A stretch of DNA of 64,000 bases from Clostridia bacterium (GTDB lineage Bacteria > Bacillota > Clostridia > TANB77 > CAG-508): assembly GCA_017404545.1 (NCBI GenBank), contig JAFRCC010000022.1:8750-72749 (forward strand). The letters run 5' to 3'. The notes below the pieces were generated by a model. That model saw nothing but the letters and a program-made list of their open reading frames with translations, had not been told where the DNA came from and ran no database searches. Each line of letters begins with the position of its first letter. Within the stretch, counting starts at the first letter, position 1. A program made the translations under genes and the position numbers. Of this stretch, positions 1-64,000 are shown piece by piece.

Positions 1-8360: not shown

Positions 8361-9222
8361 AATTAAAAATTATTTTTTCACTTTCATCTCTATTTTCTAA
8401 AAAGTTAAATACACTCGTTATAAATATAGGAATTGAATTACCTACGTACTGTTCTTTTCCGTTAATTGTAATAGTTTTATTTAATATATCGATTAGTTTA
8501 TACTTGTATTTTTTATCAAATCCATTTTTTAAATTATTAAATACGCATTCATCTACAAGCGGTCTATATTGTTCCATTAAATCACATGATAAGTTGAACT
8601 GATTAAATTCATTTTTATGCTGAATTCCTAGTGGAGTTATATATCCTTTATTTACAATCTCTCTGTTAAATGCTGATAGCAAAATTGCATATCCATAGTT
8701 TAATGCCGCATTTATATCGTTATCATCATCTCTTGAAAAATCTTTTCCAAATAACAAGTTAAAGTATACCTTAGCAGCATGTCCTTCTCTATTAGTTCTA
8801 TCATGAACTTCAACTTCATCGATATATGTTAGAAGCTTGTCGTATCCCTCTATATTTGCCCTTTTCAATACTTGAGCCTGATTGTAAATTTTATTTCTAA
8901 CAATTCTACGCCAAGCTTCTCCTTTTCTATATTTTTTCCATTCACATTGGAGAGCAACCTTTTTACTAGTATTAAATGATCCATAATATGGAACAACTTC
9001 ACCAGCTGGATTATGTTTTTCATCACATAGTACTAATTTTATTTTGTGGTTTATAAGCTCATTCATAAGATATGATGTAATCGATACCATACCATTTTCG
9101 ATTATAATCGTATTTATCTCTGAAAGGTGTATCATTCTGATATCTTCACTTCTGATAATTAAATGGTCATTTTTATAACTCAATTTGCAATTCTTATTTA
9201 CAACTACTATTCTCCATCCCAT
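8350..9222 (-). CDS. cas1: Cas1 (type II)
   Basis: 290 aa, MGWRIVVVN...LIIRSED...CEWKKY. Position between cas9 and cas2. Confidence 0.85.
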   Translation of the reverse strand: MGWRIVVVNKNCKLSYKNDHLIIRSEDIRMIHLSEINTIIIENGMVSITSYLMNELINHKIKLVLCDEKHNPAGEVVPYYGSFNTSKKVALQCEWKKYRKGEAWRRIVRNKIYNQAQVLKRANIEGYDKLLTYIDEVEVHDRTNREGHAAKVYFNLLFGKDFSRDDDNDINAALNYGYAILLSAFNREIVNKGYITPLGIQHKNEFNQFNLSCDLMEQYRPLVDECVFNNLKNGFDKKYKYKLIDILNKTITINGKEQYVGNSIPIFITSVFNFLENRDESEKIIFNYEF

Positions 9223-12200
9223 ACTTTTATCCTTTTCTCATACATACCAGTGACTGATTTATCAACAAGAACCATACCTCTTAGTCTCTTATCTCCGAAT
9301 TGTTGCTTGCTCATTCTTCCAAATCTATCACCCAAACCAATAGTTGTCATATTAGCATTACTGCAACTCATTAATAATATAATCTGTTTAATAACCGAAA
9401 TTTTTTTGTCCTCATTTAGTGCCATAAACGTGTCTTTCTTTTCTAGTAAGTTACTATATCGTGTACTAAAGCATAAATATTCTTTCTGAAGCTTCTTTAA
9501 TAATTCATCAAATGTAAATTCATAAACATCATCATATTTTTCTACTATCTTATCCATTTGACCCACATTCATATAATGAATAATAAAATTTAATTCGTTA
9601 TCTAATATTAATTGCTTAGCACACTTAATTTCGCTATCACTTCTAAGCATCATCAATGTTCCTGTCTCATCAATATATTCTTGATTCTTCATTATTTTTC
9701 TACGAATTAATTTTACAAACTCCTCATTCCTTGGTTCAGTTATCGATGTTATATATTCTTCTAACGTTATTTTCTTATTTTTTATGTCTGTAGCAACTTT
9801 TATTGGTACTCCAACAAGTCTACATAGTATATTATCTTTCTTATCTTTGTATTGATATATACAGCAATAAGCCTTTTGTTCTCCTGTATACCCACCATAT
9901 ACATCTGCACTCAAGTTGTTTTTTAGACTTATTGATGGTTTGTCTTTTGGACTTATTAATGTTTGTCCATAGAATTCACCTGTTTGTTCTTCTAACATTC
10001 TACTTATAAAATAATCCTTATAATTCATACATTTTTTAACAGAAGGAATATCCACATACTTTCCAACCATACCCATAATAATACTATGTTTTTCACTTGA
10101 AAATTCTTTACTTCTCACGTAGTTATTTATATATTTACCATACTCAAATTCATCTGTTTTTCTCCAGTGTTTATCCATAATATTGCCTATTGTACTTATT
10201 ATGTACGCATCCTGTGCATGATGACAATCATTTACATCTCTATTTTTAAATATCTCATATTTATTTCTGAAGTGACCAGTTAACTCAGCTCTTAGTGCAA
10301 GTATCTTTGAATTATTATACTGGTTACTAAATAAATTAGTTACATGCTTTATTATTTGTCTTGTTTCAACTAATTGTCTCTCAACGAATTTTACTTTATC
10401 ATCTGTTGTCTCAAACATCTTGTTTTTCGTCAATCTATAAAACTTTGTTTGTGTTATTAAATTGGCTGATAGTAAATATTCCCACCAACTTCTCATTTTC
10501 TTTTGAATAGAATCCTCTAATAACAAGCTGTCTGATTTTCTTTGATTTTCTATTGAATAAACAAGAGCTTTATTATCAAGACTATCGTCCTTTATATAAG
10601 ATTGTGGAATAATGTGATCAATCTGATACTCGCTTAATCTATCTATATCTAATGGTTTACCACTATACAAACATTTTCCCATTTGAGTGAAATATAAATA
10701 TAATCTATCTGAAAATTCTTTATCAGACTGATGAGCTTTTAGCTCATTGTATAATGCTTTATTATTTTTATTTAGATCTTCAACCCCCTCATATTTTTCT
10801 AATAGATTTTTTGCTCTTTTGCTCTTTAATTTAGGATTGCTTTCATCACCCCTTGCAAACTCAATGTAAATATTCTTTGGCTCACATCCCATAACTTTTT
10901 TTATTTCATCAACAACTAATATTGTTTGCCAAATTGCTCTTTTATTTGCAGGTGATGTTTGCAACTCATCTACATCTGCATATTTTAGTTTTTTCTGCTC
11001 TTTTGGCATATATGATTCAATCTTTTTATCAAAGCCATATTTCTTATTGTTAATAATTTGCATAAAATTTTCAGATGTATTTTCTAACTTTTCAAGTATT
11101 GTTTCTCCATTATCAATAGATGTAATTCCATTTATCAATTTAGCAGATAATCTAGACCATCCAGTATATTTAAGTTTAGATAATTGTTTTATTTGACCAT
11201 TATCAAACACATTTAAATCCTGTAATTTTTTCTTTAAAATTGATTTATCTTCGAATATTGTTATCCAATAAATAATTTTTTCACATAACTCGATATTCTC
11301 TTCTGTAATTTCACCTATAATTTTTTTCATGTCTATATATGCAATCATGTTAGAATTAAAGTTTTTTCCATCTGACAATCCAGTTATAGTATTGATTTCA
11401 AAACCATTTTTATTGTATAACTTTTTGATATCGTCAACTGTAACTTTCTTTTTTATTAAGAATATCTCATTATATATCTTTGCTTTCATGTCTTTGGCAA
11501 CTTTTCTTTCATTAATTCTTAAGTTGTTAATTTCGTTAAAAACACAATACTTTGAGTAGACAATTGACTGCTTTGGCATGACATCTTCACCAATTAAATA
11601 TGTACATTTGTTTGTCATTCTTCTTATAAACTTTTCGGCTGTTTCATCTTTATCAACAACATCATCAAAGTTCCATGGACGAATCTTTTCATTGCTCCTT
11701 CTGACAATCCATGACCAATTACTCATTTCATCATTCTTAGCAAGTGGTCCAACATAATATGGTATTCTAAATGTTAATAAGCTCATAATCTTATCTTTGT
11801 TTTCAGCTATAGATTTATAATATTTAGCTTGATTGTCTAATATGATTTCTAGCTCTTTTTTATGTAATTGATTTGGTATAGCACCGTTTTCTATATTATT
11901 AAGTTTCTTCAAAAATTCATTATTCTCTATTTTTGTAAGTACTATAGTCTTTTCAAGAATATTATCATTTATTTCTGAAAAATCTTTCTTTATAGTTGCA
12001 TATATATCTTCTATTGTACATTTTTTATTTGTAACACCATTACTCTTTCCATTATATGCGACATAATTATTCCCAGATACTTCTCTAAACATTTTGTTAT
12101 ATTTTTCTGGCAAGAATTCCTTGTATACTTTTTTTAATAGAACTAAGTCACTTTGGTATTCTTTGTATTTTTTTACAAATGCATTAGAAATATAATTTTC

Positions 12201-13127
12201 ATTGTTTAACATATCTTGTAGAATATACCAGCTATATATATCTTTTAATGATTCATAAATAAAAGCCTGATCTTTTAGCTCTACTATTAAGTCTTCTTCT
12301 TTATCAATTTCATTTGAGAAACTAATCTTTTTGTCTTCGACTTCCTCAAAAATAGCTTTAATTTCGAATTTATATCCTAAGATAGCATTAACAATATGTG
12401 TTACTAATTTCTTATCTTCTTTGTCAAAATCAAACTGATCAATTATCATATCTTTTTTGTCAGCTTTTCTGATTGATTTATTTGATAATATTTTTATTAT
12501 TTCATTATTGCTGCTCTTAATATGTACATCATATGAATTTTCTAAAAACTTCACTATATTATCTATACTTTCATTTATTATATCTAAATTGCTAGAGAAA
12601 TCTCCCTCGTATAAAAAATTCCCTCTGTATTTGATTATATGGTGAATTGCTAAGTAGACTAGTCGAATATCCATCTTTTCCGTATTTTCTATCAGCTCTT
12701 TTCTTAGATGATATATCGTTGGAAACTTATCATAATAATTAATATCAGTATTATTTTCTTCGGAGAATAAGTTATGTTTTTTACCTAATATTCTTGCTGC
12801 AGTTAGTTTATCTTCTTCAGATAAAGATGATTCTTTTAACATTGGTAAAAAATTTGGATATGTTTTTTCTATGTCATCTTTTAATAGCTTTTGAAGTATA
12901 TGTATACGCTCTTTTCGTCTATCTAATCGTCTTCTTGCACCTCTAAGAGCTCTTCTTCCAGACGCTGGTTTTGCTTCTTCGAAAAGTCTAGATCCCCACA
13001 TATTCTTTCCATTTCTCTTCAGAATATTATTTTCTTCATCAGTAACACACCAACCAACCGATGCCACACCAATGTCTAGACCTATATTATAAATTTTATT
13101 ACTTTTCACTTGACATATCCTCCTCAT
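9207..13127 (-). CDS. cas9: Cas9 (1306 aa, type II-A)
   Basis: N-terminal RuvC-I motif IGLDIGVASVGWCV. HNH motif YQIDHIIPQSYIKDDSLDNKALV...N. Arginine-rich bridge helix SGRRALRGARRRLDRRKERI. Confidence 0.95.
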   Translation of the reverse strand: MRRICQVKSNKIYNIGLDIGVASVGWCVTDEENNILKRNGKNMWGSRLFEEAKPASGRRALRGARRRLDRRKERIHILQKLLKDDIEKTYPNFLPMLKESSLSEEDKLTAARILGKKHNLFSEENNTDINYYDKFPTIYHLRKELIENTEKMDIRLVYLAIHHIIKYRGNFLYEGDFSSNLDIINESIDNIVKFLENSYDVHIKSSNNEIIKILSNKSIRKADKKDMIIDQFDFDKEDKKLVTHIVNAILGYKFEIKAIFEEVEDKKISFSNEIDKEEDLIVELKDQAFIYESLKDIYSWYILQDMLNNENYISNAFVKKYKEYQSDLVLLKKVYKEFLPEKYNKMFREVSGNNYVAYNGKSNGVTNKKCTIEDIYATIKKDFSEINDNILEKTIVLTKIENNEFLKKLNNIENGAIPNQLHKKELEIILDNQAKYYKSIAENKDKIMSLLTFRIPYYVGPLAKNDEMSNWSWIVRRSNEKIRPWNFDDVVDKDETAEKFIRRMTNKCTYLIGEDVMPKQSIVYSKYCVFNEINNLRINERKVAKDMKAKIYNEIFLIKKKVTVDDIKKLYNKNGFEINTITGLSDGKNFNSNMIAYIDMKKIIGEITEENIELCEKIIYWITIFEDKSILKKKLQDLNVFDNGQIKQLSKLKYTGWSRLSAKLINGITSIDNGETILEKLENTSENFMQIINNKKYGFDKKIESYMPKEQKKLKYADVDELQTSPANKRAIWQTILVVDEIKKVMGCEPKNIYIEFARGDESNPKLKSKRAKNLLEKYEGVEDLNKNNKALYNELKAHQSDKEFSDRLYLYFTQMGKCLYSGKPLDIDRLSEYQIDHIIPQSYIKDDSLDNKALVYSIENQRKSDSLLLEDSIQKKMRSWWEYLLSANLITQTKFYRLTKNKMFETTDDKVKFVERQLVETRQIIKHVTNLFSNQYNNSKILALRAELTGHFRNKYEIFKNRDVNDCHHAQDAYIISTIGNIMDKHWRKTDEFEYGKYINNYVRSKEFSSEKHSIIMGMVGKYVDIPSVKKCMNYKDYFISRMLEEQTGEFYGQTLISPKDKPSISLKNNLSADVYGGYTGEQKAYCCIYQYKDKKDNILCRLVGVPIKVATDIKNKKITLEEYITSITEPRNEEFVKLIRRKIMKNQEYIDETGTLMMLRSDSEIKCAKQLILDNELNFIIHYMNVGQMDKIVEKYDDVYEFTFDELLKKLQKEYLCFSTRYSNLLEKKDTFMALNEDKKISVIKQIILLMSCSNANMTTIGLGDRFGRMSKQQFGDKRLRGMVLVDKSVTGMYEKRIKVWDGE

Positions 13128-13152
13128 ATTGTTATTATGAATGTGCTATTAA

Positions 13153-13258
13153 ATTTACTATCTAAAATAGCATATTGAGTTAAAATAAGGTTTAACCTTA
13201 AATGCTGATTAATTTCAGTTTCACTTAGGTGAATTAAGAGCTGTAAAGCTCTTTTTTA
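13153..13258 (+). ncRNA. tracrRNA, divergent from cas9
   Basis: Plus-strand anti-repeat ttactatctaaaatagcatattgag pairs imperfectly with the crRNA repeat. It is followed by the nexus-like gttaaaataagg (compare SpCas9 tracrRNA GTTAAAATAAGGC) and ends in the hairpin agagctgtaaagctct plus a T6 run at 13238-13258. Confidence 0.8.
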
Positions 13259-13322
13259 TTTTGCTTTAATTTAACATATAAGTAAATATTTTGCAATAAT
13301 TAGTATTTACTTATAACATATC

Positions 13323-13367
13323 AAAAAAAGCCGAAACATGCAATCGATTTTTGTTTGCATATTTCGA
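13323..13367 (-). terminator. Rho-independent terminator, member of a three-copy conserved hairpin family
   Basis: Minus-strand sequence: stem cgaaatatgcaa...ttgcatgtttcgg followed by TTTTTTT. Near-identical hairpins lie at 27495-27543 and 30203-30252. Confidence 0.6.
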
Positions 13368-13400
13368 CATTATTCGACTTTTTTATATTTTATTGATTAC

Positions 13401-13718
13401 CTAGTATAAGTTTTCATTTTCCTTTATTTCATCAAACATCTCTTTTCCAACCTTATTTATTAGTTCTATTTCACACAAACTTTTATACTCTGGTAACTTT
13501 TGATATAGTACATTTATATCAATATTATATATTGAAGTTAACTTAGATTTATCCATATTAGCACATTTCATTTCATATAAATTGCTCTGAACTGGAATAT
13601 CTTTTCGAATATTGATAATCACATCTCTCATTTTTGATGATGGATTCGCTAACTCTTGATTGATATCCTTTATATGCTTAATAAATTTCATTATGTCGTA
13701 ATCTTCTTTGTAATTCAT
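13401..13718 (-). CDS. Small hypothetical protein (105 aa), last gene of the HigB / HTH-peptidase operon, next to the tracrRNA
   Basis: ORF only, no recognisable motif. A conserved terminator follows. Confidence 0.4.
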   Translation of the reverse strand: MNYKEDYDIMKFIKHIKDINQELANPSSKMRDVIINIRKDIPVQSNLYEMKCANMDKSKLTSIYNIDINVLYQKLPEYKSLCEIELINKVGKEMFDEIKENENLY

Positions 13719-13761
13719 TTTGTTCTCCCTTCTACAGTATTTTTATTTGAAAATCTATGTT

Positions 13762-14844
13762 CTATTTCCACTTATATCTCAATCTTTTATTTGCAAATAG
13801 CTTATAATCATTCTTATCCTTTTCAAGTCTACCAACTACAACAAAATCTCTTATATTTTGTAATTTAGCAAATTCCTCTATAGATTTTTCAGTAATATCG
13901 TTTTCACTTATATATTTTTGATATTGTTCTTCATCAATTAACGTTTCTCTTGCATAATCATCAGCCCTTTTTTCATCTTCCGAATCAGTAAATGCATAAT
14001 CAATATACTGATTAGAAACATTATCATTTATTAAATGTCCAATCTCATGGAATAATGTAAACCAGAAAATATCTGCAAAAGATTGCCTTATTGTCATACA
14101 TAAAATTATCTTATTATTCCTCTTTTTTATGAACCCTTGAACTGGTGCACCATTAAAATTCTTTACTACTTGAAAAGCAATTCCAACATTACTAAATATT
14201 TCTTGAAGCTCTTTTATCATATCATTTACTTCTAAAAACATTGCTTTTTTTATTTTAGGTATTGATTTTTTTAGTGCCTCCACATCATAATCTTGCTTAA
14301 CCACAATACTATCAGCATATAACTCGCAAATTCTTTGCCAAGCATATAGAACATATATATCTACATCAATATTCTTTGATCCTCTAAAGGCTACTTGATT
14401 GATTGGTAGCTTAGCTATATATTCAAGTTTGTTAACCATAAGTATATTTCTAAGTTCCATTATCTGTGCCTCTTTATTATTGTCAGAGCTCATAATTCTT
14501 AGCTCCTGACAATATTTAATAATATCCTTTAATTTATGTAGTATACTAAACTCATTTTCAGTTATACCTTGGTGCTCTTGGAATTCTATAATTTCTCTAT
14601 CATATATTCCTTGCAAGTTAATCCAAAAACTTGCAGGCATTCCAAATACATACTCCAAAGCTTTGGCAAATGCAGGTGATATACCTTTCTTACCATGTAC
14701 TACTTCACTTACATGTTTTGGAGAAAAACCAGTTCTTATTGCCAGTTCCTCCTGAGACATATTCCTCTCTTCTAGAACCTCTTTAACGGTCTCTCCTGGA
14801 TGTATAATGAAATCAAGGGATAATCCATTCGTTTTTTCCATCAT
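13762..14844 (-). CDS. HigA-like XRE-HTH fused to an ImmA/IrrE metallopeptidase domain
   Basis: HTH LSLDFIIHPGETVKEVLEERNMSQEELAIRTGFSPKHVSEVVHGK. HEXXH motif TLFHEIGHL. Overlaps the upstream HigB-like gene. Confidence 0.65.
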   Translation of the reverse strand: MMEKTNGLSLDFIIHPGETVKEVLEERNMSQEELAIRTGFSPKHVSEVVHGKKGISPAFAKALEYVFGMPASFWINLQGIYDREIIEFQEHQGITENEFSILHKLKDIIKYCQELRIMSSDNNKEAQIMELRNILMVNKLEYIAKLPINQVAFRGSKNIDVDIYVLYAWQRICELYADSIVVKQDYDVEALKKSIPKIKKAMFLEVNDMIKELQEIFSNVGIAFQVVKNFNGAPVQGFIKKRNNKIILCMTIRQSFADIFWFTLFHEIGHLINDNVSNQYIDYAFTDSEDEKRADDYARETLIDEEQYQKYISENDITEKSIEEFAKLQNIRDFVVVGRLEKDKNDYKLFANKRLRYKWK

Positions 14845-15163
14845 GATATTCTAACACTCCTTTTATAATAATATTTTTACATACTTTCAAACTTTCCATA
14901 TCTAAACTATCTGACTCTGGTTCAACTACTAATCTAAAATTAGCCGTCACAGATATTGAATAACATCTGCTTAAGTTTCCACTCAATGGATGTGGATTAC
15001 CAAGTCCAATTCTTGTTAGATACTCATTAAAATTATCAGCCGCTTCTAGATGGTTCAATCTCTTCTTTATACTTTTTCCAATTTCTAAACCAACTTTCTT
15101 TTGTAAAATCTTTGTATCAGTAATTATTTTCTCAACTTTTGGGTTGTCAAATTTAAATTGCAA
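14813..15163 (-). CDS. HigB/RelE-family toxin-like protein
   Basis: 116 aa. LSGNLSRCYSISVTANFRLVVEP fits the HigB plasmid-killer pattern (G..YSiRvn..yRl.F). Encoded immediately upstream of the HTH antitoxin-like gene. TTG start after AAGGTGA. Confidence 0.55.
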   Translation of the reverse strand: MQFKFDNPKVEKIITDTKILQKKVGLEIGKSIKKRLNHLEAADNFNEYLTRIGLGNPHPLSGNLSRCYSISVTANFRLVVEPESDSLDMESLKVCKNIIIKGVLEYHDGKNEWIIP

Positions 15164-15183
15164 ATTCTCACCTTCTTCGTTTG

Positions 15184-15232
15184 ATTACCTGTTAGGTAAT
15201 TTTATTATACTATCATTTAATGGGATATTCAA
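15184..15232 (-). promoter_or_regulatory. Promoter (TTGAAT-N17-TATAAT) plus a 7-3-7 inverted-repeat operator for the HigB-like operon
   Basis: Minus strand reads ttgaatatcccattaaatgatagtataat. The inverted repeat attacct-gtt-aggtaat at 15184-15200 lies between the -10 box and the RBS. Confidence 0.45.
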
Positions 15233-15316
15233 GTAGAAATCAAATAAATCTTGAATAAAAAATAAAAGGAGAGTATTTTCGTACCGCAGTACCATAATAA
15301 CTCCCCCTTAGCGCGC

Positions 15317-15427
15317 GATTTTTATGTTGCCTAACCAACCCGAAAGACTATATCTTTCCATGAATTTTAAGATTTTTATGTTGCTTAATCAACCTGAAAA
15401 GCTATACTTTTCCTCGATTTTAGGTTA
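15317..15427. repeat. Imperfect tandem duplication, two units of about 54 bp
   Basis: gatttttatgttgcctaaccaacccgaaagactatatctttccatgaatttta followed by gatttttatgttgcttaatcaacctgaaaagctatacttttcctcgattttag. Confidence 0.6.
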
Positions 15428-15880
15428 TTGTTGCAGTCGCACCTGCCATGCAATAAAGTCGCATCTATTAATATTGTATATATTTTAATATAAAAAATAC
15501 ACCAAGTCAAGTCATAATGGCTTAATTTAGTGTACTTTCGTATGACATAATTCGACATGTAAAATTCTTGTTTTCCTCCATGTTAACCATATCTACATCA
15601 CATCACATCACTTACTTTTCTTAGTAATGTCTTATATTTTTCCGTGTCAAAACCACTCTCATCAAAAAAACACTCAAATTGTTCAATGTTGTTTATTAGA
15701 TGTATTAAAAAATTGGTGCATATACTATTTTCAAACAATGTAATCCATTCGTCAAATGATGCATATAAAAAACCTCTTGCATGTCCACCTAGTTTAATTT
15801 CATTTTTTCTCGTGTTCGATGGTGAACAGTATAATACAAGTTTATAAAGATCTTTCTCTTTAGGATCATGTATACTTCTC

Positions 15881-17056
15881 TTAATAATCTTCGGTGCTGA
15901 AAAAAAAGCAAATTTGGTCTCGGTACCGATTTTGACTAATAGTTTTAAACATTACATCTTTATATAAATTAGCTCTCTTCTCAATAAATAGATTTTTATA
16001 TTCCTCTCTTTGAAAATTTGCCAATATAATAATGTATAATATAAAAATTACAACTGCAACATTACTAACGTCAATTTGATTTTCTTTTAAGTAGTTTTTC
16101 ATACCATAATATTTTCTAAATATTTTTTTAATATGTCTCGGATTATCAAATTTTATTTCTTTAAGAAAATCCATAATTAAATCGCAACTACTGAATTCTA
16201 AATCTGTAATTTCTTCTATGTATTTTTTTATACTATCATTGTTATTTTGTTTTGGAACCTCAAAATTAATCGTAAATATTTTTTCTAAATATTCATCAGC
16301 TTTATTGTAATCATTTTGATATTTATTCTGTAGAGCAAGTGTTACCGCATCTCTATCAATTCCAATTATAAAGATAATATTAGGATTTGCAGACAATAAT
16401 AGCTTTATAGATGATATCAGAGAAATAATATTTTCTGATTCGCAACGGTCAAGATCATCTAAGAATACCACTAATTTCTTACCACCAAATTTTATCTCCC
16501 TAAACTCATCTTCAAATTCTTGCATCTTCTCCCAAAGAGGTTTATTACTTTCTAAGTATTCATTATATTTCTCTTGCTGCTCCTGTGCTTCCTTTATTCC
16601 GTCTCCTGGTTTAAGCGTTATTACATCCTTGACATTGAACTCAACGCTCTTTGAGATACTCACTAAGATTCCCATCGCATTTCTTATGAATCTGTTTCCT
16701 TTTTCTTTTATTTTTTCCACGAAATTATCTTTCGCTATGTACTTAAACAATGAGACTGCTAAATTATCATCTTTCTCATACTTCCATGTATCAAACCATA
16801 TAGTATTAAATTTAGTTTTATCTATATCTTGCTCTATATTCTTCATTAGGCAACTCTTGCCGCTTCCCCATTGTCCATATATTGCAATTATATTATTTTT
16901 TTCTAATAATTCCTTATTATTTTTTAATTCCAAGTATTTACATATTGATGCTGCCTTATCACAAGTTCCATACATATCCTCGTCTTTATTTATATATCTC
17001 ATTTCCTCGATTAAATCTGCCATGTAATCCTCCATTCTATTTATTGCCACATGCAT
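15881..17056 (-). CDS. KAP-family P-loop NTPase
   Basis: Walker A motif AIYGQWGSGKSCL. Walker B motif VVFLDDLDRC. Hydrophobic segment near the C-terminus (VAVVIFILYIIILANF), as in KAP NTPases. Confidence 0.7.
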   Translation of the reverse strand: MHVAINRMEDYMADLIEEMRYINKDEDMYGTCDKAASICKYLELKNNKELLEKNNIIAIYGQWGSGKSCLMKNIEQDIDKTKFNTIWFDTWKYEKDDNLAVSLFKYIAKDNFVEKIKEKGNRFIRNAMGILVSISKSVEFNVKDVITLKPGDGIKEAQEQQEKYNEYLESNKPLWEKMQEFEDEFREIKFGGKKLVVFLDDLDRCESENIISLISSIKLLLSANPNIIFIIGIDRDAVTLALQNKYQNDYNKADEYLEKIFTINFEVPKQNNNDSIKKYIEEITDLEFSSCDLIMDFLKEIKFDNPRHIKKIFRKYYGMKNYLKENQIDVSNVAVVIFILYIIILANFQREEYKNLFIEKRANLYKDVMFKTISQNRYRDQICFFFSTEDY

Positions 17057-17321
17057 ATTCTTCGCTAAATATTACAATGTCCTCACTACATCAACCCATC
17101 CAATAATGTAAAAAAAATTTTTATCTTTAAATCATCGTACTTATATCTATCAAAGAATTGATTATACATTTTTTTTATTTCTTCATCATTCATTCCAGCC
17201 AGGTTCAATGTCTTTCCTCCATTAAATATTTTTAGTATTATCTTCCTTATACAAGTTATATGGTAATTGCGATATAGTCACTAGCTATTTCTTTTTCCGA
17301 CACCTTTCCACTCAAGCTGTT

Positions 17322-17882
17322 TTAATCCGCTTTACCATCTCTTGGCTTACAAGAGCATCCCTCCATAGATTCCTCTGGAAATATAAATTTATAATCCTCA
17401 CTATAAAAAATTTTTCTAAATTTTGTACAAGCTTCATATGTATCCTTTAAAATCTTTATACCATCCATACTAACTTTCATGAATTCATTATCCATATTTT
17501 CGTATTGTTCCAGTTGCAATAGATTATGCATTAAATTGTTTCTATTCTTAATCCATGCTTTTGTTTTTTCAAACAATTCATCTGGGAATGCAATTTTGAA
17601 ACATTCACATCCAGCTCGAGATAATCTTTGAATACAATTAACTTTCGTTTTCAGTGCTAATTCATTTTTGGATTTATGGCACTTTCCACTGCTATATTTG
17701 CATTGTTTTTTTATCTTTTCAACGGTTCTAAAATATCGATTTTCCATACATGAATAAATTAACCAACTTGCCTCAATATATCTTTTATCTTTAATTGCCC
17801 TGTTTATTTTTTCAAGAAAAAAATCATGCATATCAACTCGCTTCAATCTTTCATCAAAAACTTCCGTACTTTTCATATACAA
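17322..17882 (-). CDS. Hypothetical Cys-containing protein (186 aa)
   Basis: ORF only. Cysteines clustered in CKYSSGKCHK, GCECF and GCSCKP. No family recognised. Confidence 0.35.
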   Translation of the reverse strand: MYMKSTEVFDERLKRVDMHDFFLEKINRAIKDKRYIEASWLIYSCMENRYFRTVEKIKKQCKYSSGKCHKSKNELALKTKVNCIQRLSRAGCECFKIAFPDELFEKTKAWIKNRNNLMHNLLQLEQYENMDNEFMKVSMDGIKILKDTYEACTKFRKIFYSEDYKFIFPEESMEGCSCKPRDGKAD

Positions 17883-17959
17883 ATCCCCCTATTTTTTTTA
17901 TTTTCTATTTCATTAAAAATAAAGAAAATCAAACTCCCTTTAATAAATAATTTATAGAC

Positions 17960-18466
17960 CTATATTTTCCCTTCTGCTATTTTTCTGCACAATGCCACAT
18001 CAATGTCAAACAATTCAGCATCTAATTGTACCTGATTAAAAATTACTTTCTCTTTTTGTATTAACTTGTCTTCAATATTATCCTTTAATTTGTCGTTAGC
18101 ATATTTGCATAAAAAATATCTTACAATCCATTTACGCAACACCAATAAATAATCTCCTGTAGGATCATTGCTTTGTTTTTGACCTACTTTTGGACAAAAC
18201 TTATTATATAATCGTTGATATGTATAAAATCCCGTAATATAAAAATCTGGCTTAGTTGTATATTTCTTATACAATTCCGCAAATACTTGACGCTTATTTA
18301 TCTCATGTTCATCTTGATTTGCTTCTCCGGGCATTATATACTTATTTCTAACATTATCTATCTTGTTTATATCTTTAATGATATCAACATACTCGTTGTC
18401 AGATTTTATGCTATCATTTTTCATAATTATCTCAGTCGCCTTAATATACAAATCTCTACCGTCCAT
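17960..18466 (-). CDS. Hypothetical protein, paralog of 473..940
   Basis: See 473..940. Shared block LVLRKWIVRYF. Confidence 0.5.
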   Translation of the reverse strand: MDGRDLYIKATEIIMKNDSIKSDNEYVDIIKDINKIDNVRNKYIMPGEANQDEHEINKRQVFAELYKKYTTKPDFYITGFYTYQRLYNKFCPKVGQKQSNDPTGDYLLVLRKWIVRYFLCKYANDKLKDNIEDKLIQKEKVIFNQVQLDAELFDIDVALCRKIAEGKI

Positions 18467-26602: not shown

Positions 26603-27448
26603 CTAAATTTTACCTGGATACTTGCAGCATTTATCTAAATATTTATGTACAAACGAAATCATTGTCAAAACATCAAGGACTTCGCTTTCATTTTGTTTCC
26701 AATTTATTTTTGGAGTATGTGCAGCTCTGTTTCTAATTAGATGAAATAAAGAATTAAGTAGCTCTTTTAGTCCTATATATTCATTTCTTTCTGATTCTGT
26801 ATTTAGTGCATTAAATACAATGTATGGACTTTTTGTTGAGAATGCTTTATCAAATAAACTAGTACCATCCTCTGTTAATCCGGTTATTTCTCTTACTCTT
26901 TCTGCAAGTCCCTTTGTTGCTTCAAATACAGTGTCATAGTAATCTTTTCTTAGATAATCGCTTTTGCAATACCTCATTACTTCTTCATGTATATTTCTAG
27001 TATATAATTTCTCTCTAAGTGAATTAACCCTTCTGTCAACTTCGTTCAATGTTTCAGCCTTACTCGTATCAACCAATTTTCCTGACAAATTTATTTCACA
27101 TCCTATTAATAATAAAACTTTGTTAAGTTCTTCTAATATATAATTATATTTTTCACGTTGACTAATTTTTGTATAATTAACTGGACTCATAGAACTTTCT
27201 ATAAATTTTACTACTTTTTCATCAGATAAACTCTTATTCATTTCATTTGCTAAGCAGTTATATAGCCAATCCCTTTTGTTGAGTCCTATTCTGTATCCAA
27301 ATTGATTGCTATATGATCCATCACTTAATACTTCAATTCTATTTTCTACTAGATGTCGTTCCAGCTCACTCTTTGTTAAACCATTATTTGTATCTGCTAT
27401 TACTCCCGATATATTTCGTAAATCACTTTCTGTAAATATTTTTCTCAT
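26603..27448 (-). CDS. HEPN-domain protein (Abi-like, TIGR02391-type)
   Basis: C-terminal LFHLIRNRAAHTP contains the HEPN Rx4-6H motif (RNRAAH). Confidence 0.5.
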   Translation of the reverse strand: MRKIFTESDLRNISGVIADTNNGLTKSELERHLVENRIEVLSDGSYSNQFGYRIGLNKRDWLYNCLANEMNKSLSDEKVVKFIESSMSPVNYTKISQREKYNYILEELNKVLLLIGCEINLSGKLVDTSKAETLNEVDRRVNSLREKLYTRNIHEEVMRYCKSDYLRKDYYDTVFEATKGLAERVREITGLTEDGTSLFDKAFSTKSPYIVFNALNTESERNEYIGLKELLNSLFHLIRNRAAHTPKINWKQNESEVLDVLTMISFVHKYLDKCCKYPGKI

Positions 27449-27494
27449 ATGATAATCACCCCTTCATTCTTGTGCTTTTGTTATTTCATTATGT

Positions 27495-27543
27495 CAAAAA
27501 ATGTCGAAACATGCAATCATAATCGTATTGCATGTTTCGACAT
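27495..27543 (-). terminator. Rho-independent terminator, conserved hairpin family
   Basis: Perfect 17-bp stem atgtcgaaacatgcaat / attgcatgtttcgacat, with a T-run on the minus strand. Confidence 0.65.
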
Positions 27544-27562
27544 TATTCGACAAATTATTTAG

Positions 27563-29119
27563 TTACTTTTTAATAAACTTACCTTTTACTTTTTTTAGAA
27601 TTCCCAAATAATACTTAAATTCATCCGTCCTTCTAAGGCAGATAAAATATATTAAATTTGGAATTATCAAACATATAATAGCATTTACAACTATACTAAA
27701 AAAGTTATTATTTATTGTAATAAAACTATTTAATGTAATCATTATTCCATATACAGCTCCAAATGATATAGCAAATAGTCCTAAGTATTTAAATAACTCC
27801 TTAAAATAACTAGTAACATTCTTTCCCAGTACTTTTCCATAGACAAACTTCGGATATGTATATACATATACGATAGTTGTACTAATAATTGTTCCAAGAA
27901 AAACTCCCGGTAATCCAATAGCCCTAACTAATATAAGTGAAACTACTAAATTTACAATTGACTCAATTATTGCAACAAATCTATCTTCATAAAATATACC
28001 TGCTGTTTCCTTAAAAGTATTATATGTATTCCTTAGTCCACTTATATATAAATTAATTGTTAAAAATAAAACCGTTATTTCAGTTAACAAATGCTCTTGT
28101 CCAAGCCATATGCTTACAAATGGTTTAGATATAAAATAGAATGAAATTGCTGCATAAGCAAATAACCATGAGTTCATCATAAGTATTGACTTAAACACAC
28201 TATATGTTTTATCTTTATTTTTTTCTGCAAGCAAGCTACCAATTCCACCACACATTGATGAAAATATTTGTCCAAGTAATCCTTTAAGTGCGTTAATAAT
28301 TAGCAAATAGTTTGAATATAAACCAACAACTGCTATTCCAAGACTTGGTGTAGTTGAAATAATAATATTATCTGTTCCCAGTACTACAAAAGTAGCAAGC
28401 TTATGGAAGAATAAGCCCTTAACTTTTGTAAATATACTTGTCTTTTCAATATTACTTAATGCAGTAACATTTTTACTAGTTATATATGGATATTTCTTAT
28501 CTGCTATTTTAGAAATAATAACATTTTCAAGTATCTTTGAAATTATACGAATAGCAACATATCCTGTAAAATTTTTGTAGACTAAGAGATATATAATTTG
28601 ACTTACATTCATTAATACGTTATATCCAATATCAACTATATTAATGTAATAGTTCTGTTGATTAGCAAGTAATATTGATCTTTTATATGTTAGCAAATAT
28701 GATGCGACTGTATCTGCCAAATATAAAACGAATATAATATGTATGCTCTCATTTATATTAACATCACCTGTTAACAAATTTAAAAATGGAAGTAAGCATA
28801 ACCCTATTAAAGCTACTATAATAGCAATTATTCTATAAATTTTTTTATAAAAATCCAGTAAAGACTTGATTTTTTCTTTATTATCTCGTGCTACTTCTTT
28901 ATATAAATTAACAATAATAGCAGTACCAATACCTGTTTCAACAATAGAAAGCATTGACAGAATATTACTAAATAAACCATTAACACCAACACATTCGTTA
29001 CCAAGAGTCTTAACCAATATAGCTCTTGAAATAAAGCCCAGTAACATTGTAACTATATAATTAATCATACCAGTAGCAGTGGACTTCATAGTATTTTTGA
29101 TTCTCATAACTAAAATCAC
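27563..29119 (-). CDS. Wzx-type oligosaccharide flippase (polysaccharide biosynthesis protein, MOP superfamily)
   Basis: 518 aa, polytopic. Paralog of 33544..35100 (FLNLLTGD / FLNLIIKD; KKYPYI shared). Confidence 0.7.
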   Translation of the reverse strand: MILVMRIKNTMKSTATGMINYIVTMLLGFISRAILVKTLGNECVGVNGLFSNILSMLSIVETGIGTAIIVNLYKEVARDNKEKIKSLLDFYKKIYRIIAIIVALIGLCLLPFLNLLTGDVNINESIHIIFVLYLADTVASYLLTYKRSILLANQQNYYINIVDIGYNVLMNVSQIIYLLVYKNFTGYVAIRIISKILENVIISKIADKKYPYITSKNVTALSNIEKTSIFTKVKGLFFHKLATFVVLGTDNIIISTTPSLGIAVVGLYSNYLLIINALKGLLGQIFSSMCGGIGSLLAEKNKDKTYSVFKSILMMNSWLFAYAAISFYFISKPFVSIWLGQEHLLTEITVLFLTINLYISGLRNTYNTFKETAGIFYEDRFVAIIESIVNLVVSLILVRAIGLPGVFLGTIISTTIVYVYTYPKFVYGKVLGKNVTSYFKELFKYLGLFAISFGAVYGIMITLNSFITINNNFFSIVVNAIICLIIPNLIYFICLRRTDEFKYYLGILKKVKGKFIKK

Positions 29120-30093
29120 CTTACAAATTTATTCTTTAATATTTTTAATGAGCAATATGTGCGTGGGAAGCAGATAAATATACCTGATTTAACATTACAT
29201 TTATATGTGCCCTCATTATGAAAGATATATTCTTTATAACATTCTCTTGCCCTACGAATCATATCCCCTAGCTCTTTTATATATATTTTTTTATCACCGT
29301 ATACATATGTACTAACATATGAGCCTCTGAGTTCTTTTATAAGTTCAACTAAGCACATATTGTATAAACTCTTTTCTTTATCTTTAAAAAAACTTAGTCT
29401 ATTTTCACCTGCTTCAATGTTATCTAAAGTTCTTTTAATATTAAAAGAACTTCCAGTAATGCTATCATTACGTCTTCTATATACATATAAATCTTCATTA
29501 ACTACTGAGACTAAGTCACAACTGTACATTATTTTATACATTATGAATAAGTCTTCATGTAACTTTCCAACATCAAATCTTAAGTTATTCCATATATTAC
29601 GGGAATATAGTTTGTTCCAAACAACAGTATTTACTACGCAACTATTAATGAAATTTTTACCGCTGCACACATTATTATAATTTAAATTTTCTTCACACCT
29701 AAGATCTTTATTCTGATATAAACTAACGTAATTGCATATTGCAACACTGGTATTTTTTTCTTTTATGGCTCTATATAGCTTTTCAATAAAGTCTGGCTTA
29801 ACGTAGTCATCTGAATCAATAAAGCTTATATACTCACCTTTACAATAATTTAATCCAGTATTTCTTGCAGCTGATAAGCCTTGATTTTTTTGATGAATTA
29901 CTTTTATCCTATTATCCAATTTTTTATATTTTTCACATATATAATCAGATTCATCCGTAGAGCCATCATTAACAACAATGATTTCAATATTTTTATATGT
30001 CTGATTAATTATGCTCTTCATACATTCTTCCAAATATTTTGAAACATTGTAAACTGGAAGAATAATTGATATTAGTTCCTGTTTCATTAGCAT
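29116..30093 (-). CDS. Family 2 glycosyltransferase
   Basis: ISIILPVYNVSKYLEECMKSIINQTYKNIEIIVVNDGSTDES, with DxD-type motifs. Confidence 0.8.
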   Translation of the reverse strand: MLMKQELISIILPVYNVSKYLEECMKSIINQTYKNIEIIVVNDGSTDESDYICEKYKKLDNRIKVIHQKNQGLSAARNTGLNYCKGEYISFIDSDDYVKPDFIEKLYRAIKEKNTSVAICNYVSLYQNKDLRCEENLNYNNVCSGKNFINSCVVNTVVWNKLYSRNIWNNLRFDVGKLHEDLFIMYKIMYSCDLVSVVNEDLYVYRRRNDSITGSSFNIKRTLDNIEAGENRLSFFKDKEKSLYNMCLVELIKELRGSYVSTYVYGDKKIYIKELGDMIRRARECYKEYIFHNEGTYKCNVKSGIFICFPRTYCSLKILKNKFVR

Positions 30094-30202
30094 TCTCCTA
30101 AAGTATCCTTATTAATAATTACCACATATCATACTACAAAACTTGGCTATTTACAATATATTGAGAGTAATATTTATATTATTCTTTCTTCCCCTTTTTG
30201 AA

Positions 30203-30252
30203 TAAAAAAATGTCGAAACGTGCAATCATAATCGTATTGCATATTTCGACAT
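30203..30252 (-). terminator. Rho-independent terminator, conserved hairpin family
   Basis: Stem atgtcgaaacgtgcaat / attgcatatttcgacat, with T7 on the minus strand. Confidence 0.6.
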
Positions 30253-30265
30253 TTTTCGACTTTTC

Positions 30266-30739
30266 TTACTTTATTATTTTCTTAATTATTCCTTTTACTT
30301 TTCTCTTTACCTTTGTAACAATCGAAGTTTTAGGTACATACTTATTTACTAACTTTTCAAAATCTTGTCCCTCTCCAAGCTCAGAAAAGAATTTATCGCT
30401 ATTTGGATTTACTTTTGATGTAGTATTAAAACTAGGATTTCCACTAATAGCTTTTTCAAATTCAACTTCTTCACATATCATTGAATCCTTTATTCTGTCC
30501 ATTAGCTCTTGTCCTTTTTTAGAATTAACAACAACTAATGAAGTTCCTTTTTCATCATCAAATTCAGGTTTAACATTTTTTATTCCCCAAAAATCAGCTA
30601 ATGTTATATCTGATAAACGATTATTCTTTTTAAACTTACAATCTGTACATGATTCTCTTAAACTCATATGTTTTAGAAAGGCTTTATATACATCATCGTT
30701 ATGATTAATTAAATATAAGCTATTATTATCAAAATGCAC
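30266..30739 (-). pseudogene. Fragment: C-terminal part of an FrhB/FdhB-like (coenzyme F420 hydrogenase beta-like) protein
   Basis: 157 aa, CTDCKFKK...ADFWG. Full-length members are more than twice as long and usually pair with a polysaccharide pyruvyl transferase. The upstream 200 nt is non-coding. Confidence 0.4.
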
Positions 30740-30936
30740 TTAGCGTCATTCGATATTATGCTATTATAATATAAGTTTTTCACATATTACTCATCGATTT
30801 AATTCTTTAGCATAATTTAATAATTCGTGGATATCATCAACATACTTTTATCTGTATTTGTATTGCTCCCTAAAAATGGTATTAAAAAGATTAGACAACC
30901 TCTTTACAACTTATTCACCATAAAATCATCCCACAT

Positions 30937-31700
30937 CTAAGAACATTTTAGACCTAAGCTTTGTCCTCCATCTACAACGTAATTTTGACCTGTTATAAAG
31001 TTAGCGTCATCGGAAGCTAAAAAGCATACCACAGAGGCTACTTCATTGTTCTTACCATTTCGCTGTATATATGCCCCATCATCCACCATGTTCTCTAAAA
31101 CTTCATCAAAAATAATTTGGTTTACTCTTCCTGGGGAAACACAATTCACATTAATATTATACTCTCCCAATTCCTTTGCAAGAGCCTTTGTCAATCCTAT
31201 AATTCCAGATTTAGCCGCCGCATAGTCAAACATTTCTATCATTTCCCTGAATTCCTGTAGTTGAGCCAATATTTATAATTTTTCCACACTTTTTTTCAAT
31301 CATATATTTAGCTACAAACTTACAGCACATTATTGTTCCTTTTAAATTTGAGTCGAGCAGCATATTGATTATATCTATTTCTTGCTCTACTAACTTTCTT
31401 GATTTTTCTCTAGCGCTTCCTCCAGCATTATTTACGAGGATATCAATCCTACCATATTTATCAAAAATCTTATAAAACTCACCTTCTATATTCTCTGATT
31501 TTGTTACGTCAAGAATCAAAGGTTCAGCATTGCCATTGATTTCTTTAATCATATTTACAACTCTATTAATATTTGCTATATTTCTGCCACCAACAAATAC
31601 CAAAGCGCCTTCCATTGCTAATCTAAATGATATTGCAGATTCAATTGCACCCGACCCCCCAGTAGCAATTGCAATCTTATTTTCAATTTTTTTGTGTCAC
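30937..31700 (-). pseudogene. Short-chain dehydrogenase/reductase (SDR) broken into at least three frames
   Basis: Fragments 31226..31615 (NNAG; IGSTTG) and 30937..31269 (YAAAKSG, YxxxK). The N-terminal TGGSGAIE coenzyme motif is encoded at 31620-31690 in another frame. Confidence 0.55.
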
Positions 31701-31813
31701 CAATGTTTAATCTGTATATACATTCGGTATCTCTCAGATTTTTTAATTATATTAACTCTATATTAATCATATCTATTTTTCACTTTCTTTTATACTCTCT
31801 TAATGAACAATTA

Positions 31814-33541
31814 TTATCTCCCCATAACTTTTTTTATAGTGGACTTTACACCTTTTTTAATCTTATCTGCACTATTCATATTAGCCTCAAAAAAGTCCTT
31901 CTGCAATTTGGCATCTACTTCTTTATGTGTAAACACCTCAAAGAAAACTGGTTTATCTGAATCAGATTTTATGAATTCTTCAACATTCTTATCAAACTCT
32001 TCTTTGCTATTTGCTGATAAATATTTAATACCTTGAGATTCAACCCAACCTTTTGCAGTTGTAAAATGTTCTGCAGCTACATTCTCATTTAATGTTGGAT
32101 ATTTTTGCAGACCTTGATTAAAATGGAACAATGAAGCTCCTTCATTGTTGACTAACATTATCCTTACATTCTTTCCTATATACCTATTCCATAATGCGTT
32201 CATATCATAAAAGAATGTTAAATCTCCAACAATAAGAAAACTTAATTTATCTGTTACGGCAGATTGTCCAATAAAAGTGGATACACAACCATCAATCCCA
32301 TTAACGCCTCTATTGCAAAATACTTCAACAGATTTATCTAGGTCAAAATATTGTGCAATTCTAATTGTTGTACTATTTCCTAAATTTAATATAGTATTTG
32401 CAGGAATCCTTTCCATTAATTGCTTTGTCGCATATAAATTCGAATACTCCAATTCTGGCATATTAAAATTATCTGTTTTTCCTTTCCATAAATCAAAATA
32501 TCCATTCGAATTGTCTACATTATATTTTGACATCACATCAATAAAATCATCTGTTGACATTTCAAAAATTGTTGTTAGATTTTTATAGCAATCTTGAACT
32601 CTACCATCAGAATTTACAATCCAGTGCTCAAAATTTTTACTATATCCTTTTAACGAACCTTTCCCATCCCACGCAACATTTCCAGCAATAGTAATCACAA
32701 CATCCGGCAATAATTCTGAAAACTTACCAGATTCTTTAGCAATTATGTGTGCCCTAGATGTTTCGATACATCCAGCACAATGAATATTAGATAATTTATC
32801 TGTAGAAATTATACAATTATATCTTTTTGTAATTGTTTCTATTTTTTTTATTCTTTCTTCACTTATAAAATTATCTTGTCCATACATAATTAAAACTTTT
32901 TTACCTTTTAATTTATTAAATTTTTCTTCTAAAACTATTTCATCTGTTCTTATGTCATATCTATCTATTTTATTGATACTTGGCAACCTTTCAGTTGTAA
33001 AATCATTTCCAATAGCAAACATACCAATTTCAATAGGTACATTTATATGAACTGGTCCTGTACCATGATGATTTAATTCCAGAAAGGCCTCATTTAATAA
33101 TCTCTTGCAATACCACTCATCTTTTTCATCTTTTACTATTGGAAGAGAAACCGAATATTTGATTACCGTTTTAAAAAGATTTATTTGATCTATCATCTGA
33201 TCTTCTTGTTGCGCTAAATAATATGGATTTTTATCAGCTGTAATAACTATTAATGGTAATCTTCTTCTAGAAGCTTCTGTTACTCCTGTCAAATAATTCG
33301 TTGCCGCGGTTCCGGCAGTACATATGATTGCTACAGGCTCATTTGATTGTTGAATAATCCCACATGCAAAAAAAGCTGCACTTCTTTCATCAACAATATT
33401 GAATGTTTTGAAGAATCTATCTTCTTCTATCGATCTAACAATCGCATTATGACTGTTTCCTGGTGAAACAACAATATTTTTTATTTTATTTTCTTTTAAC
33501 ATTGCTACTAAATATTGAACACTTTTTAAATTTGAATACAT
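31814..33541 (-). CDS. Thiamine-pyrophosphate-dependent enzyme (acetolactate-synthase-like / 2-ketoacid decarboxylase family)
   Basis: 575 aa. TPP-enzyme N-terminal and C-terminal domain signatures, for example GDLTFFYDMNALWN...NNEGASLF. Confidence 0.55.
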   Translation of the reverse strand: MYSNLKSVQYLVAMLKENKIKNIVVSPGNSHNAIVRSIEEDRFFKTFNIVDERSAAFFACGIIQQSNEPVAIICTAGTAATNYLTGVTEASRRRLPLIVITADKNPYYLAQQEDQMIDQINLFKTVIKYSVSLPIVKDEKDEWYCKRLLNEAFLELNHHGTGPVHINVPIEIGMFAIGNDFTTERLPSINKIDRYDIRTDEIVLEEKFNKLKGKKVLIMYGQDNFISEERIKKIETITKRYNCIISTDKLSNIHCAGCIETSRAHIIAKESGKFSELLPDVVITIAGNVAWDGKGSLKGYSKNFEHWIVNSDGRVQDCYKNLTTIFEMSTDDFIDVMSKYNVDNSNGYFDLWKGKTDNFNMPELEYSNLYATKQLMERIPANTILNLGNSTTIRIAQYFDLDKSVEVFCNRGVNGIDGCVSTFIGQSAVTDKLSFLIVGDLTFFYDMNALWNRYIGKNVRIMLVNNEGASLFHFNQGLQKYPTLNENVAAEHFTTAKGWVESQGIKYLSANSKEEFDKNVEEFIKSDSDKPVFFEVFTHKEVDAKLQKDFFEANMNSADKIKKGVKSTIKKVMGR

Positions 33542-33543
33542 CT

Positions 33544-35100
33544 TTATTTCTCTCCTTTTTTTTGTAATTGTTTAATCTTATTTAGTGGAGTATTTATTAT
33601 TTTTTCCTTCAACTCTCTGAATTCTTTTAATTTAAATGTAGCTAATATACTTAGACCAAATACAACAAATGTAATAATAACTCCATTTAGTATAAAGCCA
33701 ATAATTCCTTGAATACTTATACTCTTTGTTATCATGTAACAAACAATTGCGGATATTGCAGTTACAATTAAATAATATGAATATGTCCTATAATATCTTA
33801 TACTAGAAGTTTTGAATTCGTTTTTATGGATAAGATAAGGATCATACCACGTTAATATCAATAATCTTGTTAGTCCCGTTGCTATCAAAACACCAAACAT
33901 TCCAATATATTGAGCTAGAATTATTGAAAAAATCACATTAGAAATTGAAGAAAATAAAGGCATTAATCTTCCTTTTTTAAATAATCCTAATGTATTTCTA
34001 AATGTGTAATTAACATATCTCATACCATGAATAAATAAATTAAACCCTAAAGCTGCTGCAATATAAATTTCTAAAACATAATCATTTCCTAACCATATTG
34101 AAATAAACTTATTGCTTAATAGAGCAACAGCAATACCAAAATAACTATATATAAAGAATGATAATAGTAATATTTGATAAAAGACTGATTCTTTTTTAGC
34201 TCTATCTTTTATTGTATTTAAGTTACCTATGCTCGCAGTTAAACTGTCAAATGCCGTACTTAATAAGGAAGTAATAGCAGTTATAACAGTTGTATAGTTA
34301 GACAAAAGTCCAACTTGTTTTACACCAATAAATGATGAAATAATAATGTTATCTGTTCCATTTGATAGAACATACCCTAATTTGTATAACATTAATGATT
34401 TAACATCATTGAATATTCCCTTCTGCTCTTCTTTAGTCATCTTCGTATAATTGTTATCTTTTATGTATGGGTATTTTTTGTTAGCCTTGTGCGATATTAT
34501 GATATTTGCTGTGACAGTAGATATTATCTGAATCACTAAATACCCTATATAATTATGTGTTAGCCATAAATATATCATCTGAGCAATATTCATAATTACA
34601 GTTGCAAATAAATCAACTATACTTGTCACGTACTCTTCTTGATGAGCTATTATAATTGATCTCTTGTATGTATAAAAATATGAAATTGATGTATTTAGTA
34701 AAAATAGCATATATATAAATGCAATATTTTCCCATATATTAGGAATATCTTTTATAATTAGATTTAGGAATGGAATAACAAGTATTCCTGTAACTAAAAC
34801 GAATCCTCCAATAATCCAATAGGCTTTTTTGTAAAACCTCATTAATGTTTTTTGTCTTTCAATATCTCCATCTGCAACAGGTTTGTACAACTTGAAAATA
34901 ATTGCATTTCCTATTCCAAGCTCTGCAAATGATAATATTGTTAATATATTTGTAAATAATCCATTAACACCCAGATACTCTGCACCTAATGTTTTTATAA
35001 ATACTGTCCTACATATAAAACTAAGAAGTACATATATAACTTTGGAAAATGCAGCAACACTAACATTTATTGCCGAATTTTTAGTCCTTGATTTTTTCAT
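33544..35100 (-). CDS. Wzx-type oligosaccharide flippase (second copy)
   Basis: 518 aa, polytopic. Paralog of 27563..29119. Confidence 0.7.
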   Translation of the reverse strand: MKKSRTKNSAINVSVAAFSKVIYVLLSFICRTVFIKTLGAEYLGVNGLFTNILTILSFAELGIGNAIIFKLYKPVADGDIERQKTLMRFYKKAYWIIGGFVLVTGILVIPFLNLIIKDIPNIWENIAFIYMLFLLNTSISYFYTYKRSIIIAHQEEYVTSIVDLFATVIMNIAQMIYLWLTHNYIGYLVIQIISTVTANIIISHKANKKYPYIKDNNYTKMTKEEQKGIFNDVKSLMLYKLGYVLSNGTDNIIISSFIGVKQVGLLSNYTTVITAITSLLSTAFDSLTASIGNLNTIKDRAKKESVFYQILLLSFFIYSYFGIAVALLSNKFISIWLGNDYVLEIYIAAALGFNLFIHGMRYVNYTFRNTLGLFKKGRLMPLFSSISNVIFSIILAQYIGMFGVLIATGLTRLLILTWYDPYLIHKNEFKTSSIRYYRTYSYYLIVTAISAIVCYMITKSISIQGIIGFILNGVIITFVVFGLSILATFKLKEFRELKEKIINTPLNKIKQLQKKGEK

Positions 35101-35101
35101 T

Positions 35102-36187
35102 TTATTCCTCTCTTAATGCATTTTTTAAGAATGCGGCTGATTTATTTTGTTCTTTTAGTAATATTTCCTTAGCGTTACTATAATCACATTTCAATAAATC
35201 ATCTGAAATCCTACCATTAAACTTTCTATTTTCTAATTCGAATTTTGATAACAATGTGTCTAATCTTGAATTCATTGATACAAGTTTATCTTTTCTTTTA
35301 AAAACAACAAATGGTGTATCATATATAATTGAAAATACACTTGAATGAAAAGAATCTGTACATACTAAAAAAGCGTTTTTTTCTAAATATAAGAACTCAC
35401 TTGGTCCTGATACATAGTATGGATCACTCTCATCTAATAAATTTATAATCTTGCAATCATTCTCTTTAGCAATTCTTCTTATTTCATTATCCCATTCTTC
35501 CGGAAGTTTACCTAAAAAATAATTCAGAATATATCTCTCATTTTCTTTTATATTCTTTGGTTTATTGCTAACCTTATCCCATTCATCATCAGATAATAAC
35601 ATTGTTGGATCTATCAAAACTTCAACAGTTTTATTTATTCTTAATCCATCAATAATTTTTTTCCCAGCGTCTTCTCTAACAGATATCGCCTTGAATTTTT
35701 GTAATTCACTCTTCAATTTATTACTACTTTCCTCATCAATATTATTTACACCCAAACTAGCAGCATATGCAATTTTATTTTTACTATCTATGAAATTCAA
35801 TAATTCGAAATTTGTCATTCTATGTATTGTTGGATTCCACACTTGATCGCTACCTACTATATAGTAATCATATTCATTATTTCTTACCTTATTGTTTCTC
35901 GAATAATATTTTGGAGTTGTTTTAATATTCTTGTTAAATTTTACAAAATTTATTAGTCTTTGATTTTTTGTAATTATATCAGTATGATCTTTAATAACTT
36001 GTTTAAAAAACTTATATGTATTTTTGATTCTTGATTCCCCATCTGCCGCATGATTTAAATCAATATTGTTCTTTATGGTCATTACAGATAAGCCCTTATT
36101 TTCTATAAAATATTGCAAAGCATAATTCTGCAATCGATTCCCGCAATTATTCAGATCATATATTGTTACAATTGCAACTTTTTTCAT
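35102..36187 (-). CDS. Polysaccharide pyruvyl transferase family protein
   Basis: MKKVAIVTIYDLNNCGNRLQNYALQYF... matches the WcaK/CsaB-type N-terminus. Confidence 0.65.
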   Translation of the reverse strand: MKKVAIVTIYDLNNCGNRLQNYALQYFIENKGLSVMTIKNNIDLNHAADGESRIKNTYKFFKQVIKDHTDIITKNQRLINFVKFNKNIKTTPKYYSRNNKVRNNEYDYYIVGSDQVWNPTIHRMTNFELLNFIDSKNKIAYAASLGVNNIDEESSNKLKSELQKFKAISVREDAGKKIIDGLRINKTVEVLIDPTMLLSDDEWDKVSNKPKNIKENERYILNYFLGKLPEEWDNEIRRIAKENDCKIINLLDESDPYYVSGPSEFLYLEKNAFLVCTDSFHSSVFSIIYDTPFVVFKRKDKLVSMNSRLDTLLSKFELENRKFNGRISDDLLKCDYSNAKEILLKEQNKSAAFLKNALREE

Positions 36188-36637
36188 TTTGCTTCTCCTC
36201 CTATATTTCCTTTAATAGCATTTTTTGTCTTAACTTTCTTTAATAAAATATCTTTTTTTCATTATAGTGTTTTTTGTCATAATTCTGTACTATATTAAAC
36301 TATACCTGTAGTAATATAATATTTACTCATAGAAAACTATTAGTAATTTTCCAGATTTATGTGAATTAGCCTTTCTTCAAGTACTTCAATTACATCTAAC
36401 CTTTTTCATTATATACATTAGTGTTCTAATTGTATCTTCTTCCATAGCTGTTCTTATATCAGCATATGCATCTATTTTTTGAATCTATATATTACTTTAT
36501 GCCATTATAAAATCACATTCATTAATTATATCTATTGGAAATCTTAAATTATCAAATATACTTCCACATTATATACTGGAACTATAATTGTAATTTTTTT
36601 TTATTTATTTCCTCCATAACATTCATCGACAAGTACA

Positions 36638-37726
36638 TTAACAGTACTTCTTATATCGTATCCGTTCTTTTTCTACTTTTCTATATGCATTTTCTCTACA
36701 ATTTAAATCCAGTTGATATTTTTTTATATCTTCAATCCAACTATCTATATTATCAATATTGTGATATGTAATATTTTCAGTAACCCTAGTCAATATTGGT
36801 ACATTATCAGAAGTAACACATTTTAAGCCCGAGGCCTGTGCTTCTATAAGTACAATTCCTAATCCCTCAAATATCGAAGGTAACACAAATACATCCATTG
36901 CACTATATAAGTCATTGACATCACTTCTGCGACCTAAAAATGTCACATTACTATCTAATTGATTTTTATTGATGTAATCCCTCATTTCTTGTTCTTTATC
37001 ACCTACGCCTATTACTAATAGCATATAATCTTTATCAAATTTAACCAGTTCGTGTAAAATCTTTAAAAGAAACATTGGATTCTTCTGGTATTGTAATCTT
37101 CCAACAAATCCGATAACCTTTGTATTATCTTTAATTTTTAATTCTTGTCTTTTTTTTCTGCGTATCTCAGCATCATACTTGAATTTTCCCAACACAATCC
37201 CATTTTTTATCACTGTAAACTTATTTTTATTAAACATATATTTACCAGCTTCATCTGAACATGCCAACAAATGTGTTGCTCTCTTATGTATCATATATCT
37301 TTCATAGTTATACTTAATTCTTTTAACAAGCTCTTTTGTCTTACTGTCAGACACATACATATCGGAAGAATTGTGAGAATGAAAAATTCTAACATTAACA
37401 CCATATTTTTTTGCATACTTTAATGGTAATGAATAATTTGGGAAACAGCTATTCATATGAATTGCATAATATTTTTTACCATTTTCTTTAAAAAATCTCT
37501 TAATAGCAAAAAAATGCTTAAAAAAATTTTCTTTCATTGGGACTTCAACTTTATATATATGTCCACCTAATGATTGTATTTCATCTTCGCATGCAATTAT
37601 TGCATCGTGAGTAGTTAAAAAATCAAACTGATATTCATTTCTGTCAATATTTCTATATACATTCATTATAAATGCTTCAATTCCGTTATAATCATGTTGC
37701 ATTCCTGTTATTAAAATTCTTTTCAT
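36638..37726 (-). CDS. Family 4 glycosyltransferase (GT-B)
   Basis: VGRLQYQKNP...VFVLPSIFEGLGIVLIEAQASG. Confidence 0.8.
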   Translation of the reverse strand: MKRILITGMQHDYNGIEAFIMNVYRNIDRNEYQFDFLTTHDAIIACEDEIQSLGGHIYKVEVPMKENFFKHFFAIKRFFKENGKKYYAIHMNSCFPNYSLPLKYAKKYGVNVRIFHSHNSSDMYVSDSKTKELVKRIKYNYERYMIHKRATHLLACSDEAGKYMFNKNKFTVIKNGIVLGKFKYDAEIRRKKRQELKIKDNTKVIGFVGRLQYQKNPMFLLKILHELVKFDKDYMLLVIGVGDKEQEMRDYINKNQLDSNVTFLGRRSDVNDLYSAMDVFVLPSIFEGLGIVLIEAQASGLKCVTSDNVPILTRVTENITYHNIDNIDSWIEDIKKYQLDLNCRENAYRKVEKERIRYKKYC

Positions 37727-37742
37727 ATTTCTTATTCATCCT

Positions 37743-38651
37743 CTACATATTTCTAATTAGCAAATAATATTTTATCTTTTCTTTTATACTATTCATCTTA
37801 ACAATAGAATAATTACGTCTATACTTTATTAAATCATTTTTTATTATTTTTTTTTCTTCATCACTAAAAGATTTACCTGCAACATAACTCTTTACAATAT
37901 TCAAGTAATGATTAATTGCAAACTTCTCATACTTTGTATTTTCATATTTTTTTATAAGATCTGAGCAATAGAAAATTTCATCTTTATATTTTTCGTTTGC
38001 TCTGGACAAACTATTTTCATTTATCACATATATATACCCATAAAAAGGTATCAACTTTATCTTTTTCGATATGCTAATATAGTCAATCAAGAATTTGTGA
38101 TCTTCAGCAATACTCATCTTTTCATCAAACTTAACCCTTTTTGCTAACTCTGTTTTATACATCTTTCCCCATGGAGTTGATTGAAAGAATTTATCTGAAA
38201 GTAGCATCTCAACAGCTCTTTTGTAATTAACACATCGAGCCATAAATAATCTGTTAAACTTTTTTGACGAATTATTTTTTATTATTATTGCATTAGATAT
38301 AACTAAGTCATTATCCCCCATATTGTTATATAATGTTGATATATAATCCTTCCTTATATAATCATCCGCATCGATAAACGTTATAAATATTCCTCTTGCT
38401 TGTTTAATTCCAATATTTCTTGCACTTGATACACCACCATTTTCTTTTCTTATAATTTTAATTCGCTCGTCTTTTTTTTTCATTTCATTACACTTTATGT
38501 ATGTATCATCAGTTGAACCATCATCAACTAAAATTATCTCAATATTCTCATATGTTTGGCATATTATAGAATTTACGCACCTCTCAATTGTATTTTTACA
38601 ATTATACATCGGAATAACAACACTTATACACTTATTCATTGCTTTCACCAC
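37743..38651 (-). CDS. Family 2 glycosyltransferase
   Basis: ISVVIPMYNCKNTIERCVNSIICQTYENIEIILVDDGSTDDT. Confidence 0.8.
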   Translation of the reverse strand: MVKAMNKCISVVIPMYNCKNTIERCVNSIICQTYENIEIILVDDGSTDDTYIKCNEMKKKDERIKIIRKENGGVSSARNIGIKQARGIFITFIDADDYIRKDYISTLYNNMGDNDLVISNAIIIKNNSSKKFNRLFMARCVNYKRAVEMLLSDKFFQSTPWGKMYKTELAKRVKFDEKMSIAEDHKFLIDYISISKKIKLIPFYGYIYVINENSLSRANEKYKDEIFYCSDLIKKYENTKYEKFAINHYLNIVKSYVAGKSFSDEEKKIIKNDLIKYRRNYSIVKMNSIKEKIKYYLLIRNM

Positions 38652-39747
38652 CTGTAATTATATTTTCATAATAGTTATATACCTTCTTAAAACATTCATT
38701 TGAATTATACTTACTTGATATTTTTTCTAATACATCTTTATCCCTAATTTTAGAATTTTCAAGAGCAACTTTTGACCATTCCTCTGCATTGCTACCGTTT
38801 TTTAAATCAACAAATCTTACATTACCAGAAATATTACAATCCTTATCAATATTATTTGAAACCAAACACATTAAACCATTTACCTGAGCTTCCACAAGGC
38901 TTATGCTAAGACCTTCAAATAAAGATGGCATTATAAAGACATCCATCGCTGAATATATTTTATTAGCATCCATCCTTTTACCTAATAACAAGACTTTGTC
39001 TTTTATCTTATATTCATCAATCTTTCTTTTTATATCATTTTCTAAAGAACCTTCTCCAATCATAATTAATGCTGATTTTTCATTTTTCTTTTGATACTCG
39101 TAAAATATATCTATTAAAAATAATGGATTTTTCTGTGCTTCCAATTTAGCTACGCTTCCAACAATATATGTATCGTTATCAATACTTAATTCTTTCCTTA
39201 TTGTTTCTCGATTTGTTTTACTAAATCTATATCTATCAATATCAATTCCATTATCAAATACCTCAAAATTATCATTCTTAAATAGAAATTGACCTGCCTC
39301 TATTCCGCATGCAACTTGGTAGTAATTAGCATTCCTTATTTTTTTCATTCCTATATAATTTAATAATTTTGTTTTTATCGAAACTCCATCAAATGGACCA
39401 GCATTGTGAGAGTGAAGTATAAGTTTAATGTTAGACTTCTTAGCTTGTACAATCGGCTCATACCAACTATATGACATTATACTATAATGTATACAATCAA
39501 ATTTTTCATTTTCATATACTTCTCTTATTTCATTTTTATGTTTTCTTCTGTTGACCCTCCTATTTGTGAGCTTATATATCTTTATTCCCATACTAATCAT
39601 TTCATCTTCAAATGCCATTTTATCTTTATTTGGATATAAAAAGCAAAATTCAAATTTATTTCTGTCAGCATTTTTAACAAGATTATATAAATACGTCTCG
39701 ATTCCTCCAATGTTGTGTGACATACCAACCAATAATATTTTATACAT
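38632..39747 (-). CDS. Family 4 glycosyltransferase
   Basis: VAKLEAQKNP...VFIMPSLFEGLSISLVEAQVNG. Confidence 0.8.
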   Translation of the reverse strand: MYKILLVGMSHNIGGIETYLYNLVKNADRNKFEFCFLYPNKDKMAFEDEMISMGIKIYKLTNRRVNRRKHKNEIREVYENEKFDCIHYSIMSYSWYEPIVQAKKSNIKLILHSHNAGPFDGVSIKTKLLNYIGMKKIRNANYYQVACGIEAGQFLFKNDNFEVFDNGIDIDRYRFSKTNRETIRKELSIDNDTYIVGSVAKLEAQKNPLFLIDIFYEYQKKNEKSALIMIGEGSLENDIKRKIDEYKIKDKVLLLGKRMDANKIYSAMDVFIMPSLFEGLSISLVEAQVNGLMCLVSNNIDKDCNISGNVRFVDLKNGSNAEEWSKVALENSKIRDKDVLEKISSKYNSNECFKKVYNYYENIITGGESNE

Positions 39748-40816
39748 TGTTTAATCTCTCCTTGTCCTTTTCAAAATTTATTCTAGTGATTTCAAGGATT
39801 ATAAGAATTAAAGCAGATTCATGTCTAACAAAAGAACCAAAATCAGGCTCAAATATAATTGATACCATAAAGAAACTTATTACTGTTATAATCCAAAGAC
39901 AATTTGACTCATTCATTTTTTTGCAACTTCCTATTATATTTATCGTAATAAATATTTGGTACATACAAAAAGCAATTTGTATAGGTCCTTTAACAAACAA
40001 TTCCACTGGAAACATTAATCTAATTGTATTTATTAAGTAATTTCCCATAAATTTAAAATAGTTAGTATTTAGACCTAAAACATCGTTAATAATAGTATTA
40101 GCAGCTGTATCATTTGTTCTCCACATATTAACACCTGATCTTGCATGCAATATAGCATTGTAGTTTTCTGTGGAAATAATTTGAACAATAAAAACTTCTC
40201 CAAAGAAAACGCATAAAGATAAACAGATAATCTTTATAAATTGTTTTTTATTAAGACTTTTATTTTTTATAAACAATTCATATATTGCATATATTGATAT
40301 AATAAGCATCGCCATTATGGCATAATAAACTCTAAAATTTACAGCTTCATACAACAATACAGCACATGAAAATATGATTTTTTTTATATTTCCTATTTTC
40401 TTACTTGATAAAATTAAATATATAGCAAAAAAATAAATAAATTGAATTATATCTTTGCTCAAACCTAAAACATATACATCCAATAACGTAAAACTTGCAA
40501 TTATAAAAAGATACTGCCATGAATTATAATCTTTCTTCTTCGCTATAATACTAATTAGTATTGGCATGAATACAATAGCTACAAAAAATCCCCATTGTTG
40601 TATATTATCAAAACCTAAAATATTGATTCCGTTAAATATATTAGCAGTATATGTATACGCCGTATCTGTATATGCCGTTCCGTTCATTACGCCTAATATA
40701 TGTAGTGCATCAAAAAAATATTTGGCAGGCAATATGTCATACATAAATATTTTCAAAAAAATAGTTTCAATAATAACGAATGCTAGAACATAAAATAAAT
40801 TTTTACTCATTTTCAT
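39740..40816 (-). CDS. Wzy-type O-antigen/polysaccharide polymerase (polytopic membrane protein)
   Basis: 358 aa with at least 9 hydrophobic segments, located inside the glycosyltransferase block. Confidence 0.55.
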   Translation of the reverse strand: MKMSKNLFYVLAFVIIETIFLKIFMYDILPAKYFFDALHILGVMNGTAYTDTAYTYTANIFNGINILGFDNIQQWGFFVAIVFMPILISIIAKKKDYNSWQYLFIIASFTLLDVYVLGLSKDIIQFIYFFAIYLILSSKKIGNIKKIIFSCAVLLYEAVNFRVYYAIMAMLIISIYAIYELFIKNKSLNKKQFIKIICLSLCVFFGEVFIVQIISTENYNAILHARSGVNMWRTNDTAANTIINDVLGLNTNYFKFMGNYLINTIRLMFPVELFVKGPIQIAFCMYQIFITINIIGSCKKMNESNCLWIITVISFFMVSIIFEPDFGSFVRHESALILIILEITRINFEKDKERLNNV

Positions 40817-40820
40817 AATA

Positions 40821-41888
40821 TCACATCTCCATCTTGTATATTTGCTTAATTTTCTCCTTATAATTTTCTATGTTATTTATTTCTTTCGATTTTCTAGCCA
40901 CATTTTCACTCATTCGTGCAAGTTTATCTGGATTATCTAATAGCTCTATAATTTTTCTACTTAACATAGTATCGTCATCTGAATAAAATCCAGTTTCATT
41001 ATTATCTATAATATCTAAAAGACCATCTGTTGGAGTACTAATAATTGGCTTTTCAAGTGCCATAGCTTCTAAAGCACACATTGGAGTACCTTCATATCTG
41101 GACGTCATTACCATCATTTTTGAAGAATTTAATACCTTGTATGGATTGTCTATATATCCGTATAAAACTATGTTATCTTTTAATTTATTGTTTAAAATAT
41201 AATTTTTAACCTCTTCTTCAAGCTCTCCATTTCCAATAATAGCTACTCTTATATCTGATTTTTTTTCTTTAATCATTTTTATGATACTAAGTAATCTAAT
41301 TGGATTTTTAGGATATGACAATCTGCCAAGGTATACAATATCATATTTTTCATATTCATTTTTATCTTCACTAATCCTACTATAAAGTCTTTCCACATCA
41401 ATTGCATTATATATTATCTCGGATTTATTCATAATATTTTCTTTGTATTTATAGTTGTCCAAAGCACTTTTCGATACCCAAATAATCTTATCTAACTTTT
41501 TTGTTACTTTGTTAAACAAGACCGTTTTAGGCGTTATTTTTCTCATATTTTCATGGTTTCCATGTACATGTCCAACAACTTTTGCTCTTTTAGAAAAAAA
41601 CGATGCAATAATGATTGCTCTAACATCATGTGCATGGATTATATCTGGGTTTAACTCATCTATGGCCCTCTTCACATTTGAATAATTAAATTTTTTTAAT
41701 TCGTAATAGTTAATAACTCTGTCGTCTAAAAATTTTTTGTTTTCATTAATTTCTGAAACATATATCATTTTGCAATTTGCATCATCTTTGAATGCATTTA
41801 TAATTTGGCAAGCAACATTTTCAGCCCCTGAAAATGCATGTGTACTCATTAGATGAATTACCTTCATTTTATTCCTCCTTTCGTTCAA
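40821..41888 (-). CDS. Family 4 glycosyltransferase
   Basis: LGRLSYPKNP...MVMTSRYEGTPMCALEAMALEKP. Confidence 0.8.
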   Translation of the reverse strand: MNERRNKMKVIHLMSTHAFSGAENVACQIINAFKDDANCKMIYVSEINENKKFLDDRVINYYELKKFNYSNVKRAIDELNPDIIHAHDVRAIIIASFFSKRAKVVGHVHGNHENMRKITPKTVLFNKVTKKLDKIIWVSKSALDNYKYKENIMNKSEIIYNAIDVERLYSRISEDKNEYEKYDIVYLGRLSYPKNPIRLLSIIKMIKEKKSDIRVAIIGNGELEEEVKNYILNNKLKDNIVLYGYIDNPYKVLNSSKMMVMTSRYEGTPMCALEAMALEKPIISTPTDGLLDIIDNNETGFYSDDDTMLSRKIIELLDNPDKLARMSENVARKSKEINNIENYKEKIKQIYKMEM

Positions 41889-42414
41889 TGCTCTTTATAG
41901 TAGTCTCTCTTTTTTGATAAACGACTGATGAATCAGCAATATCCTCTTTAACAATTGTTCCTGCAGCAATAACCACGTTATTACCTATATGAACTCCTTT
42001 CAAAATAATACAGTTTGCTCCAATCCATACGTTATTTCCGATTTTTATATCATCCTTGATGAAATTATTAATATCATTTTTATAATCATGATCATGGTCA
42101 AATAACATTACATTTTGTCCAAATATAACGTTGTTTCCTATATCAATATTTTTTTTACAATTCACGGAGCAATTATCATTAAAAAAAACACTTTCACCAA
42201 TATGTACAATTCCTTTGTCATACACTCTTATAGAAACATCGTTTCTAGTTCTAAAATTCTTACCGACAATTAATTTTGAATTTTTCTTTATAGCTATTTT
42301 AAAATTATGATTCATCTTTGGAATTCCTGTAAAACTAATTCTTGAAATGTAAAATACTTTATAAACTAGTACTTTCATAATTCCAAACATCAAACTTATA
42401 TATTCAAAAATCAT
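41869..42414 (-). CDS. Hexapeptide-repeat sugar O-acetyltransferase
   Basis: Left-handed beta-helix repeats IGNNVIFGQNVMLF...IGNNVWIGANCIILKGVHIGNNVVIAAGT. Confidence 0.75.
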   Translation of the reverse strand: MIFEYISLMFGIMKVLVYKVFYISRISFTGIPKMNHNFKIAIKKNSKLIVGKNFRTRNDVSIRVYDKGIVHIGESVFFNDNCSVNCKKNIDIGNNVIFGQNVMLFDHDHDYKNDINNFIKDDIKIGNNVWIGANCIILKGVHIGNNVVIAAGTIVKEDIADSSVVYQKRETTIKSIERKEE

Positions 42415-43400
42415 TTTATTTCCTTCTTTCTTCCTAGTACAAATTGGAAATACTTATTTACAACACCAGTCAGTATTGTAAGTACGATAATACTCGTAAT
42501 CATTTTTAGCCCAATTATTGCATATTCTTTTTCAATTTTTCCCCTCGTTATCTCATCAAATATAGAAAATACTATTGTATGCCATACATAGAAAACCATA
42601 CTATTTTTTCCAATAAATGAAAGTACTTTTGCTTTCTTAATTTTCTTAAATAAAATAAGCAACCAGCTAATCTGTGCAAATGCTGTTAAATAATATAATG
42701 TAAAAGAGCCAATTTTATCTAAGTCTAAATCAAAATGATATCCAAGAATCTTGAAGCTGATAAAGCATAATGAATTTCCCATAATTATATATAATAAAAT
42801 AAAAAGTTTGTTTTCATTAACCTTTAACCTGTTATTCTTGTACAAGTATCCTGCATAAATGAAAGGTAAAATCAAAAAAACTAAATCCATACTATATGGT
42901 AAAACTACAACACTAAGAAAATTTACAGCAATTCTTAAATATAGGAAATTAATTATTGCAGATAAAAATAGTACTGGAACTATTTTCTTAGTTTTATCCT
43001 GTAATAACTTTATAACAAGATATAAAACTATCTCTGATATAAATAACGCTACTAAGAACCATGCTATATCCGTTCCCTGTCCACGCATTTGTAAAATTAT
43101 TCCTAGAATAATATTCTTTACAGTCAGCTGTAATTTTCCCATAGCAACATTTATTATAATCTGAATGAACTCAAAAACTAACCCTGGAACTATCAATGTC
43201 CTTATTTTTCTTTTAATAAATGTTTTAAAATCATACTTTTCAATTGAAAAAGTTACCCCTGATAAAAAAAAGAATAGTGGCATATGGAATGAGTATATCC
43301 ATATTTTAAGCCACTCAGGAGTCTGACTAATATGTCCCAACATAACTGTCAGTATTAAAAAGCCTTTCACTATATCTAACCATTGAATTCTTTGTTTCAT
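42411..43400 (-). CDS. Acyltransferase family 3 membrane O-acyltransferase
   Basis: MKQRIQWLDIVKGFLILTVMLGHIS..., polytopic. Confidence 0.7.
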   Translation of the reverse strand: MKQRIQWLDIVKGFLILTVMLGHISQTPEWLKIWIYSFHMPLFFFLSGVTFSIEKYDFKTFIKRKIRTLIVPGLVFEFIQIIINVAMGKLQLTVKNIILGIILQMRGQGTDIAWFLVALFISEIVLYLVIKLLQDKTKKIVPVLFLSAIINFLYLRIAVNFLSVVVLPYSMDLVFLILPFIYAGYLYKNNRLKVNENKLFILLYIIMGNSLCFISFKILGYHFDLDLDKIGSFTLYYLTAFAQISWLLILFKKIKKAKVLSFIGKNSMVFYVWHTIVFSIFDEITRGKIEKEYAIIGLKMITSIIVLTILTGVVNKYFQFVLGRKKEIK

Positions 43401-43417
43401 ATTCTTTCTCCATATTA

Positions 43418-44500
43418 TTATTTATATAATTCTATATACTTCTTGCTCATATTCTCTATGTTGTATTCGTTTATAATATCATCATTTGCTTTGTTTGAAA
43501 TTTCAGTTAGGTTGTATTTGTTGTTCATAATTCCTTCAATAACCTTTCTGTAATCATCTAAATCGTCGCAAACAAATCCATTTTGTTCATTATGTATTAC
43601 ATCTCTATTTCCAATAACATTACTTACTATACAAATCTTTTTTAAATACATTGCCTCTAATAGAGCTATTGGTAGGCCTTCCCATAGTGATGGTAGTATA
43701 AATATATCCGCTTCGTTTACTTTATTTAAAACAATATCTCTTGCTGCCCAACCTGTAAGCTCTATATTTTTACTTGTAAGCTTATCTTTTAGCTCTCCAT
43801 CACCTATCCATACAAAATGCACATTTGGAAAGCTCTCTGCTATTTTATTAAATAGCTCCGGATTCTTTTGAAATCCTATTCTTCCTACTGTGCATATCTT
43901 TAAATCTTTCGTATTAACTTCTTGCTTTGGCTTAGATGTTAATAATTTGTCTATTTCTTTTACATTAACTCCATTATTTACATATATACTATTTTTAGTA
44001 ATCTTAAGAGACTCTTTATATTCACCTTCTGAACAAGCAACTATCTTACATTTTCTTCTCCACATTGCTGCAGCTTTCTCAATTGATTTATATACAAATC
44101 TTTTTAGCTTTGAATCATCTTGTTTTAAAAATGAATATCCATGTGGTGTATAGAATAGCTTCCTGTTCTTACTGTTTATTACTAATCTACCAACTATTCC
44201 TGCTTTAGATGAATGCATATGTACTATATCTGGCTTTTCTTGTTTTATTATTTGTCTAACTTCTTTACAAGCTTTAATATCTTTAACACCAATACTTCTT
44301 GTAAAGTTTTTAACTTCTATAAATTTAATTCTTTTATCAAAATACTCTTCGAAGTTTTGTGGAGTTTGCTTTCTTTTAGCATACGCAATTACTACGTCAA
44401 ATTCATCGCATGTACTATTTGCAAGCTCTACTAAAAATGTAAATACTCCTCCACCAAAAGCTTCTACTAAGTGTAATACTTTCTTTTTATTTTCAGGCAT
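43418..44500 (-). CDS. Family 4 glycosyltransferase
   Basis: VGRIGFQKNP...IFILPSLWEGLPIALLEAMYLKK. Confidence 0.8.
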   Translation of the reverse strand: MPENKKKVLHLVEAFGGGVFTFLVELANSTCDEFDVVIAYAKRKQTPQNFEEYFDKRIKFIEVKNFTRSIGVKDIKACKEVRQIIKQEKPDIVHMHSSKAGIVGRLVINSKNRKLFYTPHGYSFLKQDDSKLKRFVYKSIEKAAAMWRRKCKIVACSEGEYKESLKITKNSIYVNNGVNVKEIDKLLTSKPKQEVNTKDLKICTVGRIGFQKNPELFNKIAESFPNVHFVWIGDGELKDKLTSKNIELTGWAARDIVLNKVNEADIFILPSLWEGLPIALLEAMYLKKICIVSNVIGNRDVIHNEQNGFVCDDLDDYRKVIEGIMNNKYNLTEISNKANDDIINEYNIENMSKKYIELYK

Positions 44501-44537
44501 TGTCTAATCCCTTTCCTATATCTTAGGCCTATACTTT

Positions 44538-45290
44538 CTACCTTGCCCCTTTGTTTTGCAATACAGATAAAAATGTTTTGAAGAATATTTTTATATCAAA
44601 CACTATGCTTTTGTGCTCTTTATAAAATCTATCTAATCTACATCTATTTACAAAACCTATATCACTTCTACCTTCTACTTGCCATAAACCTGTTAGCCCC
44701 GGCTTGCAAGCTATAACATCTGTATAGTACTCACCCATATCTTCTTTTTCTCTTGGTAAATATGGACGTGGACCTACTACAGTCATATCACCCTTAAGTA
44801 TATTTACAAACTGGGCAAATTCATCAAGGCTTGTTTTTCTAATAAATTTACCAACTTTTGTTACTCTTGGATCATTTTGTAACTTTTTATGGGTAAGATA
44901 TTCTTCTTTTATTTTTGGATCCTTCGCCATTAGATCTTCTAATACCTTTTCTGCATTTGGTACCATAGAGCGTATTTTGTATATATTTATTTCTTTTCCA
45001 TTCTTTCCAATACGTTTTTGTTTAAATATAATGCTTTCTCTATCTCCTTGAAATAGATTAGCCACTTTAACAAATAGCATTATTGGTAGTAAACATAATG
45101 TTCCTATAAGTCCAACCATAATATCGAATGCTCTTTTTAAGAAACTATATGAGCCCCTTTTGGTATTGTACTTTGCAATTTGTATAAATCTAAATGCCCT
45201 TGAATAACTTTTTAGTGTTTTTAAGTTCTCCTTAGCTAGCGATTTAACATCTTGCTGATTTTCTATATAATCAGCTACTGCCTTGTCCAT
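44538..45290 (-). CDS. Undecaprenyl-phosphate sugar phosphotransferase (WbaP/CpsE C-terminal domain type), initiating enzyme
   Basis: VGPRPYLPRE...KPGLTGLWQVEGRSDIGF is the bacterial sugar transferase signature. First gene of the minus-strand polysaccharide operon. Confidence 0.8.
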   Translation of the reverse strand: MDKAVADYIENQQDVKSLAKENLKTLKSYSRAFRFIQIAKYNTKRGSYSFLKRAFDIMVGLIGTLCLLPIMLFVKVANLFQGDRESIIFKQKRIGKNGKEINIYKIRSMVPNAEKVLEDLMAKDPKIKEEYLTHKKLQNDPRVTKVGKFIRKTSLDEFAQFVNILKGDMTVVGPRPYLPREKEDMGEYYTDVIACKPGLTGLWQVEGRSDIGFVNRCRLDRFYKEHKSIVFDIKIFFKTFLSVLQNKGAR

Positions 45291-45581
45291 TATTTTGCCC
45301 CCCGTTTTACTTTCCTTGTCTTGTTCTTTTGTGTTTTCTTAGCTTCAACAACCCCTGAAAAAATTTATGTAAAATGCTTTTATCTTATGCAATTTCCGTT
45401 CATCACGTATACGGAAAATTTTATCATATGAGTATCGATATTTCAAGGATTTTTCAGATATTTTTGTCATTTTTTGTATACTAATATATTATTTTCTAGA
45501 ATATGTATAATTCCGTAGAATTTCATATAATATAAAAAAGTAGAGCCCATAATTTGAGCTCCACTTTGAGAATTTTAGTTC

Positions 45582-45857
45582 TTATTCCTTGTTCCTAATG
45601 CACACCACATAACCAGCCGTTTTATTCTTTGGATTTCTTGATGTTTCTCTTACAACCCATCCATCTACTGGAGAATAGCCGCTGTATACTAATGAAATAT
45701 TCGCTATAGGTAAAATTAAAACATCTTCATGGTATCCTAACATTTTTAAACAACTGATTATTGCAACCTTCCGATTGCTCATTATGCGAGCATCTTGGGC
45801 AGCACGATACAATACATCAATCTTTTTATGCCTTTCTGCAGAGAAAAATCTTAACAT
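45582..45857 (-). CDS. Hypothetical small protein (91 aa)
   Basis: ORF only. Somewhat higher G+C than its neighbours. A hairpin plus T-run follows on the minus strand. Confidence 0.25.
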   Translation of the reverse strand: MLRFFSAERHKKIDVLYRAAQDARIMSNRKVAIISCLKMLGYHEDVLILPIANISLVYSGYSPVDGWVVRETSRNPKNKTAGYVVCIRNKE

Positions 45858-46054
45858 ATAAATCCTCCATTCTTGTAGCGATTATAGATATTATCTGTTA
45901 ATCTTGTACCATTTGTATACACCTTGTATATTATAACATATTTTTTTTACTAGTGAAAGTAAAAAAGCATTACCCTAACACATTGGTAATGCCTCCTCAT
46001 TATTTCTGTACATTATTTTTTTACTAAAATTTTAGTTTTATTCTTTCTTTAAAT

Positions 46055-46560
46055 TTATTTAATTCTTTCAATTTCCTCTTTTGTTAATTTTGTAATTTCC
46101 TCTATGGTTTCAATGCTAAAGCCTTTTTCCAGCATTCTCTTCGCAGTAGCCTTACGCCCTTCATATTCACCTCGCAGTTCAGCACTATACATATCACTAT
46201 TGTAGTCTATTCTCCATATTTCACGCTGCTCTGCCAGCTTGCGCTCTTCTTCGTCTTGGCTTATTTCTTCTAGCACTTTTCGAGCCTTTTCTATTTCTTC
46301 ATACATACTTGCCTCCTTTCCCAGCTCTAGATTCTTTATAAACCCAAGCCACTGCTCTAATTTTTCATTACCCTGTTGTTTAATATTAACTTCTAGTTTC
46401 TTTAACTCTATTATATGTAATTCAAATTTCGTTGTCAATATAATTGTTGAATACTCATCTTCTCGTATGTGCCATGAGGAATGGTACCTTTGTAGCCAAA
46501 AATTCTACAAAATACATAATCATTTGTAGGACTTAGTAATCGCTTTTCTTTTTGCATATA
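46055..46560 (-). pseudogene. Remnant of an Rpn/YhgA-like (PD-(D/E)XK putative transposase, TIGR01784-type) gene
   Basis: The C-terminal ORF (127 aa) ends KATAKRMLEKGFSIETIEEITKLTKEEIERIK. The N-terminal signature MQKEKRLLSPTNDYVFCRIFG is encoded at about 46548-46490 but is separated by stops. The nuclease core is missing. Confidence 0.5.
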
Positions 46561-46724
46561 AAATTCTCCTTTGGGATATATTTGGCTGGCCAGCCATAGA
46601 TTAAAATTTTTCATGAAATAAAAAAGAGAGCACTTATATTTCTATAAGTCTCCCTCGTCGGTTTATTATATTATTTTTTAACTCAAATTTCAAATATTTT
46701 CGTTCGTCTTTTTTTGACAAAATA

Positions 46725-47585
46725 TTATCTTATAATTTGAGAATGCTCTTCTAAAAGTTTTACTCTAACTACTTTTTTTTTAGCTTCTGCATATATAATA
46801 AAAGCCACACCCGCTATACAAAGTATAACGCCAACTGTATATAACTTTTGAATTACCTGGTTTGCCATTGCAATTAGAGTATTTGAAAATGCTTTATTTA
46901 GTAACAAAATATTATTAATTGCTACATTTGTACCTGAATATGTTTTTAAGAAAACAAATAGTGCCCCTGTTGAAAGCATACTTATCCCAATTGCAGGACT
47001 GCTTGTTTCTTTTGTTATAAGAGCAAGAACTATTGAAATTATTGCACAAACTATCATTGCAATTGGTGTTACTTTTTTAATTATCCCCACAACGTGTGCA
47101 ATTTGCTTTATTGTTTCTTCTGAGTACATAATGTTTCTCTTATATATATCTTCAATTGCATTTTCAAATTCGTCAATTCCCTTTTGGTTTTCTTCGCTTA
47201 TTTCATAGTCATTTGCTTCAACGTATTCTTTAATATTCTTATCTAAATTTGCTCTAATCATATTAGATTGAACTACATATTCTTTTCCTTCATATATGTA
47301 ATCTATTAAACCATCTACATCGTATTGTACATCATATACATTAACAACACCATCCATAATAGATTCGTCGAATCCAGATTGCATTACATAGTTTTGGCTT
47401 GATTCTACTATTATTTTCTGAAGCTCTGCGTAGTAATTTGATTCTGCTACTTTTTTCTTTACATTTAATGTGCTTAGTATTGTACAATTTAATGTTGTTA
47501 GAAGAATTGTTATAAATAAAAATATTACAAGAAAAATCGACAATATGTACGATATTATTCTTTTCTTTTTGCCCATTTTACTCAC
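46725..47585 (-). CDS. Hypothetical membrane protein
   Basis: N-terminal TM ISYILSIFLVIFLFITILL and C-terminal TM helices. Lies next to the sortase gene. Confidence 0.4.
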   Translation of the reverse strand: MSKMGKKKRIISYILSIFLVIFLFITILLTTLNCTILSTLNVKKKVAESNYYAELQKIIVESSQNYVMQSGFDESIMDGVVNVYDVQYDVDGLIDYIYEGKEYVVQSNMIRANLDKNIKEYVEANDYEISEENQKGIDEFENAIEDIYKRNIMYSEETIKQIAHVVGIIKKVTPIAMIVCAIISIVLALITKETSSPAIGISMLSTGALFVFLKTYSGTNVAINNILLLNKAFSNTLIAMANQVIQKLYTVGVILCIAGVAFIIYAEAKKKVVRVKLLEEHSQIIR

Positions 47586-47595
47586 CTATACTTTC

Positions 47596-48225
47596 TTAGT
47601 TTACTCTTTTTGCATACACAACAAATCTATCTGTTTTATGACCTAAGCCGGTTACAGGGTAGCATGTGTATAGCATTAATATTTCTTCATCTTTTTGTAC
47701 TGGTAATTCATCTACATTGTACATATTAACAATTTTTGTTTGAAAAACCTTATATTCGAAGTTACCATATGTTGTTTCAATTTCTATCAATGCATTTTTA
47801 TCTATTTCTGGTAATCTATATAAAAATGTTTTAGTGTTGTGACCCATGCATATTATAGCTCCACCTTCGCCTGGGAAATATGCACCACTGGATTGACCAA
47901 CACCATTTTTTAGTATTGATAGTTTATCACCATAATACAATGGTAAATTTATATCTAGTGATTCAATTTTTATATTTGCATATCTTGATCCATATTCAGG
48001 ATATTCTGCTATTTCTTTACTATTTTCATTAAATTTTATTTCTGATACTACATTGCTATTTGTATTAATTGAAACCATATCTACAAGCTCTATTGCCGAT
48101 TTTATTTGTTTACCAAATAATAAATTTACGCTGCCGATAAGGCCTATTACAATAATAGAAGCAACTATTAAGTCAATAATAATTGCTTCTACTTTTAGCC
48201 AATGTATCGATTTATGATTATGCAT
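47596..48225 (-). CDS. Sortase-family transpeptidase
   Basis: N-terminal membrane anchor. Candidate catalytic residues in ICMGHNTK (His), MLYTCYPV (TLxTC-like Cys) and VVYAKRV (Arg). Confidence 0.55.
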   Translation of the reverse strand: MHNHKSIHWLKVEAIIIDLIVASIIVIGLIGSVNLLFGKQIKSAIELVDMVSINTNSNVVSEIKFNENSKEIAEYPEYGSRYANIKIESLDINLPLYYGDKLSILKNGVGQSSGAYFPGEGGAIICMGHNTKTFLYRLPEIDKNALIEIETTYGNFEYKVFQTKIVNMYNVDELPVQKDEEILMLYTCYPVTGLGHKTDRFVVYAKRVN

Positions 48226-48817
48226 TTACGCTTAATGCATTCTTTCTTGCTACTATTAATGTAGCGCCGGCAACTAACACTACTCCTGCAACTGCTATGT
48301 ATACGTAGTTTGTAGATCCTGTTTGAACTAAAGCTGGTTCTGTTGTTCCTTTACCATTCTTTACTTCAACTCCCCAATATAATGAATCTATAAATTTTCC
48401 GTTTGCATCGTATATATCTAATCTTTCTTCTGAAGCATCATATGAAACTGTTAAGTTTAAAACTGCTGCTGCATCTTTTGCAAATTGTAATAATCTTTGT
48501 TTTTTCTCCTTAGTGCTCACCTTGTTTGGAGATTTAGCACCATCTTCGTTCATATACTTTACGGCTTCATCTATATAACCTTTTATTTTTTCTGCTTGTT
48601 CATCTGTAATTTCTGTTTTCTTGAAGAAGCTTTCTAATTTTGCTTTGTCTTTGCTTCTAATTATTAATTCTGTTCCTGTAAAATCTTTTTGTGTTGTCAT
48701 ATACTCTTGTAGATCTGCTTTTGAAAAAGCATGTGATTTTGTTGCAAATATTGTTGCTGCAACTAGTAATGTAGCTACTATAGCTGTTAATTTTTTTAAA
48801 GTTTTCATTTCAATCAT
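48218..48817 (-). CDS. Cell-surface protein with a sortase-type C-terminal sorting signal
   Basis: Signal peptide MKTLKKLTAIVATLLVAATIFA. C-terminal ...ALVQTGSTNYVYIAVAGVVLVAGATLIVARKNA (motif, hydrophobic segment, basic tail). Confidence 0.5.
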   Translation of the reverse strand: MIEMKTLKKLTAIVATLLVAATIFATKSHAFSKADLQEYMTTQKDFTGTELIIRSKDKAKLESFFKKTEITDEQAEKIKGYIDEAVKYMNEDGAKSPNKVSTKEKKQRLLQFAKDAAAVLNLTVSYDASEERLDIYDANGKFIDSLYWGVEVKNGKGTTEPALVQTGSTNYVYIAVAGVVLVAGATLIVARKNALSVNA

Positions 48818-49265
48818 CCTTTCATCTATTTGTGTTTTCTTTTTTTGGCTAGGGTGATTTTACCACCTATTGTTTTGGAAATCAACCCCATTTTTAAATT
48901 TTCACTCACAAGTCACACATTATTTTTAAATTTTCACTGCGATTTTTGCTGCAATATATGTAAATTCATTTTTTTCTTCTGTTGCTCCTTAGATTTTTTT
49001 TCGTACATAACAACAATAAAAACTTGTAATTGGCAACGGTATACATCAAATATTAAAATGTATACCATTGCCAATAAAAAAAAAATATATACTAACAATT
49101 AGTTTTCTTTATAAAATTACAAATAAGTTTTTCTTATACATTAGTAACCAATACTTCTTATATATCCACCCAATAATTTAGCAGGAATAGATATTTATGT
49201 ATACTTTTATTTAAAATTTTTTCGGCGTTTTTACGCTATTCTATTAAGATTTTTCATTTAGCAGC

Positions 49266-49294
49266 TTGCATTTTACGTAAACATATGATAGAAT
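49266..49294 (+). promoter_or_regulatory. Sigma-70-type promoter of the G+C-rich cassette
   Basis: TTGCAT, 17 nt, TAGAAT. About 140 nt upstream of the first ATG. Confidence 0.5.
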
Positions 49295-49442
49295 ATTTTC
49301 TGTTATTTTCTGGAGGATTCCAAAGGTATTTTAAGCGTGGTCAGACGCCTAAAACCTACGAGGTTTATCGTATGGTTTTCAGAATTTAACGATATTTCGT
49401 ATATAAACCAAAGATGAAAAGCCAATAAGGAGGGCATATTTC

Positions 49443-50087
49443 ATGAGCAAAAAGAGCAAAAAGCGTAGCGAAGAGCGCTGCAAACAGTGCATGAACAACA
49501 AGAGCAAGAAGAGCTGCAAGCACACAAAGAACTGCGATTATGCAAAGGGCAACAAGCATTGCGTGGCAGGCAAACATCAGGATAAAGATTATTTCAATCC
49601 CAATGAACATACTCTTGATGAAATGGCTTCTATGCCAACAGACACAGTCGTTAACATGCTTCTTAACCACAACGATGGTTTCTTTGCGGATTTTGCGTAT
49701 CAGTACAGCGCAGTGATGGAAGTTTACGAGCTTATTGAGCAGTACAATGCGGTACGTGCAACATGCATGTCTAACCTGGCAAGTAACTTCAAGGCAGTTG
49801 GAATTCACAATGATGGCGACTATATCAAGCTTGACGAGCAGGTTGTGAAAATTGTGTTGCAAAGCACAAAGAGCAGTAATTTTAAACATCTGCAGGGCAT
49901 TACTAAGAAAGCTCTTCCGACTTTAAAAAAACTTAACCGTGCAATTGAACTGCTGCTGGTTGCTTTCGAGAACCATTCTGAAATGGATGACACTCAGAAG
50001 AACTTTATTAAGGGCATCATGCTTGATTCGAAAGCTGCACTTCTTGACACATTCGATTTTATTTTTTATCCAACTGAGGAGGTTTGA
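49443..50087 (+). CDS. Unknown protein (214 aa) with a basic Cys-rich N-terminus; first gene of the compositionally foreign cassette
   Basis: Strong RBS AAGGAGGG 8 nt upstream. N-terminus MSKKSKKRSEERCKQCMNNKSKKSCKHTKNCDYAKGNKHC (Cx2C...CxxxxC...C). Codon usage (AGC, CAG, GCG, CTG, AAG) is unlike every other gene in the window. Confidence 0.65.
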   Translation: MSKKSKKRSEERCKQCMNNKSKKSCKHTKNCDYAKGNKHCVAGKHQDKDYFNPNEHTLDEMASMPTDTVVNMLLNHNDGFFADFAYQYSAVMEVYELIEQYNAVRATCMSNLASNFKAVGIHNDGDYIKLDEQVVKIVLQSTKSSNFKHLQGITKKALPTLKKLNRAIELLLVAFENHSEMDDTQKNFIKGIMLDSKAALLDTFDFIFYPTEEV

Positions 50088-50091
50088 AGAA

Positions 50092-50733
50092 ATGATTAAG
50101 AGATTTTCTGAAAATGTTACTGGCGGCGACAACAACTCGGATACTCCGAACAGAGCAATGTACTCTCCCATGGAGTGTGTTAAGGACATGGCACTTGAAA
50201 GCTTGTATGAACTTATCAAAGGCAAGATGTCTACATGCGACCCATCTAATCAGCTTATTTTTAAGCGGCTGCTTGGTTATGTTGAACTGATTCAGGAGGC
50301 AGCACATTCTTATTATGAGGTAATGGAAATTATTGTTGATATGGAGCTTAACCTGATTGAGCAATTTGGTTACTCATATAACAAAAGCTCTGATGGCACA
50401 ATTGATTTCTACGAGAGCGATACATCAACAAAATCCTCAAATACGGCGGAATCTGAGAAAACTCCTCTGACTGAAAAAGCTTACCACACAATTATCAGCC
50501 ACCTTCATACGGATATTCGTGAGAATGGTATTCCCAATGATGTAAAACCGGCGTACAATCGTATGAAAGCTGTTTTGAGTAAGTTGGTTAACGGAGAAAC
50601 GCATTTTGGACTTGCGATGGCACAGGCTAGACCTTATCTGAGCAGTATCGAGGCAATGCTTTGCATTACTCAGTATTATTCCAATATGCAACTTCTGCTT
50701 TCACTCAAGAGCATGTTTGAGTCATATCGCTGA
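50092..50733 (+). CDS. Unknown protein (213 aa); second, translationally coupled gene of the foreign cassette
   Basis: RBS GAGGAGG overlaps the stop of the upstream gene, leaving a 4-nt gap. Same atypical codon usage. No recognisable motif. Confidence 0.65.
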   Translation: MIKRFSENVTGGDNNSDTPNRAMYSPMECVKDMALESLYELIKGKMSTCDPSNQLIFKRLLGYVELIQEAAHSYYEVMEIIVDMELNLIEQFGYSYNKSSDGTIDFYESDTSTKSSNTAESEKTPLTEKAYHTIISHLHTDIRENGIPNDVKPAYNRMKAVLSKLVNGETHFGLAMAQARPYLSSIEAMLCITQYYSNMQLLLSLKSMFESYR

Positions 50734-50797
50734 AAGTCGTATTGCTGATTGGCTTAGTTGCTGACCCAACTATTTCTGCAATTGAACGACATCATAA

Positions 50798-50841
50798 AAC
50801 GGAGCATAACCTGCAATAGGTATGCTCCGTTTTTTTTTTAC
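50798..50841. terminator. Bidirectional rho-independent terminator
   Basis: aacggagcata...tatgctccgtt followed by T10. Ends the cassette, and in reverse ends spoIIP. Confidence 0.7.
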
Positions 50842-50853
50842 TTAGGTTAATGT

Positions 50854-52044
50854 CTACTTTATAACCTCGTCTAAAACTTTTGATAAATATTTGGCAGCCC
50901 CTTCACATTCTTCAAGTGTATTACCTGTAGCGCCAAATTCTATTATAGTTGCTGCCGATGATAAATGTTGGTTGTATCTAGCATTTCTCACAATTATTGG
51001 CTTAAACAAACCTGGGTACATTTCATTTCCCTTTTTTTGAACTTTTATGGCAAACTCTAAATTTTTCTTCCAATTATCATGCTCTAGTCCACTTCCATCT
51101 GTCCCAATAACAAACATAATCTGCGATACATACTCATCTCCTATTTTTACTTTTGGAGCATAGCTTTCATCGCTCATAGCATCCCTATGCAAATCTATTA
51201 TAATTTGCGTTTTGGGGTTTTTCTGCAATATGGCTGACACTGTTTTTAAAGACCTGCCGTATGACCCATTATATGCTGGATAGTCATGATATGTTTTGTC
51301 GTGTATTACATTAAAGCCATAGCTTGTTAAATAAGTTTGCATAACATCCCCTACTTTAGCGACACTGTAATTTAAATCTGTTGTTCTATAATTTCCACTT
51401 TCTACATACGTACTGCTCTGCGTTTGGGTATAACTTTCGCAGGTATGTGTGTGAAATATTATTATGTTTTTATTTTCTATTTTTGAATTATTGGAAGACA
51501 AATTTAATGTATTTAAATCATATTTCGACTCGTTCTTTATTTTTACCCCATCTATTTCGTAATTATGAGTTTGCTTGTACGAAGAATTAACTACTTCTGT
51601 TTTTAAATTTTCTTCTACTTTTTCTATTTGAATTTCCTGTTGATTCTCATTATTTGTTTCTATTGTTTGCTCGGCATCAATCTTAGCATTATCATTATCT
51701 GCATTTGTACTGGCAGAAGTTGTTTCTTGATTATCATCATATTCCATATTTTCGTCATTAACGGGATTTTCTTCTTTAACTAATATTTCAGACAGCATAA
51801 GCTCTTTATCTAATAATTGCTTTGGATTAACTTTAGAAATATCAGTTATATTTGTATCTCCCATTGCTGGAATTTCTTCTGTTAAATACGAAATTGCCAT
51901 TTTCATGCTGAGCTCTGTTTTACTTAAATATTTATTCGACGCTTTAACAATTCCAACTACGGAAATTAAAATTAAGATTATTATTGCAATTTTAGGTATT
52001 TTTCTTACTATATCTTTAGTTGAAACTACCGAAACCCTAATCAT
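50854..52044 (-). CDS. spoIIP: Stage II sporulation protein P (SpoIIP)
   Basis: N-terminal TM. IIFHTHTCESY (the HTHxxE-type motif of SpoIIP) and C-terminal amidase-like region. Confidence 0.7.
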   Translation of the reverse strand: MIRVSVVSTKDIVRKIPKIAIIILILISVVGIVKASNKYLSKTELSMKMAISYLTEEIPAMGDTNITDISKVNPKQLLDKELMLSEILVKEENPVNDENMEYDDNQETTSASTNADNDNAKIDAEQTIETNNENQQEIQIEKVEENLKTEVVNSSYKQTHNYEIDGVKIKNESKYDLNTLNLSSNNSKIENKNIIIFHTHTCESYTQTQSSTYVESGNYRTTDLNYSVAKVGDVMQTYLTSYGFNVIHDKTYHDYPAYNGSYGRSLKTVSAILQKNPKTQIIIDLHRDAMSDESYAPKVKIGDEYVSQIMFVIGTDGSGLEHDNWKKNLEFAIKVQKKGNEMYPGLFKPIIVRNARYNQHLSSAATIIEFGATGNTLEECEGAAKYLSKVLDEVIK

Positions 52045-52145
52045 AAATTTCTCCTTTGTATAATAAAACTACTATTATTTATTATATTAGGATTTCGCCA
52101 TTTTAGAACGATAAACAAATATAAACGGCTCTGTTTTGTTCGATT

Positions 52146-53408
52146 TTACACTATTCTTAATATATCGTGATATGTTACATATAGTGATAACATTATCATT
52201 AATCCGAAACCTACCATTTGAATTCCAACTTCGTACTTTTCGTCTAAAGGTTTTTTTCGTATTGCTTCTATTATTAGCAAAACAATTTTTCCTCCATCAA
52301 GTGGTGGAAACGGTAATAAATTTGTTACTCCTAGCGATAACGAAATTAGTGTAAGCATCGATATAAAAGATGCCCAACCATCAGTTTTTGCAACTGCTCT
52401 AGATATTCCAACTGGGCCCATAAAATCGCTAGTTTTTACTTTGCCAGTAAATAGTTGCTTAAGATTTTCCACAATTGAAAAAGCAAAATCTCCGGTGTTA
52501 ATTAGCCCGTAATATAACTTCGTTCCAAATGATTCATCTGCTAATGTAAAGTTTACACCTAATTTGTATCTAACCTTCTTTATTGGAATTATATCCAGCG
52601 ATACTTCTCCTCCAAGTCTTCTAACAACAAAATTAATCTTTTCATCATTATAATGCTGTTGTATAGTTTCTGATAACTTGCTGGCATTATTTTCAACATT
52701 TTCACCTGCAATAGAAATAATTGTATCGCCAACATTAACCCCTTGGTTTTCAACACTATCTTCGCCTCTTACGAAACCCTGTACCTTCGTGCTATCTTCT
52801 GCTTCTAAGTACATTCCTGTTGTGTAGTATTCTTCTGGTGTTGGGTTCAGTCTAGTTTCAATTATGTTTCCATTTCTTTCAAGAAGAATCATTAATTCTT
52901 CTCCATTACAGTTTTCCATTATTTTATCGATATCAGACTTAATTCGGACTTTTTTTCCATTTATCTTCTTTATTGTATCTCCACTTTGAATTCCAGATGT
53001 TTCAGCCGCATAGCCGGAAACTACGTTATCTATTTTTGTTGTGATGTTTTGACCAACTGACATTTGAAGTGGCAAAAATACACATATTGCAAAAATTATA
53101 TTTACTAATCCTCCTGCGGCAACTATTGCAATTCTTTTTGGAATTGAAACTTTACTAAAAGATCTTTCCTCATCAGATCTTTCTGTTTCGCCTTCCATAC
53201 TAACAAAGCCACCTAAAGGAATTAATCTTAACGCATATTTCGTTTCTTTACCCTTTTTTTTCCATATTGTTGGACCAAATCCAATGGCGAACTCGTTTAC
53301 CTTTACTTTACACAATTTTGCAACCGTAAAATGGCCTAGTTCATGGATAAACACCAAAAATCCGAGTAAAGCTATTATTTTTATTGCACCAATAATAAAA
53401 CTAATCAA
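52146..53408 (-). CDS. rseP: RIP zinc metalloprotease RseP (site-2 protease)
   Basis: HELGHF near the N-terminus, PDZ region, and LLPFPPLDGG motif. Confidence 0.85.
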   Translation of the reverse strand: MISFIIGAIKIIALLGFLVFIHELGHFTVAKLCKVKVNEFAIGFGPTIWKKKGKETKYALRLIPLGGFVSMEGETERSDEERSFSKVSIPKRIAIVAAGGLVNIIFAICVFLPLQMSVGQNITTKIDNVVSGYAAETSGIQSGDTIKKINGKKVRIKSDIDKIMENCNGEELMILLERNGNIIETRLNPTPEEYYTTGMYLEAEDSTKVQGFVRGEDSVENQGVNVGDTIISIAGENVENNASKLSETIQQHYNDEKINFVVRRLGGEVSLDIIPIKKVRYKLGVNFTLADESFGTKLYYGLINTGDFAFSIVENLKQLFTGKVKTSDFMGPVGISRAVAKTDGWASFISMLTLISLSLGVTNLLPFPPLDGGKIVLLIIEAIRKKPLDEKYEVGIQMVGFGLMIMLSLYVTYHDILRIV

Positions 53409-53424
53409 AGTATATCCTCCTAAG

Positions 53425-54234
53425 TTATATTAACATTAATAAGAAAAATGCAAACGGAGCAGTGAACATGAAACTATCAAATCTATCTAAAATTCCTCCA
53501 TGCCCTGGAATTAAATTTCCAAAATCTTTCACTCCAGTATAGCGTTTTATGCTTGAAGCTGAGAAGTCTCCAACTTGACTTACAATACTTAAAATAGCAC
53601 CTATAACGCCAATTATTACGTAATTTATTGTATAATTGAAACCTTTATTTAGAATAAATGTGTATATAATTGTTAAAATTACGGCCCCTATAATACCTGC
53701 AATACATCCCTCTATTGATTTATTCGGGCTTATTTGACTAAATTTATGTTTGCCAAATCTTCTTCCAATTATATATGCAAATACATCTGTTCCCCATGCT
53801 GAAAACGCTACATACCATATATATATTTTGCCATTGTCCATTCCAAATATTTTTGATATAAATGCATAAAAAGCAACTATATATAGTATTCCGAAAAGTG
53901 TAACCGATACATCTTTTATTGTTATTTTCATGTTACTTATAATTATATGTAAAAATAATATGAATATGATTAATGGAATAATTAGTGCAATTGTATACAT
54001 TAGCTGTCCATTAGGAATTACGTGCAATAATGGAAGTATTAAGCACGAAATATAACTAATCCAGGCAATAGGTTTGGCTTTTTTGGCTCTTTTAAAGCAT
54101 TTTGTGTACTCGTATACACTTATAATCGCTAAAACTGCTATTATTGTATCCATTACATATACATTTGCAAATATAAATATCAAGGCTGCAATTGGAACAC
54201 CAACTACTCCTGAAATAATTCTTTTCAAATTCAT
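53425..54234 (-). CDS. cdsA: Phosphatidate cytidylyltransferase CdsA
   Basis: Polytopic. C-terminal GHGGILDRFDS signature. Confidence 0.85.
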   Translation of the reverse strand: MNLKRIISGVVGVPIAALIFIFANVYVMDTIIAVLAIISVYEYTKCFKRAKKAKPIAWISYISCLILPLLHVIPNGQLMYTIALIIPLIIFILFLHIIISNMKITIKDVSVTLFGILYIVAFYAFISKIFGMDNGKIYIWYVAFSAWGTDVFAYIIGRRFGKHKFSQISPNKSIEGCIAGIIGAVILTIIYTFILNKGFNYTINYVIIGVIGAILSIVSQVGDFSASSIKRYTGVKDFGNLIPGHGGILDRFDSFMFTAPFAFFLLMLI

Positions 54235-54237
54235 TAT

Positions 54238-54948
54238 TTATTTTCCTCCGAATTTTCTATTTCTCTTTTGATATACTTTTATGGCCTCATCTACATCATC
54301 GTTATTAAAATCTGGCCAGTACTTTTGTACAAAATAAAACTCTGAATATACAAGTTGCCATGGTAAGAAATTGCTTGTTCTTATCTCACCACTTGTTCTT
54401 ATTAGTAAATCTGGATCAGGTTGCCCTGCTGTATATAATTTTGAATTTACAACCTCTTCTGAAATATTTTCAATATTAAGTATTCCATCTTTTACATCCT
54501 GAGCTACTTCTTTTATTGCTTTTATTATTTCGGCTCTTCCACCATAGTTTAGTGCTATATTAAATGTTAGTCCGGTATTATTTTTTGTTCTTTCTATTGC
54601 ATTTGCTATAGATTTTTGTATTCCTTTATCTAGGGCTGTTACGTCCCCTATTACCTTTATTTTCATATTTTCTGTATCTGCTTGTTTCGAAAATTTATCT
54701 AAATAGAATCTTAATAAATTCATTAAAGCCCCAACTTCTTCTTTAGCTCTTTTCCAATTTTCTGTTGAAAAAGCGTATACAGTTAAGTGCTTAATTCCTA
54801 TATTATTACAATATCTTGCAATATTTTCTAATACCTCTGCTCCACGTTTGTGTCCATCAGATACGTTTAATCCTCTTTCTCTTGCCCATCTTCTATTGCC
54901 ATCCATTATTATAGCTATATGCTGTGGTAAGTACGTGTTCTCGTCCAT
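54238..54948 (-). CDS. uppS: Isoprenyl transferase (undecaprenyl diphosphate synthase UppS)
   Basis: HIAIIMDGNRRWARERGL...TVYAFSTENWKR. Confidence 0.9.
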   Translation of the reverse strand: MDENTYLPQHIAIIMDGNRRWARERGLNVSDGHKRGAEVLENIARYCNNIGIKHLTVYAFSTENWKRAKEEVGALMNLLRFYLDKFSKQADTENMKIKVIGDVTALDKGIQKSIANAIERTKNNTGLTFNIALNYGGRAEIIKAIKEVAQDVKDGILNIENISEEVVNSKLYTAGQPDPDLLIRTSGEIRTSNFLPWQLVYSEFYFVQKYWPDFNNDDVDEAIKVYQKRNRKFGGK

Positions 54949-54963
54949 ATAAAGTCCCCTTTA

Positions 54964-55854
54964 TTACTTATTTCTATTCTTAATATATAATGCCAATTCA
55001 ACTAGAAATTCGCTATTTTTGTTATATTTTTTGATGATATCTACTGCTTCATTTGTAATTTGTTCAAGCATCTCTTGCGCTTTTTGTAATCCATATTTAG
55101 TTACGTACGTGCATTTGCCTCTCTCTCTATCATTTCCAACTGGTTTACCAAGCTCTTCTGCATTTCCAATTTCCGACAAAATATCATCTTTTATTTGGAA
55201 TGCTAGACCAATTTTTTCAGCATACATTTCAAGCTTAGATATATCTTCTTCTTGGGCACCTGCTAGAATTGCACCTATTTTAACAGGTGCTTTTATTAAT
55301 GCTCCTGTTTTATTTTCGTGCATATATTCTAAGTAGTCACTTGAAATTTCTTTTCCCTCGAACTCTGTATCAATATATTCACCAGCAATCATTCTATCAA
55401 TTCCATACGACAATTCATACAAAGCTTCTATTTTACGACTTTTTTCGACAATATCCGATGTGTTTCCTATGTCATCTATAAGAATTTTGTATGCTCCGTT
55501 CAAAAGGGAATCCCCGGCCAGAATAGCTGTTGCCTCATTGTATTTTTTATGGTTTGTTAGCTTGCCTCTTCGATAATCATCGTCATCTATTCCCGGTAAA
55601 TCGTCATGAATTAAAGAGAATGTATGCACCATTTCAATTGCAACTGCGTTCTTGTAACATTTTTCTATATCATCTTTGAATAAAGAATATGTTACAATCA
55701 TTAATATAGGTCTAAGTCGTTTTCCTCCAGCAAGCAAACTATAGCCTTTTGATTCATTTAATATTCTTTCTGGGCACTCCTTTTTTTCTACATATTTCTG
55801 TAATTCTGAGTTAATTAATTCTATATATTTGCTTAGCTCTTCTTTAAAGTTCAT
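54964..55854 (-). CDS. Polyprenyl diphosphate synthase (IspA/FPP-GGPP synthase family)
   Basis: First DDxxD motif LIHDDLPGIDDDDYRRGK. Second aspartate-rich motif FQIKDDILS. Confidence 0.8.
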   Translation of the reverse strand: MNFKEELSKYIELINSELQKYVEKKECPERILNESKGYSLLAGGKRLRPILMIVTYSLFKDDIEKCYKNAVAIEMVHTFSLIHDDLPGIDDDDYRRGKLTNHKKYNEATAILAGDSLLNGAYKILIDDIGNTSDIVEKSRKIEALYELSYGIDRMIAGEYIDTEFEGKEISSDYLEYMHENKTGALIKAPVKIGAILAGAQEEDISKLEMYAEKIGLAFQIKDDILSEIGNAEELGKPVGNDRERGKCTYVTKYGLQKAQEMLEQITNEAVDIIKKYNKNSEFLVELALYIKNRNK

Positions 55855-55989
55855 TCGATTCCTCCCTTAAATTTGGGGACGGAGCAAAAAATTCAATAAA
55901 TAATCAATATACAAAATTTTTGCTCTGCCCTCAAATACTGCTTCATTTAATGCTAATGGGTAACTAATTTTTTTTCTCCGTCCCCAAAT

Positions 55990-56538
55990 TTACACACTCA
56001 TTACTTCTTTTTCTTTATTTGCTAATAATTTGTCTATTTCTTCAATATTTTTGTCTGTAATTTTTTGTATCTCATCCTCTGCCACTTTTAATTCGTCCTC
56101 TGTTATTTCTGAATCTTTTTGTTTTTTCTTGAATTCTTCAATTCCATCTCTTCTTATTGATCTAATAGCAACTTTTGATTCTTCTGCTATTTTTTTAATA
56201 TTCTTAACAATTTCTTTTCTTCTTTCTTCGTTAAGCTCTGGGAAATTAAGTCTTATAACTTTTCCATCATTATTTGGATTAATTCCAATATCTGCCTTTA
56301 AGATTTCTTTTTCTATTTCTTTTAGAACACTCAAATCCCATGGCTGAATTACTATTAATCTTGCTTCTGGAACAGAAATTCCTGCTACTTGAGATATTGG
56401 AGTTGGTACTCCATAATAGTCTATTTTAACTTTGTTTAATATAGCTGGATTTGCACGTCCAGCTCTTATTTCTGCTAAACTATTTTCAAAAACAGTTAAT
56501 GTTTTTTCCATTTTTTCTTTTATATCATCATAATTCAT
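55990..56538 (-). CDS. frr: Ribosome recycling factor
   Basis: 182 aa. ...IRAGRANPAILNKVKIDYYGVPTPISQVAGISVPEARLIVIQPWD... Confidence 0.9.
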   Translation of the reverse strand: MNYDDIKEKMEKTLTVFENSLAEIRAGRANPAILNKVKIDYYGVPTPISQVAGISVPEARLIVIQPWDLSVLKEIEKEILKADIGINPNNDGKVIRLNFPELNEERRKEIVKNIKKIAEESKVAIRSIRRDGIEEFKKKQKDSEITEDELKVAEDEIQKITDKNIEEIDKLLANKEKEVMSV

Positions 56539-56700
56539 AACACAACCTACTTTCCTAGATGGATGAGTTTGAAAATTTTAGTACATGCTGTTGCACATTA
56601 ATTAATACTCATCCATTCACTATTCTATATTAATTTTATATTAAATTTATATTAAAAAATTATTTATGGGACTTAAATTTTTTGCTCCGTCCCCATTATT

Positions 56701-57411
56701 TTAGTCAGAAACTATAGTTCCAACATTCTCACCTTTAACCGCTTTTATCATATTTGTTGAATCGTTCATTGCAAATACAACTAGTGGAATGTTGTTTTCT
56801 CTACATAATGAAATTGCTGTTGCATCCATTACTTTTAAATCTTTATTTAATACATCCATATATGAAATTTTATCGTATTTTACTGCTGTTGGGTCAACTT
56901 TTGGATCTGCAGAGTATACACCATCTATTGTTTTAGCAACTAATATAACTTCGGCGTTTACTTCTGCTGCTCTTAATGCAGCCCCTGTATCTGTTGTGAA
57001 GTGTGTATTACCAGTTCCACAAGCGAAAATAACAACTCTACCTTTTTCTAAATGTTTTACAGCTTTTCTTCTTATGTACGGCTCTGCTATTTCTCTCATT
57101 TCAATTGCCGTTTGAACTCTTGTGAATATACCTTTAGACTCTAAGGCATCTTGCAATGCTAATGCATTTATTGTTGTTGCTAGCATTCCCATATGGTCTG
57201 ATGTTGTTTTTTCCATGTTGTATCCATATTTACCTCTCCAGAAGTTTCCTCCTCCTACTACAACTGCTACTTGAACTCCAAGCTCTATCATCTGTTTAAT
57301 TTGGTTTGTAATATCTTCTACTACTTCTGCTGAGATTCCTGCTTTGTTTTCACCTGCTAGTGCTTCTCCACTTAATTTTAATAATACTCTTTTATACTTA
57401 ATTTCTGACAT
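56701..57411 (-). CDS. pyrH: UMP kinase
   Basis: [14 protein letters not shown]...[11 protein letters not shown]. Confidence 0.9.
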
Positions 57412-57575
57412 AAGTTTTACACTCCTTTTTTATTCATATGAGGCCATTTTATCATACATATTATAAAATTTGCACCCCTTTTTTCAAAAATAATGAAAAA
57501 AAAGATAAATTTTAGCCATTTGCCAAAACTTATCTTCTACTTTACTCATACTTTACTTACTTTGTTATTGTTAAC

Positions 57576-57983
57576 CTATTTTAATTTTATATTTTGCTTC
57601 TTAAATACAAATACTGCTCCACTAATCAAAATAACGGCTCCTACAACAAATATAACCTCTGTATTTGATCCTGTTGCAGGCATTTTTGTGCTTGATGCGC
57701 TACTTGTTGAAGTTGATGTAGATGTATTTGTTGTTTTTTTAGCAGCTTCTTCCTCTGCCTTCTTTTTAGCTTCCTCTTCTGCTTTCTTTTTAGCATCTTC
57801 GTCTTCTGTTGTTGTATTATTACTAGTATTGTTTTCTGGTATATTAACAAAATCTAAATCTAAACCATCAATACCATTATTTGGTTCAACTGCAAATGAT
57901 TTAGCAGATACAACTAATATAAACAAAACAGCTACAGCCAATATTTTTAATACACTTCTTATTAATTTTACATTTTCTTTCAT
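57576..57983 (-). CDS. Small surface protein with a sortase-type sorting signal
   Basis: Signal peptide. AEEEAKKK repeats. C-terminal KMPATGSNTEVIFVVGAVILISGAVFVFKKQN. RBS AAGGAG upstream. The overlapping plus-strand ORF 57493..58005 is judged antisense. Confidence 0.5.
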   Translation of the reverse strand: MKENVKLIRSVLKILAVAVLFILVVSAKSFAVEPNNGIDGLDLDFVNIPENNTSNNTTTEDEDAKKKAEEEAKKKAEEEAAKKTTNTSTSTSTSSASSTKMPATGSNTEVIFVVGAVILISGAVFVFKKQNIKLK

Positions 57984-58072
57984 CTTTCCGTTTCTCCTTT
58001 TTTAATCTTTCGTTTTATAATACAATTCTATATTTATTTTTTTTAATAGTCAACATTTTATAACAAATTTTT

Positions 58073-58933
58073 TTATGTATTTTTTAACAAATTTACCACA
58101 TCGTCTACGCTCTTTTGCGGAGTAGACGCTCCAGCCATTATTCCTACTTTATTTACGCCATCAAAATTAGATAAATCTATCTCAGATTTATCTTCAATAC
58201 AAATTACTTTTTGGCAATCTTTACAAGAAATTTCATAAAGTTTTTTTGTATTAGAGCTATTTTTTCCTCCAATAATAATCATAAAATCTACTTGTTTTGA
58301 CATTTCTTCCGTTTCTTCTTGTCTAATCTTTGTTGCATTACAAATAGTATTTATTACATCAAGATGTATACCATTGTCAATTTCTGATTTTATAATATCA
58401 ATGTATTTATTAAACTTCTCTATACTAAAAGTCGTTTGTACAACAACTAAAAGATTCTTTTTATCTGATAGTTTTAAATTATCTATGGCTCCTCCTATAT
58501 CGTCTTCATGCTCTATAACACAAGAATAATCTCCACAAAAGCTTGCAGTACCAAGGGTTTCTGGGTGCACTTTATTTCCAATAAGAAAAGTAAAATAGTC
58601 TTTATTTGCGTATTCCGAAACAATTTTATGAATTTTTAATACCTTCGGACATGTTAAATCAACTAGCTCTATACCATCTTGCTTTGCTTTTTCATATATT
58701 GCTTTTTGAACACCATGTGCTCTTATAATTGTTTTACTTTTATCTGTATTTTGAGATAAATCTTCTATAAACTTTATACCATTTTCTTCTAGATTTTTTA
58801 CTACCTTGCTATTGTGTACTATTTCTCCGAGACAACACACTTTACTACTTTTTTTAAGCTCTTCCGTTGCTTTGTCTACTGCATTTTTTACTCCGTAGCA
58901 AAACCCTGCTGTTTTTCCTACAACTATTTCCAT
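58073..58933 (-). CDS. ispH: 4-hydroxy-3-methylbut-2-enyl diphosphate reductase (IspH/LytB)
   Basis: MEIVVGKTAGFCYGVKNAV... N-terminus. Conserved Cys at ...VCCLGEIVHN and ...LTCPKV. Confidence 0.8.
   Translation of the reverse strand: MEIVVGKTAGFCYGVKNAVDKATEELKKSSKVCCLGEIVHNSKVVKNLEENGIKFIEDLSQNTDKSKTIIRAHGVQKAIYEKAKQDGIELVDLTCPKVLKIHKIVSEYANKDYFTFLIGNKVHPETLGTASFCGDYSCVIEHEDDIGGAIDNLKLSDKKNLLVVVQTTFSIEKFNKYIDIIKSEIDNGIHLDVINTICNATKIRQEETEEMSKQVDFMIIIGGKNSSNTKKLYEISCKDCQKVICIEDKSEIDLSNFDGVNKVGIMAGASTPQKSVDDVVNLLKNT

Positions 58934-64000: not shown

Follow-up and report, generated by a model that had tools for sequence, protein, structure and literature searches.

Complementary invariant loops at the two ends of a predicted bacterial message encoding two orphan proteins in Clostridia

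Introduction

Pairing of the 5′ UTR with the 3′ UTR of one and the same bacterial mRNA has been described for icaR of S. aureus and hbs of B. subtilis (PMC3868564; PMC5737220; reviewed in PMC7821165). In icaR, a UCCCC anti-SD stretch is set against the ribosome-binding site, and in hbs the two ends form a 14-bp linear duplex (PMC3868564; PMC5737220). Only a handful of bacterial messages of this kind are known; the reviewed examples of end pairing, RNAIII/hld, icaR and hbs, take the form of linear duplexes, and for icaR and hbs even close relatives do not share the pairing elements (PMC7821165). A conserved end-to-end kissing contact in a chromosomal bacterial mRNA is absent from this review, which contains neither the word ‘kissing’ nor ‘loop-loop’. 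The two-gene cassette that we describe here resembles icaR and hbs in that complementary 5′ and 3′ UTR segments lie within a single Firmicute message, with a proposed effect on translation initiation or on how RNases reach the leader. Unlike them, its contact is a predicted loop-loop interaction of two hairpins over 6–7 nt that does not involve the SD sequence; the loop pair is invariant in 9–11 diverged lineages.

Kissing-loop complexes have been studied in the RNA I/RNA II pair of ColE1, which is bound by the Rop protein, and in the DIS of HIV-1. A further example, the contact between the 3′ BTE and the 5′ UTR of BYDV, joins the UTRs of one message (PMC6614841). As in these three cases, the cassette has two stem-loops that offer 6–7 complementary loop bases; unlike its chromosomal mRNA, however, the ColE1, HIV-1 DIS and BYDV RNAs belong to plasmids, as antisense RNAs, or to viruses of eukaryotes.

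Two further comparisons suggest themselves. With the riboswitch and protein-binding leaders of Firmicutes, the cassette shares a multi-helix domain closed by a helix P1, a hairpin enclosing the SD and a possible alternative pairing of a CUGG segment, but it differs from them in that it matches no Rfam family and that no terminator/antiterminator pair is seen. With horizontally acquired islets, it shares sharp boundaries, a G+C content above that of its surroundings and orphan genes; unlike these, it occupies one locus across a clade, is devoid of mobility genes and retains its codon usage despite synonymous turnover.

Results

A self-contained two-gene unit

The cassette is located between a sortase/surface-protein operon and the spoIIP region in the 64,000-nucleotide stretch of DNA that we analysed (the window). 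Its features, in window coordinates, are the following:

49266–49294, + strand: promoter, consisting of TTGCAT (49266–49271), a 17-nt spacer and TAGAAT (49289–49294), read directly from the sequence
49272–49281, + strand: palindrome TTTACGTAAA in the promoter spacer, read directly
49300–49445, + strand: whole 5′ leader, a folded domain (P1–P4) followed by the SD/start-codon hairpin
49443–50087, + strand: ORF1, 214 aa
50092–50733, + strand: ORF2, 213 aa
50755–50772, + strand: 3′ UTR hairpin UAGUUG-CUGACC-CAACUA with the loop CUGACC (50761–50766), between stop codon and terminator
about 50796–50839, + strand: intrinsic terminator of bidirectional form, with an A-run, GGAGCAUAACC...GGUAUGCUCC and T10

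Only 4 nt separate the two ORFs, and ORF2 is preceded by GAGGAGG. Together they form a self-contained unit with its own promoter, leader and terminator. The original prediction, made from the window sequence, had described exactly such a + strand unit, with two proteins of 214 and 213 aa, a promoter of the form TTGCAT-N17-TAGAAT and a strong bidirectional terminator, and all of this stands: ORF coordinates and promoter can be read directly from the sequence, the promoter arrangement is conserved in nine lineages, and the terminator was found, with a z-score of −5.3 for the fold of the 3′ UTR. Its statement that the unit is the only + strand coding in the window is probably right as well. The two further long + strand ORFs overlap − strand ORFs; one of these lies at 30198–30704, and the remaining one, which was checked, is probably spurious.

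The promoter has a TG at 49286–49287 (−15/−14), which makes it an extended −10 promoter. The same arrangement, with the spacer sequence TTTA[C/T]GTAAA, recurs in eight of the related lineages, referred to here by L numbers (L006, L019, L020, L022, L024, L025, L026 and L028), and by its sequence the spacer palindrome is a possible operator. At the other end of the unit, the terminator stem GGAGCAUWACC/GGUAUGCUCC is kept in eight lineages.

Distribution and divergence

Diverged versions of the cassette are found in the same slot, after sortase/surface-protein genes, in eleven lineages, and all family members with known context share both this slot and the orientation. Word-index searches over 5.8 billion proteins yielded one and four clusters, and an exhaustive HMMER search over 1.84 billion representatives yielded nine clusters with E ≤ 1e-10; in all, there are about ten ORF2-family clusters. 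No relative was found with the ORF2 profile in the GTDB species genomes, and no match with tblastn in phage records. The gene content downstream of the slot varies.

Between the window and L028, the flanks are 77–79% identical at the DNA level, while the interval with the cassette (48902–50875) has no BLASTN match. The cassette proteins likewise diverge much faster than their neighbours, 3–4 times as fast at the protein level, with ~37% compared to ~80% identity. Within a lineage, by contrast, cassette copies from different samples are 99.8–100% identical, which led us to reject hypermutation and phase variation, and identical copies occur in natural metagenome assemblies. In our view, the best explanation is that the operon is vertically inherited, always located between the sortase/surface-protein operon and the spoIIP region, and confined to a single clade of uncultured gut Clostridia that are low in G+C and carry spoIIP.

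The leader RNA

RNA is the most conserved part of the cassette: the extended −10 promoter, a leader domain of ~95 nt and the 3′ UTR hairpin. The elements of the leader are:

49302–49313, + strand: P1 5′ strand, GUUAUUUUCUGG, pairing with 49379–49390
49379–49390, + strand: P1 3′ strand, UCAGAAUUUAAC, overlapping a non-conserved mini-ORF (49372–49389)
49331–49352, + strand: P3 hairpin with the invariant loop GGUCAG (49339–49344), found in 9/9 leaders
49358–49371, + strand: P4 hairpin ACGA-GGUUUA-UCGU, differing in sequence and length among lineages
49414–49444, + strand: SD/start hairpin, in which AUGAAA pairs with UUUCAU, a segment that includes the first two start-codon bases

Our leader covariance model (R1) matches the window with 131 bits, and each leader, when folded alone, gives the same multi-helix, riboswitch-like architecture with conserved junction sequences. 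In the alignment of nine leaders, 83.5% of the cells are paired, compared to 36–53% in slid controls. Both sides have changed in 10 of 25 pairs, and this covariation score is reached by 0 of 500 shuffles, with the limitation that there are only nine leaders, that these are mutually related and that their alignment was fitted to the model.

The helices differ in how they are supported. P1 is predicted from folding only: every lineage shows it in its own minimum-energy fold, but as it is almost invariant, covariation says little. The UGG of its 5′ strand may alternatively pair within a possible small hairpin, P2 (UGGA/UCCA, 49311–49322), in which 93.8% of the cells are paired and one pair covaries, and which is absent in L026. 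The stem of P3, by comparison, has 2–3 pair types per stacked position, and both sides have changed in 4 of its 6 pairs. In P4, both-side changes include A-U to G-C, and covariation supports a helix of the form [A/G]CGA-N6-UCG[U/C]. The SD/start hairpin is seen in individual folds; its inner GCC/GGC pairing surrounds the SD sequence AAGGAGG, is inverted to GGC/GCC in L006, and shows changes on both sides in 3 of 4 pairs.

The leader had been noted from the sequence as structured, with two small hairpins and a five-codon mini-ORF, and these elements fared differently. The hairpin GCGT-GGTCAG-ACGC at 49335–49348 is part of P3 and holds, whereas AAACCT-ACG-AGGTTT is found in the window but is not conserved, and it is the P4 helix that covaries instead. 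The mini-ORF does exist (49372–49389), but L006 (which has AAG instead), L022 and L025 lack a start codon for it, and elsewhere its frame and length vary, so that attenuation by a leader peptide is not supported.

Several other readings of the leader were rejected. CsrA sites were considered for its GGA motifs, but GGA is not a conserved feature of the P2 loop; an integron attC-like site was considered for the GTTA...TAAC of P1, but it fits the core-site consensus only partly and is not accompanied by an integrase. With Rfam, the region 48800–51000, which includes leader and 3′ UTR, gave only chance miRNA matches on an unrelated palindrome (E ≤ 1), and the sole match in the whole window at gathering threshold is a skipping-rope RNA at 5282–5381. 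The weak second match of the leader model in the window (27446–27543) is an unrelated palindrome, too. An 18-mer from the leader had no match in a metagenome collection that evidently lacks the contig of L006 itself. A 20-mer had five matches in the GTDB genomes, all in unrelated phyla; one of these, in Flavobacterium, is a chance match, as the upstream leader sequence is absent there.

Complementary loops at both ends

The loop of P3, GGUCAG(G), and the loop of the 3′ hairpin, (C)CUGACC, are exact complements, while the stems that present them differ. All nine lineages for which both ends are available have GGUCAG(G) in the leader and (C)CUGACC 5′ of the terminator, and in the 64-kb window GGTCAG/CTGACC has no further occurrence. 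In 11/11 lineages, the minimum-energy fold places CUGACC in the loop of the 3′ hairpin, whose stem has 3–5 pair types per stacked position. The motifs are thus placed in loops in 9/9 leaders and 11/11 3′ UTRs, compared to 8–34% of flank shuffles. Variation is confined to the seventh position, with a G/C pair in five lineages and no pair in four, while the 6-nt core is constant. For the duplex between the loops, we calculated −8.0 kcal/mol with 6 bp and −11.3 kcal/mol with 7 bp, while duplexfold on the whole UTRs returned long duplexes only and was uninformative. These RNA elements persist where ORF1 is lost and where ORF2 is shortened.

Together, these findings suggest that a loop-loop contact pairs the 5′ end of the message with its 3′ end, although the decisive comparative signal for a physical interaction would be covariation between the loops, and there is none, as neither loop ever varies. 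The predicted contact is also short (6 bp).

Such invariance could also reflect another partner that recognizes each loop. In this case, the two loops would not touch, but would be bound by separate conserved partners (for instance a protein, an sRNA or part of the ribosome) or be engaged in tertiary contacts within their own domain, and their complementarity would be incidental. A purely pairwise constraint does not require absolute invariance of the loops, and the leader, with its several helices, conserved junctions and possible P1/P2 alternative, has the look of a riboswitch. What makes this alternative unlikely is the complementarity itself. There are just two 6-mers common to all nine leaders and a single one, CUGACC, common to all nine 3′ UTRs, and the probability that this sole 3′ UTR 6-mer complements one of the two leader 6-mers by chance is ~2/4096 (~5e-4). 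Moreover, both motifs are presented in loops, which is the geometry for kissing, and in five lineages a neighbouring base extends the match to at least 7 nt.

Base composition and codon usage

The G+C content is 41.6% in ORF1 and 40.5% in ORF2, compared to 28.6% for the window, and their GC3 values of 0.49 and 0.42 exceed the host mean (0.207, sd 0.028, maximum 0.272, 48 host ORFs) by 10.2 and 7.6 sd, respectively. The compositional contrast that had been estimated by eye is therefore real, but amounts to ~41% against 28.5%, rather than to the mid-40s against 27%. It extends over eight lineages, in which the GC3 of the cassette is 0.39–0.62 as opposed to 0.13–0.29, CAG makes up 86% of its Gln codons as opposed to 7%, and TTA 4% of its Leu codons as opposed to 60%; consequently, the atypical composition is no sign of recency. 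L006 carries a second GC-rich island.

NG86 dN/dS values are confounded by composition and saturation, and we instead compared synonymous codons at conserved residues between lineages. These have reached 0.90–0.94 of saturation, i.e. they are ~90–94% randomised. Because the odd codon usage nonetheless persists in every lineage, we conclude that the non-host composition of the cassette is maintained, by selection or by a biased process, and not due to recent transfer. A less likely source of this codon usage would be repeated replacement from an unsampled, GC-richer gene pool.

The original prediction had favoured a recent horizontal acquisition or an engineered insertion. This is contradicted by the near-randomised synonymous sites, by the copies in natural metagenomes and by the slot itself, which is occupied in all eleven related lineages found. 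A broader version of the idea would see in the cassette a foreign mobile unit, which either stems from a donor richer in G+C and has yet to drift to host composition or is repeatedly swapped into a hot spot, with GGTCAG/CTGACC as inverted repeats that mark its ends at the DNA level. It would account for the atypical composition, with a codon pattern (CAG, AAG, CTT/CTG, ATC, GCA) that we take to resemble that of moderate-G+C Clostridia such as the Lachnospiraceae. It would further be in line with proteins far more diverged than the flanks, the lack of nucleotide similarity between window and L028, the variable genes downstream of the slot, the presence or absence of ORF1, the truncated ORF2 of L030 and L031 and the second island of L006. 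We nevertheless regard it as distinctly unlikely, since every member of known context sits in one slot and one orientation, phage records and GTDB species genomes yielded no copy, and no integrase, transposase or direct repeats lie alongside the cassette. In addition, the codon usage is common to lineages whose synonymous sites are randomised, and within a lineage the cassette is 99.8–100% identical across samples. The inverted match, finally, is just 6–7 bp long, with differing flanks, and each copy lies in a covarying hairpin within the transcribed region, which points to RNA. A reading as an invertible segment (inverton) or as a mobile element with hairpin ends (IS200/605, REP/RAYT) was rejected on similar grounds, namely the single orientation at all loci and an inverted match of 6–9 bp with unrelated flanks; no recombinase-like protein was found in or adjoining the cassette.

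The two proteins

ORF2 is the core gene of the cassette. Its product is modelled as all-helical with a disordered linker, and its C-terminal half is conserved (NGIP ... FGLAM.QARPYLS ... TQYYS); in L030 and L031, it is truncated. ORF1 is accessory, being absent in L022, L024 and L028, and its product is predicted to consist of a helical bundle with a basic, disordered tail at the N-terminus. Both structure models represent generic helical bundles.

In searches with single proteins and with all family members against the sequence profiles of Pfam, NCBIfam, PHROGs, PADLOC and the PDB, nothing reached the curated cut-offs, and the best family E-values (0.005–0.1) belonged to unrelated families, each matched by one member. 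By these profiles, ORF1 and ORF2 are true orphans and represent two orphan families. This bears out the original prediction that neither protein fits a known family; the libraries searched include toxin-antitoxin, defence and phage families. Two of its other suggestions did not survive. The Cys-rich segment of ORF1, proposed as a zinc ribbon or nucleic-acid-binding element, is a lineage-specific insertion that is absent in 4 of 6 orthologues; L006 has no Cys pattern, and residues 19–51 are modelled as disordered (pLDDT < 50). A distant paralogy of ORF1 and ORF2 finds no support in hhalign, with probabilities of 0.4% (2 vs 4 sequences) and 0.3% (6 vs 11).

Discussion

Our best explanation of the whole, to which we assign a probability of roughly 0.5, is a vertically inherited operon with an end-to-end loop contact and a maintained codon usage; within it, the gene order, the rarity of the family, the covarying structure, the invariant and complementary loops and the lasting codon usage are what we observe, and the pairing, its regulatory consequence, the operator and any function of the proteins are what we infer. 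ORF2 would be the core orphan helical protein of this operon and ORF1 an optional upstream partner, helical with a basic tail. Transcription would start from a sigma-A-type extended −10 promoter, with the spacer palindrome as the likely operator, and stop at the conserved intrinsic terminator. The mRNA would begin with the ~95-nt folded domain, consisting of the closing helix P1, P3 and P4, followed by the hairpin that encloses SD and start codon. Once the full transcript is made, the P3 loop GGUCAG(G) would pair with the 3′ loop (C)CUGACC and close the message in a kissing contact of 6–7 bp. Most likely, this contact would set the lifetime or the translatability of the message: as in hbs, it may keep RNase Y or J1 away from the leader, or it may re-shape the leader and in this way open or close the SD hairpin. 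The coding region, in turn, would be held at its genome-foreign codon usage by selection or a biased process.

One may carry this thought further, to a self-contained switch acting after transcription, of a type so far undescribed in bacteria. Here, the invariant kissing contact would join the mRNA ends as a full-length check or stability lock, one or both products would exert feedback by binding to the leader or to the kissing complex, and the non-host codons, poor in A-ending ones, would tie translation to one particular tRNA or to a physiological state. The feedback part has a model in Rop, which the helical-bundle products would resemble in their binding to a kissing complex as in ColE1, and ORF1 offers a basic tail. 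For the codon part, there is a parallel in the bldA/TTA system of Streptomyces. As a whole, we consider such a switch very unlikely.

The least probable reading is that of a toxin-antitoxin-like or phage-defence module, with its fast evolution due to an arms race and its RNA elements being ordinary regulatory features: a two-gene, translationally coupled unit in a variable neighbourhood, with proteins diverging 3–4 times faster than their neighbours, would be expected of it, but PADLOC, PHROG, Pfam and NCBIfam are without a match, ORF2 stands alone in L022, L024 and L028, unlike in an obligate pair, neither the gene sizes nor the modelled helical-bundle folds hint at an enzyme, the locus keeps to one slot, in contrast to moving defence islands, and there is no variation within a lineage.

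The novelty of the cassette now rests mainly on its RNA elements and its maintained codon usage, neither of which had been seen in this form in the original prediction. The two orphan families come without a functional clue, and the immediate biological pay-off of adding them is limited for that reason. With regard to composition, the locus is a clean natural case of gene-specific codon usage persisting against the mutational drift of the genome, and it bears on the question of how far an atypical composition may be read as recent transfer; here, that inference is wrong. If the vertically inherited operon with its end-to-end contact is the correct reading, this loop-loop contact, kept clade-wide while the proteins encoded between its two halves change beyond recognition, would be the first case of such end pairing with comparative support, and it would mean that strong selection can act over long times on contacts between the two ends of bacterial mRNAs.

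Layout and composition

The cassette comprises two closely spaced genes (gap of 4 nt) with their own promoter, a leader of about 140 nt downstream of it and a terminator; the fold of the 3' UTR has a z of -5.3.

49266–49294, plus strand: promoter, TTGCAT (49266–49271), 17-nt spacer and TAGAAT (49289–49294), with TG at 49286–49287
49443–50087, plus strand: ORF1, 214 aa
50092–50733, plus strand: ORF2, 213 aa, preceded by GAGGAGG
about 50796–50839, 3' of ORF2: terminator, a long G+C-rich hairpin between an A-run and T10

The original prediction, which saw in this unit a foreign, recently acquired or engineered cassette, is largely confirmed as an observation and only partly right as an interpretation. 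In line with its remark that the cassette is the only plus-strand coding in the window, the 170-aa plus-strand ORF at 57493–58005, which overlaps a 135-aa minus-strand ORF at 57576–57983, is probably spurious: relatives have a minus-strand gene of 131–154 aa there. The compositional contrast is real, but smaller than had been stated. The G+C content of ORF1 and ORF2 is 41.6% and 40.5%, compared to 28.6% for the whole window, and the difference sits mainly at third codon positions, where their GC3 of 0.49 and 0.42 exceeds the mean of 48 host ORFs (0.207, sd 0.028, maximum 0.272) by 10.2 and 7.6 sd. Such islets also occur elsewhere in these genomes, as the related contig L006 has a second one at 6435–6704 (minus strand; G+C 0.46–0.48 versus about 0.27 around it), with an 89-aa ORF that has its own Shine-Dalgarno sequence (SD) and no Pfam match.

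Distribution and genomic locus

Proteins identical to those of the cassette occur in the same context in an NCBI MAG ('Clostridia bacterium') and in several ENA metagenome assemblies. Through protein searches and context look-ups, we located diverged cassettes on further contigs (L006 and L007, L019, L020 and L021, L022–L027, L028 and L029, L030 and L031, as well as the short contigs L011–L013). At all loci with visible flanks, the cassette directly follows the genes for sortase and 196–202-aa surface proteins, precedes the spoIIP region and is encoded on the other strand from its neighbours; one or two extra genes sometimes intervene. Searches of GTDB genomes, one per species, and of phage records gave no relatives, and among 1.84 billion representative proteins an exhaustive HMMER search yielded only nine real ORF2-family clusters; the family thus belongs to one small clade and one locus. 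Recent or engineered acquisition is contradicted by the identical copies in natural assemblies and the diverged versions in the same slot: the cassette is an old, locus-fixed operon.

The downstream side of this slot varies among lineages. A 393–441-aa gene (N-terminus MKxIIxRR, no Pfam match) separates cassette and spoIIP in L022 (10736–11917), L025 (2755–4080) and L026 (3851–5107), two other genes (324 and 145 aa) occupy L006 10680–12057, and the window and L028 have none.

Several other features were observed in the window. A perfect palindrome with an 18-bp stem (TTGGCAATGGTATACAT...ATGTATACCGTTGCCAA, 49029–49075) lies in a ~330-nt intergenic stretch upstream of the cassette promoter (about 48900–49230), which is missing from L006, L019, L020 and L026; it may represent a small insertion, an operator or what is left of a terminator, and Rfam gave only chance miRNA matches for it. 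The sequence CTAGGGTGATTTTACCACCTAT (48849–48870) is almost invariant, recurring in L006, L019, L020, L024 and L026, and coincides with a promoter-like site (TTGATT-17-TAAAAT with TG, minus strand) ahead of the surface-protein/sortase operon. At about 46055–46610 (minus strand), fragments resembling a decayed Rpn/YhgA-type PD-(D/E)XK gene (an N-terminal 'LLSPTNDYVFCRIFG' followed by a stop and a C-terminal ORF of 127 aa) form the patch with the second-highest G+C of the window (0.38–0.40); at the corresponding position, L022 and L023 carry an intact PDDEXK_2 gene. Finally, 5282–5381 (minus strand) matches the Rfam skipping-rope RNA (RF02924; 57.5 bits, gathering score 36.7).

The encoded proteins

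The prediction of an undescribed unit with unrecognizable proteins was borne out: both are orphans, without a match in Pfam, NCBIfam or PHROGs, whether as single sequences or with all family members, or among PDB sequence profiles. The Cys-rich segment of ORF1, previously read as a possible zinc ribbon, is an insertion specific to the lineage of the window, absent from four of six orthologues and without the Cys pattern in L006; common to the six proteins are a basic tail starting MSKK and a few helix motifs. Nor is the suggested distant paralogy of ORF1 and ORF2 detectable (hhalign probabilities of 0.4% and 0.3%). ORF1 is dispensable: L022, L024 and L028 carry ORF2 without it, in L028 shortened to 154 aa. 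One further lineage shows a natural truncation, with ORF2 cut to 106 aa (294–614 in both L030 and L031) and its end overlapped by a minus-strand gene of at least 305 aa.

Conserved RNA elements

The most conserved parts of the cassette are its RNA elements. Nine lineages share the promoter (TTGCAT-N17-TAtAAT, TG at -15/-14), the spacer of which carries TTTA[C/T]GTAAA. Rfam has no match for the leader. All leaders, folded singly, give one plan, with a linker between P4 and the last hairpin:

P1: closing helix, GUUAUxUUCUGG with UCAGAAUUUAAC
P3: hairpin with loop GGUCAG
P4: variable hairpin
SD/start hairpin: encloses SD and start codon

The nine leaders were aligned to a covariance model derived from this plan, a fit that favours the structure and involves mutually related sequences. 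In this alignment, 83.5% of cells are paired, compared to 36–53% in slid controls; both sides change in 10 of 25 pairs, and the covariation score is reached by none of 500 shuffles. Even so, the raw sequences clearly show compensatory changes in P3, P4 and the SD hairpin; P1 barely varies and is therefore predicted from folding alone. A small candidate hairpin, P2 (UGGN/NCCA), would compete with inner P1 as an alternative; it shows a single covarying pair, and L026 lacks it. Neither the second leader hairpin of the original prediction nor its mini-ORF is conserved among lineages, and the idea of a leader peptide fails.

Between stop codon and terminator, every lineage has a hairpin with CUGACC in its loop. 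The minimum-energy fold places this motif in a loop in 11 of 11 lineages, compared to 8–34% of flank shuffles per lineage, while the stem shows 3–5 different pair types per stacked position. CUGACC is the only 6-mer common to all nine complete 3' UTRs; the nine leaders share only two, of which GGTCAG is its reverse complement, a coincidence with a chance of about 2/4096. In five lineages, the complementarity continues to GGUCAGG/CCUGACC or further; duplex energies are -8.0 kcal/mol for 6 bp and -11.3 kcal/mol for 7 bp. Within the 64-kb window, GGTCAG/CTGACC is restricted to the leader and 3' hairpin sites. Both hairpins are retained where ORF1 is lost and ORF2 shortened. Terminator stems are usually free to drift in sequence. 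Here, the stem GGAGCAUWACC ... GGUAUGCUCC is conserved (50799–50830 and the equivalent in eight lineages), although the convergent neighbour gene differs between lineages.

A proposed leader-3' UTR contact and its alternatives

As the invariant, complementary sequences lie in loops with changeable stems at opposite transcript ends, a kissing contact between the P3 loop and the 3' hairpin loop would be the simplest account, to which we assign a probability of roughly 0.5. Since the loops never vary, loop-loop covariation, the strongest comparative test, gives no signal. This invariance may also mean that something else reads the loops, and an independent partner for each is a clearly less likely alternative. 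Somewhat less probable is a mobile or foreign cassette with GGTCAG/CTGACC as DNA-level inverted repeats. We consider a TA or defence module doubtful; PADLOC returned no match for either protein or any family member. Inversion of the DNA or a transposon with hairpin ends is improbable, given an inverted match of just 6–9 bp, a single orientation in every locus and the absence of a recombinase.

The kissing contact would be possible on complete transcripts only, because the 3' hairpin is made last. It could plausibly keep RNase Y or J1 away from the leader, as in hbs, or alternatively change the SD/start hairpin, with an outcome comparable to icaR.

Divergence and codon usage

Median identity between lineages is 59–81% for neighbouring genes, but 36% for ORF1 and 37.5% for ORF2. 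The window and collinear L028 share 77–79% DNA identity in both flanks, and BLASTN finds no match between them across 48902–50875. Independent samples of one lineage carry copies that are 99.8–100% identical, so the locus is neither hypermutating nor phase-variable. The atypical codon usage is retained in all eight lineages tested.

Codon usage of cassette and flanking genes in eight lineages
GC3: cassette 0.39–0.62; flanking genes 0.13–0.29
CAG among Gln codons: cassette 86%; flanking genes 7%
TTA among Leu codons: cassette 4%; flanking genes 60%
CTC + CTG among Leu codons: cassette 48%; flanking genes 1%
ATA among Ile codons: cassette 8%; flanking genes 48%

At residues identical in two lineages, synonymous codon choice reaches 0.90–0.94 of saturation, the level expected from the cassette's own codon frequencies. 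Synonymous sites have thus turned over, yet each lineage keeps the same unusual composition, which argues for its maintenance and against an unfinished drift to host composition after transfer. Candidate causes include selection acting on translation or the RNA, as well as biased gene conversion. The remaining alternative, repeated replacement from an unsampled GC-richer pool, finds no support, as no family member was found outside the slot.

Relation to known systems

Plasmid antisense RNAs form kissing complexes, which the proposed contact resembles without being a member of that group. The same applies to the kissing complexes that plant-virus 3' translation elements form (PMC6614841). Among known systems, it comes nearest to Firmicute mRNAs whose 5' and 3' UTRs pair within one molecule, as in icaR (PMC3868564) and B. 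subtilis hbs, where a 14-bp duplex protects the leader from RNase Y or J1 (PMC5737220). A 2021 review gives such pairing for RNAIII/hld, icaR and hbs only, does not mention loop-loop contacts and describes such 3' UTR elements as usually not conserved between close relatives (PMC7821165). The cassette differs from these three in that its contact, as we infer from sequence, would be loop-loop and would not touch the SD, and in that its element is deeply conserved. Within the limits set by uncultured organisms and an inferred key interaction, a conserved end-to-end loop contact and the maintenance of a foreign-looking codon usage would be surprising to specialists and are directly testable.
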